Shown here piece after piece: positions 1-50,761 of a DNA stretch of 50,761 bases. The stretch is taken from sequence record OR896829.1; one strand, 5' to 3'. Positions within the stretch are counted from its first letter, which is position 1; each line of letters starts with the position of its first letter. A program made the position numbers and the translations under genes. The stretch comes from Escherichia phage MatMar. The notes under the pieces were generated by a model. The model worked only from the letters and a program-made list of their open reading frames with translations, had not been told where the DNA came from and searched no databases.

Positions 1-1569
1 ATGCTTATTTGGGAAGATTTAACAGCGGCGCAGAAACGCGCCATTAAGGAAATGAGCGAGCATTCATTCGAAAAGATGATTCGAATCTGGTTCCAGCTAC
101 TCCAGGGGCAAAAGTTTTTAGGTAACTGGCATTTCAGCTACCTGTGCAGCGAAGTAGAGAAAATCATCAAAGGCGAATCACAAAACGTGATTTTCAATAT
201 AACCCCTGGTAGTGGTAAAACCGAGATATTTTCGATCCATATGTCACCTTATGCGTCACTAAAAAGCAAGAAGGTGCGAAATCTGAATCTTTCGTTTAGT
301 GACGGACTTGTGCAGCAGAATAGCAACAGGATTAAGGAGATTATTGGATCTCCGGAATGGCAGGAACTATGGCCTGGCAAACTGGCTAAGGCCAGCGCAA
401 AAGACCTGATAGTCACTGAGAAAGGGAAAGTTAAATTGCAGGTTAATTCCCGCTCTATTGGTGGACAGGTAACTGGCTTGCGCGGCGGCTACATGGATGA
501 TGGCTTTACTGGTATGCTGGTTCTTGATGATCCAGATAAACCAGACGACCAGTTATCAAAGGTTAAGCGCGAAGCCGGACACATGCGCCTGAAAAACACC
601 GTGCGATCACGTCGAATGAAAGACACCACGCCGATTGTAATGGTTCAGCAGCGGCTACACGTCAATGATTCGACTTGGTTTATGACGAATGGCGGTATGG
701 GCGGCATCAAGTTTAAGGTCGTGAGCATTCCGGCGCTCGTTACCGAGGATTATCGGGAAACGTTGCCTGACTGGTTGAAACCTGAGTTTGACCGCGACGT
801 GTTAAGCAGCAAGCCAGTGTATATTGATGGCGTGGCGCATTACTCCTTCTGGCCTGCAAAGGAAAGCGCGGAGGAATTGCTTGCCCTGCGGAATGCAGAT
901 CCTTACACGTTCGCAAGCCAGTACCAGCAGCATCCTATCGCGCTTGGTGGAAACGTGTTTAAGGTGGAGTGGTTCCAATATTACGGCGGCGGGGATAGGG
1001 CAACCGTTCAGAAGCCAGATCGCTTTGAGTACACATTCATTACCGTTGATACCGCTCAGAAAACAGGAGAACTTAACGACTATTCTGTGATCTGCTATTG
1101 GGGGATGTATAAAAACCGCGTTTACTTCATTGATGGCGTTCGCGGAAAGTGGGAAGCGCCGGAACTGGAAACAAATTTTGTAGCGTTCGTTAATCAATGC
1201 TGGAAGCGAAACAAGGAGTGCGGAACGTTGCGCCGCATACACGTAGAAGACAAATCATCGGGAACTGGCCTGATCCAGAGTGCAGCTAAAAAGTTGCCAA
1301 TTGCCATCAATCCGGTGCAGCGCGACAAGGACAAGGTAACGCGAGCTATGGACGCAGCGCCAGTAATGAAGGCTGGACGTGTGGCATTACCTGAATCACA
1401 CCCCATGCTTGATGAGATACTTTCAGAGGTTGCGGCTTTTACGTTCGATGATAGCCATCCACATGATGATATTGTCGACACACTGGTTGATGCCGTTAAC
1501 CTTGAAATGAATATGGCAGATGATCCGGTTGCTCGCATGAAAAAACTGGCAGGTCTACGCAATAAATAG
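1..1569 (+). CDS. terminase large subunit
   Basis: 522 aa; P-loop NITPGSGKT and Walker-B-like LVLDDPD in N-terminal half; lies directly after terS-like gene (wrapping) and before portal; ATG at window position 1. Confidence 0.8.
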   Translation: MLIWEDLTAAQKRAIKEMSEHSFEKMIRIWFQLLQGQKFLGNWHFSYLCSEVEKIIKGESQNVIFNITPGSGKTEIFSIHMSPYASLKSKKVRNLNLSFSDGLVQQNSNRIKEIIGSPEWQELWPGKLAKASAKDLIVTEKGKVKLQVNSRSIGGQVTGLRGGYMDDGFTGMLVLDDPDKPDDQLSKVKREAGHMRLKNTVRSRRMKDTTPIVMVQQRLHVNDSTWFMTNGGMGGIKFKVVSIPALVTEDYRETLPDWLKPEFDRDVLSSKPVYIDGVAHYSFWPAKESAEELLALRNADPYTFASQYQQHPIALGGNVFKVEWFQYYGGGDRATVQKPDRFEYTFITVDTAQKTGELNDYSVICYWGMYKNRVYFIDGVRGKWEAPELETNFVAFVNQCWKRNKECGTLRRIHVEDKSSGTGLIQSAAKKLPIAINPVQRDKDKVTRAMDAAPVMKAGRVALPESHPMLDEILSEVAAFTFDDSHPHDDIVDTLVDAVNLEMNMADDPVARMKKLAGLRNK

Positions 1570-1595
1570 CACGAATTGCTAAAAGAAAGTATAAT
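1564..1595 (+). repeat. 22-bp AAATAGCAC element, GAATTG variant, overlapping terL stop; TATAAT at atypical 8-bp distance
   Basis: aaatagcacgaattgctaaaag then tataat at 1590-1595; read directly. Confidence 0.6.
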
Positions 1596-1596
1596 C

Positions 1597-1623
1597 AAGG
1601 CTGGATTTTTCCAGCCTTTTTTA
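1597..1623 (+). terminator. rho-independent terminator-like hairpin
   Basis: 9-bp stem aaggctgga / tccagcctt with tttt loop followed by T-run. Confidence 0.55.
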
Positions 1624-1637
1624 TTAGGAGAATAATC

Positions 1638-2921
1638 ATGAGTGAGAAAAATAAAACCATAAAGTACGACGGGTACAACGATATTTTCAAGCGAAGCCAA
1701 AACCAACGAGTCGATCAGCCATTTTACATGCAAGGACTGGAACAGCGAACGCTTGCCGACTTTTACGCCGTTGATGGCATGGCAAAAAGAATCATCGACG
1801 TTGTGCCGGAAGAGATGGTGACGCCTGGGTTTAATATTGATGGCATAGAAGATGAGGCCGCTTTCCGCTCTATTTGGGATGAGAAGCGCCTTAATGCAAA
1901 AATCATTGATGCCCTGTGCTGGTCGCGATTGTTCGGTGGCGCTGCAATTGTGGCAATAGTCAACGACGGGAGAGCGTTAAAGTCAGCCGTCCGCGAAGGC
2001 GCAATGCTTGAGGACATCCGCGTATATGACCGCTTCCAGATCCGAGTAGAAAAACGTGAAACAAATCCCCGAAACGTCCGCTACGGTGAGCCAGTGCTTT
2101 ACACCATCCAACCTGGCGATGATATGCCGGAATATCAAGTACACTACACACGAATTTGTGTTATCGACGGTGAACGTATTCCTAACGCGCAGAGACGACG
2201 TAACGATGGATGGGGCGAGTCAATTCTCAATAAGCGGCTGATTGAGGCCATCGTTGATTACAACTATTGTGAAGAACTGGCGACACAGCTACTACGCCGC
2301 AAACAACAGGCGGTATGGAAAGCACGCGGACTGGCTGACCTGTGCGACGACAACGAAGGTGAACAGGCGGCACGCTTGCGACTAGCGCAGGTTGACGATG
2401 AAAGCGGTGTAGGCCGTGCAATCGGGATTGACGCGGAAGATGAAGAATACGACGTTCTTAATTCTGACATTTCAGGCGTGGATGCCTTCCTGGAGAAGAA
2501 ACTTGATCGTATTGTTTCCCTGTCAGGTATCCATGAAATCATTCTGAAAAATAAAAACGTCGGCGGCGTGAGCGCCAGTCAAAACACCGCGCTTGAAACG
2601 TTCTACAAACTGATCGAACGAAAACGCATTGAGGACTACAAGCCAATCCTGGAATTTCTCCTGCCGTTCCTGATCACTGAAAACGAGTGGAGCATCGACT
2701 TTGCGCCGTTGAGCGTGCCGAGCGATAAGGACGAGGCTGAAATCCTTAACAAAAATATTACTTCTCTGAAAGCAGCTATCGAAGGCCAATTTATTGACGC
2801 AGACGAAGCACGCGACACATTGCGAGCTATCGCGCCGAAAGTTAAACTGAAAGACACCAACAACATCAAATTGCCGGAGCCGGAGCCAGTGGAGCCGGAG
2901 CCAGGCACTGAGGGAGAATAA
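1638..2921 (+). CDS. portal protein (putative)
   Basis: 427 aa ORF immediately after terL and before MuF-like gene; AGGAGA RBS; synteny. Confidence 0.6.
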   Translation: MSEKNKTIKYDGYNDIFKRSQNQRVDQPFYMQGLEQRTLADFYAVDGMAKRIIDVVPEEMVTPGFNIDGIEDEAAFRSIWDEKRLNAKIIDALCWSRLFGGAAIVAIVNDGRALKSAVREGAMLEDIRVYDRFQIRVEKRETNPRNVRYGEPVLYTIQPGDDMPEYQVHYTRICVIDGERIPNAQRRRNDGWGESILNKRLIEAIVDYNYCEELATQLLRRKQQAVWKARGLADLCDDNEGEQAARLRLAQVDDESGVGRAIGIDAEDEEYDVLNSDISGVDAFLEKKLDRIVSLSGIHEIILKNKNVGGVSASQNTALETFYKLIERKRIEDYKPILEFLLPFLITENEWSIDFAPLSVPSDKDEAEILNKNITSLKAAIEGQFIDADEARDTLRAIAPKVKLKDTNNIKLPEPEPVEPEPGTEGE

Positions 2922-2923
2922 TC

Positions 2924-3670
2924 ATGAAACGCGCCGTTAAACAATGGCGCTTTCCTGAAGCCAGCGAGCGGCAATTAAGCCGCTCAATTCAGGAGGCGAT
3001 CCGAGATCTGGTTGTGCTGATGCGCAGCCGGACAAAGGCAATGAAATTTGACGCAAGCGACGCAGAGATTAACGCGGCAGAGGATGAGATCAACAATCTG
3101 TCTACCGACTTAATCAGCGCCATCGTTTCAAGTCTTCCGGCTATCGCACTGGCGATCTACAAATTCAATGCGCAGCAGTTTATTAACATCGCGCGCGCTA
3201 CTGGCGGCAAAGATAACGTATCTGTCATTGTTCTGATCGCGGTCGGCGCTAACGCACAAGAGGAATGGTATAGGACGTTATACGGTCAATGGATCGGACT
3301 TACTGAATCATCCCTGAGAAAGCTGTTTACTAACATCGTTTCTGACTGGTCAACAAATATACGCAGCGCCAACTTTCGAGGAAGCAGTGACAAACAGGTT
3401 AATGAACTGGCTGAGAAACGATTCGCCGTCTATAGTTCATGGGGAAAGACCAGGGCGGAAAATATGGTTGGCGCATGGAACAGTCGTCTAATGCGCCAGC
3501 GCCTTTATGATGCCGGAGTGTCTGCCTATTACTGGCACGGGATGTTAGACGAGCGCGAGCGATTGAAACACGTCCAGTTGGAAGGTAAACTGATTCGGCT
3601 GAGTGAAAACCATGTTTTCCCTGGCGAGGAATTTGGTTGTCGTTGTTGGGCTATTCCAAAATGGGATTAA
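2924..3670 (+). CDS. head morphogenesis protein, Mu F / SPP1 gp7-like
   Basis: 248 aa; C-terminal signature ...HVFPGEEFGCRCWAIP typical of MuF-like minor head proteins; position after portal. Confidence 0.75.
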   Translation: MKRAVKQWRFPEASERQLSRSIQEAIRDLVVLMRSRTKAMKFDASDAEINAAEDEINNLSTDLISAIVSSLPAIALAIYKFNAQQFINIARATGGKDNVSVIVLIAVGANAQEEWYRTLYGQWIGLTESSLRKLFTNIVSDWSTNIRSANFRGSSDKQVNELAEKRFAVYSSWGKTRAENMVGAWNSRLMRQRLYDAGVSAYYWHGMLDERERLKHVQLEGKLIRLSENHVFPGEEFGCRCWAIPKWD

Positions 3671-3684
3671 CAGGAGACTAATTA

Positions 3685-4797
3685 ATGAAGGCAAAACAAA
3701 GGTTTGATAGTGTGCGCGTCAAAGCGCACTTTGACGATAACGGATTTTTAGTGGATCGCCCAATTGTGGCGCGTATCGGTTTGCAGGAGTACCAAACTCC
3801 TTTCGGCGTTCGACGTGAATTTCGCCCAGCGTCAGAGGTATTCAAGGCCGACTCCCTGGAGACGTTCGCAGGCAAGCCGATCACTATCGGGCATGTTACC
3901 GTCACGCCTGAGAACGCGGAAAAAGTGGTTGTTGGTTCCTGTGCTGGCGCTGGCGTTCCAAACGGGATCGGGGTAGAAGTGCCGTTAAGCATTTACTCTA
4001 AACGCGCGATTGACAGCGCGAAGAAGCGCGCCACTGCGGAAATCTCTGTGGGTTACACTTCCGTTGATATTGATAAGCCAGGCTGGGGAAATAATCAAAC
4101 AGGAGAATATATCTTTGAAGAAGATATGAAAGAAGATTGGAAACCGGATTCTCCTGATTGGGTTAAGTTCGATGCCATTCAGACGAACATCAGAGTTAAT
4201 CATATCGCGCTAGTTTTCCGTGGTCGTGCCGGAGTCGCTAAACTAAACCTTGATAGTGAGCAAGATTTTCCGTATAGTGACGAGGATATTTCAAACAAAG
4301 AGGATGAAAAAATGAACGTTAAAATTAAACTTGATGGAGCTGTAGAATTTGATGTGCCGAAAGAAGTTGCTGCGCACATTGACAACCTGAAAGCTGATGC
4401 CAAAGCTGAGAAAGACAAGGCTGCATCACTTGAGGCAGAGCGCGACGCATTGCAGGCTAAGGTTGATGGCATTCCGGCTAAGATTGAAGAAGCTGTGAAG
4501 CAGGCCAAAGCTGACGCAGAAGCGCACGCCGCGCTTGTTGCTGACGCTACAGAGATTGGCATCAAGTGCGACGGCCTGGACGCAAAAGCAATCAAAGTTG
4601 CTTACATCAAAGAGGTTACTGGTGCGGACGTATCAGACAAGGCTGACGCTTACATCGAAACCGCTTTCGATATTGCGAAGACTTCTGATAAAATGGCAGC
4701 GCAGAGACAAGCAGTTAAGGGTGACTCTTTCTGTTCCAATAAGGAAGACGAAGACAAGCCTCTTAATCCAAACGCTCGCTTTGCTAAACTGAAATAA
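3685..4797 (+). CDS. putative capsid scaffolding protein
   Basis: 370 aa; C-terminal half Ala/Lys/Glu-rich coiled-coil-like (KADAKAEKDKAASLEAERDALQAK...); lies between MuF-like and capsid genes. Confidence 0.4.
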   Translation: MKAKQRFDSVRVKAHFDDNGFLVDRPIVARIGLQEYQTPFGVRREFRPASEVFKADSLETFAGKPITIGHVTVTPENAEKVVVGSCAGAGVPNGIGVEVPLSIYSKRAIDSAKKRATAEISVGYTSVDIDKPGWGNNQTGEYIFEEDMKEDWKPDSPDWVKFDAIQTNIRVNHIALVFRGRAGVAKLNLDSEQDFPYSDEDISNKEDEKMNVKIKLDGAVEFDVPKEVAAHIDNLKADAKAEKDKAASLEAERDALQAKVDGIPAKIEEAVKQAKADAEAHAALVADATEIGIKCDGLDAKAIKVAYIKEVTGADVSDKADAYIETAFDIAKTSDKMAAQRQAVKGDSFCSNKEDEDKPLNPNARFAKLK

Positions 4798-4813
4798 TCA
4801 AAGGAGAAATAAA

Positions 4814-5323
4814 ATGGCTAAAATTGGAGCAAGTTACTTTGACGTAATGGCGCGCGCACTTCCTGGTCAGGTGTCTGACACTTCCGCTTATAACATCGAC
4901 GGCGCTTGCGTTCTTGACAAGGAAGACGGCATCCCAATCCTCGTTGGCGTGGCTGTTAAGCTAAAAGGCGTTGACTCAATGGGTAATAAGCTGATCGACG
5001 CTATTTCTGGTGGTGGTGATGTTCCTTATGGCGTTGGCATCCGCTCGCACTTTCAAACCACGGCTGATAATGGGCGAATGGTTTATGAGGCTGGCGGCGG
5101 AATCAACGTTATGACCGAGGGCAGAGTCTGGATGGTTGGCGATGATTCTGATAAATCAAAAACTCCACAATATCGCGAGCCTGTGAAAATTGATGAAAAC
5201 ACTGGCAAGGTGAAAAGTGCTGGTGCCATCAATACGAACTGGATCTACACTGGAGATAAAACCACTTTTGGTACTGGTAGCGATTTGTTGACTTTGTTTG
5301 AAGTTCAAGTCTTCCCAAGCTAA
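4814..5323 (+). CDS. putative head decoration / structural protein (paralog 1)
   Basis: 169 aa; shares motifs (AYNIDGxxV, INVMTEGRVW vs INILTRGVVW) with the next ORF; lambda gpD-like position. Confidence 0.35.
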   Translation: MAKIGASYFDVMARALPGQVSDTSAYNIDGACVLDKEDGIPILVGVAVKLKGVDSMGNKLIDAISGGGDVPYGVGIRSHFQTTADNGRMVYEAGGGINVMTEGRVWMVGDDSDKSKTPQYREPVKIDENTGKVKSAGAINTNWIYTGDKTTFGTGSDLLTLFEVQVFPS

Positions 5324-5329
5324 AATTAA

Positions 5330-5360
5330 GGCGCTCGCTTGAGCGCCTTTTTTTATTATG
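5330..5360 (+). terminator. terminator-like hairpin
   Basis: aaggcgctc gctt gagcgcctt followed by T-run. Confidence 0.5.
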
Positions 5361-5374
5361 TAAGGAGAAATGAG

Positions 5375-6157
5375 ATGGCTAAAGATTACTCATCTGTTAT
5401 GGGGCTTTCCTGTCCTGGATGCCTGGTTGATTCTACTCGCTACAACATTGATGGCACTGGAGTTTGCGGTTCTGAATCCATCATTGCTGGAAAGGTTGTT
5501 TTCTTTAAAGAAAGAGTTGAAGGTTACAACATATTTGTTGATCACAAAGAGGGTGATGCTGTGGTTGCTGGTGTTGCCATAAGGAGCAATATCACGACAA
5601 CGGTTAACGAGGAAGACGGATACTCTGACTATAAGGAAGGAGATTCTATCAACATTTTAACAAGAGGGGTTGTATGGTGCTTAACTCAAACGATTGAGTC
5701 TGCGCCTGAACATGGCGATCTTGTTTATGTTAACAATGATGGCTTTGTAGCAAGTAGTGATGGGGATGAAATCGTCGATGGTTGGATTTTTACTGGTGAC
5801 TTTTACAAGTTTGATGAAACAATGAACATAGTCGGAGTCAGAATAACGCCGCTTCATCATAGAAAATACCTTCTTACTGGTGCGATCATTGAGGCCGAAA
5901 ATGGTTATGTAGAGGGAACAGAAACAATTGACAACGTTCAGCTAAAAGTAACCGTTGTTCCAACATGGGCTGACGACAAAACGGGGCAGTGGACGATTAC
6001 AAACGAGCAAGATCCAAAGGTTGCAAGCGTTAGTCGCACTGGTCTTGTAGTTCCTACTGGAGTAGGTGGTCATGTTAATGTTAACTGGACTGCAAACGAC
6101 GGTTCTGGAGTTGCTGATCAGTTTGACATAGTGTTCAGGAAAACAGTAGGCACTTAA
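5375..6157 (+). CDS. putative head decoration / structural protein (paralog 2, Ig-like C-terminus)
   Basis: 260 aa from ATG 5375 with AGGAGA RBS (ORF track starts at TTG 5339); N-terminal region paralogous to 4814..5323; C-terminal segment resembles bacterial Ig-like fold. Confidence 0.35.
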   Translation: MAKDYSSVMGLSCPGCLVDSTRYNIDGTGVCGSESIIAGKVVFFKERVEGYNIFVDHKEGDAVVAGVAIRSNITTTVNEEDGYSDYKEGDSINILTRGVVWCLTQTIESAPEHGDLVYVNNDGFVASSDGDEIVDGWIFTGDFYKFDETMNIVGVRITPLHHRKYLLTGAIIEAENGYVEGTETIDNVQLKVTVVPTWADDKTGQWTITNEQDPKVASVSRTGLVVPTGVGGHVNVNWTANDGSGVADQFDIVFRKTVGT

Positions 6158-6183
6158 TGAATACCACAAAATAGATTTGCACC

Positions 6184-6203
6184 TTTAACAAAAAGTGCTA
6201 TCA
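6184..6203 (-). repeat. 22-bp AAATAGCAC element, leftward orientation inside rightward late region
   Basis: + strand reads tttaacaaaaagtgctat; no good -10 on the - strand (TATTCA). Confidence 0.6.
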
Positions 6204-6205
6204 TG

Positions 6206-6235
6206 AGGCTGTTACTTGTTAACAGCCTTTTTTAT
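6206..6235 (+). terminator. terminator-like hairpin upstream of capsid gene
   Basis: ggctgtta cttgt taacagcc followed by ttttttat. Confidence 0.5.
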
Positions 6236-6247
6236 AGGAGAAAAATC

Positions 6248-7222
6248 ATGACAAAGAAAAAATATGATGAGCTAGACGCTTCCATTGTGTCTAATCACCT
6301 GCAATTGCAAGGTATCAAGGGTGACGCTTCCGACATGGGTATTTGGACTGCGCAGGAGTTACACAAAATCCGATCCACTGCTTACGAAAAAGAGTACCCA
6401 GCGGGTTCTGCGCTTCGCGTCTTCCCTGTCACCAATGAACTGAGCGACACCGACAAAACTTTCGAGTATCAGACTTTTGATAAAGTTGGTTACGCGAAAA
6501 TTATTGCAGACTACACCGACGACCTGCCGACCGTTGACGCTCTTATGACTTCTGAGTTTGGCAAAGTGTTCCGCATGGGTAACGCTTTCCTGATCTCAAT
6601 TGACGAAATCAAAGCAGGTCAGCGAACTGGCAAAAGCCTTTCTACTCGCAAGGCTAACGCAGCGCAGAATGCACATGATCAGCTTATTAACTTCCTGGTT
6701 TTCAAAGGTTCCAAGCCTCATAAGATCGTTTCCGTTTTCGATCATCCAAACCTGACTAAAATCACGTCAAAAGGATGGCTGAGTAACGACGGAAACACCA
6801 AGTTTCCAGAAGTTGCAAGCGATGAACTGGAGACTGCAATCGAAACGATCGAGGAAGTAACCAAAGGTCAGCATCGCGCGACCAACATCCTGATTCCGCC
6901 GTCTATGCGTAAAGTCCTTACGGTTCGAATGGAAAATACCACTGAAAGCTATTTGGAATACTTCCAGAAGCAAAACGACGGTATCACCATCGACTCCATT
7001 GCAGAGCTTGAGGATATTGACGGCAAAGGCACTAAAGGCTGCCTGGTTTACGAAAAAGATCCAATGAACATGAGTATTGAGATCCCGGAGGCATTCAATA
7101 TGCTGCCTGCACAGCCGAAAGATCTGCATTTTAAAGTTCCTTGTACTTCAAAGTGCACTGGCCTTACAATTTACCGTCCGTTTACGATGGTTCTAATTAC
7201 TGGCTTGAAAAAGGCTGTGTAA
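6248..7222 (+). CDS. major capsid protein (putative)
   Basis: 324 aa from ATG 6248 with AGGAG RBS; lambda gpE-like position after decoration-like genes; flanked by terminators. Confidence 0.6.
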   Translation: MTKKKYDELDASIVSNHLQLQGIKGDASDMGIWTAQELHKIRSTAYEKEYPAGSALRVFPVTNELSDTDKTFEYQTFDKVGYAKIIADYTDDLPTVDALMTSEFGKVFRMGNAFLISIDEIKAGQRTGKSLSTRKANAAQNAHDQLINFLVFKGSKPHKIVSVFDHPNLTKITSKGWLSNDGNTKFPEVASDELETAIETIEEVTKGQHRATNILIPPSMRKVLTVRMENTTESYLEYFQKQNDGITIDSIAELEDIDGKGTKGCLVYEKDPMNMSIEIPEAFNMLPAQPKDLHFKVPCTSKCTGLTIYRPFTMVLITGLKKAV

Positions 7223-7235
7223 TTAGATAACATGG

Positions 7236-7262
7236 GGAGCCTTAAGGGTTCCCCTTTTTATT
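7236..7262 (+). terminator. terminator-like hairpin after capsid gene
   Basis: ggggagcc ttaa gggttcccc followed by T-run. Confidence 0.5.
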
Positions 7263-7277
7263 TATGGAGTGCGCAAA

Positions 7278-7544
7278 ATGAGCAAAAATTTAAAACTTAA
7301 AGTAACTGGCGTTTGCATGATTATTATGGATGGTAAGCGTTATCATCCTGGTGATGAAATTGAAATTGAATCTGATCGCATTAATGATTCCGCAATTGAA
7401 TACCTGATCGCTCGCGGAGATGTGGAAGTTAAAGACAATTCAGAAATTAACGAGCAAATCAAGGAGAAAGCGGATAAGAAGCGCAAAAAAGATCCTACCG
7501 AGGGTAAGAGCCGCAAAGAGCTAGAGGATGGCGGCGAATATTAA
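7278..7544 (+). CDS. hypothetical protein, Lys-rich C-terminus
   Basis: 88 aa from ATG 7278 with GGAG RBS. Confidence 0.4.
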
Positions 7545-7590
7545 TAATTGGGGCGCTTATGCGCCCCTTGTCACATCTGGAGAAAACAAA

Positions 7591-8010
7591 ATGGTAGATG
7601 AATTTTACACAGACGCTGAAATCATGCAGCAAATCGTGAAGTTAGCGCCGCCAATGCAACAAGTTGATCCCGATTTAATTGTGGCATGGATTGAGCTTGC
7701 TAAAGAGTTTGTTTGCAAAAAGCGGTTTAAAAACTCATACCCTAAAGCGGTTGCGCTTTACACCTTGCACCTTATGACGTTGGACGGAGCTATGAAACAG
7801 GAAGGTGAGAGCGTGGAGAGTTACTCACGCCGTATTGCGTCGTTTTCCCTGACTGGAGAATTTAGTCAGACGTTTGACCGCGTGACCAATGACGCAAGCG
7901 GAAAGATGATCCGCCAGACACCGTGGGGAAAAATGTACGAGGCGCTAAACCGTAAGCATGGTGGCGGATTTGGCCTGGTAACTGGATTGCGCCGGAGGTG
8001 TTGCCGATGA
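7591..8010 (+). CDS. putative head-tail connector protein
   Basis: 139 aa from ATG 7591 with GGAG RBS; synteny between capsid and tail genes. Confidence 0.4.
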
Positions 8011-8378
8011 ACTACAATGAGATCGCACGATTGGCTACGGCTGGAATTAACTTTTTCAGCGATGGCGCTGGTGAGTTTAAGTGTATCACGCAACAGGGTA
8101 GCGTAGATATTGTGGGAGGCGAGGAGGTAGAGAAGCCGGAAGTAAGCGTAATGATTAAAGGTCTGATCCGGTCGCCTCGAACGCGTGAGGTGGACGGCGA
8201 AACAATCCGCGTAACCGACAAGCTGGGAGTTTTCACTAATTCCGTAGAAATTAAGAACGGGTATCACATTGATGTTGATGGTGAGCGTTATATAGTAGTT
8301 GAAGCGCGACCAGTCAGACAGACAAACATCACGGTCGCCTACAGGCCAATACTTAGGAGGGTTGCGGTACATGGCTAA
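8007..8378 (+). CDS. putative head closure / head-tail adaptor protein
   Basis: ATGA overlap with upstream gene; synteny. Confidence 0.35.
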
Positions 8379-8811
8379 CTACAAGATCAAGGAATTTCAC
8401 GGCGACATTGACCGCTGGATTAACGCCGTAAATGATGGTCTTGAGGATTGCATAGAATTGTTCGCCGTTAAGGTACACACAGATCTGGTAAGACGCTCGC
8501 CAGTTGATACGGGGCGCTATCGGGGAAACTGGCAGGTGACAGCAAATTCCCCGCCACTGTACGCACTGAATCAATATGATAAGCACGGAGATAAGACTAT
8601 TGCGGAAGGCAAGCGGGCAATCTTTGCCATCATGCGTGGCGGCGGCGCGGTAAGGTCGATTTATTTTTCCAATATGTTGATTTATGCTAACGCCCTAGAG
8701 TACGGGCATTCAAAGCAAGCGCCAGCGGGTGTGCTGGGAATTGTTGCAGCGAAGTTAAGAACGTATATAGCAGAAGCAATCAAAGAGTCGAGGAAAAAAA
8801 ATGGACTATGA
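8371..8811 (+). CDS. putative neck / tail completion protein
   Basis: 146 aa from ATG 8371 with GGAGGG RBS; synteny. Confidence 0.35.
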   Translation: MANYKIKEFHGDIDRWINAVNDGLEDCIELFAVKVHTDLVRRSPVDTGRYRGNWQVTANSPPLYALNQYDKHGDKTIAEGKRAIFAIMRGGGAVRSIYFSNMLIYANALEYGHSKQAPAGVLGIVAAKLRTYIAEAIKESRKKNGL

Positions 8812-9199
8812 ATTGATGTTGGCAGCGCGCAAGGCGCTTGCTGGTGAATTTGAAAGCAGATTTAAAATCGCTTATGAAAACGTCGAGTTTGTACCGCCTG
8901 CCGATGGTTCTATGTGGTTGCGGTTCGATTATACAGAAGTTGACAAGGAGTTTTTCTCAATTGACCGTAGATGTGTTTCTTATATTGGGATGGTTCAGAT
9001 TGGCGTTATTATTCCTCCAGGCGCTGGATCTGACAAAGGTAGAAAACTTGCTAAAGAGATTGCCAGTTTTTTCTATGATGGTAAAATCTTAGAAACTGGC
9101 TATATTAGCGAAGGGGCGAAAGTCCATAAGCTACAAAAAAGTGAAACTGGTTGGTTGATTCCGATCAGGTTCTATGTTCGAATTGAAACAAAGGAGTAA
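8801..9199 (+). CDS. putative tail terminator protein
   Basis: 132 aa directly upstream of major tail protein gene (lambda gpU-like position). Confidence 0.35.
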   Translation: MDYELMLAARKALAGEFESRFKIAYENVEFVPPADGSMWLRFDYTEVDKEFFSIDRRCVSYIGMVQIGVIIPPGAGSDKGRKLAKEIASFFYDGKILETGYISEGAKVHKLQKSETGWLIPIRFYVRIETKE

Positions 9200-9205
9200 T
9201 TTACT

Positions 9206-9868
9206 ATGCACCTTCCTAACGGTTCTCAAATTTTTATTGAAAGCAATCGAGCTACTGATGTGCAAGCAACGGCTATTTCTAACGCAGCAGATCCTGTATT
9301 TACAGTTGCATCAGGCGGCACTGAGTTTAAGAAAGGTGATTATGTAATTATCACTACTTCCTCATGGGGTAAGATGGTTGATCGCGTTCTTCGCGTCAAG
9401 CAGAATGGCGAAGAAACTAGCGTAACGCTTGAGGGTATTGATACTACAGATCAGAATATCTTCCCTTCCGGTGGTACTGCATCGTTTGCGAAAATCAATT
9501 CATGGGTTGAAATTCCATGCGTTCAGGATCTGTCACAGGACGGCGGCGAACAGCAATATTACACTTATCAGTGTTTATCTGACGACCAGGAGCAGCAGCT
9601 ACCAACATATAAAAGCGCGGTATCTCTTACCTACACTTTCGCGCATGAGTTCGATAATCCAATTTATCCATTGCTTCGAAAAGCTGATGAAGGAGGTGAG
9701 GTTACGGCGTTGCGAATGTTCGTTCCAAAGGCGAAAGAAATGCGTTGCTGGGCTGGTGTTCTTTCGTTTAACGAGATCCCGCAGACGACCGTCAACGAAA
9801 TGGAAACCGTTTCCCTTTCCGTTTCTCTGAAAGGTCGATTCACCTTCCTTCCTTCCGATGTTCAGTAA
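9206..9868 (+). CDS. major tail (tube) protein, putative
   Basis: 220 aa; AAGGAG RBS; followed by terminator and chaperone genes as in lambda V-G-T-H order. Confidence 0.5.
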   Translation: MHLPNGSQIFIESNRATDVQATAISNAADPVFTVASGGTEFKKGDYVIITTSSWGKMVDRVLRVKQNGEETSVTLEGIDTTDQNIFPSGGTASFAKINSWVEIPCVQDLSQDGGEQQYYTYQCLSDDQEQQLPTYKSAVSLTYTFAHEFDNPIYPLLRKADEGGEVTALRMFVPKAKEMRCWAGVLSFNEIPQTTVNEMETVSLSVSLKGRFTFLPSDVQ

Positions 9869-9870
9869 TT

Positions 9871-9897
9871 ACAAGGGGCATTGCGCCCCTTTTTTCG
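9871..9897 (+). terminator. rho-independent terminator-like hairpin
   Basis: aggggcattgcgcccct followed by tttttt. Confidence 0.55.
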
Positions 9898-9932
9898 TTC
9901 CTGTAGAATCTATCAAACAAGTCATTCAGACT

Positions 9933-9953
9933 TTTAACAAAAAATGCTATTTA
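9933..9953 (-). repeat. 22-bp element variant (ATAGCAT), leftward orientation, abutting RBS of chaperone gene
   Basis: + strand reads ttttaacaaaaaatgctattt immediately before AAGGAG and ATG 9967. Confidence 0.55.
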
Positions 9954-9966
9954 AGGAGAAATCAAA

Positions 9967-10281
9967 ATGGCAAAGATGAAATTAACACTTGGCCCACTGC
10001 CGGACTTCAAGCTACCAGTAAACTTCGTTATGCCTGACGGGAGCGAACAGAAAATCATTTTCACCGTGAAGCACAAGAAAGCGACGGAAGTCCAGGAGCT
10101 TTACCGGAAAGAGGGGATCAAAGATTCCGACTTTATCATGAACATTGCGACGGGTTGGGATCTTGAAGAAGAATTTAACCACGAAAACGCAAAACTGTTA
10201 GTCGATTATTACCCTGGGTCAGCGTTGGCGCTCGTTCAATCCTACTTAGGCGCTCTGGCTGGTCAGCGCGTAAAGGGTTAA
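9967..10281 (+). CDS. tail assembly chaperone (gpG-like)
   Basis: 104 aa directly upstream of tape measure gene; slippery heptamer near its 3' end. Confidence 0.6.
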   Translation: MAKMKLTLGPLPDFKLPVNFVMPDGSEQKIIFTVKHKKATEVQELYRKEGIKDSDFIMNIATGWDLEEEFNHENAKLLVDYYPGSALALVQSYLGALAGQRVKG

Positions 10282-10592
10282 GGCGCGCGGTTTACCTGTT
10301 TTATCAGAAGCCACCGACAGACGCAGAGCTTGAAGCGGTCGGATTAACACGCGCCGACTACGAAGGCGAGGAGCCGCCGGAGGTTATTTTCGATGAAAGC
10401 ATGATGCAGTCATGGGATGTTTTTTGTGCAATGCAAACGCAGTGGAGAAGCGCCGGATCTGGTGCTTACGGATTTGACTATAATGTTTTGCCGATGTTGT
10501 TCAGAATCTATAAAATAGAAGATGAAGAAATGGCCTTAAACGATTTGCGAATCATGGAACAAAAAGCATTAGAAATGATGCACCAAAAATAG
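9967..10592 (+). CDS. tail assembly chaperone -1 frameshift fusion product (gpGT-like), predicted
   Basis: slippery heptamer A AAG GGT at 10272-10278 just before the TAA stop; -1 frame is open from 10179 to TAG at 10590-10592. Confidence 0.45.
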
Positions 10593-10599
10593 CAATCAA

Positions 10600-10622
10600 A
10601 GCGCCTACGGGCGCTTTTTTAA
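10600..10622 (+). terminator. terminator-like hairpin
   Basis: aaagcgcctacgggcgcttt followed by T-run. Confidence 0.5.
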
Positions 10623-10634
10623 TATCTGGAGTAA

Positions 10635-13565
10635 ATGAACATGGCTGATAAATACGCAGGCTTAACACTTGGCGTTGACGTGTCGCAGGTCACAAATGCT
10701 GTTAAATCATTGCAGCAGTTCAAGAAGGCCAACGACGACGCAAAGATCAGCGTCGAGGGATTCGTTGATACTGAGGCAATCGCACGACAGCAGGCTAAAC
10801 AGCTTGCCGAGGAATTGCGCAGGCAGCGAGCGGAGTTCAGAAAAATTCAGGACTCCATTGATCCGACAGCGGCAAAAATGGATAAGTTGCGACAAGCGGC
10901 ATCACAGCTTGATTCCCTTTGGAAAAAAGGCGTAGTGCCGGATGATACTTTCTTTGAGCTTGGCGCTATCTTGGAAACGCAGCAGAATAAGCTGATCGCC
11001 ACAAAGAAAGCATTAACCGAAGAAGGCCGAGCAGCGGCAGAGGAAGCGAAACAGAAAGCCCGTGCAGAGGCTGAGGCGCGTAAATTCATCTCTGCATTGC
11101 AACAGCAAGCTGAGGCAGCAGGGAAAACAAGAGAGGAATTACTGGAGATTCGCGCCGCGCAACTAGGGGTAAGTGCTGAAGCAGCGCCATTTATCTCGCA
11201 GATGAAAGCGCAGGATAAGCAAGCCCAAAAATTAGGTATCTCAATGGGGCAATATCGGCATGCTATGCAAATGCTTCCAGCGCAAATCACTGACGTGGTT
11301 ACTTCGCTTGCTTCCGGTATGCCTATATGGCTGGTTGCTATCCAGCAAGGGGGGCAGATTAAGGACTCTTTCGGCGGAATCTCTAACACGTTCAAAGTGT
11401 TGTTGTCGTACCTTAATCCGGTAAATGTTGGCGTTGGTGCGCTTGTTGTTTCCCTGGGTGCTTTGGTGAAAGCTGGTTATGATTCATACTCTTCGCAACG
11501 AAACTTGCATGAGGCGTTAGTCCTGACTGGAGGTTATGCAGGAACTAACGCGGCGCAATTCGAAAAGATGGCGCAGGACATCAACAGTAGCACGAATGCA
11601 ACGATTGGAAGTATCCGCAATATTGCAACCGAGCTTGCAAGATCCGGTAAGTTTACGATTACCCAAATCAGGGCAATCACCAAAACGACGGCGCAATGGT
11701 CAGCGGTAACGGGCGAATCAAGCGGAAAGATTACGGAATACTTTAACAAGATTGCTGATGATCCGGTCAAAGGTCTGGCTAAGCTAAACGAAGAATTTAA
11801 TTTCCTGAAACAAGGCCAGCTAACCTATATCGCCGACCTTGAAAAAACCAGCGGCAAAACTGCGGCAGTAACACGGGCGACCGAGCTATTCGCCGATGTA
11901 ATGGAGCAACGCCTTGCCAACCTTGCCGATTCGGCAACGCCGTTAGAAAAGATGTGGGACGACGTGCGCAAGTGGGCTTCTGACGCCTGGGGATGGGTAG
12001 GCGATCACACAATTGGTGCGCTTAACCTGATCACTGACGTTGTGGCGGCAACGGTTGAGCAGGTTCGCTACTTGCTTAATCAGGGTGATATTCTGATCGG
12101 TGAGTTTGTTATTTCTGCCACTAAAGCGATGCAGAACATCCCAGGACTTAGCGGTGTTGGCGATGAATTTATCAAGCAGCAGCAGGAAATCATCGACAAG
12201 AGCAAGAAGGAAAACGAAGAACTGGCGAAGTCCATCGAAGAACGCGACGCGCGAGTCAGAAAGGGCGAGATGGGTTACATTGAAATGATGCGTGAACGCG
12301 CGGCGACAGAGCAGCAGTATTCAGAGAAGACGCGCGAAGCAATCAGGAAAGAGGCCGAAGAACTGGCGAAGCGTGACAAAGCACGTTCTCAAAAGGTCAA
12401 AGTGTCGGCTGGAGACAGGATTGAGGATCAGTATCAGCGAGACATTGTTGCACTGGAGACTCAATTGCGAGTATTGAAGGAGCACGAAACTGTCATTGCA
12501 TCAATCAGCCAGCAGCGCCGGGCGTTATGGACTGAGCAAGCAAAAATCCAGGTCTTGCAGGAAGCATCACAGAAACGCCAGCTTACTGACGAAGAAAAAA
12601 GCATTATTGCCAACAAGGATAAGATCCTTTCGCTGGCAGAGCAGCGGGCTATACTTGGCGACCAGATCCAGTTGCAGGATACATCAATTAAATTCTTGCA
12701 TCGTCAAAAGGAAACGCTTCAATCGCTTGAGCTACAGCAAAAAGGCATGAGCGACCGAGAGACGCAAAGGGAGCTTGAACGGCAACGCATCGTCACTGAC
12801 TGGCTGGCAAAAGGCGGTCAGCTTACTGATGCAAGACTCGCCGAGATGATTGATAAGATCAACGAAGTCTACGCAATGCAAGATGAGTTGAGCATGAACT
12901 CAATCGCAGGGATTGAACGCTCTACGAAAAACTGGATTGATTCGGCTATGGATTTGGGCGGTCAATTTGGTAACGTAATGACCAACGCATTAAACGGAAT
13001 CAGCGATCAGTTTGTGGAGCTATTGAGCACAGGAAAAAGCAGTTTTAAAGACTTCGCATCTTCAATCATCAAAATGATTATGAACATCATTACGCAGTTG
13101 AGTATTGCCTACGCAATTCAGGCAGCGATGGGATGGGTTAGCGGAAGTCCTAAAACTGGCGGCGGATCTGGTCAGTCATTCCCCGTTCCGTCATTCCGTC
13201 CTCGCGGCTTCTCTGATGGCGGTTACACTGGCGACGGCGGGAAATATGAAGCGGCTGGAGTGGTTCACAAGGGTGAATTTGTCATGACGAAGGAGGCAAC
13301 GAAGCGGATCGGAGTCGGCAACCTTTACAAGTTGATGCGCGGTTATGCTAACGGCGGCGTGGTTGGTGGTTCCAGCTATAGCGGCGGTGGCATCAATGCT
13401 GGCGCGGCGCAATTCAATATCGGCGGTATTAGCGTTGATATTAACAACGGTAGCGATCCGAAAGGTATAGAAACTGGCGTTAAGATGATTTTCACCGATA
13501 TGATTAAACGTTCCTGTACGCAGGGCGGCGAAGTTTACGAATTTGTTATGAGCAAGCGAGGCTAA
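10635..13565 (+). CDS. tail tape measure protein
   Basis: 976 aa, Ala/Gln/Glu-rich coiled-coil-like middle, Gly-rich C-terminus; after G/GT chaperone; alternative ATG at 10641 has better RBS spacing. Confidence 0.85.
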   Translation: MNMADKYAGLTLGVDVSQVTNAVKSLQQFKKANDDAKISVEGFVDTEAIARQQAKQLAEELRRQRAEFRKIQDSIDPTAAKMDKLRQAASQLDSLWKKGVVPDDTFFELGAILETQQNKLIATKKALTEEGRAAAEEAKQKARAEAEARKFISALQQQAEAAGKTREELLEIRAAQLGVSAEAAPFISQMKAQDKQAQKLGISMGQYRHAMQMLPAQITDVVTSLASGMPIWLVAIQQGGQIKDSFGGISNTFKVLLSYLNPVNVGVGALVVSLGALVKAGYDSYSSQRNLHEALVLTGGYAGTNAAQFEKMAQDINSSTNATIGSIRNIATELARSGKFTITQIRAITKTTAQWSAVTGESSGKITEYFNKIADDPVKGLAKLNEEFNFLKQGQLTYIADLEKTSGKTAAVTRATELFADVMEQRLANLADSATPLEKMWDDVRKWASDAWGWVGDHTIGALNLITDVVAATVEQVRYLLNQGDILIGEFVISATKAMQNIPGLSGVGDEFIKQQQEIIDKSKKENEELAKSIEERDARVRKGEMGYIEMMRERAATEQQYSEKTREAIRKEAEELAKRDKARSQKVKVSAGDRIEDQYQRDIVALETQLRVLKEHETVIASISQQRRALWTEQAKIQVLQEASQKRQLTDEEKSIIANKDKILSLAEQRAILGDQIQLQDTSIKFLHRQKETLQSLELQQKGMSDRETQRELERQRIVTDWLAKGGQLTDARLAEMIDKINEVYAMQDELSMNSIAGIERSTKNWIDSAMDLGGQFGNVMTNALNGISDQFVELLSTGKSSFKDFASSIIKMIMNIITQLSIAYAIQAAMGWVSGSPKTGGGSGQSFPVPSFRPRGFSDGGYTGDGGKYEAAGVVHKGEFVMTKEATKRIGVGNLYKLMRGYANGGVVGGSSYSGGGINAGAAQFNIGGISVDINNGSDPKGIETGVKMIFTDMIKRSCTQGGEVYEFVMSKRG

Positions 13566-13567
13566 TC

Positions 13568-13918
13568 ATGAAGCTGGAAAGATTCAAATGGTGCACGCAA
13601 ACGCAAGGAGGCGGCGGAGCAATGACCACATCCAACAACGACAGGGAGGTCGTTTTTGGTAACGGATACACGCAAGTAGCATCCGGCGGATTTAACACGG
13701 TGCGGCGAGAGTTTACCATCGTGTACGCCGGACGTGATTACAGGGAGGTGCTGAACTTTCTGCATAATCACAGATTAAAACCGTTTGTTTGGGAAATGCC
13801 GGACGGTCAATTGGGGTTATTCAGGGTGCAGGGAGGCAGCGTTGGAGCAACTCCGATTTCTGCAACCGTTCAGGAAGTCAAAGCTACTTTCACGGAGCAA
13901 TTTACATCAATGGGATAA
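13568..13918 (+). CDS. minor tail protein (lambda gpM-like)
   Basis: 116 aa directly after tape measure; synteny M-L-K-I-J. Confidence 0.55.
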   Translation: MKLERFKWCTQTQGGGGAMTTSNNDREVVFGNGYTQVASGGFNTVRREFTIVYAGRDYREVLNFLHNHRLKPFVWEMPDGQLGLFRVQGGSVGATPISATVQEVKATFTEQFTSMG

Positions 13919-13923
13919 AACAC

Positions 13924-13950
13924 AGGCCGCTTTTGTGCGGCCTTTTTATT
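13924..13950 (+). terminator. terminator-like hairpin
   Basis: aggccgc ttttgt gcggcct followed by ttttatt. Confidence 0.45.
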
Positions 13951-13983
13951 GGTGTTACAATGCAGCAAACAGGAGGACTTATT

Positions 13984-14742
13984 ATGGCTGAAACAACCGG
14001 AAGACAAGATCTACATAACTGCTTACAAAGCCTGTATCCAGGAGAAATCATCACGCTTATTGAGATTGACGGAACGAAGTTTGGCGCTCGCGTTTACCGC
14101 TTACACGGCGAGAATATCCGCTACACGCCGGAAGAATTATTACAGGCGCAGCAAACAGGAATATTGCCACCGAAAGAAATTACTTTTCGTGGTGAGCAAT
14201 ACGGGGCGCGACCGTTTGGAATCACCGGAATTAACTTTACCAGTAACGGAAAGGCAGACAAGCCGCAATTAATCTTGTCCAACCTTGATAGCCAGGTTAG
14301 CGCAATGATCCGAAATTACAACGGCATGATGCAGGCGAAAGTTACCATATACGTTATTCCGGCTGAATTGCTGGGCGAGGATGGGAACATCAAAGATGGT
14401 GCTTTCCGGCGAATGGTTTATTACATTGAGCGTCCTAGTCAGTTTAACCGAACTCTGGCAAAGTTTGACCTTACATCTCCATACGATATGGACGGAATCA
14501 TGATCCCGCCGCGAGTGACACAAAGCGTCTGCTATTGGGCGCAGCGTAACTGGTATCGCAGCGGTAAAGGTTGCAGCTATAACGGATCGCGAATGTTCGA
14601 CAAAGACAACAATCCGGTAACTGATCCATCGCAAGACTTTTGCGCAGGAACGGTGAACGCGTGCAAACTTCGATTTGGCGCGGAAAACGAGCTTGATTTT
14701 GGCGGCGCACCAGTGGCAAGCCTGTTAAGGAGAAATCAATAA
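13984..14742 (+). CDS. minor tail protein (lambda gpL-like)
   Basis: 252 aa from ATG 13984 after AGGAGG RBS; ORF track extension from 13789 overlaps gpM-like gene and is rejected. Confidence 0.65.
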   Translation: MAETTGRQDLHNCLQSLYPGEIITLIEIDGTKFGARVYRLHGENIRYTPEELLQAQQTGILPPKEITFRGEQYGARPFGITGINFTSNGKADKPQLILSNLDSQVSAMIRNYNGMMQAKVTIYVIPAELLGEDGNIKDGAFRRMVYYIERPSQFNRTLAKFDLTSPYDMDGIMIPPRVTQSVCYWAQRNWYRSGKGCSYNGSRMFDKDNNPVTDPSQDFCAGTVNACKLRFGAENELDFGGAPVASLLRRNQ

Positions 14743-15473
14743 TGATTAGTGCAAAGATTAAACTTGAAATAATGCAGCACGTTAAAGACGAATACCCGCG
14801 CGAGGCGTGCGGGGTTATCACTCAAAAATCGCGGGTACAGAAATATCACCGCATAACAAATGTGCATGATGATCCAGAAAATCACTTTGAAATGGATACG
14901 ATGGAATACGTCGAAGCGTGCGACAGTGGCGAGCTTATTGCTATTGTGCATTCACACACTGGAGATGGGGCAAGTACAATCCCCAGTGCGCACGACACAT
15001 GTATGTGTGACGAAACAGGCGTATCATGGGTTATCGTTTCCTGGCCGGAAGGCGATATGCGAATAATAGAGCCGGAAACACGCCCACTGACTGGTCGCCC
15101 CTGGTCGCTTGGTTCTTATGATTGCTGGGGGCTTGTTATGGCCTGGCACAAAGAGAATGGCGTAGAACTGAACGACTTCCGAAAACCTTACGAATGGTGG
15201 AAGCCTGAATACGGCGAGAATCTCTATGAGGAAAACTATCTGAAAGAGGGGTTCATACCAACCAATCAGGATCCGAAGGCAGGCGATATGGTGATTTTTC
15301 AGCTATCATCGCCAGTCTGGAATCACGCCGGAATCTACTTAGGCAACAACCAGCTATTGCATCACGCTTTTGGTAAGCTATCAAAAATTGATCTGTATTC
15401 CGGCTGGTATCAGGAACATGCGGTAATGGTATGTAGGCATAAGGATCTAAAATATGACATTGAAAACAATTAA
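14742..15473 (+). CDS. tail assembly protein (lambda gpK-like, MPN/JAB plus NlpC/P60-like)
   Basis: 243 aa; HSHTGDG metal-binding-like motif then Cys/His peptidase-like C-terminal half; ATGA overlap with upstream gene. Confidence 0.7.
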   Translation: MISAKIKLEIMQHVKDEYPREACGVITQKSRVQKYHRITNVHDDPENHFEMDTMEYVEACDSGELIAIVHSHTGDGASTIPSAHDTCMCDETGVSWVIVSWPEGDMRIIEPETRPLTGRPWSLGSYDCWGLVMAWHKENGVELNDFRKPYEWWKPEYGENLYEENYLKEGFIPTNQDPKAGDMVIFQLSSPVWNHAGIYLGNNQLLHHAFGKLSKIDLYSGWYQEHAVMVCRHKDLKYDIENN

Positions 15474-16053
15474 ATTATCGGGGTCGTTAGGCCGTCGTTT
15501 TGGTGTATTTCACAAATTAGCCGTTGACTCATACCCCGAAGCAATCCGCGCCCTTTCTTCACAGATTGAAGGATTCAAGGATTACATGCAAAGCGAGGTG
15601 GGATCGCGTATGCGTTACGCTGTTATTGTTGACGGCAAAGAGATTAGCCAGCATGACGATCGCACCTGGCAATGCGCGAAAGAGATCAGGATAATCCCAA
15701 TTCCCACGGGGTCTAAGTCAGGCGGCCTGTTCCAATCCATCTTGGGTGTTACCATCATGGCAGTGGCAGTGGTTGCAACTGGCGGCGTAGCAGCAATGAT
15801 GGCTAGTTCGTTTGCATCGTCTGCTTTCCTTATGGGTGGCGCTATGGCATTGGGGGGAGTAACGCAAATGCTATCACCGCAACCAGGAGGGGCAAAAATG
15901 CAGGCAACAGCCACAGAGAACAAACCGTCATATGCCTTTGGTGGGGCTGTAAACACTTCTGCGGCTGGCTATCCACTTCCAATACCTTACGGATTGCGCA
16001 CCGTTGGTGGTGCGATCTGGTCGGCTGGAAGCTACGCGGAAGATAAAGCATAA
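15454..16053 (+). CDS. tail assembly protein (lambda gpI-like)
   Basis: 199 aa; Gly/Ala-rich hydrophobic C-terminal half; position between K-like and J-like genes. Confidence 0.6.
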   Translation: MTLKTIKLSGSLGRRFGVFHKLAVDSYPEAIRALSSQIEGFKDYMQSEVGSRMRYAVIVDGKEISQHDDRTWQCAKEIRIIPIPTGSKSGGLFQSILGVTIMAVAVVATGGVAAMMASSFASSAFLMGGAMALGGVTQMLSPQPGGAKMQATATENKPSYAFGGAVNTSAAGYPLPIPYGLRTVGGAIWSAGSYAEDKA

Positions 16054-16059
16054 ACAAAA

Positions 16060-16089
16060 AGAGTCGCGCGTTGCGCGGCTTTTTTTTCG
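16060..16089 (+). terminator. terminator-like GC hairpin plus T-run
   Basis: agtcgcgcgttgcgcggc followed by tttttttt. Confidence 0.45.
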
Positions 16090-16109
16090 TCCGTATAATG
16101 TAAACACGC

Positions 16110-16133
16110 AAATAGCACAAAAGGTAAAAAAAC
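16110..16133 (+). repeat. degenerate copy of the AAATAGCAC element directly upstream of the J-like gene
   Basis: aaatagcacaaaaggtaaaaaaac abutting ATG 16134; preceded by TATAAT at 16094-16099. Confidence 0.4.
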
Positions 16134-19100
16134 ATGGCTAAAAATATTATAACTGGCAGTAAGGGTGGGTCGAAAAAACCTTACGTGCCTAAAGAGCTTG
16201 AAGATAACCTGATTTCAATAAACAAAATTAAAATCCTGCTTGCCGTATCCGATGGTGAGTGTGACGCGGATTTCTCATTACGTGATCTGTATCTTGATGA
16301 TGTTCCGGTTATCGCTGACGACGGAACTGTAAACTACCCAGGCGTTAAAGCAGAGTTTAGGCCAGGAACGCAGGATCAGGAATACATTCAGGGTTTTACT
16401 GACACGTCAAACGAGGTAATCATCAATCGAGATTTGACTACAAATACGCCATATGTTTTGTCGGTAACGAATAAGACGCTTTCCGCAATACGCATCAAAA
16501 TGCTAATGCCAGTGGGTATTAAGCAGGAGGATAACGGCGACCTAGTGGGCGTTACCGTTACATATGCAGTTGATATGGCGGTTGATGGTGATTCATACAA
16601 AGAAGTAATGATCGACACCATTAACGGCAAGACGCGCACCGGATACGACCGTAGCCGACGCATTGACTTGCCGAAATTCAATGAGCGTGTTTTGCTTCGC
16701 GTTCGCCGCGTTACGCCTGACAGCACAACGTCGAAGGTTACAGACCTGATCCGCATACAGAGTTACGCCGAGGTAATTGATGCAAAATTCCGTTACCCTC
16801 TGACTGGGCTTGTTTACGTCGAGTTTGACAGCGAACTGTTCCCTAACCAGATCCCTAACATTTCAATTAAAAAGAAATGGAAGTTGATTCAGGTTCCCAG
16901 CAATTACGATCCTGTATCTCGTCGGTATTCTGGAACATGGGACGGAACATTTAAAAAAGCGTGGTCAAATAATCCGGCATGGGTTCTTTACGATTTGGTT
17001 ACTAATCAGCGTTATGGACTTGATCAACGAGAATTGGGAATACAGATCGACAAGTGGAGTCTATACGAGGCTGGGGTGTATTGTGATCAGATGGTTCCAG
17101 ATGGCAAGGGAGGAACAGAGCCGCGCTACCTATGCGATATGGTGATTCAAAGCCAGATTGAGGCTTATCAGCTTATTCGTGACATTTGCTCAATCTTCCG
17201 AGGAATGACTTTTTGGAATGGCGAGAGCTTGTCTGTAGTGGTGGATAAACCGCGCGAGCCATCATACATCTTTACAAACGACAACGTAATTAATGGAGAT
17301 TTTCAGTACACGAGCGCCAGCGAAAAGAGCATGTACACTCAATGCAACGTTACGTTTGACGATGAGCAAAACATGTATCAACAGGACGTTGAGGGCGTAT
17401 TTGACACTGAGGCGGCGTTACGTTTTGGCTACAATCCAACAAGTATCACGGCGATTGGTTGTACCCGTCGAAGCGAAGCGAATCGACGCGGACGCTGGAT
17501 ACTGAAAACCAACCTGCGCAGCCAAACGGTAAACTTTGCCACCGGGCTGGAAGGGATGATCCCATCTATCGGTGACGTTATCGCGATTTCTGATAACTTC
17601 CTGAGCAGCAACTTAACGCTCAACCTATCAGGGCGCGTAATGGAAGTTTCCGGCTTGCAGGTATTCGTTCCGTTTAAGATTGACGCTAGACCAGGTGATT
17701 TCATTATCATCAACAGACCGGACGGAAAACCAGTTAAGCGCACAATCTCAAAAGTCAGCGCGGACGGAAAAACCATTGAGTTAAACGTAGGGTTCGGATT
17801 CGACGTAAAACCGGACACCGTATTTGCAATCGACCGAACAGACCTTGCGTTGCAACAGTACGTTGTAACAGGAATCAGCAAGGGTGACACTGAGGAAGAA
17901 TTTACCTACTCGATTACGGCGGTTGAATACGATCCTAACAAATACGACGAAATTGATTATGGCGTAAACATTGATGATCGTCCGATCTCAATCGTGCAGC
18001 CGGACATCATGCAAGCACCGGAAAATGTTCAGGTGTCGTCATACTCCCGTGTTGTCCAGGGTGTTAGCGTTGAGACGATGGTTGTGTCGTGGGATAAAGT
18101 GCCTTATGCGTCACTGTATGAAATGCAATGGCGAAAAGGTGATGGCAACTGGCTAAATACGCCGCGCACAGCGAACAAAGAGACGGAAGTAGAAGGAATT
18201 TATTCAGGGAACTATCAAGTAAGGGTCAGATCTGTTTCAGCTTCCGGCAGTACATCAGCATGGTCGAAGATTGCAACAGCTTCCCTGACTGGTAAAGTTG
18301 GCGAGCCAGGCGCGCCAGTTAACTTAACCGCATCAGATAATGAAGTTTTCGGCATTCGTATTAAATGGGGCATGCCAGAAGGAAGCGGAGACACGGCCTA
18401 CATTGAGCTTCACCAATCGCCAGACGGAACGGTTGAAAACTCAAGCCTGTTAACGCTGATCCCATACCCGCAATATGAATACTGGCACAGTACACTACCA
18501 GCGGGTCAGGTTGTCTGGTATAGAATCCGCAGCGTTGACAGAATCGGCAACGTTTCTAGCTGGACTGATTTTGTTCGTGGCATGGCATCAGATGATGTTG
18601 AATCTGTTTTAGGAGATATTCTTGATAAGATTTTTGATAGCGAAGCAGGGCAAGAAATCAAGGAGAACGCCATCGAAAGCGCGAACAAGATCAAAGACCA
18701 GGCGCAGGCAATAATCCAGAACGCTTTGGCGATTGACGCTAACTTGAAATGGACGCGAGTACAGAACGGAAAGCGAAAGGCTGAATATGGTCATGCTGTT
18801 CAGTTGATCGCAAATGAGACTGAGGCGCGAGTAACTCAAATCGAAGAATTGAGGGCTTCAATTGATGGCGAGATAACATCAAGCATCAAGACAGTTCAGG
18901 AGGCAATCGCCACTGAATCAGAGACACGAGCAACTCAAATTCAGCAGCTTGATTCTAAATTCACGAAAGAAATCGACGGCGTGCGCAAGGATACTTCTGC
19001 AAGCATTAGCGATGTAAGGCAGACAATCACTAACGAGTCAGAAGCGCGAGCGCAAGCGGTACAACAGCTTGATGCAAAATTCACCAAAGAGATTAATGAT

Positions 19101-19712
19101 CTCAATGATGCAATCAAGGTTGACGTTGAGGCCAGCATTTCCGAAGTGAGACAAGCTATCGCCAACGAGGAGGAAGCACGAGTACAAGCTGATCAGGCAT
19201 TAACAGCACGATTTGGAGACGTTGAATCTGCATTGGTTGAAAAGTTGGATTCTTGGGCGAGCGTTGATTCAGTTGGCGCTAAGTACGCTATGAAATTGGG
19301 TCTTACTTACAATGGGCAGAAGTACAGCGCAGGAATGGTGATGCAGCTTTCGCAGGGTTCATCCGGCCTTATCTCGCAAATTTTGTTTGATGCTAACAGG
19401 TTCGCCATTATGACTAGCTCTACTGGAGGGGCTTTCACTTTGCCTTTCGTGGTTGAGAATAATCAGGTTTTCATTAATAGTCTTTTGGTGAAGAACGGAT
19501 CAATCACCAATGCTATGATCGGTAATGTTATTCAGTCAAACAACTTTGTTCAAAACCAGCAAGGATGGAGGCTTGATAAAAACGGAATATTTGAAAACTA
19601 CGGATCAACTCCAGGAGAAGGAGCCACTAAATTCACCAACGAAGGATTGAAGGTAAAAGATGCAAACGGAGTATTGAGGGTTGAAGTCGGAAGGATTACC
19701 GGAAGCTGGTAA
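16134..19712 (+). CDS. central tail fibre / host specificity protein (lambda gpJ-like)
   Basis: 1192 aa; last and largest gene of the M-L-K-I-J block; C-terminal region has repeated about 30-aa segments. Confidence 0.8.
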   Translation: MAKNIITGSKGGSKKPYVPKELEDNLISINKIKILLAVSDGECDADFSLRDLYLDDVPVIADDGTVNYPGVKAEFRPGTQDQEYIQGFTDTSNEVIINRDLTTNTPYVLSVTNKTLSAIRIKMLMPVGIKQEDNGDLVGVTVTYAVDMAVDGDSYKEVMIDTINGKTRTGYDRSRRIDLPKFNERVLLRVRRVTPDSTTSKVTDLIRIQSYAEVIDAKFRYPLTGLVYVEFDSELFPNQIPNISIKKKWKLIQVPSNYDPVSRRYSGTWDGTFKKAWSNNPAWVLYDLVTNQRYGLDQRELGIQIDKWSLYEAGVYCDQMVPDGKGGTEPRYLCDMVIQSQIEAYQLIRDICSIFRGMTFWNGESLSVVVDKPREPSYIFTNDNVINGDFQYTSASEKSMYTQCNVTFDDEQNMYQQDVEGVFDTEAALRFGYNPTSITAIGCTRRSEANRRGRWILKTNLRSQTVNFATGLEGMIPSIGDVIAISDNFLSSNLTLNLSGRVMEVSGLQVFVPFKIDARPGDFIIINRPDGKPVKRTISKVSADGKTIELNVGFGFDVKPDTVFAIDRTDLALQQYVVTGISKGDTEEEFTYSITAVEYDPNKYDEIDYGVNIDDRPISIVQPDIMQAPENVQVSSYSRVVQGVSVETMVVSWDKVPYASLYEMQWRKGDGNWLNTPRTANKETEVEGIYSGNYQVRVRSVSASGSTSAWSKIATASLTGKVGEPGAPVNLTASDNEVFGIRIKWGMPEGSGDTAYIELHQSPDGTVENSSLLTLIPYPQYEYWHSTLPAGQVVWYRIRSVDRIGNVSSWTDFVRGMASDDVESVLGDILDKIFDSEAGQEIKENAIESANKIKDQAQAIIQNALAIDANLKWTRVQNGKRKAEYGHAVQLIANETEARVTQIEELRASIDGEITSSIKTVQEAIATESETRATQIQQLDSKFTKEIDGVRKDTSASISDVRQTITNESEARAQAVQQLDAKFTKEINDLNDAIKVDVEASISEVRQAIANEEEARVQADQALTARFGDVESALVEKLDSWASVDSVGAKYAMKLGLTYNGQKYSAGMVMQLSQGSSGLISQILFDANRFAIMTSSTGGAFTLPFVVENNQVFINSLLVKNGSITNAMIGNVIQSNNFVQNQQGWRLDKNGIFENYGSTPGEGATKFTNEGLKVKDANGVLRVEVGRITGSW

Positions 19713-19740
19713 AAAAGGGGGCATAGCCCCCTTTAATTTT
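19711..19740. terminator. bidirectional terminator-like hairpin between convergent genes
   Basis: aaaaaagggggcatagccccctttaatttt. Confidence 0.6.
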
Positions 19741-20356
19741 AATCATAGTGTGATGCATTTATAACCAAAACAGACGAGGCTGTGTAAATACCAACTGGGC
19801 CAGGAGTTTGTGCAACTTGCCTAGAGAAAGAATATACACCGTTGCCATACGCAGCAGCCTGAGATTCAAATATCATGAATCCACCTAAAGCCGGATTAGG
19901 AACAGAGTTTAATGCTGTCAGTGATGGCATTATGGCGCAAGGATAGCCCAGGTTAACATCAAATGCGATCCCGCTTACGCCTACTTGCTTTGCATCTAGC
20001 GGCCTCATTTTTCCATGATAAACCATTTCACCATGAGCATTATAAAACGCTATGCCGTGACTACCTGGGGGAGTCACCATATTACTAAAAGCATAAACAA
20101 TAACCTCACCCTGATTATCAGATCTATCAAGTCTTATTGCGTGCCTTCCACCATTGTTAAATTGCGTGAATGATATGTATGATTTAGCAGTCAATCTAAC
20201 AAAGAAAAAACACACCCTATCAATAGGAATTGACGAAGTAAAAACTGTTCCGGTATTAGCAGATATAACTGCCCGATCAATTAGATTAACCGGAGTGAAA
20301 TCTGGGCTTAACCATAATGATCCGTCTGATTTTTTTATGCTCATCCCGTACATCAT
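19739..20356 (-). CDS. hypothetical protein
   Basis: 205 aa from ATG at 20356; start overlaps stop of upstream gene. Confidence 0.45.
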   Translation of the reverse strand: MMYGMSIKKSDGSLWLSPDFTPVNLIDRAVISANTGTVFTSSIPIDRVCFFFVRLTAKSYISFTQFNNGGRHAIRLDRSDNQGEVIVYAFSNMVTPPGSHGIAFYNAHGEMVYHGKMRPLDAKQVGVSGIAFDVNLGYPCAIMPSLTALNSVPNPALGGFMIFESQAAAYGNGVYSFSRQVAQTPGPVGIYTASSVLVINASHYD

Positions 20357-20634
20357 CACCCCCAAAAAGTATATATATATCTTGAATCAGATCCAGAAAG
20401 CCCACTCCATGTAACGGTGTCGCCACTTACCGATAAGTTTGGTGCGCCAGGGTCGCCACCACGCCAGGAATTCATGCCAACATATATTGCTTTCAATGAT
20501 TTACCTGGCGGCCTGTTTTGGTAAGTCTTGCTACCTGATGGCTGAGTGAATTTATCAAGAAAGAAAACAGGCGTTAAAAGTCCTGTAACTTCCCTTCCTC
20601 GATCGTCATATATTGCATAACCATATTGCGCCAT
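20356..20634 (-). CDS. hypothetical protein
   Basis: 92 aa ORF, translationally coupled in 3-gene leftward operon. Confidence 0.45.
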   Translation of the reverse strand: MAQYGYAIYDDRGREVTGLLTPVFFLDKFTQPSGSKTYQNRPPGKSLKAIYVGMNSWRGGDPGAPNLSVSGDTVTWSGLSGSDSRYIYTFWG

Positions 20635-20903
20635 TAATTACACCTCAAATCAATAAATTTACTTTCATTTTGCCAGCGGTTGATAAATTTAACTTCTTTA
20701 TTGTCAACGCTCAACCTGTATTGCTTTTGGCTGAATCTGTTTTCGCGTACTGCATTAATTTTGACTTCATGGAATCCGTTAACAGGGAATGTTTTAACGT
20801 TAAATTTTGCCGTGCAATCGATCTTTTTGAAGCTGCCAGTAGGCGACGCTGCGCATCCGGTCAGAGCGGCTACGGTGGCGATAACTGCGATTAATTTTTT
20901 CAT
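20634..20903 (-). CDS. lipoprotein, possible superinfection exclusion protein
   Basis: 89 aa; signal peptide with lipobox LTGC; located next to tail genes where receptor-blocking exclusion lipoproteins of related phages sit; AGGAGA RBS. Confidence 0.5.
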   Translation of the reverse strand: MKKLIAVIATVAALTGCAASPTGSFKKIDCTAKFNVKTFPVNGFHEVKINAVRENRFSQKQYRLSVDNKEVKFINRWQNESKFIDLRCN

Positions 20904-20934
20904 CTTTGTATCTCCTTAGTTGTTGTTGTTTCCA

Positions 20935-20979
20935 ACTATACAAGATCTTGAACATCGAGTTTAGCAAAAAGTGCTATTT
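20935..20979 (-). promoter_or_regulatory. AAATAGCAC module (TTGCTA variant) with TATAGT box 21 bp downstream, upstream of lipoprotein operon
   Basis: - strand reads aaatagcactttttgctaaac N21 tatagt then RBS and ATG 20903. Confidence 0.45.
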
Positions 20980-21358
20980 GTTTTTTCTGTTCTCGCTTGT
21001 TATCAAATTCACACCTCCTTAATTTTAGCGCAAAACTTAAACACAAATTGGACAAACAATAGACAGTAAAATCATCTATATACATAAAAAATAAAGAGTT
21101 TATTTATCTATGTATCTATATTTGTTTTTATTTGTTCTCTGTGTTTCATTGGGTTGTGGTGTGTAGCATGTTTGGTGAGTGTATTGATTTATGTAATTAC
21201 AGATGCTCACTGGGTATTGCATATGTATGTATAAAGCTGAGCAGATACGCGAACGCGAGAACAGAAAAATAACAACCTTGATATTCAATCACTTATAATA
21301 TGATTTTGTTCTTAAGCTCAAAAGAAGCGTTTAGAAAACAGAAAAAACAAATCACCTA

Positions 21359-21386
21359 TTGACTAAACGCATCAAATAGCTAAAAT
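21359..21386 (+). promoter_or_regulatory. sigma70-like promoter (TTGACT N16 TAAAAT) upstream of exonuclease operon
   Basis: read directly; spacer contains AAATAGC. Confidence 0.45.
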
Positions 21387-21415
21387 GCAGGCATACCAAC
21401 CAATGAGGACGAATC

Positions 21416-22477
21416 ATGAATAAATTTATGGCTTACACCAGCGCAGAAATGAGCAACGAGCTTTATCACGATCCAGAAGCATGGACGGCTGAATATGTTA
21501 GCGGTTCAAGTCTGGCAGAGATTTACAGCACTTGCCCTGCTGCGTGGAAGTTCAAGCCGCGCGACGATAAGAGCAAGGCGCTCGTTTTCGGTACGCAGTC
21601 GCATACCAACTTCGAAAGCAAGGAGCTATTTGATAAAACTTACCGCCGTGCGCCAGCGCCGGAAGACTTCAAAGAGTTGATCACAAGCCAAACGGCATTG
21701 GCTGCAAAGCTGAAATCTTTTGGCCTGAAAGGGACAAGCGGAAAGGCTTACCCCGACCTTATCAAAATGATGGTTGATTGTGGCGAAGACCTTAACATCA
21801 TGTGGTTAATCGACATGATCGCAGAAAGCCAGGCCAGAGCCGACGGCGTACAGTTAATCGACGCGAAAGATTACGATGCTTGCGTGGCAATGCGCCAGGT
21901 TCTGGAATCCATACCGGAACATAACGCCTGCATGAACAGCCCGACGGCACAGCGTGAATTGTCGTTATTCGGCGAAATCAACGGCGTAAAAGTTAAAGTT
22001 CGATGTGATCACGTTGACGTAGTGAAAAACGTCACCGCCACGCTGATTGATGGTTATGACGAAAAAGGTCAGCCAATTTGTCGTGATATTGTTTATCCAG
22101 AAGCAGTGGTGATCACAGACTACAAAACAACAATGAGCGCAAATCCTATGGAGTTTATGCGACTGGCTTACAACCACGGTTATTATTTGAAAATGGCACT
22201 GCAACATGATTTATTCAGGAAGGCATATCCAGATGAGAAGCGACCTGTAGTTATGCGCCTGTTAGCCCAGGAGAAGAAGGAGCCTTATCTACCGCTGGCT
22301 TTCCGCATGAACAGCGAGCAATTGAAAATAGGCCGAGTCCAGTATGTTAGCGTGATCCAACAGTTTGCTATGTGCCAGCATCATGACGTATGGCCTGCGT
22401 ATGCAAACGGTGAGCCGGAAGTTTGCTTGGATACGCCTGAATTTGTGCGCCGACAGTTCAAGCAGTATCTGATTTAA
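21416..22477 (+). CDS. PD-(D/E)XK exonuclease (RecE / lambda-exo-like), putative
   Basis: 353 aa; VVITDYKTT D-x-K motif; followed by annealing protein and SSB genes. Confidence 0.55.
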   Translation: MNKFMAYTSAEMSNELYHDPEAWTAEYVSGSSLAEIYSTCPAAWKFKPRDDKSKALVFGTQSHTNFESKELFDKTYRRAPAPEDFKELITSQTALAAKLKSFGLKGTSGKAYPDLIKMMVDCGEDLNIMWLIDMIAESQARADGVQLIDAKDYDACVAMRQVLESIPEHNACMNSPTAQRELSLFGEINGVKVKVRCDHVDVVKNVTATLIDGYDEKGQPICRDIVYPEAVVITDYKTTMSANPMEFMRLAYNHGYYLKMALQHDLFRKAYPDEKRPVVMRLLAQEKKEPYLPLAFRMNSEQLKIGRVQYVSVIQQFAMCQHHDVWPAYANGEPEVCLDTPEFVRRQFKQYLI

Positions 22478-22484
22478 ACCGCAC

Positions 22485-22520
22485 AAATAGCTAAACAAAT
22501 GATTAGCGCGGTGTTATAAT
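22485..22520 (+). repeat. short variant of the element (AAATAGCTAAAC) with TATAAT about 21 bp downstream inside a small hairpin
   Basis: aaatagctaaac ... cgcgg tgttataattcg ccgcg. Confidence 0.35.
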
Positions 22521-22553
22521 TCGCCGCGCAGGTTAACAAATAAGGGATTAATT

Positions 22554-23207
22554 ATGCAGCTATCAGAGAAATTCGATCTTGTACTTCCGGCGCTACACAA
22601 AGCGCGTTCAATGTTTGTGAAGGTTAAAAAAGACCGACAAAACAGCCATCTGAAAAACCGTTACGCCACACTTGACGCTGTACTTGATGCAATAACTCCA
22701 GCGTTGATGGATAACGACCTAATGCTAATGCAGGACGGCAGCCGCATCGAAAATAACACGCTGCGAGTCGAAACAACAGTAATGCACACATCAGGTCAGT
22801 GGGTGAAATATTTCTTTGACATCCCAATCGTGAAGAATGATCCGCAAGGCGTAGGTTCTGCTTTCACCTATGGGCGACGTTATGCGGCGGCGGCAGCGTT
22901 CGGTTTAAGCCAGGCTGACGACGATGCGCAAATCGCTGTTAAGTCTGCGAACGACTGGAAACGCGATCTTGATAAATGTGAGTCAGTACCTGAATTGCAG
23001 GAAACATTCAAGAAAGCATGGAGCGCAAGCGATCCAGCAAGTAAACAGGTCGTTAAGGAACACTACGAGAAACGCAAAGCAGAAATCGAAATCGGCGGCG
23101 CGCGCGGTTTTAATCCAGCGCAACCAAAAAATAATCTTGCAAGTGATTCCGTTGACACCGCAAAACATGAGCAAGTACAATCGGCTAACATCACCGATTT
23201 TGAATAA
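22554..23207 (+). CDS. single-strand annealing protein (Erf/Rad52-like), putative
   Basis: 217 aa; [13 protein letters not shown] and [12 protein letters not shown] motifs; synteny with exonuclease and SSB. Confidence 0.5.
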
Positions 23208-23232
23208 AAACGGGGCGCTTGCGCCCCATTTT
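23205..23232 (+). terminator. hairpin between annealing-protein and SSB genes
   Basis: ggggcgc ttg cgcccc then attttca. Confidence 0.4.
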
Positions 23233-23248
23233 CATAGGAGAAAACAAA

Positions 23249-23695
23249 ATGCACGTAGTCACAGGAACGATCCGAAAAGAGCCATACACAAAAGAAGGAC
23301 AAAGCAACTCCGGCGCTTACAAGATGTATATTGTGGAATTGTCGGAGTCTATTAAAGACAGACAGAGTGGTGAACGGATATATTCAAACTATAGCGCAAC
23401 GTTCTTCGCATCAAGCGATGTAATGCGTCAGTGGTATGATAACGCGTTGCAGGTTGGTAAAGTCGTTTCCATCTCTGCGGAAGTTCTACGCATCAACCAG
23501 CGCGAGCATAACGGTAACAACTACGTGACGTTGCAGATGGAACAACCACGACTGGTATTCAGCCAGCGCACCGAAGGACAGCAGCAACAGCAGAATCAAG
23601 GTGGATGGGGGCAACCGCAACAGCAGCATCCTCGCCAGCAACCACAGCAAAGCAATCAGCCTCCAATGAATTTTGACGACGACATTCCATTCTGA
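23249..23695 (+). CDS. ssb: single-stranded DNA-binding protein
   Basis: 148 aa from ATG 23249 with AGGAGA RBS; Gln/Gly/Pro-rich linker and acidic C-terminal tail DDDIPF. Confidence 0.8.
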   Translation: MHVVTGTIRKEPYTKEGQSNSGAYKMYIVELSESIKDRQSGERIYSNYSATFFASSDVMRQWYDNALQVGKVVSISAEVLRINQREHNGNNYVTLQMEQPRLVFSQRTEGQQQQQNQGGWGQPQQQHPRQQPQQSNQPPMNFDDDIPF

Positions 23696-23703
23696 TAACA
23701 AAA

Positions 23704-23729
23704 GCCCCGCATATGCGGGGCATTTTTTT
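23704..23729. terminator. bidirectional terminator-like hairpin
   Basis: gccccgcatatgcggggc followed by ttttttt. Confidence 0.6.
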
Positions 23730-24423
23730 AGTCTAACGTGGTTGGTTTGTTTACCAGTGCCGCTACAACCGCTTTTAGCTCGTCAATTTCTTTTCTCATC
23801 TCCTCATTTTCCGCTTTCAGATTCTTGACGTGGTGAATCAGTGGAACAGTGAGGCGGTCATACATAACGCCTTCCGCCACCATGCCATTACTTGAAGCAA
23901 TGGCAGGATCTTCTCCTTCTTGCAGCGGTCGCCAGTGAACGTACTCCGGCGCAACCTCTCCAACTTCCTCTGCAATCAGTCCGTACCATCCCCAATCTTT
24001 ACGGTCGCTTTCACAAGTTGACCGATACCACACAGGACGCATTTCAAGCATCAGATCCGCATATTCATCAATAACCGATTCTACGCTGCGCTTATAACGA
24101 GAAGAGGAAGTGGAGCGTAAAACTTGCGACACTCCAGCATTTGGATCAAGCCATAAGTTTGCTGATTGAGCGGTTGTGTTAAGATTAAATAAATAAAATG
24201 CATCGTTACCAGTTAGGGGGTAAAAACTCCCACCATACCTTCCGCTACCCAACTCGGATGATAGATCAGTTTGTTTTAGATACGGTTTCAATTTATTTTC
24301 AACATCAGTAGTTGATGCTTTTCCGGCAACATCCTGTTTTAGTGTCGAAACATCCTGATTTATCGTAGAAACATCATTTTTTAGCTTCGTTATATCACTA
24401 GGTATAACAGTTACTGTAGCCAT
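23728..24423 (-). CDS. putative tail fibre-associated protein (coiled-coil N- and C-termini)
   Basis: 231 aa downstream of the side tail fibre gene on the same strand. Confidence 0.35.
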   Translation of the reverse strand: MATVTVIPSDITKLKNDVSTINQDVSTLKQDVAGKASTTDVENKLKPYLKQTDLSSELGSGRYGGSFYPLTGNDAFYLFNLNTTAQSANLWLDPNAGVSQVLRSTSSSRYKRSVESVIDEYADLMLEMRPVWYRSTCESDRKDWGWYGLIAEEVGEVAPEYVHWRPLQEGEDPAIASSNGMVAEGVMYDRLTVPLIHHVKNLKAENEEMRKEIDELKAVVAALVNKPTTLD

Positions 24424-24435
24424 TTTCCTAACTCC

Positions 24436-24714
24436 TTAAGCCCATTCTCTAATAGGCTGATCTAACTCAACCACGTAGTCGTTAAAAATTACGGCATCAA
24501 ACTTATCATCAATGATTCGCACATTGACGAAATAGCCGTCGTTCTTTCTCGCAACCTCCTCGCCATCGTCAGTGACCGAAATTACCTTATATGTGTATCC
24601 AATTACATCAATCATGATTGCGTTTTGAAGTTCATCATTATCATGCCATTCTATTTCGTCCAGAAAGGCGGAAAACTCCGCCTTGTCTGCAAATTTAAGT
24701 GTTAAATCTTTCAT
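24436..24714 (-). CDS. hypothetical protein (possible fibre assembly factor)
   Basis: 92 aa acidic protein between the two fibre-related genes. Confidence 0.4.
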   Translation of the reverse strand: MKDLTLKFADKAEFSAFLDEIEWHDNDELQNAIMIDVIGYTYKVISVTDDGEEVARKNDGYFVNVRIIDDKFDAVIFNDYVVELDQPIREWA

Positions 24715-26702
24715 TAAACAATCTCCCCCATTTGATGATCTGTTAATGCTTTATGCCAGATTCTGAAGTTTCTAACGTGCCCGAAAAGGTGTCTCTCTCC
24801 AGTGTTTGTTTGTCCGCCAATCCTTATGGTCGCAGTAGATACAACGTGACTATAAGTTGCCTTTGCTGAAGATGATAGAACAGCGTTACAAAGTGCTTGC
24901 GTATCTCCATTTTCACCACATCTAAATCCAGCGATAAATTTTCTACTTGTTGTTTTTACATATTTATTGATTCTTCCTGATCCGTCTCCTATATCCACAT
25001 AAGGAGATCCAGTATCAACAGCCGAACCACCTCGCAAACCGTGAATTATCGCTTGCCCTTCCTTTTGCCCAGTGAAATCCATAATTCTCGGAGCTGCATT
25101 AGGTGGAGAGTCCCACTCCCAATTACGATGAACCTCACTCATTACCGTTAGCGGAAGATTGTAGATATTGTTTTTTATTGGGAGAGTTACAAGATCGCTT
25201 GCCCGTGTTACTGGATTTGCTTCTGTAATTATGAAAGAAGAAGCACAAGACCCTCCCTCAACTTGCGGAGTTGCAATATAAATGTAATCGTCGGCAGTGG
25301 TTGCAGCCCCCTTTTCAGGTGCATATTGCACCATTGCACCAATCATGCTTTCCTGTTCTAATGCTGTGATCGTGGCCTCAAAAAATATCCATTTGCTTGA
25401 TTCATCTCTTACTGCTCTTGCTGTTATCCTGTTTGCAGCACCGCCTGTTTTTTCTATTGACAAGTCCTCAAGTCCGAGATAAGCATCACCCAAAAAGGTA
25501 TATCCACTATCATTATAATTTTCAAATCTAAGCCTGCACCTTATGTTTCCTTTACCTCCCTTTACTCTGCATGAGATTGTTACTCTTTTTTCTTCACCAG
25601 TAACATCAAAACCCTTACTACCAGATACTGTAACTATGTTAATAGCCGATGTTTGCCCTACCATTTCTGGCTTCAATGTAAACTTGCCAAATGAAAAACC
25701 GAAATCATCAACTCCTGATTGGTTTAATACCATGTTTGATGACTTGTTCCATTTTGAAGGATTGGTGCTATTTATAAGAAGGTTTGTTCTTTGCCCCTCG
25801 ATGAGAAGACCATCCTTTTCAAATCTAGGTTCATCAATAGCAGCATTAGTAAGCACGCCAGACTTATTAATGTAAGTAGCGGTTGATGCTCGTTTAAATT
25901 TAACAATCTTGTCGCCTGGCATTGTGATCTCATCATCACCTATGACAATCTTTTTGTATGACGGCGAGAATCCCGTAATCATATCAAGCGAATCATTAAA
26001 CGGTATCCACACGTCAGGCAATGGTTGCAATAAATCTTTGTAAGGTTCTGCCGCCTGCTTTGCGTATTCCTCCGCTTTATCTCGCGCACTTTCAGCGCCT
26101 GCCTTTGCGGTGTTCGCAGCATCACGCGCGGATTCAGCGCCAGACTTTGCTGCTTCAGCGCCAGTCTTTGCAGTGTTTGCAGCGTCGCGCGCGGATTCAG
26201 CGGCAGCCTTTGCAGTATCAGCGCCTTTCTTGCTATTCGCTGCATTTGTTGCGCTTGTCTTCGCGTTATTCTCGCTGGTTTTAGCTGCCTGCTGGCTTGC
26301 TGCTGCTGCGTCAGCATTTGTCTTTACGTCTTCTTGGATCTTCTGTAGCTTATCCCAATCAAAATCCTTGATGATCTCAATAAATCCAGCAAGCTCCGAC
26401 TCTTTCCCCATGTAGTAGCGCAATGTTTCCGCTACGTCTTGCGCCAGGCCATCAACAGTTAACGAGTCATGAAGCAAGATTATGTAGTCTGAACGGGGAA
26501 CAACAGCACCACCAGTGGTGATTGCTCGAATGCTAGTATCGTTGACCACTTCGGTGATAACTGCGGCCTGTAGCGGCTGAGTCAGAAAAATAATGGTTGC
26601 GCCGGAACGGATCAGCGTTAACTGCTCACGCCAGTTCGTCCCGTAGCCAGTTATATAGCCTTGAGCGTCCATTGACGCTTGACCTTTGCGATAAATTGCC
26701 AT
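24714..26702 (-). CDS. side tail fibre protein
   Basis: 662 aa from ATG at 26702 with AGGAGA RBS (ORF track starts at GTG 26726); tandem Ala/Lys-rich repeats AESARDAANTAK x3; lectin/jelly-roll-like C-terminal half. Confidence 0.65.
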   Translation of the reverse strand: MAIYRKGQASMDAQGYITGYGTNWREQLTLIRSGATIIFLTQPLQAAVITEVVNDTSIRAITTGGAVVPRSDYIILLHDSLTVDGLAQDVAETLRYYMGKESELAGFIEIIKDFDWDKLQKIQEDVKTNADAAAASQQAAKTSENNAKTSATNAANSKKGADTAKAAAESARDAANTAKTGAEAAKSGAESARDAANTAKAGAESARDKAEEYAKQAAEPYKDLLQPLPDVWIPFNDSLDMITGFSPSYKKIVIGDDEITMPGDKIVKFKRASTATYINKSGVLTNAAIDEPRFEKDGLLIEGQRTNLLINSTNPSKWNKSSNMVLNQSGVDDFGFSFGKFTLKPEMVGQTSAINIVTVSGSKGFDVTGEEKRVTISCRVKGGKGNIRCRLRFENYNDSGYTFLGDAYLGLEDLSIEKTGGAANRITARAVRDESSKWIFFEATITALEQESMIGAMVQYAPEKGAATTADDYIYIATPQVEGGSCASSFIITEANPVTRASDLVTLPIKNNIYNLPLTVMSEVHRNWEWDSPPNAAPRIMDFTGQKEGQAIIHGLRGGSAVDTGSPYVDIGDGSGRINKYVKTTSRKFIAGFRCGENGDTQALCNAVLSSSAKATYSHVVSTATIRIGGQTNTGERHLFGHVRNFRIWHKALTDHQMGEIV

Positions 26703-26718
26703 CTGTAATTTTCTCCTG

Positions 26719-26738
26719 TATAGCACTTTTTGCTAATG
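26719..26738 (+). repeat. AAATAGCAC element (TTGCTA variant) abutting tail-fibre RBS, oriented opposite to the gene
   Basis: + strand reads tatagcactttttgctaatg; no -10-like box at N22. Confidence 0.55.
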
Positions 26739-26775
26739 ACAACATTGAGAATAGCAGTTTTGCAGGCAAAAAAAA

Positions 26776-26792
26776 ACCCCGCGTAGCGGGGT
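26776..26792 (-). terminator. terminator hairpin serving the leftward primase transcript
   Basis: accccgcgtagcggggt flanked by an A-run on + strand (U-run on - strand). Confidence 0.5.
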
Positions 26793-26831
26793 AAGCATAA
26801 AGGAAGTGATAACGATGGATTCTCGCTAATC

Positions 26832-27794
26832 TTATAAAAGCGATTCAGGCTTGTAAAGTTTTTTCTCAATGCCATTTTTGAAGTTTCCACCAATCGGCAG
26901 CATAACATCAAGGTTTCTTTCATCGGCGGCGATTATTACATCCCGATCATCTTTATGGCATACGACGCGCATCTTTCGATTTCCTTTGTATCTGTGGGCA
27001 ACCATCTCAAGATTGTAGTTATTGTAGCACGTCCATACTTCTTGCCCCGTCGCAAGGTGCACATGCTGAGCATTTACCCAGTCAGTGCACAAATAGATCG
27101 TCTTATCTGTGCTACCAGTTACAACAACCGATCCGCGCGTGTAATCCTTTGCCAGAAATGATTTATCGCCTTCCTCGGTGATAAAGAGAATATTGCACAT
27201 CTCATCATCCACGCCGTCTTCGTGAACAAGTCGGCACGGAAGCGCGTGAATGTATCGCCCATCCTTAACGCCGCAATCGTAATGACCATCATCAGGCGGG
27301 TAGATTCCTTCAAATACGCTTAAAGGAGTGCGATCAAATTTAAGCGTCTTTGCCATTACTCTTTCACAGCATTCATGGCTGGCCTGCTTCCCGAAATTGT
27401 AGCCGGACGAGCGCGACGCTATCTTGTTAGCCTTTGCCACCACCTCGACCGGAACGAGATTGAGCCAGTCGCCCAGCGTGTTAATTGCTTCGCTATAGCT
27501 TTCCCCGCGCAATCGCATAAACAACCCGATCCCGCTATCGTTACCGCATACGTTGCAGATATTGCCGCCATCACCTTTCTTTGCGAGTTGGTTAGTCCAA
27601 CGAGCGCGATCTTTGCCACCACAATACAGGCACGGTTGATGCTTGCCATTAAAGAAAGATTGAGGCGCATTGCATAGTTTCATTAATGCAGTTTGCCACA
27701 TTCCAAGCATACGCGGTAAAACTTCGTCTTTGTCGTAGTGCATTGTAAACCTCATACAAGAAAAAGCCTGGCAATGATAAACCACGCCAGGCAA
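26832..27794 (-). CDS. DNA primase (zinc-ribbon type)
   Basis: 320 aa; HQPCLYCGGKDRARW ... NICNVCG zinc-binding motif typical of primase zinc-binding domains. Confidence 0.55.
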   Translation of the reverse strand: MPGVVYHCQAFSCMRFTMHYDKDEVLPRMLGMWQTALMKLCNAPQSFFNGKHQPCLYCGGKDRARWTNQLAKKGDGGNICNVCGNDSGIGLFMRLRGESYSEAINTLGDWLNLVPVEVVAKANKIASRSSGYNFGKQASHECCERVMAKTLKFDRTPLSVFEGIYPPDDGHYDCGVKDGRYIHALPCRLVHEDGVDDEMCNILFITEEGDKSFLAKDYTRGSVVVTGSTDKTIYLCTDWVNAQHVHLATGQEVWTCYNNYNLEMVAHRYKGNRKMRVVCHKDDRDVIIAADERNLDVMLPIGGNFKNGIEKKLYKPESLL

Positions 27795-27800
27795 TTAACT

Positions 27801-28277
27801 TTAGCTATTTGTGCTTTTTGGTTCTTTGTAAAATATTCCGCCAGGTTCATAATCGCGCATCGTTACCACTCGCAACATCTCACGACGTTCGCAACGTGTA
27901 ACAAGCGGCTTACCGTTTGAGTCGAATTTTAGATCCGGGCGACAGAATGATGCGCGATAGCCTTTACAGCCATTATATTTGTAGTCATTATGCACGCGTT
28001 GTGCGCCCATCGCTGAAATCATCCCGCGCTTGCGCCACATATTTACAGTTTGCTGGGATACTCCCAATCGACGAGCCATATTTGCCACACCTCCGAAATA
28101 CTCCAGAAGAATATCAAGGCGAGCGGTCAGTCCGGCTTTTACTTCTTCTTTCAGTATGTAATATCCGGTGCGCGGCTTGCGTGGCTTCTTGTCCTTGCCG
28201 CGTCGCGTTCCGTTGTTGCCGTTCAATGTTCTCTTGTCAATCTCACCAGTATAGGCCGCGATTCGCTTTTCTTTCAT
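27801..28277 (-). CDS. HTH DNA-binding protein (putative transcription regulator)
   Basis: 158 aa from ATG at 28277 with GAGGTG RBS (ORF track start 28436 is an upstream alternative codon); helix-turn-helix MARRLGVSQQTVNMWRKRG; basic N-terminal region. Confidence 0.5.
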   Translation of the reverse strand: MKEKRIAAYTGEIDKRTLNGNNGTRRGKDKKPRKPRTGYYILKEEVKAGLTARLDILLEYFGGVANMARRLGVSQQTVNMWRKRGMISAMGAQRVHNDYKYNGCKGYRASFCRPDLKFDSNGKPLVTRCERREMLRVVTMRDYEPGGIFYKEPKSTNS

Positions 28278-28287
28278 TTTGCACCTC

Positions 28288-28330
28288 ATAGCACTTTTTG
28301 TTAAAAATAGCTTTTGAACGTGTGTATTAT
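28288..28330 (+). promoter_or_regulatory. AAATAGCAC module with TATTAT box 21 bp downstream, upstream of helicase gene
   Basis: atagcactttttgttaaaa N21 tattat acacgcc. Confidence 0.45.
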
Positions 28331-28362
28331 ACACGCCTAATGGCTTATTAAAAGAGACAGTT

Positions 28363-30402
28363 ATGATTCCTAATATTGAAAAGCAGATAGCCGCTTTAGG
28401 TGAAGAAACGATCCGAAAAATACAGGAGCGTTTCACGGTTGGCGATATTGTGCCATATCCTTACCAGGTTGTTGCATACACTGAGATCGCAAAGCGTATG
28501 CGAAATTATCAGCATCCATTCTTTATTAAAGCGTCAGTATCAGCAGGCAAAACATTGATGTTTGCAATGGTTGCGGCGCAATGCCGGAAAATGGGCTTGA
28601 AAATGATGGTATTGGCGCGACAGGCTGAAATTGTTGATCAGGATTCAGAGGAGATCACAAATCTCGGCGTGCCAAATTCCATTTATTGTGCCGGACTGAA
28701 AACCAAAAGCGCATACTTTCCTATTGTGGTTGGTTCTGAGGGAACTGTAGTTAACGGCCTGTTTAAGTCACTTGGCGACTATGTTCCGCACGTTATCGGG
28801 ATTGACGAGTGTCATCAGGTGGATTGGGAAGACCTTGCCGACGCGATAGAGAATGATGAATCACTCATTCAAATGACGACAAAAAAGGGCGAGAAAGTAA
28901 AGAATCCAGATTACGACATCACGAACGCCCATGAGTGTGATGAATTCCTGATTGGGGAAGATGGCTTGCCAATGGAAGGAACAGGCCGGACACAGTACAC
29001 CGTTATCATCATGGAAATGATGCGTCGTTGCAGGAAGGAATACGGTCACGAATTGCGTATATTTGGCATGACTGGATCGGAATTTCGCGGCGTGGTTCCA
29101 ATCCTGGTTGAAGATAAAAAACAGAAAGGATTTTGGCGAGAACAGGTTACTAACATAGATACCAACTATCTGATCAAATTCGGTTCGGTTGTGCCAACCA
29201 ATTTTGGCGACGTTGGCGATCTCGGTTATGACCTGTCAGAGTTCGAGGCATCCAGCGAGGACGGAGTTGCAGATTTTGACGCGAAAACGCTTCGCAAAAT
29301 GGAACAGAAGATCCATGAAGAAGCCACTATGACTAAGCGCATCATGGAGAAGGTGCACGAAATATGTAAAAACCGTAACGGCGTATTGGTGACATGTGCA
29401 GGTGAAAGACATTGTAAAGAGGCGGCGGCAGCGTTGCCTCCTGGCACGACTTACCGGATCATCACTGGCAAGACTGGCGACAATCAGCGTAAAGAATGGC
29501 TGAAAGAAGCATACGAGGGGAAAGTAAAATACATCTTCCAGGTGCAGGCGCTAACCACTGGCGTTAACGTGCCGTTTTGGGATACGTCAGTTATTCTGCG
29601 TAAGATTGGATCGCTAACTTTGTTGATTCAGCTTTTAGGTCGCGGTATGCGACTGCTTAAAAAGTGGCACAAAGAGCAGGGCTTTCATAAAGACGATCAT
29701 CTTGTTTTGGACTTTTCCGGCACGATGGACGAGTTAGGAGAGCTTTATTTCGATCCGATACTGGAGCAGGCGCAGCATCAGAAGAGATTCAAAAACGGAA
29801 AAGATCCGAAGCCTTGCCCTGTATGCAAGACGTTAAACAGCTATTACGCTCGACGTTGTATGCACGTAGACGAAAACGGAAACAGATGCGAATGGTTTTT
29901 CAAATACAAGATATGCGAGGATCGGATAGACCAGCGCACCAGAAAGGTTATCCATCACGGCTGTGGTACTAAGAATGATATTGCGGCCAGGGTGTGCAGG
30001 CATTGCGATGTGTCGCTTATTGACCCTAACGAAAAGTTAAGCGGTAAGCACTACACAAAAAACGACTGGTTCCAGGTAAAATCTTTCTCGGTTGACATGA
30101 CGAAAAATCAGAAAGGGATCATCTTCAATTATGAGCTTTCCGACGGCATCGACACATTCAGGGCGCGAGAGATATTTTTCCCTGAATCAGAAAGCCAGAT
30201 TTGCAGGGATAAATGGCGTAGAGTCGCGTTAAAGCATATACCGGATCGCCGTATTGCTGGCATGGTGGCAAGCTATCGCAATGCAAGAAAAATCATGCAA
30301 TATGCGAATCACATCATGCAGCCGTCGATGGTAACTCACCGCAAGACGAGTAAGGGCGAAGATAATCTATACAAGAAGGAGTTTAATTATGGCAATGACT
30401 GA
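28363..30402 (+). CDS. SF2 DNA helicase with C-terminal zinc ribbons
   Basis: 679 aa; Walker A SVSAGKT, DECH box (IGIDECHQ), Cys-x2-Cys pairs near C-terminus. Confidence 0.7.
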   Translation: MIPNIEKQIAALGEETIRKIQERFTVGDIVPYPYQVVAYTEIAKRMRNYQHPFFIKASVSAGKTLMFAMVAAQCRKMGLKMMVLARQAEIVDQDSEEITNLGVPNSIYCAGLKTKSAYFPIVVGSEGTVVNGLFKSLGDYVPHVIGIDECHQVDWEDLADAIENDESLIQMTTKKGEKVKNPDYDITNAHECDEFLIGEDGLPMEGTGRTQYTVIIMEMMRRCRKEYGHELRIFGMTGSEFRGVVPILVEDKKQKGFWREQVTNIDTNYLIKFGSVVPTNFGDVGDLGYDLSEFEASSEDGVADFDAKTLRKMEQKIHEEATMTKRIMEKVHEICKNRNGVLVTCAGERHCKEAAAALPPGTTYRIITGKTGDNQRKEWLKEAYEGKVKYIFQVQALTTGVNVPFWDTSVILRKIGSLTLLIQLLGRGMRLLKKWHKEQGFHKDDHLVLDFSGTMDELGELYFDPILEQAQHQKRFKNGKDPKPCPVCKTLNSYYARRCMHVDENGNRCEWFFKYKICEDRIDQRTRKVIHHGCGTKNDIAARVCRHCDVSLIDPNEKLSGKHYTKNDWFQVKSFSVDMTKNQKGIIFNYELSDGIDTFRAREIFFPESESQICRDKWRRVALKHIPDRRIAGMVASYRNARKIMQYANHIMQPSMVTHRKTSKGEDNLYKKEFNYGND

Positions 30403-30808
30403 TAAAGGTGACTATCTGGAGTTTTACGAAAGAGATCCAACAGATACACTAAAAGAAGAATCGCACCAGATAGGTGCGTTTCAATGGGTGACTTATGCTC
30501 ATCCTGAATTGCTGGCCTGGCATACGAAAAACGAAGGAGACAAGGGAATCGCCACTGCAATGATGGATCAGCAAGCCGGACTCGTTAAGGGTGTGAGTGA
30601 CTTCATCATCCTGATTGGATTAAAAGGCCGCTACCCGTTTGCGGCTATTGAAATGAAGCGCGTCAACAAGTCCGGCAAGGGGAAGGCTTCTCCGGTCAGC
30701 AAAGAGCAAAAAGCCTTCTTGCGCCGCGTGCGCGAGCTTGGCGGCTTCGCTGCCGTCACCTACGGTTACAAGCAATTCATGATCGCAGTTGATTACATGC
30801 TGAAATAG
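30389..30808 (+). CDS. VRR-NUC domain nuclease, putative
   Basis: 139 aa; GVSDFIIL ... AAIEMKR ... EQKAFL pattern of PD-(D/E)XK VRR-NUC proteins; overlaps helicase 3' end. Confidence 0.5.
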   Translation: MAMTDKGDYLEFYERDPTDTLKEESHQIGAFQWVTYAHPELLAWHTKNEGDKGIATAMMDQQAGLVKGVSDFIILIGLKGRYPFAAIEMKRVNKSGKGKASPVSKEQKAFLRRVRELGGFAAVTYGYKQFMIAVDYMLK

Positions 30809-30848
30809 CACTTTTTGTTAAAACAGGCGCGATGGATTGCGCCATAAT
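30803..30848 (+). promoter_or_regulatory. AAATAGCAC module: 22-bp box overlapping stop codon, GC hairpin spacer, CATAAT at N22
   Basis: aaatagcactttttgttaaaac aggcgcgatggattgcgc cataat. Confidence 0.5.
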
Positions 30849-30880
30849 CAAATAAACAAGGAAATCGCGAGGATATTAAC

Positions 30881-31582
30881 GTGAAGAAAGAAATTGAAAT
30901 CAGCTTTGAACAAATCGAACGAGAAACGTTTGTAGGTAATGCCCTAGCGACCGGAGGCCATTACCAGGCAGTTAAGTCAAATCAATATTTCAAAGTGACG
31001 GGCAACCGATATAACGGAAGCAATACGCCGGACGTTGTGCGCGATTTATGGTCTACACCATCAGAGCTTGTCGCATGGATGGAAAGCGAATATGGTGATT
31101 ATGACATCGACGCGGCAGCAAGCAAAGATAATGCTGTATGCGAAAAATTCTACAGCAAGGAAACGAATTGCTTAAAGCGTTGGTGGGGTAGTAATAAGCA
31201 CATCTGGCTTAATCCACCATACAGCAACATCACGCCATTCGTTAAGAAAGCGATTGAGCAGATGGAGCACAACAACCAGATCGACATGCTTTTACCATGC
31301 GACACATCAACAGGATGGTTTTATGAAGCGCAACAGCACGCGGCGGAAATAATCTGGATCACTGGAGAAGTTTACAAAGAGGATGGAACAGAATATTCAC
31401 GCACCGGACGCCTGGCGTTTACTTCCGCACTTACAGGTAAACCAGTACAGGGCAACAACAAAGGAAGCGTTATTTTCATCATGCGTGAACTGAAAGAAGG
31501 CGAGCATCAGAAAACGCGATACGTTAAAATCAGCGACATTTGCCCTTCCGTGGCAGAGCGTCGGGCAAGAAAGCGGAGTTAA
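30881..31582 (+). CDS. DNA N6-adenine methyltransferase (phage Dam-like)
   Basis: 233 aa, GTG start after GAGGA RBS; catalytic NPPY motif (WLNPPYSN). Confidence 0.65.
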   Translation: MKKEIEISFEQIERETFVGNALATGGHYQAVKSNQYFKVTGNRYNGSNTPDVVRDLWSTPSELVAWMESEYGDYDIDAAASKDNAVCEKFYSKETNCLKRWWGSNKHIWLNPPYSNITPFVKKAIEQMEHNNQIDMLLPCDTSTGWFYEAQQHAAEIIWITGEVYKEDGTEYSRTGRLAFTSALTGKPVQGNNKGSVIFIMRELKEGEHQKTRYVKISDICPSVAERRARKRS

Positions 31583-31586
31583 TATC

Positions 31587-31844
31587 ATGCAAAAAGAAAG
31601 AAGCGTTTATTTAAATGAGTGTGGCGAATGGTTGCTTTATCGCGCTATGGTTTGCGATGCGCTTGATAAAAACCCTAACGTGAAAAAGATGATTGATTGC
31701 GATCCGTGGGAATTTTCAAGCGCATTGGATATGAGCTTTGAGGAGACAAAAAAACTCCCGCTTGAAAAATGGCATGAACAGATCAGAAATGACATGCAAG
31801 AATTTGTCGATTCGTGGAATTTTCAGCACGGAATGATCCACTAA
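31587..31844 (+). CDS. hypothetical protein
   Basis: 85 aa ORF. Confidence 0.45.
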   Translation: MQKERSVYLNECGEWLLYRAMVCDALDKNPNVKKMIDCDPWEFSSALDMSFEETKKLPLEKWHEQIRNDMQEFVDSWNFQHGMIH

Positions 31845-31887
31845 CAGCACTTTTTGTTAAAACGCCCGGCATTTTGTCGGGCATAAT
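31842..31887 (+). promoter_or_regulatory. AAATAGCAC module (CAGCAC variant), hairpin spacer, CATAAT at N22
   Basis: taacagcactttttgttaaaac gcccggcattttgtcggg cataat. Confidence 0.5.
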
Positions 31888-31919
31888 TATTTCATCGAAA
31901 CGAAAATGAGGAAATAAAA

Positions 31920-32099
31920 ATGGTAGTATATAGCAAGAAAGCATTTGACCAGGCGCAACAAACCGCACGCGAGGCGGTAAAAGGTGGAACGAAAAACAAT
32001 ATGCAGCTTGATTGGGGCGCTGCAATGATTCTACTTCGCGTTGCATATGGTCACTACCCATTAGAATTTGCGGAGGCATATTATAAGCATGAAAGTTGA
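31920..32099 (+). CDS. hypothetical small protein (59 aa)
   Basis: ORF below the track threshold; GAGGA RBS 8 nt upstream; follows promoter-like module. Confidence 0.4.
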   Translation: MVVYSKKAFDQAQQTAREAVKGGTKNNMQLDWGAAMILLRVAYGHYPLEFAEAYYKHES

Positions 32100-32331
32100 A
32101 CAAGGGCGTGAAGCAGTCTGGCAACATATAAACGAAATGGGGATGGCTGACGACATAAAGAAGATCGCGCAATATTTCGATATTGCAGACATCAGCGTGA
32201 TCGGAGGCGGCAAAATGACTTTCCTCAAGGAAAAGCCGCGCAAGATGGTGCGAGTTCCAGCCATACCAACAAAAATTGATTTCAAAGAGGCAATGTCTAA
32301 AATTCGAGAGCCTCGCAAATATTATAAGTGA
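32089..32331 (+). CDS. hypothetical protein
   Basis: 80 aa from ATG 32089; overlaps 3' end of upstream small ORF. Confidence 0.4.
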   Translation: MKVEQGREAVWQHINEMGMADDIKKIAQYFDIADISVIGGGKMTFLKEKPRKMVRVPAIPTKIDFKEAMSKIREPRKYYK

Positions 32332-32342
32332 GGATGGTTATC

Positions 32343-32420
32343 ATGTGGCGCTTGTTTGTTCTACCGTTACCCGTTATCATTGCGACCGCTATCATATATA
32401 GTATCGTAATGCACCAATAG
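32343..32420 (+). CDS. possible 25-aa hydrophobic peptide
   Basis: MWRLFVLPLPVIIATAIIYSIVMHQ; GAGGA RBS at correct spacing; not in ORF track. Confidence 0.25.
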   Translation: MWRLFVLPLPVIIATAIIYSIVMHQ

Positions 32421-32431
32421 GAGAAAAAATC

Positions 32432-33550
32432 ATGAGTCAGAGCAAGATAACGGACGAGCAATTCACGCATGAGCGATTAAAGGGTAAGAGCTATCGTCAG
32501 ATTGCTGAGGAATACGGCCTTAACGTTCGTAGCGTCGAGCGCCGAGCGGCACGACTGGCAAAACAGGGTAAAATATCAACCATCGGAACTCCTGGTTTTG
32601 GTGTTCACGGTGAATCGGTCATGACCGACAAAGAAGGTAACGTGATCGTCAAATGGACAAAGACCAGTAAGGACAAAGAGCAACTGGAAGCGTTGATGCG
32701 TGCAGCTATGGACGCTTTTACCGAAGAATTGCCGCGAGTAGATCCGACACCGGAAGAAGCGAGCGAATACAGCGAAAGCCTTGCCCTTTACCCCGTTTTT
32801 GATATGCACCTGGGAGCTATGGCGCACAAACACGAATGCGGCGAGAATTGGGATACTTCCACGGCTGAGAAAGTAATGAATGACTTTTTCGATTATGCTG
32901 TGGCCTGTGCACCGTTCAGCGAGAAAGCAGTGCTACTGATTGGGGGTGACATGCTTCATAGTGACGGCCTGGAAGCAGTAACGCCTGCAAGCGGTCACGT
33001 CCTGGATCAAGATAGCCGATACGCAAAATTGGTTTACGTGGCAATCCGCGCCGTCCGTCGTGCCATTGAGTTGATGCTCAAAAAACACAAAGAAGTAGAG
33101 ATCCAGATAATTGAGGGAAACCATGACCAAAGCGGCATGATCTGGTTACGTGCAGCTATGGCGGCGGCATATGAAAAAGAGCCGCGCGTTTACGTTGATG
33201 TATCGCCGCGAGTGGTTCACCATACGCAGTACGGAAAAACCTTCCTTGCATATCATCACGGTCACACCGTCCGCAAGCCGGAAACATTGCTAATGATGTG
33301 CGCGGCAGACTGGCGGGAGGACTTCGGCAACTCAAAAACGATGTATGCGCACGTAGGGCATTTTCATCATCAGACTGTAACAGAAACATCGCTCGGCATT
33401 GTTGAAGTACATAGCACGATGGCAGCTAAAGACGCATACGCCGCGCGAGGCGGTTGGCGTTCCCGTCGCCGTGCTGCGGTTATCATTTACGACAAAGAAC
33501 ACGGCGAAATCGGACGATTTATGTTTTATCCTGAGATGGCAGAGAAATAA
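32432..33550 (+). CDS. HTH domain fused to calcineurin-like metallophosphoesterase
   Basis: 372 aa; N-terminal HTH (SYRQIAEEYGLNVRSVERRAARL); phosphoesterase motifs DMH, GDMLHSDG, GNHD, GHFHH in order. Confidence 0.5.
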   Translation: MSQSKITDEQFTHERLKGKSYRQIAEEYGLNVRSVERRAARLAKQGKISTIGTPGFGVHGESVMTDKEGNVIVKWTKTSKDKEQLEALMRAAMDAFTEELPRVDPTPEEASEYSESLALYPVFDMHLGAMAHKHECGENWDTSTAEKVMNDFFDYAVACAPFSEKAVLLIGGDMLHSDGLEAVTPASGHVLDQDSRYAKLVYVAIRAVRRAIELMLKKHKEVEIQIIEGNHDQSGMIWLRAAMAAAYEKEPRVYVDVSPRVVHHTQYGKTFLAYHHGHTVRKPETLLMMCAADWREDFGNSKTMYAHVGHFHHQTVTETSLGIVEVHSTMAAKDAYAARGGWRSRRRAAVIIYDKEHGEIGRFMFYPEMAEK

Positions 33551-33721
33551 ATGAAAGTACGTTGCACCAGAAACACATCTAAGCAATTGCCTTATACCGT
33601 CGGCCTGATTTACACGGCTGTAGCAATTCCTGGCGGCATGTATGAGATCCGCGACGGGCAAGGCAGTGCAATAATCGCACCATTACACGGCTATTACCTG
33701 ACTTTTTCACCAGCAGAATAA
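33551..33721 (+). CDS. hypothetical small protein (56 aa)
   Basis: ATG immediately after upstream stop; not in ORF track. Confidence 0.3.
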   Translation: MKVRCTRNTSKQLPYTVGLIYTAVAIPGGMYEIRDGQGSAIIAPLHGYYLTFSPAE

Positions 33722-33742
33722 CCATATAAAACATTAACTTAT

Positions 33743-33780
33743 AAGGAGGCTTAATTTACAAGCCTCCTTTTTTTATTTAT
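33743..33780 (+). terminator. strong rho-independent terminator-like hairpin
   Basis: aaggaggcttaatttacaagcctcctt followed by tttttttatttatttttt. Confidence 0.6.
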
Positions 33781-33844
33781 TTTTTCAGCACAATGTTTAA
33801 AATGCAATCATCACTATTGACATTTGAATAAAGAGGATCTAAAA

Positions 33845-34060
33845 ATGAAAGATTTTTTGAACGCTGCAACGTCAGGCACGGGTGGTGCATCAATCACGGG
33901 AGCAGTAACAGGACAAACTGCAATTGCAATTGCCAGCTTCGTATTGATGGCTATTTTCGGCGTGTGGGGCGCTTATCTGCGGTGGCGTGATAGTAAAGCC
34001 TTCCAGAAGGCGCTTGATAGTGGTGACTTTAAAAAAGCAATTGAAATTAGGGGTAAATAA
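33845..34060 (+). CDS. holin (small single-TMD, pinholin-like)
   Basis: 71 aa from ATG 33845 with AAGAGGA RBS; one hydrophobic segment then charged C-terminus; directly upstream of endolysin. Confidence 0.5.
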
Positions 34061-34548
34061 TGAGCGCAAGAAATAGCGTCGTCGCCGTCGCCATCGGCGC
34101 TGCGCTTGCTCTTACTTCTCCACTTCTTGAGGAAATAGAAGGGATCAGATACACGCCATATAAAGATATTGCCGGAGTCTGGACGGTATGCGCCGGAATC
34201 ACCGGAAAAGATGTGATTATCGGCAAGACCTACACAAAGCGCGAATGCGATGCGCTACTGGCAAAACATATCAAGGTGGCGAAGGATGAAGTAGACAAGC
34301 GCGTGAAGGTTGAAATCCCAGCCACGATGAGAGCGGCGATGTATAGTTTCACTTTTAACGCTGGTGTGGGTGCATTCCGCAATTCGACAATGCTTAAACT
34401 GATTAATCAGGGCAGATTGCCGGAAGCGTGCCAGCAGTTATGGCGGTGGGATAAATTCACGAATCCTAAAACCGGAAAGAAAGAACGCTCTAAAGGTTTA
34501 CGCAACCGTCGCGCGGTTGAGTTTAAATACTGCATGAGGGATCTGTAA
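34060..34548 (+). CDS. endolysin, lysozyme-type with N-terminal signal-anchor-release segment
   Basis: 162 aa; hydrophobic N-terminus [18 protein letters not shown] then [22 protein letters not shown] lysozyme catalytic region. Confidence 0.7.
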
Positions 34549-34934
34549 TGAAACGAATCACAGCTATTGCACTGGCGGTTTTATTGTCCGGCTGTTCTGC
34601 TATAAGTCCAGTTGACCTACTGACCGGAAGTAAGCCAGATATTAGCGCCCAGGCTGGCGCGGAGAACGTGAAGCAGGCCGTTGGTATTACCGCAAAAAAA
34701 GACTCCAGCAGCAAGCAGGAAAACACCTTTAAAGAATCGAAGGTCGAAAAGGTGGATACATCCAGCAAGAAGACGGTTAAGGCATCAACCATTCAGGCCA
34801 ATACCATCAATGCGGAAAAAATCCAGGTTGTGCAGGGTGATAACGGCAGATGGTACGACCCGATAATCGTATGTTTTGCCACATTCGCCGTAATGCTTGC
34901 TATCTACTTCTGGACAAATAAAAAGGAGGCTTAA
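34548..34934 (+). CDS. unimolecular spanin (lipoprotein N-terminus plus C-terminal TMD)
   Basis: 128 aa; lipobox LLSGCS at N-terminus; C-terminal hydrophobic helix IIVCFATFAVMLAIYFW; last gene of lysis cassette. Confidence 0.55.
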   Translation: MKRITAIALAVLLSGCSAISPVDLLTGSKPDISAQAGAENVKQAVGITAKKDSSSKQENTFKESKVEKVDTSSKKTVKASTIQANTINAEKIQVVQGDNGRWYDPIIVCFATFAVMLAIYFWTNKKEA

Positions 34935-34948
34935 AGCCTCCTTTATTT
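34923..34948. terminator. bidirectional terminator-like hairpin between convergent operons
   Basis: aggaggcttaaagcctcct followed by tatttttaagc. Confidence 0.55.
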
Positions 34949-35167
34949 TTAAGCATCAGGCCATTCGTGTGAATGATTTGTTAGCTTCTGGTTTTCCTGA
35001 AATTCAATATCATAATGACCAGCCATTACGCGTTTAGCCATTTCCTCAACATATCCGACAGCTTGCTCGTGAGTCCAAGAGTCGGCTGGGAATTTTGTAG
35101 GGATCTCAGTGGTAGTGCCGTTTTCATGTTTGATAATCAGCGCCACGGTAAAAAATTTGTTGCTCAT
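34949..35167 (-). CDS. hypothetical protein
   Basis: 72 aa from ATG at 35167 with GAGGA RBS; last gene of leftward operon. Confidence 0.45.
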   Translation of the reverse strand: MSNKFFTVALIIKHENGTTTEIPTKFPADSWTHEQAVGYVEEMAKRVMAGHYDIEFQENQKLTNHSHEWPDA

Positions 35168-35199
35168 TTTGTTTTCCTCATATTCGTTTCGATGAAACA

Positions 35200-35245
35200 A
35201 ATATACCCGACTATAAGCCGGGCGTTTTAACAAAAAGTGCTATTC
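35200..35245 (-). promoter_or_regulatory. AAATAGCAC module, hairpin spacer, TATATT at N22
   Basis: - strand: gaatagcactttttgttaaaac gcccggcttatagtcggg tatatt; box overlaps stop of upstream gene. Confidence 0.5.
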
Positions 35246-35437
35246 CATCCGCTTCACCGTAACCAGCAAGACACCATCATCATCACATAAATTGTGTTCG
35301 GAAGTGTCAAAGGCACGCATATCCGATAAAAGCAGCGTAAGTAACGCATGAATGAAATCATCATGTGATATTGAATTTACGGCGCAAAATTTCAATATCT
35401 TGTCTATTAGACTTTGCTCCAAAGAGTTCATCATCAC
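35240..35437 (-). CDS. hypothetical protein
   Basis: 65 aa; AGGAGA RBS upstream of ATG at 35434; 5' part overlaps 3' end of upstream gene in another frame. Confidence 0.4.
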   Translation of the reverse strand: MMMNSLEQSLIDKILKFCAVNSISHDDFIHALLTLLLSDMRAFDTSEHNLCDDDGVLLVTVKRME

Positions 35438-35756
35438 TCATTTCTCCTATCCGTGCCATATCCCTTATCCATTCATTTTGCATTCCCTCAAAGGTGTAAA
35501 ATTCGAATCCGAACGGCCTACGGGCAGATCCGTCAATGCACCAAAATCTACCTTCAACGCCATCCAGATAACCAGCGCCCATCATTCTTGCGCAAAACTC
35601 TTTCGATAGCATGGAAGCGAACATGCGCGGGGTGAATCCGGCCTGCTTCGCCAGGCGTTCACATTCTCTGTGCTGATAGATAAATTTTGCAATGTGCTGA
35701 CGAGTAAACCAGTCGTAAGACTCACACCATCTGTAGAGATCCAGAATGAACATCAT
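35361..35756 (-). CDS. hypothetical protein
   Basis: 131 aa; start ATG overlaps stop (TAATG) of upstream 527-aa gene. Confidence 0.45.
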   Translation of the reverse strand: MMFILDLYRWCESYDWFTRQHIAKFIYQHRECERLAKQAGFTPRMFASMLSKEFCARMMGAGYLDGVEGRFWCIDGSARRPFGFEFYTFEGMQNEWIRDMARIGEMSDDELFGAKSNRQDIEILRRKFNIT

Positions 35757-37339
35757 TACCCCATTAACACAGGATTCACAAAAATAACACCATTAATAAC
35801 ACAAACGTAGTTTTTTTGCTCAAGCATCGGAAGCAGTTGCGATTCTATGCGCTTCATCACGCCAGCTTGCCCCAGGAAAGGTTTTACCTTGCGTGCTGCC
35901 TCATACAAAGCGCGGACATTCAATACGCCTTTATTTGCCTTACCGTGGCGGGTGATTAACTCAATCAGTTTTGACATCTCGGCATCATCACCAGCATAGC
36001 CGGACGCGTTCGCCGCGCTGATATACGTTTTGCTCAATTCATGGAACATCAGCAAGGCTTCTTGCATCGTGTCAACGTCAATCTCTCTAGACTTTTGCGG
36101 GTATCCAGCAGGATTAAACCAATTGCGTATCACATGCAGAACGGCAGCAATGCGGATCACCTGCTTATCCATTTTACCCAGCGCACCGCGTAGCATCGTA
36201 TGCGAATACTTTCCGCCGTCGGCAAGATGCGGTTCCATATCCTGGCGTGCAATGTTCAGCACGCGCATTGCAGAACGGCTAACTTTCAGAGAAACGTTAA
36301 TTTCGCTCATAATGTTATGCACCAACTGAAAGTATTGCGCTTTCAATTCACCGTCTACTGGTTCGTAAGTTGAATCACCATTCTCATCCACAAATACACG
36401 CGTACCGATTAACGGCTGTTCGCGCACCAGTAGAAAACGCTCGCTTACACCGATGCCACGAGATCCTGCATCCATGATGCCATTAATGGTTTCATCCTGG
36501 GCGATAACACTCATACATCCAAGCGCAAAAAAACTCATGTTATTGTCTGCATTAGAACGGGCGATAGAAACATGGCCGTGATCCCATGCTTTTAACACAA
36601 GTTCGCTGTTAGTTTTGCGCTCGCTATTCGCGTAAGTCAGGCCAAGCAGACTGTTAATACTGGTTGCTTCATCAGAAATAACCGCGAAGTTTCCTTGTCT
36701 GTTATTTATCTTTGCTAATCCCTCTGGTGTGGTGTCGGAGACAGGGAAAACAACATCGCAAAGTTTGCTTAGTTTTTCTTCCAGATCTTCTTTTTCTTGA
36801 TATAGAATCTCCATATCTGCGCCGGAGCGTTCGCTTTTCATCTCCTTTAGTAGTCCGGCAAGTTTTGCCTGTATCTTTTTCCGTTCCTTCTTGCGTTGCT
36901 CGTTGATGCGCTCAACTTCTGCAACCATAGGCGCAATAGCCAGACTGTTAATCGCGGATTTACCTGCCGACGGAGGCTGGCTTGTCACAACGTAAAGCGC
37001 GGTCGGCTGATCGGTTCCGTGGTAGTCAACTGTGAATCGACCAAGCATAGCGGCAGAAATACATCCGATAAAGTGCATGTAGGCCGATGATTCAGGGAAT
37101 TGAACAGATCTCGCAAGATTGCGCGCCAGCTTACCAACTACATCAACATCATTCCCAAGTGAAATGACAGGGTAGCGGTCGTTAGCGCCGTTAATATCTT
37201 CCACCTGGCCCCAATAGCTTGAAGATTGGCGGTATCCGTTGGCCTGAATGGATACACGAACAGGGGAAATACCTTGAGATTCGGCGGTTTCAATGATTTG
37301 TTTCGGTGATAACTGACTTGTTTCAAATGAAAAATTCAT
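35756..37339 (-). CDS. large early protein with P-loop-like motif (putative NTPase)
   Basis: 527 aa; deviant Walker A PPSAGKS and Walker-B-like AVISDEAT separated by charged coiled-coil-like insert. Confidence 0.4.
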   Translation of the reverse strand: MNFSFETSQLSPKQIIETAESQGISPVRVSIQANGYRQSSSYWGQVEDINGANDRYPVISLGNDVDVVGKLARNLARSVQFPESSAYMHFIGCISAAMLGRFTVDYHGTDQPTALYVVTSQPPSAGKSAINSLAIAPMVAEVERINEQRKKERKKIQAKLAGLLKEMKSERSGADMEILYQEKEDLEEKLSKLCDVVFPVSDTTPEGLAKINNRQGNFAVISDEATSINSLLGLTYANSERKTNSELVLKAWDHGHVSIARSNADNNMSFFALGCMSVIAQDETINGIMDAGSRGIGVSERFLLVREQPLIGTRVFVDENGDSTYEPVDGELKAQYFQLVHNIMSEINVSLKVSRSAMRVLNIARQDMEPHLADGGKYSHTMLRGALGKMDKQVIRIAAVLHVIRNWFNPAGYPQKSREIDVDTMQEALLMFHELSKTYISAANASGYAGDDAEMSKLIELITRHGKANKGVLNVRALYEAARKVKPFLGQAGVMKRIESQLLPMLEQKNYVCVINGVIFVNPVLMG

Positions 37340-37366
37340 TAAATCGACTCCTATTTGGTGCGGTGT

Positions 37367-37413
37367 ATGTTACCGCACCAATACTACCCTTATTTGTCAA
37401 AAAGTGCTATTTG
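37367..37413 (-). promoter_or_regulatory. AAATAGCAC module (TTGACA variant), hairpin spacer, TAACAT at N22
   Basis: - strand: aaatagcactttttgacaa N22 taacat acaccgcacc. Confidence 0.45.
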
Positions 37414-37628
37414 ATCCGCTCGATTGCAACCAGTAGGCGATCCGGCTGGCGGTCGCTGTAGCATTCTCCGGTTACATCATCCTTAAAAGTGAAGTAAAGC
37501 GACTTGTGATATGAATACCCAATCAGCCAACCTTCCGCAGTTCTCTTTATTGGCCTGACAATATCGCCAGGCTTGAAAGTTGCAGTTGTGGCGTGAGTTA
37601 CTTTATATCGGTATTCACTGCGGATCAT
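37407..37628 (-). CDS. hypothetical protein
   Basis: 73 aa ORF. Confidence 0.45.
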   Translation of the reverse strand: MIRSEYRYKVTHATTATFKPGDIVRPIKRTAEGWLIGYSYHKSLYFTFKDDVTGECYSDRQPDRLLVAIERIK

Positions 37629-38011
37629 GAATATTTGGCCTCAAAAAGATAAGAGTAACCAGCAGAGAATCCGACCTCCTCGCGGTAGAGCGTCCATCGG
37701 TCGCCGTCCTCATCGAAGACGTAACCAGCAACTGATCCAAGAACGCGACCCTGTTCGACCTGGTAACGCTTTCCAGCTTTAAAACTTTTTTTGGTTGCCA
37801 TCCGGTGATCAACAAACGTACATAGAATCGTCTTTGCCTTGATAGTGCGGTATTCGTCCTGGTTGGCTGATTCCCACTTCGCGCCCTTAGCCAGCGCCTT
37901 AACCTGAAATTCCTCCATCTCGATCACGTCGTCGCTGCCAGCTACTTTTGTGTAAACAGTTTTATAGCGACCGTTCATCAATTTGTTGTCGGAATTGCGG
38001 ATAACTTTCAT
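37625..38011 (-). CDS. hypothetical protein
   Basis: 128 aa ORF. Confidence 0.45.
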   Translation of the reverse strand: MKVIRNSDNKLMNGRYKTVYTKVAGSDDVIEMEEFQVKALAKGAKWESANQDEYRTIKAKTILCTFVDHRMATKKSFKAGKRYQVEQGRVLGSVAGYVFDEDGDRWTLYREEVGFSAGYSYLFEAKYS

Positions 38012-38043
38012 TTGATTTTCTCCAGTTGTTTTCGTTGAAACGC

Positions 38044-38089
38044 ATTATGCCCGACTCAAGGTCGGGCGTTTTAACAAAAAGTGCTATTT
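38044..38089 (-). promoter_or_regulatory. AAATAGCAC module, hairpin spacer, CATAAT at N22
   Basis: - strand: aaatagcactttttgttaaaac gcccgaccttgagtcggg cataat. Confidence 0.5.
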
Positions 38090-38794
38090 TGAGTTTTCCT
38101 CAAATACGGCGCGAGCAAATCCTCGCGGAGTGAGGGAGCGTATCATCTTTGTTCTGGATGATTTGCCACCAGTTTTAGCCCAGCCTGGGTTATCCTTCTC
38201 GGTTGGCAATACCAGTTTTCTCTGTGGAACGATAAAGCCGTTTCCAGTCCAAAGGCATGTTTTCTTAAAGTAGCAATCACGCGCCGGAATAATATCAGGG
38301 AAGTCTGGATGCTTATCATCTTCCGGCAGATAGCCAGCGTAATCGCACGGATGGAACGTATAATCAGGCTTTCGCCATAACGTTGACAACTTGCCAACCG
38401 GATTTTCGATCATGTAAGGAACACCGAAATAATCAGCTATATCAGCCGCGATTCTGCAAGTGTCGGCGGCCTCATCCTGGAACGATGGATTCTCAAGGCG
38501 TTTTTTAGCCCAATGGCGAGATCCGCTATTTGCAAGGTCAGTGCATGGTGGGAAGGCCATAATAAAATCAGGATTGCCCCACTCATTATTTATTGCCTTA
38601 ACATAAAAAGCATCGTCAATCCAGACGTTAACGTATTCGATATTCTCATGCTTTATGCGCACTGACTGGTAATCACCGTGATCGCCACCGTCAGCATTAA
38701 AGCAAATGCACTTATAGCCATTATCAGCCCAATCTTTAACGGCTTTACCAGATCCATCAAATAGGGAGAATATTAAACCTTTATACATCGTCAT
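38084..38794 (-). CDS. DNA cytosine-5 methyltransferase-like protein (short)
   Basis: about 236 aa from ATG near 38794; motif order FDGSG (AdoMet box), PPC (catalytic Pro-Cys), ENPVG (ENV box); ORF track start 38857 is TTG. Confidence 0.4.
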   Translation of the reverse strand: MTMYKGLIFSLFDGSGKAVKDWADNGYKCICFNADGGDHGDYQSVRIKHENIEYVNVWIDDAFYVKAINNEWGNPDFIMAFPPCTDLANSGSRHWAKKRLENPSFQDEAADTCRIAADIADYFGVPYMIENPVGKLSTLWRKPDYTFHPCDYAGYLPEDDKHPDFPDIIPARDCYFKKTCLWTGNGFIVPQRKLVLPTEKDNPGWAKTGGKSSRTKMIRSLTPRGFARAVFEENSK

Positions 38795-38798
38795 TACC

Positions 38799-39023
38799 TC
38801 AAAACGGAAAACAGCGCGCACAACCAGGATCGAAATCGCATCCACAATCATTAACAATCATAGTGGGATCTGCAAATATTGCGCTTGATTCAAGATCCAT
38901 ATCCATATCACCTAAAGCCTCATCAAGAGTCTTAAATTTATATGCCACTTCAAGCGCCGCCTCTTTATTTAGTCCGGCATCTTCTGCCATTTGAAGGCGC
39001 TCAAAAAAACCGTCCTGACTCAT
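38799..39023 (-). CDS. hypothetical protein
   Basis: 74 aa acidic protein. Confidence 0.45.
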   Translation of the reverse strand: MSQDGFFERLQMAEDAGLNKEAALEVAYKFKTLDEALGDMDMDLESSAIFADPTMIVNDCGCDFDPGCARCFPF

Positions 39024-39136
39024 CGCATAACTCCATTAATAACAGCCAAGATAATAGCCAGGCCAGCAGCAGTAACCAAAAATCCAACCGCGCCAATAAT
39101 CGAATAAAAAAAGAAATCAATAGCTTTATCTATCAT
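39020..39136 (-). CDS. possible 38-aa membrane peptide
   Basis: hydrophobic small ORF with GAGGTG RBS; stop overlaps downstream start; not in ORF track. Confidence 0.25.
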   Translation of the reverse strand: MIDKAIDFFFYSIIGAVGFLVTAAGLAIILAVINGVMR

Positions 39137-39178
39137 TTTCCACCTCATTTAAAAGGCGGCAAAACGCCGCCAGATTAA

Positions 39179-39406
39179 TTAAAGAGCGCGCCAACTTTGA
39201 ATATAGAAAGCGTTTTCTTCCAGTAATTCTTTTACCTGATCTTTATTGTATTTGCGCACCTTACCGCCTGGATGGATACCAATAAGATAGCCGCCTTTGC
39301 CCTCGGTGATAGTGATTTGGCTAATTCCACAAGACTTATCAAGTTTTACAGCCACGCGGTGATGAGCGTCAATAGTTGACATAATGTTTAAAACTTTTGC
39401 TTTCAT
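39179..39406 (-). CDS. hypothetical protein
   Basis: 75 aa; GAGGA RBS. Confidence 0.45.
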   Translation of the reverse strand: MKAKVLNIMSTIDAHHRVAVKLDKSCGISQITITEGKGGYLIGIHPGGKVRKYNKDQVKELLEENAFYIQSWRAL

Positions 39407-39514
39407 TTAAATATCCTCAATTGAAATATGAATGGCGTCGTGCTCTTTTTCCGTCGCCGCCGTAATGGTCATTTGCAACCGCCACCATCCAGGCATTTTT
39501 GAAAATAAATAGCC

Positions 39515-39727
39515 TCATTTCTTATTTTTCATCTTAAATTTATGGCCTGGAACACCAGCACCAATATATCCATCGTTGTATTCCATTAAATAAAGGTGAA
39601 GACCATTATCTGAAATTACATGAGGATCTTCTTTGAGATTTCCCATTAGTGGATATTCTTTTTCGCGCGTGAATTTCCAAATTGAGTTATAAGTTTCTAC
39701 GCATTTAAGTTTTAATTGCTTTGCCAT
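39515..39727 (-). CDS. hypothetical protein
   Basis: 70 aa ORF. Confidence 0.45.
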   Translation of the reverse strand: MAKQLKLKCVETYNSIWKFTREKEYPLMGNLKEDPHVISDNGLHLYLMEYNDGYIGAGVPGHKFKMKNKK

Positions 39728-39924
39728 TAGATGATCTCCATGTATGTTTCAAAGCCATTTAACTTGAACAGGCCGTTTTCACATTTGCGAACGTTCCAAG
39801 TTAGCCCTGAGTGGTACGCCTCCATATCATCAAGGTCAATGGTGATTTCAGCACCTTTCTTAAACAAACCTTTTTCGTGAGACTTGTCGCGCTTAACAAC
39901 TTTAACATCAACCTGATTTTCCAT
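39727..39924 (-). CDS. hypothetical protein
   Basis: 65 aa from ATG at 39924 with GAGGA RBS. Confidence 0.4.
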   Translation of the reverse strand: MENQVDVKVVKRDKSHEKGLFKKGAEITIDLDDMEAYHSGLTWNVRKCENGLFKLNGFETYMEII

Positions 39925-39957
39925 CTTTAAATCCTCGCATTCGTTGTCGATGCGTGT

Positions 39958-40003
39958 AATGTACAGGAACACGAGGATTGAGTTTTAACAAAAAGTGCTA
40001 TTT
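39958..40003 (-). promoter_or_regulatory. AAATAGCAC module, TACATT at N22
   Basis: - strand: taaatagcactttttgttaaaac N19 tacatt acacgcatcg. Confidence 0.5.
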
Positions 40004-40268
40004 AGTCCAGAAATTCGATTTCACGCTCGCCAGTTAACGGATCTACAAGCCAGAATCCGAGCGGTTCGCCGTAAACACCGCCATAGAATCCAAGCGCCGC
40101 CAGATCTTCACCTTTAACGAATACCAGGTTTCCGCTACGGCTTACGTGAGACACGTTAACGATAACCGGAAAGGTGCGATCCTTAAATGCAGGCATCAGG
40201 GCGTAACATCCTTTATTGAGCAAACGTGCTTTGCGCTTTACTGGAATAGGTGCATTGATACGTGCCAT
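40002..40268 (-). CDS. hypothetical protein
   Basis: 88 aa from ATG at 40268. Confidence 0.4.
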   Translation of the reverse strand: MARINAPIPVKRKARLLNKGCYALMPAFKDRTFPVIVNVSHVSRSGNLVFVKGEDLAALGFYGGVYGEPLGFWLVDPLTGEREIEFLD

Positions 40269-40480
40269 CAGTTGATTCTCCCATACAGATCGCAAACTTC
40301 GTTGATAAAGCAGAGTTGCGCCTCCTTATCTTGTTTCTCAAACATCGCACGGCACTCATATCGGTGATTATGCACAATGACTACAACCATATTTTCCTGC
40401 GCTAACGGGTGACGTGCGGACGCGTCGCAGATTGAAACATCCATACCCATCTCACGGGCTTTCTTGATCACATTAAGCAT
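40268..40480 (-). CDS. hypothetical protein
   Basis: 70 aa from ATG at 40480 with AGGAGA RBS. Confidence 0.4.
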   Translation of the reverse strand: MLNVIKKAREMGMDVSICDASARHPLAQENMVVVIVHNHRYECRAMFEKQDKEAQLCFINEVCDLYGRIN

Positions 40481-40734
40481 TTTTTCTTCTCCTGCAATAA
40501 GCAAACATCATTGATAAAATCAGCGCGGCCTTTAATGTTGCTGATGTGGAACGTCTTTTCAGCGTACAGGCCATCACCTTCAATCACGATCATTACGCGA
40601 GTCGGTTTGTTCACGGGCGCACATGAAAAGAGTGGGCGCACCGGAAGAAATTTAGTAGTCACATCCAGGTTAGACCTGGCCGCCCTGCAAAATGCCTCAG
40701 CCAGATCTAAATCATTTTCGGTAATCACCGCCAT
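40468..40734 (-). CDS. hypothetical protein
   Basis: 88 aa ORF. Confidence 0.4.
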   Translation of the reverse strand: MAVITENDLDLAEAFCRAARSNLDVTTKFLPVRPLFSCAPVNKPTRVMIVIEGDGLYAEKTFHISNIKGRADFINDVCLLQEKKKCLM

Positions 40735-41006
40735 TACTTCTTGATCTCCTCACTGATAAATTTCAGCACCCGGCGCAAGAAAACTTCGTTGTTGATAGTC
40801 GCTGGCAATTCTTCTTTCACCTCTTGCGGCAGATAGATATTGCCGTGCCAGGTCAAGCAATCGTAGTTGATACGATAAGAGCAAAGCCACTCGCAATCGT
40901 TATCTGCTTCCCAAATGCAGAGTTGCAGAACATCGCCTAAGTTCTCAACAGTCAGATCCAGACCGTGACGCTTAGCGAAATTGAAAGTGGTTTTGCTGAT
41001 GTTCAT
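40734..41006 (-). CDS. hypothetical protein (first gene of leftward early operon)
   Basis: 90 aa; AGGAGA RBS. Confidence 0.45.
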   Translation of the reverse strand: MNISKTTFNFAKRHGLDLTVENLGDVLQLCIWEADNDCEWLCSYRINYDCLTWHGNIYLPQEVKEELPATINNEVFLRRVLKFISEEIKK

Positions 41007-41041
41007 TTGCTATCTCCTGAGCGGTTTGTTTCGATGTGTGT

Positions 41042-41087
41042 AATGTACCCGATCAGAATGATTCGGTTTTAACAAAAAGTGCTATTC
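41042..41087 (-). promoter_or_regulatory. AAATAGCAC module, TACATT at N22, with no gene upstream of it
   Basis: - strand: atggaatagcactttttgttaaaac cgaatcattctgatcggg tacatt acacacatcg, then RBS and ATG 41006. Confidence 0.5.
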
Positions 41088-41681
41088 CATGCCTGGTGCA
41101 TTATTCCAGTTATTCCACGCTCAAAGAATAATCGGAATAAGTTGCTTAACTGTTAAATTGGTTAGTGTGATATGCGTTTACCAGGTTTTTCGATTGATTG
41201 CGTGTGTGATTAATCATGTGTGGCGGGGTGTATAGAAAGTAGTTGCCCTCTCGCCTCGTCCTGGTGGCGTCAGCAAACAGAAGCTGTTTATTTTGTTCGC
41301 GCGTGTTCGCGTTTCAGGGCGGCATGTTTCCGCGCTGTTTTTCAATGTATTGCGAACGCAAAAAACAAAATAAATCCCTTATAATACATTGAAAATAAAG
41401 AATATTTATTTATGTATATATTTATGTGTTATTTCTTGTTAGCGTTGTTAGTGTGGTATGTGATGGTTGCGGTGTCGCTTTGTTGGTATATATATGGATA
41501 GTTGCGCGCCTGGTGGAATGAGTATGTGTATATATACTTTTATTGCGATATTGCGCTAACAGCGCGAACAGAAAGAAAACAAGCGACAAAAACTTATTGC
41601 AAATCATGTTGTTATGTAGCGATTATCTCAAAACGTCGACAACGCGAACAGGCCGCGAACGTTATACGGACAAAATAAACA

Positions 41682-41709
41682 TTGACACGCATGAAATAGC
41701 AATTATAAT
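41682..41709 (+). promoter_or_regulatory. consensus sigma70-like promoter (TTGACA N16 TATAAT) for rightward early operon
   Basis: read directly; spacer contains AAATAGCA. Confidence 0.55.
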
Positions 41710-41740
41710 GGCCTGCAACTGACCAACAGGAGGAATGACA

Positions 41741-42202
41741 ATGAGTCAGAAAACATCGAAAGACTATTGCGACTGGTTGCGAGAGCTTGGTCGACGCCTT
41801 GCAAGCGGCGAGATTGTAGAGCATAAAATGTCAGTTCTCGACCTTGCCGGAATGTTAAACGGCGACGACTACTACAAGGTGACAAAGAATCAGGCATACA
41901 GCCGCACAATAATCAACCGCGTGCCGGAAGTGAAAGCGGTTGGAAAGGTGCGAATCAGAACGGAAGAAACGGAAGACGATAAGTTTTACGTTTTCAGCCT
42001 GAATCGCGACGTTAAGCGCAAGGTGATTACGAGCGAGGACTTGCCAGCAGTCCAGGCAAAGGCGGTTGAAAAGTTCGCCGCTCGCATTCTTGCATCAATG
42101 CCGAACGTTACCGACATGCAAGGCGATAAACTGGCTGGAGCTTGCGAAGGAATAAGTCGCTACCAGGAAATGATCCGCAATCTTGTTAACGAGGAGAAAT
42201 GA
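41741..42202 (+). CDS. hypothetical protein
   Basis: 153 aa from ATG 41741 with AGGAGG RBS. Confidence 0.45.
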   Translation: MSQKTSKDYCDWLRELGRRLASGEIVEHKMSVLDLAGMLNGDDYYKVTKNQAYSRTIINRVPEVKAVGKVRIRTEETEDDKFYVFSLNRDVKRKVITSEDLPAVQAKAVEKFAARILASMPNVTDMQGDKLAGACEGISRYQEMIRNLVNEEK

Positions 42203-42203
42203 A

Positions 42204-42467
42204 ATGAATAAGGCATTAATGGCGGTTTTTATGGCAACAGCATTCCTGACCGGATGTAATGGTGATGGTGCTTACGTCGATGCACAAATGGCTAACCCTG
42301 CCGATACTTACAACGTCAGAAAACTATTTACAGTCGATGGTTGCGATGTGTACAGGTTCAGCGATAGCCGATACGTGTACTTTACCAACTGCCAGGGTAG
42401 CGCAAACTGGTCAACTAACGAAGGCAAGTCGGTTAGTCACTACCAAAACACAACAAACGTGAAATAG
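42204..42467 (+). CDS. lipoprotein (second in genome)
   Basis: 87 aa from ATG 42204; signal peptide with lipobox LTGC. Confidence 0.5.
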   Translation: MNKALMAVFMATAFLTGCNGDGAYVDAQMANPADTYNVRKLFTVDGCDVYRFSDSRYVYFTNCQGSANWSTNEGKSVSHYQNTTNVK

Positions 42468-42507
42468 CACTTTTTGTTAAAACTCAAAAACGATAACCAG
42501 GCATAAT
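42462..42507 (+). promoter_or_regulatory. AAATAGCAC module, CATAAT at N22
   Basis: aaatagcactttttgttaaaac tcaaaaacgataaccagg cataat acacacatag. Confidence 0.5.
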
Positions 42508-42709
42508 ACACACATAGACGGGCGGCAAGGATTGCTGCGGGAGAGGAGCGACGCAGGGGCTTGATCGAAGTGTCAGGATTCCCAACCGTGAGGCCAGAAC
42601 TATCACACTCGCCACCAGGCAGAACGCTAGATAGGTCACTGAACTGAGGCTACCGACGAAGTGAAGCCCGTCACCAAAGATTAAACGGTTATTTATGTGA
42701 AAGGGGTTA
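42508..42709 (+). ncRNA. candidate structured non-coding RNA or long 5' leader
   Basis: about 200 bp with no ORF having start codon and RBS, GC-rich compared with flanks, begins just after a promoter-like module; local hairpins and long-range complement gacgggc / gcccgtc. Confidence 0.25.
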
Positions 42710-42892
42710 ATGATGGATAAGATCATCAAAATGAGCGAAGTCAAACCGGGAATGATGGTTAAGTTTGCTGGCAAATATCGCCTGGTGCTGGATAACTGCC
42801 GCAAAGAGAACATTCTCACCATTCGAGTTAACGGCAAGGCGCAGCTATTCGCCCCCAACGCAGATATTAATGTTGAGGTCAGAATTAAGTAA
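42710..42892 (+). CDS. hypothetical protein
   Basis: 60 aa ORF. Confidence 0.4.
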   Translation: MMDKIIKMSEVKPGMMVKFAGKYRLVLDNCRKENILTIRVNGKAQLFAPNADINVEVRIK

Positions 42893-42960
42893 TAAGCCAG
42901 GCCGCAAAATCCGGCCTATAACCAGAAATAATTTTGTTAAACCAATCAGGAGAAAGCACC

Positions 42961-43854
42961 ATGTTAAAACTTGCTGACATTAAATTCCCGATCACCTTCG
43001 AATCTCGCGGCATTGGTCATTACATTTTTACTGATGAAAAAACATGCCATAAAGTTGATTTGCATAGCTACAAGCGTGCGCCATCAGACATGGAGATTGA
43101 ACACTTCATTGATGCACACAATACGCACTACAACGCCCTTAAAGACTATGGCTATGCAATGCCAGGATATACCAGCTTCCACTACAAGCCATATAAAGGC
43201 CAGGTGTTGCCAGTGCGCTCACCGGAACGCGCAGAGATTCCGATGGTCGATATGAAAACATGCGACTACAAAAAGCTGTGGTGCTTAAGTGTGGACAATA
43301 TCAAGTACCCGATCACGTTCTACACGGTTGGTAATTCAACGATTCGCTTCACATCGCGCGACAATGGCGTTTATAGCGATGGTCAGAAATCAGAGTTGAA
43401 AGTTGATTTCTTTGTTGATGGTCACAATAGATACAATCCACACAACGAAAAAGATAAGGTGTACTACGTGGAAGATATTACAAAACACTTATTTGGAGAA
43501 ACACCATTCGGCGGCGGGAAGACGTCAATTCATCAAATCATTGGCGAGGAGATCCACAAAGCGGCTGCCGAAATGAAAGCGCCTGGAGGATGGCGTATTG
43601 ACAAGAGCGCCTTTGCCTATCAAGAAATCGTAACGCAGGGCGCAATTGAAGATATGCCAGTTGCAGCCACGCTAAAAGGAGTCCGGCTTGATGATGGTAC
43701 ATGGTATGAATTAACGGCTACACCAAAGACGATCGAAATTCATGATGATGTTGTTATCCTCCTGCTTCACTATGGCGGCGCTAAAAACCGGACGGTTGCA
43801 GGTGAGATCAGCATCAAGCGCGGAACGATGGTTAAGTGGAAGGTGAAAGTATAA
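42961..43854 (+). CDS. hypothetical protein with internal two-fold repeat
   Basis: 297 aa from ATG 42961 with AGGAGA RBS; repeated motif KFPITFESRG / KYPITFYTVG. Confidence 0.45.
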   Translation: MLKLADIKFPITFESRGIGHYIFTDEKTCHKVDLHSYKRAPSDMEIEHFIDAHNTHYNALKDYGYAMPGYTSFHYKPYKGQVLPVRSPERAEIPMVDMKTCDYKKLWCLSVDNIKYPITFYTVGNSTIRFTSRDNGVYSDGQKSELKVDFFVDGHNRYNPHNEKDKVYYVEDITKHLFGETPFGGGKTSIHQIIGEEIHKAAAEMKAPGGWRIDKSAFAYQEIVTQGAIEDMPVAATLKGVRLDDGTWYELTATPKTIEIHDDVVILLLHYGGAKNRTVAGEISIKRGTMVKWKVKV

Positions 43855-43897
43855 ATAGCACGAATTGTTAAAACTCAATGGTGGGGCCAGGTATAAT
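43853..43897 (+). promoter_or_regulatory. AAATAGCAC module (GAATTG variant), TATAAT at N21
   Basis: aaatagcacgaattgttaaaac ... ggcc aggtataat ggcc. Confidence 0.5.
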
Positions 43898-43926
43898 GGC
43901 CTCACTTTCAACGAAGGAGATAAAAA

Positions 43927-44160
43927 ATGATTATTGAACAGCATTTTCTTTGCGTTAAGAGCAATCGACCATTCTTCACGCCTGGCAAGGTGTACCAGGG
44001 CAAGAAGGACACAAGAGATGGTCACTCTTATCATGTTCACTGCAACAACGGATACAAGTTTTACCTTAACGGCGAGAATGGAACTGAGATCGTTGCGTTT
44101 GAAAACGTAGTTGCAGAGTTCGAGCAGGTTACAGACGCGGAATTTGAGGAAGTGAAATAA
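43927..44160 (+). CDS. hypothetical protein
   Basis: 77 aa; AAGGAGA RBS. Confidence 0.45.
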   Translation: MIIEQHFLCVKSNRPFFTPGKVYQGKKDTRDGHSYHVHCNNGYKFYLNGENGTEIVAFENVVAEFEQVTDAEFEEVK

Positions 44161-44342
44161 TGGATGATTTTACTCGGCTTGTTCTCGGCTGGATTGTATT
44201 TCTTTTTGCGTGGCTTATCCACTGTGCGAGACATAAATTCAGACTGAGCTATGATAATTCATTCGTTATGACCTGCTTCAGTATTCCAGGATGGATCATT
44301 TTGCTTGTGGCTACTGCTGAATACATCCATAAAACATTTTAA
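44160..44342 (+). CDS. small membrane protein (two hydrophobic helices)
   Basis: 60 aa; LVLGWIVFLFAWLI and GWIILLVATA segments. Confidence 0.4.
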   Translation: MDDFTRLVLGWIVFLFAWLIHCARHKFRLSYDNSFVMTCFSIPGWIILLVATAEYIHKTF

Positions 44343-44352
44343 GGATTAATAT

Positions 44353-44892
44353 ATGAAAAAATACACTTTCGAACTATGGGGCAAGAAATACGAATTAATG
44401 ACCAGCAAGCCTATTGTTATCGTTGATCTGGATGGCACGCTATCGGACGGATCGCATCGTTTGCACTTGCTGCCAACCGAAAACTTGCACCTTACGGAAT
44501 CGTGGAGCGAATTTAACAGGGCAGCCGCCGGAGATTCACCGATTAAGAGCACGATTGCTGTTATCAATGGTTTGTGGGTATCTGGCTTTGCCGTCGTTAT
44601 TCTTACCGGACGCAGCGACGAGGTTCGCTATGAAACCTGCAAATGGTTGAATGAGAACGGCGTGAAGTTTGACGAAATCATCATGCGCCGCCAGGAGGAC
44701 AACCGAAAGGATACGGTTATTAAAGAAGAAGCCTTGCGCGCTATTGGATTGGGCAACATTGTTTGCGCCTTTGACGATTCTCCGAATGTGGTTAAGCACT
44801 TCCGAAGCCTGGGGATCACAACCTATCAGGTCACGGAATACGACAAGCCACACGCTCACCTGCAATCTCACGGCGTGGAGTGTTTAAAATGA
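44353..44892 (+). CDS. HAD-family phosphatase (polynucleotide 3'-phosphatase-like)
   Basis: 179 aa; HAD motif I VDLDGTLSDG near N-terminus. Confidence 0.5.
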   Translation: MKKYTFELWGKKYELMTSKPIVIVDLDGTLSDGSHRLHLLPTENLHLTESWSEFNRAAAGDSPIKSTIAVINGLWVSGFAVVILTGRSDEVRYETCKWLNENGVKFDEIIMRRQEDNRKDTVIKEEALRAIGLGNIVCAFDDSPNVVKHFRSLGITTYQVTEYDKPHAHLQSHGVECLK

Positions 44893-45050
44893 CTTGGTTG
44901 CTTTTAATCTTTGTCACAAGTTACAACTCCGCAGCTATTGAGTCGCAGGAGTTCCACGGCGAATCAAGATGCCAGGAAGCGCGAAAGCAAGTTGTTCTCA
45001 ACATGTCAGATAGTGGGAAGGATGTAACAGCGTTATGCGTTCGTAAATAG
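44889..45050 (+). CDS. hypothetical small protein (53 aa) with hydrophobic N-terminus
   Basis: ATGA overlap with upstream gene; stop TAG embedded in the 22-bp element; not in ORF track. Confidence 0.35.
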   Translation: MTWLLLIFVTSYNSAAIESQEFHGESRCQEARKQVVLNMSDSGKDVTALCVRK

Positions 45051-45090
45051 CACTTTTTGTTAAAGCATTCCATCGGGCTTGCTTTATAGT
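45045..45090 (+). promoter_or_regulatory. AAATAGCAC module, hairpin spacer, TATAGT at N22
   Basis: aaatagcactttttgttaaagc N20 tatagt. Confidence 0.45.
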
Positions 45091-45121
45091 AAGCCCATCA
45101 ACAACGAAAGAGGAAAGCATC

Positions 45122-45421
45122 ATGTTGGTTCGTAACGCGATTTATAAATTCACAAACGAGATGGGGGTTCACCTTTACCACGTAAACCATCAAGGCCACA
45201 TCTCAATCGCGATGTATCGCGACGCTCGCGGGAAGTGCAGACCTTCTCTGCGTGGCAGAATTTCACCTGCGTTCTTCATGTTTAGATGGTATGCAACGGA
45301 ACAAAGCAACCATAACCACTGGTATAAAGTATTGGTTGCAGGAGGCCGAATTGTTGTCAGCCACGTAGTCGATCCGCGCAAACTAACAAGTCGCCAGCTT
45401 CGCAAAATGGCGCGCAAGTGA
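45122..45421 (+). CDS. hypothetical protein
   Basis: 99 aa ORF with RBS. Confidence 0.45.
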   Translation: MLVRNAIYKFTNEMGVHLYHVNHQGHISIAMYRDARGKCRPSLRGRISPAFFMFRWYATEQSNHNHWYKVLVAGGRIVVSHVVDPRKLTSRQLRKMARK

Positions 45422-45433
45422 GAGAGGAATCCG

Positions 45434-45628
45434 ATGTATAAACTTCCATCAATGCATCCATTGCAGGAAAAAGCAGTTAACTACTTGCGCGACCTGGCAG
45501 ACAAGATCAAAAATGGCGAGGCATTCATAGAGCGAGTCGAGGCACTAAAAACCGTTGTTGATTTCGGTTGCTCAAGGGAAGAAATCAGCATTCATGTTGT
45601 TACAGCAGACGAGGAGACGAAGAAATGA
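45434..45628 (+). CDS. hypothetical protein
   Basis: 64 aa ORF. Confidence 0.4.
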   Translation: MYKLPSMHPLQEKAVNYLRDLADKIKNGEAFIERVEALKTVVDFGCSREEISIHVVTADEETKK

Positions 45629-45894
45629 CACGCAAAATTGAAATATTCCAGGCCATAGACAGAATCGACATGAGGGATTCACTATTCGCTATTGAGTCCA
45701 TTGATGGCGAAGACGTCGCCTACAACGTAGAGCTGGATGAATACGGATTCGACTGTGTGCGCAAAAAGTTTGCAGATAAAATTGCTATGCAAGGCCGATG
45801 CTTGCATAAAGACTCAAGCATAGAGCCTAGACGAAGCGACATGATTAATCCAAAACTTGTTGAGACTATTACTTTTGTGGAGAGCAGAAAATGA
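45625..45894 (+). CDS. hypothetical protein
   Basis: 89 aa from ATG 45625 with GAGGAGA RBS. Confidence 0.4.
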   Translation: MTRKIEIFQAIDRIDMRDSLFAIESIDGEDVAYNVELDEYGFDCVRKKFADKIAMQGRCLHKDSSIEPRRSDMINPKLVETITFVESRK

Positions 45895-46481
45895 AAAGAG
45901 ACATCATTATCCTGAATGGGCCACCTGGAGTGGGAAAGGACACCATTGCGGCATACCTTACCGGACACCGATACCCAGCAGTTAAGGCATCATTCAAACA
46001 GCCAATGTTCGATATTGCGTTCTCCATGCTTGGTGTGTACAGATACGATGAATTTATGGACTTGTACAACGACCGGGAACAGAAAGAAAAGCCTCAAGTG
46101 ATATTGCAGGGAAAATCACCGCGCCAGTTCATGATCTGGATTAGCGAGGAGGTAATGAAGCCAGCATTTGGGGAACAGTATTTCGGCTGGAGAATGGTTG
46201 AGCAGATCCACGAAATGTACCGCGACCTTGCAATTATCGTAACAGACGGCGGCTTTCCAGAAGAAATCAAGCCACTGATTAAAGCAGGTCACAAAGTGCA
46301 CATTTGCCGACTGCATCGCGAGGGGTACACGTTCGATGGCGACTCGCGAAACTATATCGACATGGGCGACTATCATCACCGCCTCAAGCATTACGATTTC
46401 ACGTTGCACGATGGCGAGCCAGAAAAGACGGCAGAGGAAATCATCGAAACCGTGCAGTGGTATTTCACAAAAATCAAATAG
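45891..46481 (+). CDS. P-loop kinase (nucleotide or polynucleotide kinase-like)
   Basis: 196 aa; Walker A GPPGVGKDT at residues 9-17. Confidence 0.45.
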   Translation: MKRDIIILNGPPGVGKDTIAAYLTGHRYPAVKASFKQPMFDIAFSMLGVYRYDEFMDLYNDREQKEKPQVILQGKSPRQFMIWISEEVMKPAFGEQYFGWRMVEQIHEMYRDLAIIVTDGGFPEEIKPLIKAGHKVHICRLHREGYTFDGDSRNYIDMGDYHHRLKHYDFTLHDGEPEKTAEEIIETVQWYFTKIK

Positions 46482-46521
46482 CACGAATTGCTAAACGCGG
46501 GGCGCAATGCTCCGCTATAAT
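46476..46521 (+). promoter_or_regulatory. AAATAGCAC module (GAATTG variant), TATAAT at N22
   Basis: aaatagcacgaattgctaaac gcggggcgcaatgctccgc tataat. Confidence 0.5.
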
Positions 46522-46552
46522 TTACCCAGTTCAGTAAACATAGGAATCAACA

Positions 46553-46954
46553 ATGTTAGAGCTAAGCAATATCCGCACCGGAACAAAATTTCGCGTAACC
46601 TGGGCAGACGAAAAATGCGGCCTTCGTCGTGGTGAGATTGTAACCGCCCAATCCCGTTACATCGGCAGACTGGAGAACTACAAGCGCCCACGCATTAAAT
46701 TCGGCTACATCATCACCGATAGCCTGGGATTCGACAATTACGTGATCAAGTCCAGCACCGGAATCATCGCAGACCTTAAGCGAATCCGTAATCATCGCGG
46801 CTGCCACGTAAAGACCATGAAAACGCCATTCCAGAATGCCAGATACGATGCGCGACGTATGCGCCGACTTGCTCGCAACGCCTGTAAGTTCAAGAAGACT
46901 GGCGATGATTTTTACAAAACCTACCAGGGGATCGCGCGCAATGCTGGCAAATAA
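46553..46954 (+). CDS. hypothetical basic protein
   Basis: 133 aa ORF. Confidence 0.45.
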   Translation: MLELSNIRTGTKFRVTWADEKCGLRRGEIVTAQSRYIGRLENYKRPRIKFGYIITDSLGFDNYVIKSSTGIIADLKRIRNHRGCHVKTMKTPFQNARYDARRMRRLARNACKFKKTGDDFYKTYQGIARNAGK

Positions 46955-47053
46955 AGTCGATTCGACTAATCCAAAGCCGCCATTTGATTTTCATAAGGCG
47001 ATGGCTGTGATACTATTCGTTCTGTTAATTTTTCACTGTTTGAGGTTTGGATT

Positions 47054-47305
47054 ATGGTTATCAATGCACTAAAGCGGCTTGTTCGTCCAGAATACCGGAT
47101 CGTGTGTTGCACTGAATGCAAGGTTTACTATCTGCAACGTCGTAGCACCTGGCGCGGTCGCTGGGAATATCTGACAGAGGATTCATTCGGCCTGTTCGCT
47201 ATGGAGTTTGCCCGATACAGTTCGGCGGCAATGTATGCGAAAACAGCGCACCGATTCCGCAAATCACGCCTTCGTTTGCTTGTTGTTAATAAGTGCGATG
47301 TATAG
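47054..47305 (+). CDS. hypothetical protein
   Basis: 83 aa; GAGGT RBS. Confidence 0.4.
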   Translation: MVINALKRLVRPEYRIVCCTECKVYYLQRRSTWRGRWEYLTEDSFGLFAMEFARYSSAAMYAKTAHRFRKSRLRLLVVNKCDV

Positions 47306-47313
47306 GATCACGA

Positions 47314-47493
47314 ATGAAGATAGCAATTATCACTTTTATTGCCCTTATCGCTGGTTGCTACCTTGCTTATAATTATAGCGGCATTGTTGAGTCAATCGGC
47401 GGGTTGATTATCTTCATGGCTGGCGGTTATGCTGGCTATTGTGACGGATTCGAAAACGGAAAGCGTTATGTGCTGACCGGAAAGAAAAAGTAA
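47314..47493 (+). CDS. small membrane or lipoprotein-like protein
   Basis: 59 aa from ATG 47314; hydrophobic N-terminus with LIAGC. Confidence 0.35.
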   Translation: MKIAIITFIALIAGCYLAYNYSGIVESIGGLIIFMAGGYAGYCDGFENGKRYVLTGKKK

Positions 47494-47531
47494 AACACGC
47501 GCCGCCGCAAGGTGGCGTTTTCTATAGGAGA

Positions 47532-47828
47532 ATGAAAATGGCAACTATGCGCAAAATGCTTATCAATGGCTTTGAAAGAGAAATTCGCCGTCGAGGCTGG
47601 GATGATTCTAAAAATTCACCTTACACTATCAATCGCGGAGAGTATAAATCAGTTCGACATTTTGCACGATGCCTGGCTGGATGCTACGACCTTGAGCACC
47701 CTTTCCCGTTCATGAACGAAACGCTAACCGAAATGATGGAAGAGGCCGCAACTCAAGATCGCCCACTGACGCAACATGATTTTGATGAGTTTGCGCACTG
47801 GGAAATCGAATGTGCGCTATATAAATAG
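47532..47828 (+). CDS. hypothetical protein
   Basis: 98 aa; alternative ATG at 47538 has better RBS spacing. Confidence 0.45.
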   Translation: MKMATMRKMLINGFEREIRRRGWDDSKNSPYTINRGEYKSVRHFARCLAGCYDLEHPFPFMNETLTEMMEEAATQDRPLTQHDFDEFAHWEIECALYK

Positions 47829-47868
47829 CACTTTTTGTTAAAACCAGCTTCGGCTGGTTTTGTATTAT
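47823..47868 (+). promoter_or_regulatory. AAATAGCAC module, hairpin spacer, TATTAT at N22
   Basis: aaatagcactttttgttaaaac cagcttcggctggttttg tattat atgcgcatcg. Confidence 0.5.
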
Positions 47869-47898
47869 ATGCGCATCGACAACAGAGGAGGCCGGAAC

Positions 47899-48084
47899 AT
47901 GGCAACGCTGACAGTTAAAACAAAATTTTCCGTTATGAAGTTCGAATGTGAGCAATACAATTACAAGAAAGGTGGCAGCTTCGGAACGCTGGTTACATAC
48001 GACAAAGAAGGTCGACAACTTGAAGTGGTGACAATAGGTAATGCGCTAGGCGGCGAGAATCCACAATTTCAGTTTGAGGGATAA
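47899..48084 (+). CDS. hypothetical protein
   Basis: 61 aa from ATG 47899 with GAGGAGG RBS. Confidence 0.4.
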   Translation: MATLTVKTKFSVMKFECEQYNYKKGGSFGTLVTYDKEGRQLEVVTIGNALGGENPQFQFEG

Positions 48085-48336
48085 GTGATGAAAGATAAAA
48101 GTTTTGTAGGCCATGTTCGCGTTAAGTTAATCAATGTTGACTATCGTCCAGATCCAGAATCACCCACATTGCGCGAGTGGGCTGGATTCGAAAATGGAAA
48201 GGAAATGGTAGTAGAGCTTTACAAAGACGGTGAGATGTGGGCTATGGCTGGCGTTAACCGTAGCGGCGAATTTGGCGAAGTGAAGGAAACAGATTGGTTT
48301 AGTTTGACAAACGAAGAAGCGGAGATTATCGAATGA
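48085..48336 (+). CDS. hypothetical protein
   Basis: 83 aa ORF. Confidence 0.4.
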   Translation: MMKDKSFVGHVRVKLINVDYRPDPESPTLREWAGFENGKEMVVELYKDGEMWAMAGVNRSGEFGEVKETDWFSLTNEEAEIIE

Positions 48337-48641
48337 TTACGATCAACCTTTCAGAAGAGCAAGCGCGAATTATGTTAGCGGCCTTTGGTTGGCGAGATGA
48401 TAACGGTATTCAGGCAACGGTTAAAATTCCTGAGTCTGTAGCGCGTGAAGTTTTTAACCAGCTTGAACACGCATTTGTTCCCGCTGGTTCTGATCAGGCA
48501 GAAACAGCGGCATGGTTTGGTGAGAATGGCTACCGAGATCAGCAGATTGAGGACTGGAAGCGAAAGAATGAAAGCATGGAGTCGGCATTTGCTGATTACG
48601 TTCAATCAGTTGCAAATCATGTATCGGAGAAATACAAATGA
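48333..48641 (+). CDS. hypothetical protein
   Basis: 102 aa; ATGA overlap. Confidence 0.4.
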   Translation: MITINLSEEQARIMLAAFGWRDDNGIQATVKIPESVAREVFNQLEHAFVPAGSDQAETAAWFGENGYRDQQIEDWKRKNESMESAFADYVQSVANHVSEKYK

Positions 48642-48952
48642 TTTACATTCACTACTACCAAATCGGAACAAACGAGAACAAAAAAGAGCATCGCTTCATT
48701 CATGATGATTTTGACAAGGCAAAGGCGCAGCAACAGGTTTTAGGCGGTGTCATTCAGGCTTTTGAGCCTGTAGAAGATATTGAGCACCGCGATCATTTAA
48801 AAGATATTGTCATTGATGAGATCTCTTGCTTGATTGACGATATGACAAATCACGGCCCTGGTTCCCCGTGGGAAGATGCAGGATCTGTAACGTGGGACAA
48901 GGCAAAAGTTAAGACGCTAAACAACTTTCGGGAGATTCTCGACGGTTTTTAA
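48638..48952 (+). CDS. hypothetical protein
   Basis: 104 aa; ATGA overlap. Confidence 0.4.
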   Translation: MIYIHYYQIGTNENKKEHRFIHDDFDKAKAQQQVLGGVIQAFEPVEDIEHRDHLKDIVIDEISCLIDDMTNHGPGSPWEDAGSVTWDKAKVKTLNNFREILDGF

Positions 48953-49022
48953 TTAAAAACACATAGCCGCTAGAGCGCCTCAATAGCATTCTAACGAGCT
49001 ATTTTTTAAGTAAGGTGATTTT

Positions 49023-49151
49023 ATGGGTGAGTACAAGCAGCCTTCGCAGTGGTGCAAAGAGAAGCAGGAGGAAGCACTGGAGCGCGGAGATGTAGAAGAA
49101 GCTATGAACTATTTCAAACTTGCGGAAGAATGGAAGGGGAGAGGATACTGA
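49023..49151 (+). CDS. hypothetical small protein (42 aa)
   Basis: stop overlaps start of next gene (TGATG); not in ORF track. Confidence 0.3.
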   Translation: MGEYKQPSQWCKEKQEEALERGDVEEAMNYFKLAEEWKGRGY

Positions 49152-49381
49152 TGTTCGGCATGAATGAGGCGCAATTCAACGCAGCTAAACGCCAGGCTAA
49201 AAAGTGCGGCGAGGCGATGAAAGCGGATGTAGAAAAGCGCGGGAAGTATGTTGATGAAGTAATGAAGAGCATCATTGCAGAGCACTACCAACCAATCGCG
49301 CCAATGTTGACGATCACGCAATTTATCTGGCTGTGCGGTTACTTGCGCGGGCGGTGGGGTAATGCTTTCGACCGCGAATGA
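49151..49381 (+). CDS. hypothetical protein
   Basis: 76 aa from ATG 49151 with GGAGAGGA RBS. Confidence 0.4.
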   Translation: MFGMNEAQFNAAKRQAKKCGEAMKADVEKRGKYVDEVMKSIIAEHYQPIAPMLTITQFIWLCGYLRGRWGNAFDRE

Positions 49382-49512
49382 TTGACAACGTTGTCATGAT
49401 TGGATAGCATCAATCCCGTAAACGTAAGAGCGGCCTTGCTGCCGAACGCGTGACGCGATAGTCACAAACAACGGCGCTATGCTGGGACACTGTAAGACGT
49501 AGCGCCTTTTTT
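49382..49512 (+). ncRNA. candidate small RNA unit: promoter-like box with palindrome, about 95 nt, terminator
   Basis: TTGACA N17 TAGCAT where TGACAACGTTGTCA (49383-49396) is a perfect 14-bp palindrome; hairpins gtgac gcgata gtcac and ggcgcta N20 tagcgcc followed by tttttt; no ORF. Confidence 0.3.
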
Positions 49513-49526
49513 ACGGAGCAAATAAA

Positions 49527-49760
49527 ATGCAAAAGTTCAAACTTACAATTGCCTTTCGCGATGAGGTCATTCATCCTTTCTACGGTAGCTTTGATAAATG
49601 CTTTACGGTAGAAGTCACAGAAAATCAGCTTAATGGTGATGATACGTGTATTTCTATCGGTGATGTTGCCTACCCGATTCATAATATTACTTGCATTAAG
49701 CGTGAGGTTATCGCCAGTGATTTACAAGGTGAAACTAACGATTCGACGGATGGGGCGTAA
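49527..49760 (+). CDS. hypothetical protein
   Basis: 77 aa; GGAG RBS. Confidence 0.45.
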   Translation: MQKFKLTIAFRDEVIHPFYGSFDKCFTVEVTENQLNGDDTCISIGDVAYPIHNITCIKREVIASDLQGETNDSTDGA

Positions 49761-49902
49761 TTGCTCATCTTGCAAACAAGATTTTGAATGTGAGGTTGCG
49801 GCCTTTAATGCAGAGCACGCCGTTAACCTTGCAAAACGCCTTTCAGGGGCGAATCCTGAAACACATCAATTTTCCATTAACTTTGTAAAGGAAATATCAT
49901 GA
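49750..49902 (+). CDS. hypothetical small Cys-containing protein (50 aa)
   Basis: ATG 49750 overlapping upstream stop; weak RBS. Confidence 0.3.
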   Translation: MGRNCSSCKQDFECEVAAFNAEHAVNLAKRLSGANPETHQFSINFVKEIS

Positions 49903-50141
49903 GCGCGTTACTATTTGTTTTAAGTTATATCCTCACATTTATTGCTGGCTCATTTGCATGGGGATTCCTGACGTCAGTCGCAATAGCTCATCTTGCACGC
50001 AAAGGCAAGGCGGCGTTTGCCATTTACTCAAGCAAGGATGAGAAATGGAATGTTCGCGGTCGATACCTGCGGATCGGACAGGAAATTCACAAGCACATCA
50101 AAGCAATGGACGGAAAAGTGGAATACAAATTGCTTGAGTGA
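49899..50141 (+). CDS. small membrane protein
   Basis: 80 aa; hydrophobic N-terminal helix LLFVLSYILTFIAGSFAWGFL. Confidence 0.4.
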   Translation: MSALLFVLSYILTFIAGSFAWGFLTSVAIAHLARKGKAAFAIYSSKDEKWNVRGRYLRIGQEIHKHIKAMDGKVEYKLLE

Positions 50142-50148
50142 CGAAAAA

Positions 50149-50176
50149 CAGCCCGCCTTTATGGCGGGTTTTTTAT
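50149..50176 (+). terminator. rho-independent terminator-like hairpin
   Basis: cagcccgcc tttat ggcgggtt followed by ttttatt; then extended -10 TGcTATAAT. Confidence 0.55.
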
Positions 50177-50227
50177 TGCCTGTCATTTGCTATAATGATG
50201 CCCTGTTATCAAAAAGGAGAAATGATT

Positions 50228-50749
50228 ATGGCACGCAATCCTGAGCCAGTAGTGAAGGTTCAAAACTTCAAAGAACTATATAACAAGAAATACGGAGATA
50301 TTGTCACCGTGCAGGCCAGCAGCCGCTACACGCCGGAACAGATTTTCGATCTGGCTGTGCGTTACTTTACGTGGGCAGAACAAAACCACATCCAGGCGGC
50401 AGAAACGGCATCTTTCCAGGGTGATGTGTATGAAAGCAAAGTGCATAAGCCGCGAGTGTTTACGCTGACCGGATTTTCTTTGTTTTCCGGTATCTCTGAC
50501 AGCAACATCCAGAGACTGCGAAAACTCCCAGGTTACAGTGATGTTATGGCGTTTATTGATTCCGTTGTATTTGAGCAAAAATTCCAGCTTGCCGCCCACA
50601 ACATGATCAACCCTGGCTTAATCGGCAAAGAGATCGGAATAGACAAGCCAGCAAGCATCAACGTTGAGGCCACGGCTGATTCCAGCATCGAATCCGTGAC
50701 GGCTGAGGAAGTGCGCGAGGCTGTACGCGATATTCTGGATAATATCTAA
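50228..50749 (+). CDS. terminase small subunit (putative)
   Basis: 173 aa from ATG 50228 with AGGAGA RBS; immediately upstream of terL if the window is circularly joined. Confidence 0.5.
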   Translation: MARNPEPVVKVQNFKELYNKKYGDIVTVQASSRYTPEQIFDLAVRYFTWAEQNHIQAAETASFQGDVYESKVHKPRVFTLTGFSLFSGISDSNIQRLRKLPGYSDVMAFIDSVVFEQKFQLAAHNMINPGLIGKEIGIDKPASINVEATADSSIESVTAEEVREAVRDILDNI

Positions 50750-50761
50750 TGGTGGTGTTTT

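Follow-up and report, generated by a model that had tools for sequence, protein, structure and literature searches.

The DNA analysed here (referred to as the window) is the 50,761-nucleotide sequence OR896829.1 of Escherichia phage MatMar, a T1-like siphovirus (Drexlerviridae, Tempevirinae, Warwickvirus-like). From the letters alone, the first-pass annotation had singled out the segment between a CATAAT box and the ATG at position 42710 as a GC-rich non-coding gap that directly follows a promoter-like module and might encode a structured RNA. The CATAAT box was confirmed at 42502–42507 and the ATG at 42710, with AAAGGGG (42700–06) serving as the Shine-Dalgarno (SD) sequence before it. The compositional claim was borne out as well, with a GC content of 58.6% over 42514–42675 vs. 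45.8% for the whole window and 41–44% in the 300-nt flanks, and with only 0.3% of all 162-nt windows of the genome being as GC-rich. Two ORFs starting with TTG are found inside the gap, i.e., one of 28 aa on the + strand (42561–42647) and one of 124 aa on the minus strand, extending into the gene that follows; no reading frame of the gap is conserved among relatives (see below). The RNA described in this study is followed by an A/U-rich single-stranded tail (ACCAAAGAUUAAAC...) that extends, SD included, over 42673–42709 of the + strand, and then by a 60-aa ORF (phrog_8121; 42710–42892, + strand) as the first downstream gene.

The promoter-like module also proved real and recurrent. It comprises ATAGCACTTTTTGTTAAAAC (42464–42483), a spacer and the –10 hexamer CATAAT (42464–42507 in total, + strand), with a predicted transcription start near A42514, and is present in 12–13 co-oriented copies in the window. 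These copies conform to ATAGCACTTTTTGTTAAAAC-N17/18-(C/T)AT(A/T)AT, followed some 30–40 nt later by an SD and a start codon. The spacing between TTGTTA and the –10 is a non-canonical 22 nt, and a simple sigma70 scan misses the module. In SECphi27, BabyEgg and KLPN1, the same promoter directly drives the next gene.

Comparison with other phages revealed a conserved element right behind this promoter. Using a 178-nt query, blastn retrieved it from 171 of 50,697 phage records, with a single location in each genome except for two records, and a calibrated covariance model (R1) detected a single copy in each genome across three unrelated lineages of phages, scoring 150–180 bits. The sole R1 match in the window spans 42513–42682 (+ strand; 177.8 bits, E = 8e-55), taken as the full extent of the element, while nhmmer delimits it to 42513–42677. 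The first lineage is a subset of the Drexlerviridae (Warwickvirus and Hanrivervirus relatives, PHB17, KMI8, Motto), in which BEBK14, WaterSpirit and swan01 are ~99% identical to MatMar over the region of the element. The second is Dhillonvirus (~135 records, including HK578, EP23 and WFI), and the third is Jilinvirus, i.e., small myoviruses including Arya, PT1, Lumpael, IME279 and the BASEL phage Bas97. Between lineages, identity amounts to 73–85% across the ~165-nt element, and there is none outside it. All carriers are phages of Enterobacteriaceae, save for one T1-like record labelled Pseudomonas, and the element was found neither in 5,426 complete E. coli genomes nor in 72,556 plasmids. Additional copies from IMG/VR and metagenomes were all situated on phage-size contigs of 39–52 kb. 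Pattern scans of metagenomes and genomes yielded at least nine true copies, all on phage-size contigs, with a pattern so loose that most of the matches listed came from GC-rich genomes by chance. When viral contigs were scanned for distant relatives with two degenerate patterns, only chance matches were obtained outside the known lineages.

Within this element, 42517–42672 constitutes a conserved multi-junction RNA of ~156 nt, which leads an early transcript of the phage at its 5′ end, the transcription start being placed by prediction. Its topology is that of two nested three-way junctions (P0/P1/PL and PL/P2-arm/P3-arm; all strands on the + strand), which from 5′ to 3′ comprise a closing stem (P0), a hairpin with a GGA loop (P1), and a stem (PL) that is flanked by invariant purine-rich junctions and gives off the arms Pm/P2 and P3-P4-P5. 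In P0, GACGG at 42517–42521 (extendable to 42523) pairs with 42668–42672 (or 42666–42672) of the 3′ strand GCCCGTC (42666–42672). This stem is the long-range complement GACGGGC/GCCCGTC (42517–42523/42666–42672) that had been spotted in the first pass, and it forms in every lineage while covarying among them (GACGG/CCGTC, GGGCG/CGCCC, AGGCG/CGCCT, GGCAG/CTGCC, GTCGAC/GTCGAC and AGACGG/CCGTCT). The AGGA hairpin gcaAGGAttgc (42525–42535), proposed at the same time, is equally genuine and corresponds to P1 (GCGGCAA-GGA-TTGCTGC; 42522–28 with 42532–38), which covaries around its invariant GGA loop with compensated variants that include GTGGCAA/TTGCTAC and GCTATA/TATAGC. A third proposed hairpin, ctgcg N12 cgcag, is present in the MatMar sequence but was rejected on comparison, as the complementarity is absent in other lineages and the bases of its 3′ arm are taken up by Pm and the P2 junction. 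Similarly, the ACCA reported to follow the long-range stem does occur at 42673–42676 but is only partly conserved, with ACC following P0 in ~80% of the variants.

Past P1, the invariant junction GGGAGA (42539–42544, part of the GGAGAGG block at 42539–42549) leads into PL, in which GGAGC (42545–42549) pairs with the invariant columns GCU(A)CC (42649–54) while leaving one A bulged, and in which an A-U to G-C swap divides the sequences 17 vs. 15. The Pm/P2 arm (42551–42589) is nearly invariant and consists of Pm (ACG at 42551–53 with CGU at 42587–89) and P2 (42556–65 with 42572–83; loop CGAAGU, AU at 42578–79 bulged), with rare compensated changes from C-G to U-A (sequence L028), from G-C to A-U (KMI8) and from U-A to G-U (sequence L031). 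The other arm (42592–42645) stacks up P3 (42592–97 with 42639–45; swaps from A-U to G-C and from G-C to A-U), P4 (42600–04 with 42630–34; 12 distinct fully paired versions) and P5 (42608–13 with 42618–22; GCC/GGC, CCG/CGG, CCC/GGG and CTC/GAG, mostly with a GNRA loop), and holds the invariant stretches CACU (42606–09) and AGAACGC (42621–27). A last invariant junction, GACGAAG (42655–61), connects PL to the 3′ side. In total, 28–33 distinct copies were aligned, and ~70 nucleotides turned out to be invariant among stems that change fully yet stay complementary. The conserved blocks include GGAGAGG, GACGAAG, AACCGUGA and CACU/AGUG.

Two further features can be proposed from these blocks, both involving bases that never vary. 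Firstly, AGUG in the P2 loop (42569–72) is complementary to the invariant CACU (42606–09), by which the two arms could dock onto each other. Secondly, GGAGA|GG opposite CC|GAC|GA fits what is expected of a kink-turn or k-junction. Such a motif is composed of a C-stem, a 3-nt bulge and tandem sheared G.A pairs, followed by an NC stem; ..GA|GG (42543–46) and CC|GAC|GA (42653–59) match its C-stem, 3-nt bulge and G.A part, with a three-way junction in place of the regular NC stem.

The minimum free energy (MFE) of the single sequence was not better than that of dinucleotide shuffles (z-scores of +0.65 and +0.54 for the + strand and of –0.09 for the – strand). This is not significant, and is formally the outcome that the first-pass annotation had named as speaking against a structured RNA. 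However, an MFE test on a single sequence is weak, and its result is overridden by covariation. In the alignment re-fitted to the covariance model R1, on which all of the following statistics were computed, 84.4% of the pairing cells are complementary vs. 73.4 ± 0.6% in shuffles (with 0 of 500 shuffles reaching 84.4%), while only 31–43% of the cells pair when the partners are slid by 1–3 columns. Double-changed pairs number 23 vs. an expected 14.3 ± 1.4 (0 of 500 shuffles), and the covariation score is 0.272 vs. 0.112. Since the R1 alignment mis-registers P1, P3 and P4 of the Dhillonvirus copies, sub-domains were folded lineage by lineage, and each lineage on its own produced the same P3/P4/P5 and P0/P1 helices from different sequences. 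Moreover, RNAalifold recovered PL, Pm, P2 and P5 unaided. With only three to four deep lineages, part of the covariation is inherited, a problem that is lessened by the many independent versions of P4, P0 and P5. Taken with the covariance-model matches and the per-lineage folds, the pairing statistics strongly support the structured RNA that was originally proposed as a candidate. Finally, G.U cells outnumber A.C cells (110 vs. 46) and three G.U pairs, located in the Pm/P2 arm, are conserved, identifying the + strand as the folded one.

The comparison between lineages also bears on whether the locus might instead be a small protein-coding gene, as it is annotated in some GenBank records. Short hypothetical ORFs have indeed been called here, and the GC-rich sequence leaves several frames open, but these ORFs are on different strands and in different frames from one record to the next, and substitutions occur as compensating pairs. 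Furthermore, the spacing between invariant blocks is either 22 or 23 nt, and either 25 or 26 nt, depending on the lineage. Since such 1-nt shifts preclude a conserved frame on either strand, they refute a coding function, which we regard as scarcely credible; they also answer the concern raised in the first pass that homologues might reveal a conserved small ORF.

In all three lineages, P0 starts 2–6 nt after the transcription start predicted from sequence, with a conserved –10 located at a constant distance, and in the window it begins 3 nt past the predicted start. The Dhillonvirus element is preceded by TTGACA-N18-TATTAT (an 11/12 match to sigma70), which puts the predicted start at the first bases of the element. 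In Jilinvirus, –10-like hexamers (TATAGT, TAATAT, TAGTAT or TATTAT) are situated at a constant 6–7 nt from a conserved CAUAG and directly after a strong upstream terminator. On the other side, an SD and a start codon follow 13–50 nt 3′ of P0 in all lineages, and in none of them was a terminator found to separate the RNA from the ORF behind it. This coupling of a first ORF to the RNA in every lineage argues for a role in cis. The first-pass annotation had left a choice between a small RNA, a regulatory leader and a processed RNA; the evidence points to a leader, invariably co-transcribed with the ORF behind it, which may also act in trans, and a small or processed RNA are still candidates.

Another idea is that the element acts at the DNA level, being read as single-stranded DNA, for instance in an origin, a priming site or a packaging signal. 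The element does adjoin genes for a primase or helicase in Dhillonvirus, Jilinvirus and PHB17, and the divergent intergenic region in which it lies is also where a deletion by which HK578 escapes OLD has been located (bioRxiv 10.64898/2026.07.10.737580). However, the element is always co-oriented with the downstream genes and has a promoter directly upstream, carries GNRA loops and strand-specific G.U pairs, and lies far from the replication genes in Warwickvirus, making a DNA-level function highly improbable.

The genes behind the RNA differ widely. The ten first ORFs that were compared fall into eight PHROGs families lacking an assigned function plus two orphans (i.e., at least ten unrelated families), BLAST yielded no cross-lineage clusters among the first ORFs or downstream protein families, and the first ORF differs even between otherwise syntenic Jilinviruses. 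A shared partner protein among the downstream genes was rejected, as no downstream protein family is common to the lineages. The 60-aa ORF of MatMar was rejected as a partner too, as homologues that are 85% identical are widespread in Klebsiella Weberviruses (~140), where the same promoter type lies directly upstream and the RNA is absent. Two records name this Webervirus homologue "anti-RM protein stp1". The 60-aa ORF can thus be considered co-transcribed cargo rather than a conserved partner of the RNA. The position of the RNA varies as well within the Drexlerviridae, being in an early cluster of small genes in Warwickvirus and between the Dam methylase and helicase genes in PHB17 and Motto. 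The –10, RNA and tail together hence make up a mobile unit that has moved between unrelated enterobacterial phages, heading early or accessory gene arrays whatever their genes. It is an accessory unit, and the constant head of a variable gene slot.

This accessory nature is illustrated by the sister Warwickviruses SECphi27 and BabyEgg, which have an identical promoter and the same downstream 297-aa gene, lack the 60-aa ORF, and carry a 5-bp hairpin (GGGCG-N9-CGCCC) instead of the RNA, without any match to the R1 model. The RNA is thus dispensable in these phages, which retain both the promoter and the downstream gene. Since this small hairpin occupies exactly the same site, with the same promoter, tail and SD, the RNA could be nothing else than an elaborate 5′-terminal stem-loop that protects strongly expressed phage mRNAs or enhances their translation. 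The position of P0, at 2–6 nt from the 5′ end, would suit such a role, and the tail and SD resemble those of strong phage leaders. The leaders of T7 gene 10 and ompA similarly combine a stem near the 5′ end with an A/U-rich stretch and a strong SD, but are simple hairpins to which this RNA adds a conserved insert of 140 nt. As a simple hairpin already suffices in SECphi27, a stabilising role alone would leave the ~70 invariant nucleotides, the two three-way junctions and the conservation across three lineages unexplained, and we consider it improbable.

Known RNA families did not account for the element. Rfam 15 gave no matches at gathering thresholds over the whole window, and at E ≤ 10 the region 42440–42760 produced only a 9-bit chance match to a C/D snoRNA on the minus strand. 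The earlier verdict that this is not a standard tRNA was upheld, as ARAGORN predicted no tRNA or tmRNA genes in the window; given this null result and an ACC(A) tail that is not conserved in all lineages, a tRNA-like CCA end was rejected as well. The T4 species 1 and 2 RNAs, the P4 CI RNA and the P1 C4 RNA are phage RNAs of ~70–140 nt, sometimes with CCA-like tails, and are operon-embedded with their ends paired in a terminal stem, as is the case here. In contrast with these, the present RNA has no tRNA-like arms, no C4 or CI match in Rfam and an incomplete ACC tail. Host rRNA mimicry was discarded, since two 11-mers identical to 23S rRNA (E = 0.19 each) fall partly in variable positions of the element and were put down to chance. 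The same holds for a nut/rrn boxA (GCUCUUUAACAA), whose best match in the tail averages 7.1/12 and is no better than in shuffles for 17 of 18 variants, and for an RfaH ops-like GGCGGCAGGATG, which by eye is limited to the Jilinvirus copies and has the critical T changed to C. In the published literature that was searched, no description of this RNA element was found, although a bulk survey with 10,006 unnamed candidates (PMC10690425) may include it. In our view it represents a new RNA family whose general kind is known, namely structured phage leaders or non-coding RNAs.

As to its function, the RNA most likely controls expression of the early genes downstream. Our preferred, still tentative reading (with a probability of roughly 0.3) is that of a cis-acting leader which, by analogy with the put RNAs of phage HK022, would act on the transcription complex. 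HK022 putL, an RNA of ~70 nt whose first base is at +3 of the PL transcript, binds the zinc-binding domain of the RNA polymerase β′ subunit (PMC9378689), while canT of Tn916 requires >340 nt and works exclusively in cis (PMC11658703). Other mobile elements thus possess antiterminator RNAs, ~70 to >340 nt in size, that function in cis and independently of proteins (PMC9378689, PMC11658703). In such a scenario, the nascent RNA would fold on leaving RNA polymerase and act in cis on the host transcription complex, as put or canT do. This complex would then resist pausing and termination, so that any downstream cargo could be expressed, while the closing stem P0 would bury the 5′ end and thereby protect the transcript.

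The resemblance to put lies in the context. Both are leaders in enterobacterial phages that rely on the host RNA polymerase, both begin close to the transcription start of an early promoter (~3 nt after it for putL), and both are independent of the identity of the downstream genes and, as found for Dhillonvirus, head a long early operon that contains a terminator. The coexistence of ~70 invariant nucleotides with freely varying stems furthermore suits binding to a conserved host machine. Nevertheless, the RNA is not itself a put RNA: it folds ~156 nt into two three-way junctions as opposed to ~70 nt in two stem-loops arranged in a V shape, is twice the size of put without sequence or model similarity, and R1 finds no match in the HK022 genome at E ≤ 10. 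In addition, put belongs to a lambdoid phage whereas most carriers of this RNA are virulent, and antitermination has been demonstrated for put whereas for this RNA it is proposed by analogy. The canT and Bacillus EAR RNAs, which are structured RNAs belonging to mobile or accessory operons, are comparable in acting in cis and independently of proteins between a promoter and terminator-containing arrays, with a size range that brackets that of this RNA, but they function in Gram-positive hosts, are unrelated in sequence and structure, and have an experimentally shown function.

The layout of the Dhillonvirus operon is the best fit to this put-like model. In EP23, the RNA heads a leftward operon of 12.4 kb and 20 genes that encodes the replication machinery. 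A strong intrinsic terminator (GGCCCGC..GCGGGCC, then a T-run) follows gene 2 of the Dhillonvirus operon, and no sigma70-like promoter was found for ~2 kb after it, so that the distal genes need read-through. Elsewhere, Arya displays no coding-strand terminator for 4.3 kb downstream of the RNA, and the MatMar window contains a single weak terminator-like site (44174–44192), 1.5 kb downstream of the RNA. That a clear internal terminator is seen in Dhillonvirus only, and that SECphi27 and BabyEgg can dispense with the RNA, are points against the put-like model.

The fold would suit a ligand-binding aptamer equally well, given its closing stem, its junction-centred conservation, its GNRA loop and its possible kink-turn. 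The RNA might then be a riboswitch-like sensor in which a small molecule or ion gates transcription (e.g., in a Rho-dependent manner) or translation of the downstream genes. SAM-I and lysine riboswitches contain kink-turns, and the likeness to these extends to the location in the 5′ UTR, a closing helix (named P1 in those riboswitches), conserved junctions, covarying stems and a GNRA loop, and possibly to the docking of arms. In this RNA too, the 5′ UTR location and closing stem define a conserved aptamer-like domain, the invariant nucleotides cluster in junctions and loops while the stems covary, and the GNRA loop of P5, the AGUG/CACU complementarity that could dock the arms and the kink-turn-like GA motif would all be in place. 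It would also make biological sense for the state of the host to gate a replication operon or an accessory-gene slot. However, the RNA is not tied to one gene family or pathway, has no known ligand, and matches none of the known riboswitch families even at E ≤ 10. No expression platform was found either: there is no terminator, no conserved SD-sequestering pairing could be discerned by eye in the variable tail, and the distance from P0 to the SD ranges from 13 to 45 nt. As the RNA is indifferent to its cargo, and neither a terminator nor an SD-sequestering platform was found, a riboswitch dedicated to particular genes is disfavoured, and we regard a sensor as rather unlikely. In a more elaborate version, the phage would carry a sensor of host or infection signals (either a riboswitch of a new class or an RNA that senses a host protein) responding, for example, to a nucleotide pool, to an alarmone or to a second messenger of immunity. 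That such a sensor gates both the hypervariable accessory or anti-defence gene slot of Jilinvirus and Warwickvirus and the whole replication operon of Dhillonvirus is very unlikely.

Instead of acting in cis, the leader could be cut in its A/U-rich tail and yield a stable trans-acting RNA that accumulates and titrates, in the manner of a decoy or sponge, a host protein or defence sensor (e.g., CsrA, an RNase or an anti-phage system). P0 ties up both ends of the RNA, as in processed stable RNAs, and the single-stranded A/U-rich tail after P0 would offer a site for such a cut. The patchy, accessory and horizontally mobile occurrence of the RNA, in early regions beside hypervariable accessory genes (one of which is labelled "anti-RM protein stp1" in two records), is in keeping with such a role. 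Moreover, CAAGGAU in the P1 loop and the block GGAGAGG look similar to CsrA sites of the SELEX consensus. On the other hand, sponges of the CsrB/CsrC type have ~9–22 GGA motifs, mostly in hairpin loops, while there are only 2–3 in this RNA, of which just the GGA of the P1 loop and the GGAGAGGAG block are exposed, and a sponge of this particular type was rejected. The RNA is furthermore never a stand-alone gene with its own terminator, and in every lineage an SD and ORF follow at the short distance given above. A trans-acting role is therefore possible, albeit somewhat unlikely. Purely conjectural is a new self-cleaving ribozyme, whose cleavage would free the mRNA behind it and give this mRNA a defined 5′ end; the complex invariant core, the promoter-proximal position and the independence from cargo would be compatible with it, but no known ribozyme family matches and no conserved candidate cleavage site was identified, rendering this very improbable.

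Whichever of these functions applies, the RNA is large and intricate, and has kept ~70 nucleotides invariant across three unrelated phage lineages. Should the put-like model hold, the E. coli RNA polymerase would have a second RNA able to reprogram it unaided, structurally distinct from the first, and the use of this trick by virulent phages would be revealed; a sensor or decoy would instead add an RNA player to the conflict between phage and host. Since carriers plate on E. coli K-12, including BASEL members such as Bas97, these hypotheses can be tested quickly. The combination of promoter, RNA and landing site, moreover, marks a hotspot for the exchange of unrelated accessory genes. At present, ~170 phage genomes in GenBank leave the RNA unannotated or mis-annotate it as hypothetical proteins: most records have no feature in the region, a few call short hypothetical ORFs on differing strands and in differing frames, and in PHB17 the annotated dam ORF extends into the RNA element. 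Finally, a UWAAC motif recurs in about two thirds of the tails that follow the RNA.

The leader RNA (a conserved structured element of ca. 156 nt, 42517-42672 on the + strand) was absent from two sister Warwickviruses, SECphi27 (1245-1305 of its record) and BabyEgg, which carried the same promoter and the same downstream gene as the window; where the window has the 156-nt RNA, both had a 5-bp hairpin (GGGCG-N9-CGCCC), and neither contained the 60-aa ORF that is the first ORF downstream of the RNA in MatMar. These two genomes have either undergone a natural deletion or retained the pre-insertion state. The 60-aa ORF itself (phrog_8121; 42710-42892) had homologues at 81-86% identity in ca. 140 Klebsiella Weberviruses, two records of which annotate it as "anti-RM protein stp1", and more distant homologues (44% identity) in Rogue1-like phages. 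A GC-rich hairpin (CAGGCCG-CAAAATC-CGGCCT) was located directly 3′ of this ORF at 42898-42918; it lacked a T-run on the + strand, was flagged by the scan on the - strand only, and formed part of the segment missing from SECphi27. Just beyond it, AATAATTTTGTTAAACCAATCAGGAGAAAGCACCATG (42921-42960), located 5′ of the 297-aa ORF, appears closely similar to AATAATTTTGTTTAACTTTAAGAAGGAG, the leader of T7 gene 10 that enhances translation. On the upstream side of the RNA, the ORF at 42205-42467 started with MNKALMAVFMATAFLTGC, i.e., a lipoprotein signal plus lipobox, and was annotated as DUF4884 in related records; its product may be a Cor-like superinfection-exclusion lipoprotein.

The promoter-like module preceding the RNA (at 42472) was one of 12-13 in the window that followed the pattern ATAGCACTTTTTGTTAAAAC-N17/18-(C/T)AT(A/T)AT, and every copy was co-oriented with the next gene (+ strand: 28296, 30813, 31852, 42472, 45055, and 47833; - strand: 41077, 39993, 38079, 35235, 9942, and 6193). 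Allowing one mismatch, TTTTGTTAAA occurred 22 times in the window vs. 8.9 times expected. Because the spacing between TTGTTA and the -10 hexamer was non-canonical (22 nt), these modules suggest a phage-specific promoter class or an activator-dependent site. The - strand copy at 41077 was situated within ca. 700 bp of non-coding DNA (41006-41735) that separates divergent gene arrays and in which a promoter with a perfect sigma70 consensus (TTGACA-N16-TATAAT; 41682-41709) also occurs. This stretch is probably an early control or origin region.

In Dhillonvirus, the RNA was located within the divergent gp44-gp45 intergenic region (EP23, 36078-36481; HK578), and the gp44 Shine-Dalgarno sequence GGAGATATACA presumably matches the T7 gene 10 RBS. 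An OLD-escape mutant of HK578 has been described with a deletion located only as the "gp45 promoter region" (2026 preprint, bioRxiv 10.64898/2026.07.10.737580), which is the intergenic region that holds the Dhillonvirus copy of the RNA. In PHB17 (Drexlerviridae), the annotated end of the Dam methyltransferase CDS (1335-2093) overlapped the RNA by ca. 85 nt, reflecting either insertion of the module into the end of dam or a mis-annotated CDS end.

A phage database search also recovered the Dhillonvirus copy, at 92% identity, from 17 records named "Campylobacter phage" (e.g., A144) and from a single "Acinetobacter phage NJ01" record; these appear to be E. coli Dhillonvirus genomes whose host labels are doubtful. 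Finally, a loose pattern scan of genome contigs yielded many Sphingomonadales genomes among the matches listed (L159, L172, L173, L178, L189, and others), all with an identical 93-nt span. As nhmmer revealed no relation between these pattern matches and the RNA, they presumably stem from one conserved gene or RNA that fits the loose pattern by chance.

Follow-up and report, generated by a model that had tools for sequence, protein, structure and literature searches.

Phage T4 encodes, together with tRNA genes, two small stable RNAs of about 100 nt, species 1 and 2 (rnaC/rnaD), whose function is unknown. C4 of phages P1 and P7 and CI of phage P4 are regulatory RNAs that are cut from longer transcripts with the involvement of RNase P, an enzyme that cleaves at the 5' end of tRNAs; the C4 family is included in Rfam. 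In phage lambda, the PR'-6S-tR' unit comprises a constitutive-looking sigma-70 promoter close before the packaging and structural genes, with conserved bases between its -35 and -10 hexamers, a short transcript devoid of ORFs and an intrinsic terminator. The put RNA of HK022 consists of two adjacent hairpins near a promoter, with a conserved structure and no protein-coding role. In the small RNAs RybB and DicF, a promoter of their own and a conserved single-stranded 5' end are combined with hairpins and a U-tailed terminator. The features listed here for lambda, HK022, RybB and DicF are shared, as predicted from its sequence, by an element that we characterized in the Escherichia phage MatMar. 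MatMar is a T1-like phage; phages of this type rank with the most frequently isolated phages of E. coli and Klebsiella, and therapy collections make use of them. According to the paper on phage TLS, the late region of T1 is organized in modules flanked by intrinsic terminators with sigma-70 promoters, and gene regulation in T1-like phages is among the open questions (PMC11447400). We propose that a structured noncoding RNA, about 95 nt long, has its own gene at positions 49382-49512 of MatMar. This RNA would be free and stable and would act in trans, a reading to which we assign a confidence of roughly 0.5.

The window analyzed is the whole of record OR896829.1 (Escherichia phage MatMar), 50,761 bp, which is the complete genome of a T1-like coliphage of the Drexlerviridae family. 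As given, it starts with the large terminase gene (1-1569), and the small terminase gene terS is located at 50228-50749. Positions 49000-50200 share 99% identity with Escherichia phages Jahat_MG145, BEBK14 and WaterSpirit, and about 82% identity with many Tempevirinae. The RNA element lies about 0.7 kb upstream of terS, from which it is separated by three small genes (49527-50141). On the + strand, it is preceded by a gene encoding a 76-aa protein (49151-49381, phrog_303, TGA stop at 49379-49381) and followed by a 77-aa ORF (49527-49760), whose ATG at 49527 is preceded by a GGAG Shine-Dalgarno sequence at 49515-49518. As the sequence-only reading had noted, the interval is free of ORFs: the ORF scan found none of at least 25 aa on the + strand between the upstream gene and the ATG at 49527. 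A 7-codon ATG ORF at 49479-49502, considered as a hidden peptide, was rejected because it is not conserved, phage BHUENT2 having no ATG there.

Searches of the neighboring proteins against PHROG, Pfam and PDB sequences matched only families of unknown function. The 77-aa ORF and the 50-aa ORF that follows it (49750-49902, phrog_2919) overlap by 11 nt in different frames. In phage 2004V (locus L241, around 1509-1691), a single 60-aa ORF (MWDVKLSIRLMGRSCKNCSQDY...) combines the N-terminal motif of the 77-aa ORF with the start of the 50-aa ORF, so the 77-aa ORF of MatMar looks split or inserted; in some relatives, the annotation at this position reads "fusion protein". A perfect 16-bp palindrome, GTTTTTAATTAAAAAC, is found at 48945-48960, exactly on the stop codon of the gene at 48638-48952.

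The -35 hexamer TTGACA (49382..49387, + strand) directly adjoins the TGA stop of the upstream gene and is followed, after a 17-nt spacer, by the -10 hexamer TAGCAT (49405..49410, + strand), exactly where both had been reported. This putative sigma-70 promoter scored 10/12 in the promoter scan, and its spacer falls within the range of 16-18 bp. When seven genera were first aligned, TTGAC proved invariant, the -10 box read TAnnnT and the downstream stems carried compensatory changes. Of the 30 distinct homologous promoters listed, 27 have TTGAC; in Rtp and IME542 the -35 box reads TTGCAT (by eye). The -10 box of relatives is TAACAT, TAACCT, TACATT or TAGTAT, so that TAnnnT is kept, and the geometry of the promoter is retained in all homologs. 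The first conserved bases of the RNA (CGU) are located 5-7 nt past the -10 box in nearly all homologs, which corresponds to the expected transcription start.

The spacer itself carries a motif just 5' of the -10 box (49396..49403, + strand), which reads ATGATTGG in MatMar and CTGATTGG in most relatives, with the pattern (C/A)TGAnnGG across the family. The octamer CTGATTGG occurs eight times in the MatMar genome against 1.7 expected (at 4154, 15262, 25715, 28948, 30611, 32936, 37519 and 42942), and none of the eight copies is at the RNA element.

A perfect 14-bp palindrome, TGACAACGTTGTCA, overlaps the -35 box at 49383..49396, as had been described. It had been taken for an operator-like site that could make the gene repressible, and a phage helix-turn-helix repressor would then switch the promoter off by binding to it. 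Comparison largely refuted this explanation, which we consider very unlikely despite the perfect symmetry and the overlap with the -35 box. The palindrome is specific to the MatMar lineage: its right half already differs in the nearest genera (TGACAACGATTTCC in egaa, TGACAACTCTTTCC in tunus), and it is absent from all 244 fetched loci, about 40 of them homologous. It is neither repeated nor rarer than chance would have it, with three matches in the genome (up to three mismatches) for 2.3 expected, and six perfect 14-bp palindromes for 3.5 expected and a maximum of seven in shuffles. As judged by this comparison, the palindrome is a chance, lineage-specific accident over a conserved -35 box and no conserved part of the element; the operator was discarded on these grounds.

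The predicted RNA starts with a conserved single-stranded segment, (C)GUAAACGUAAGAG (49417..49430, + strand), which follows the family pattern CGU..AC..A.GAG. Three hairpins come after it, all on the + strand, where the sequence-only reading had counted two; they begin about 14 nt past the predicted start site and not about 95 nt downstream. Hairpin P1 (49431..49444) pairs CGGC with GCCG around the loop CUUGCU; all four of its pairs show compensatory changes, and 94.5% of the alignment cells pair. The linker AACG(C) (49445..49449), conserved in the alignment, leads to hairpin P2 (49450..49465), in which GUGAC pairs with GUCAC around the loop GCGAUA, with compensatory changes in four of five pairs and 99.4% of cells pairing. 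The P2 loop is conserved in homologs as RCGRUW. An A/C-rich linker identified in the alignment, AAACAAC (49466..49472, + strand), separates P2 from hairpin P3 (49473..49506).

P3 forms the terminator stem, GGCGCTA at 49473-49479 pairing with TAGCGCC at 49500-49506. It had been described as enclosing a plain loop of 20 nt. Instead, P3 has a 10-bp lower stem with a bulged A49497, an internal loop in which U49483 faces GUAA (49492-49495), and a short upper stem within 49484-49491. Compensatory changes were observed in 6/10 pairs of the lower stem and 2/3 pairs of the upper stem. Alone, P3 folds at -15.3 kcal/mol in MatMar and at -11 to -21 kcal/mol in relatives. A T6 run directly after P3 gives the U6 tract (49507..49512, + strand), the predicted 3' end of the RNA. 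With its G+C-rich stem, GGCGC/GCGCC base and U6, the segment 49473-49512 has the anatomy of an intrinsic terminator and would probably function as one, in line with what had been proposed; a simple terminator scan missed it because the stem encloses 20 nt. In type-A relatives, T is found at 2-8 of the 8 bases past the P3 stem. MatMar, egaa, tunus and L071 have a strong U tract; it is weaker in several other relatives, and Pocis76 has none. The counterpart of the GUAAGACG motif of P3 in T1, TLS, Rtp and others is the CCGUAA loop of their last hairpin.

The P2 loop (RCG) could form a kissing interaction with the CCGU of the 3' hairpin, but the two do not covary (BHUENT2 has CCAU, uncompensated, by eye). 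The reverse complement of AUAAGAGCG is CGCUCUUA, the boxA of lambda, but this match is on the untranscribed strand and is not kept in T1-type sequences; it was treated as a coincidence.

The comparison covered about 45 distinct sequences from at least 12 genera. Results showed that the same promoter and folded RNA are present upstream of terS in at least 10 genera of the Drexlerviridae, including T1, TLS and Rtp, and that the RNA occupies the syntenic site in all genera sampled but one. A 231-bp query around the element matched 141 phage records; for the distant phages (Hafnia phage Pocis76, Enterobacter phage BHUENT2 and PHB17), the match was restricted to the noncoding part. All annotated records leave an empty gap of 130-460 bp at this locus, and the original GenBank record of T1, in which ribosome-binding sites and terminators are annotated nearby, has nothing in the gap. 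We built a covariance model, R2, for the 5' domain on 15 sequences aligned plainly with MAFFT. It found exactly one site per full genome, scoring 69.5 bits in MatMar, 59.4 in T1, 56.8 in TLS and 26.5 in Rtp. R2 also found the syntenic site in CS01, Ec_L1, NBD2, HazelMika, LF82-10, IME347, IME542 and KLPN1, and marginally in Opt-719. By group, these syntenic matches fall in Kyungwonvirus, Eclunavirus, Vilniusvirus, Badaguanvirus and Webervirus, and marginally in Rogunavirinae. Phage 2004V carries the 5' domain (by eye), and Pantoea phage AAS23 retains the last hairpin only. A first pattern scan of IMG/VR was too loose and gave mostly chance matches, which were filtered with nhmmer. Since the gene upstream of the element is present in 834 phage records, the RNA may be similarly widespread. 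Twenty records labeled "Campylobacter phage" (within MG065636-MG065681, stated host C. jejuni) share about 75-78% identity with the element and its flank, as T1-like coliphages do, and their host label looks doubtful.

We then evaluated the pairing of the stems across these homologs. Overall, 97% of the cells pair, against 63-80% in shuffles, and all stems are backed by compensatory changes. In the plain MAFFT alignment A4, 96.3% of the cells pair, against 66.5% when shuffled and 17-58% when the partners are slid, and compensatory changes are found in 7/9 pairs. The alignments behind the next two results, A5 and A6, were fitted to the model, which biases them in its favor. When 32 distinct sequences were aligned to the model, pairing reached 97.2% against 63% in shuffles, with 8/9 pairs compensatory; slid partners gave 17-60% over this alignment and A4. 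For the full type-A structure including P3, 15 of the 22 pairs show compensatory changes, a number reached by none of 500 shuffles. The z-scores of single-sequence folding are modest (-1.75 to -2.6). G.U pairs greatly outnumber A.C pairs (29 vs 2), which indicates that the + strand RNA is the folding strand. The compensatory changes and the excess of G.U over A.C are those of a structured noncoding RNA under selection. Taken with the conserved promoter, the fixed spacing of CGU and the terminator, they give good support to the earlier suggestion of a small RNA gene.

Covariation of hairpins alone cannot separate RNA from single-stranded DNA, and the locus is near terS; the element could thus be a DNA-level signal (a replication origin, a priming signal or a packaging site) whose hairpins form in single-stranded DNA. 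We regard this as extremely unlikely. The G.U excess is that of + strand RNA, the promoter is conserved at a fixed distance, and the downstream tRNAs of relatives have the same orientation. A pac site was excluded by the position of the terminal repeat of T1, where packaging starts: the repeat spans 1-2800 and the T1 element 7587-7740, about 5 kb downstream of it.

The constant part of the RNA comprises the single-stranded 5' end, P1 (4 bp with a variable loop), the AACG linker and P2 (5 bp with the RCGRUW loop), while the 3' part has two forms across the family. In the MatMar group, the 3' part is the long P3 with its internal loop (A or U opposite GUAA) and a variable upper stem, then the U tract. 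In T1, TLS, Ec_L1, IME347, NBD2, Rtp, Opt-719 and AAS23, it contains additional hairpins. The last of these has a covarying 5-bp stem and the loop A(N1-3)CCGUAA, and is followed by single-stranded A(A)CNAUUC. What comes after AUUC differs between lineages: the Shine-Dalgarno sequence of a small ORF in T1, TLS, Ec_L1, IME347 and CS01, a tRNA-Ser(GCU) gene in NBD2, HazelMika and LF82-10, a tRNA-Arg(UCU) gene in Rtp, 2004V and IME542, and a tRNA-Arg(CCU) gene with a second tRNA-like gene in Opt-719. In the fetched loci, tRNA genes were located at 945-1032 (L232), 4893-4969 (L236) and 1591-1773 (L244), the syntenic point in MatMar being around 49513. Webervirus KLPN1 has a short form of about 55 nt, with the 5' segment, P1 and one more hairpin directly before an ORF. 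In Cronobacter phage CS01 (locus L240, 1193-1520), the 5' domain is followed by about 270 nt that are rich in hairpins and without ORF or tRNA call, a much longer variant.

The tRNAs, of differing identity, each lie right after the conserved AUUC and just before the ribosome-binding site of the next gene. The point after AUUC looks, from these sequences, like a recurrent slot for tRNA insertion. Real tRNAs at the syntenic locus of Vilniusvirus, Braunvirinae and Rogunavirinae could also mean that the element is the remnant of a tRNA operon, its promoter and terminator being kept for the neighboring genes and the RNA itself having no function. A hairpin of T1, NBD2 and IME347, (A/G)UAGUGGU(U)AA, indeed resembles a tRNA D-arm. 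We nevertheless find a remnant unlikely, as compensatory changes in the stems across subfamilies are unexpected under neutral decay, and the presence of two tRNA types at the same point looks like insertion of tRNAs into an existing RNA gene and not the reverse. ARAGORN and the Rfam tRNA model made no tRNA call in the element of MatMar or T1. A degenerate tRNA was rejected, the D-arm-like hairpin of T1 and NBD2 belonging to no cloverleaf.

A cis-acting leader is the likeliest of the alternatives, and we consider it possible though doubtful. The RNA could be an attenuator working through P3, a put- or nut-like antiterminator, or a 5' structure that sets the stability or translation of the downstream message. 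The predicted RNA begins at +1 of the only good promoter before 49527-50141, and the Shine-Dalgarno sequence of the gene at 49527-49760 begins 3 nt past the U tract. The RNA runs directly into an ORF in T1, TLS, Ec_L1, IME347 and Webervirus. In the first four, it has no terminator and would there be a 5' leader unless processed, which counts against a free RNA; the short form of Webervirus agrees equally with a leader and with a free RNA. In 13 of 22 type-A sequences, GCCG, the 3' arm of P1, could pair instead with the CGGC at the base of P3, a classic antiterminator topology, and the late region of T1 is rich in intrinsic terminators (PMC11447400). However, this alternative P1-P3 pairing is absent in the Samwise group and in the truncated fold of MatMar itself. 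In lineages with a tRNA after the RNA, the leader would be severed from the mRNA. No riboswitch or leader family of Rfam matches. For a put-like function, transcripts coming from upstream would also contain the element, which would make its own terminator pointless, and the genomic context would weigh weakly against put- or nut-like antitermination in general.

Read-through into the packaging genes does not seem to be needed either. In MatMar, a strong intrinsic terminator (AGCCCGCC..GGCGGGTT then a T run, 50150-50195 region, + strand) is immediately followed by an extended -10 promoter of terS (TGCTATAAT, 50187-50195, + strand). The terS region of T1 (locus L230, 8322-8364) has the same terminator-then-promoter layout, with TGGTAAAAT as extended -10. 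With a terminator and a promoter of its own for terS, the late genes need no read-through from the RNA element. The three small genes are in another situation. The promoter scan found no strong promoter between the end of the terminator (from 49513) and the genes at 49527-50141, so the gene at 49527-49760 is reachable solely by read-through of P3 and the terminator must leak. An attenuator controlling entry into the last genes before terS, as formerly suggested, thus holds as a possible secondary effect on these genes. Against a wider role stand the separate terminator and promoter of terS, the lack of a terminator in the RNA of T1 and TLS and the lack of an alternative pairing conserved across the family. 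Attenuation would be a real side effect of a leaky terminator, but one without a conserved switch.

The variable context argues more generally. Cleavage by RNase P in the tRNA-bearing lineages would sever the RNA from the downstream message, as the intrinsic terminator would in the MatMar group. With such severing, and with a terminator, a tRNA or an ORF downstream depending on the lineage, a role tied to one downstream mRNA cannot be general. A constant 5' domain in a variable downstream context points instead to trans action by a free and stable RNA. This leaves two models of general scope: either the RNA acts in trans once free, or the nascent RNA acts on the polymerase that makes it. We favor the first. 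The second fits poorly with an element that carries its own terminator and with a terS gene that has its own terminator and extended -10 promoter.

Searches for known relatives of the RNA gave little. With Rfam 15 at gathering thresholds, the whole MatMar genome gave no match; at E up to 10, the element region gave a single spurious 9-bit match and the T1 element nothing relevant, while at the Rtp locus the true tRNA alone scored. No description of the RNA was found in the full-text literature searched, which covers few subscription journals. Host or plasmid origin, or mimicry, was rejected: BLAST against 5,426 E. coli genomes and 72,556 plasmids gave no match. When the MatMar and T1 genomes were scanned by a crude duplex search, the two shared no base-pairing target of the 5' segment. 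The conserved bases of the RNA are scattered in loops and linkers and interspersed with variable ones, with no continuous seed. A compact fold that binds a protein or serves as a decoy therefore fits better than a linear base-pairing seed.

The nearest analogues in kind are perhaps the stable RNAs of T4, which are likewise structured, transcribed by the host polymerase and in one unit with tRNAs, as the element would be in Rtp, NBD2 and Opt-719. However, we found no sequence or Rfam relationship between them, and the MatMar element has no tRNA and has its own terminator. The tRNA-linked versions would, by analogy with C4 and CI, be released by RNase P, but no Rfam match to them was obtained at E up to 10, and the genomic context and phage lifestyle differ. 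Unlike at lambda PR', the first transcribed bases show no obvious -10-like pause element (the final T is missing from TAAACG and TAGACA), the stems are under selection although the lambda mechanism does not need them, and terS has its own promoter; no Q-like gene is known in T1-like phages. HK022 put, compared by description, differs from the MatMar element in that the latter ends in its own terminator. In contrast to RybB and DicF, the conserved 5' positions are interrupted by variable ones, no target was found and many relatives have no U tail. None of the T4 stable RNAs, lambda PR'-6S-tR', HK022 put and the seed-type small RNAs is a relative of the element.

For a free RNA acting in trans, the following course can be proposed. 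Host sigma-70 RNA polymerase would initiate at about 49417/49418 from TTGACA-17-TAGCAT and produce an RNA with a 14-nt single-stranded 5' end, P1, P2 and the long P3 with its conserved internal loop. Most MatMar transcripts would end at the U6 past P3, releasing the free RNA, and a minority of read-through transcripts would carry the three small genes. A more specific version, which we put forward only tentatively and consider rather unlikely as it stands, is a new class of structured RNA of the Drexlerviridae that would act on a host protein, for instance as a decoy disarming a defense that senses RNA or targets tRNAs, or by capturing a host factor of RNA processing or transcription, with the locus doubling as a landing site for tRNAs.

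We conclude that T1-like phages share, throughout the family, a structured RNA that had gone undescribed. It accounts for the recurrent "empty" gap that annotations leave upstream of terS, and its locus explains why differing tRNA genes turn up at exactly one spot. It is a candidate for a new Rfam family and, as an unannotated, single-copy and strongly covarying RNA, provides a testable handle on the regulation of T1-like phages.
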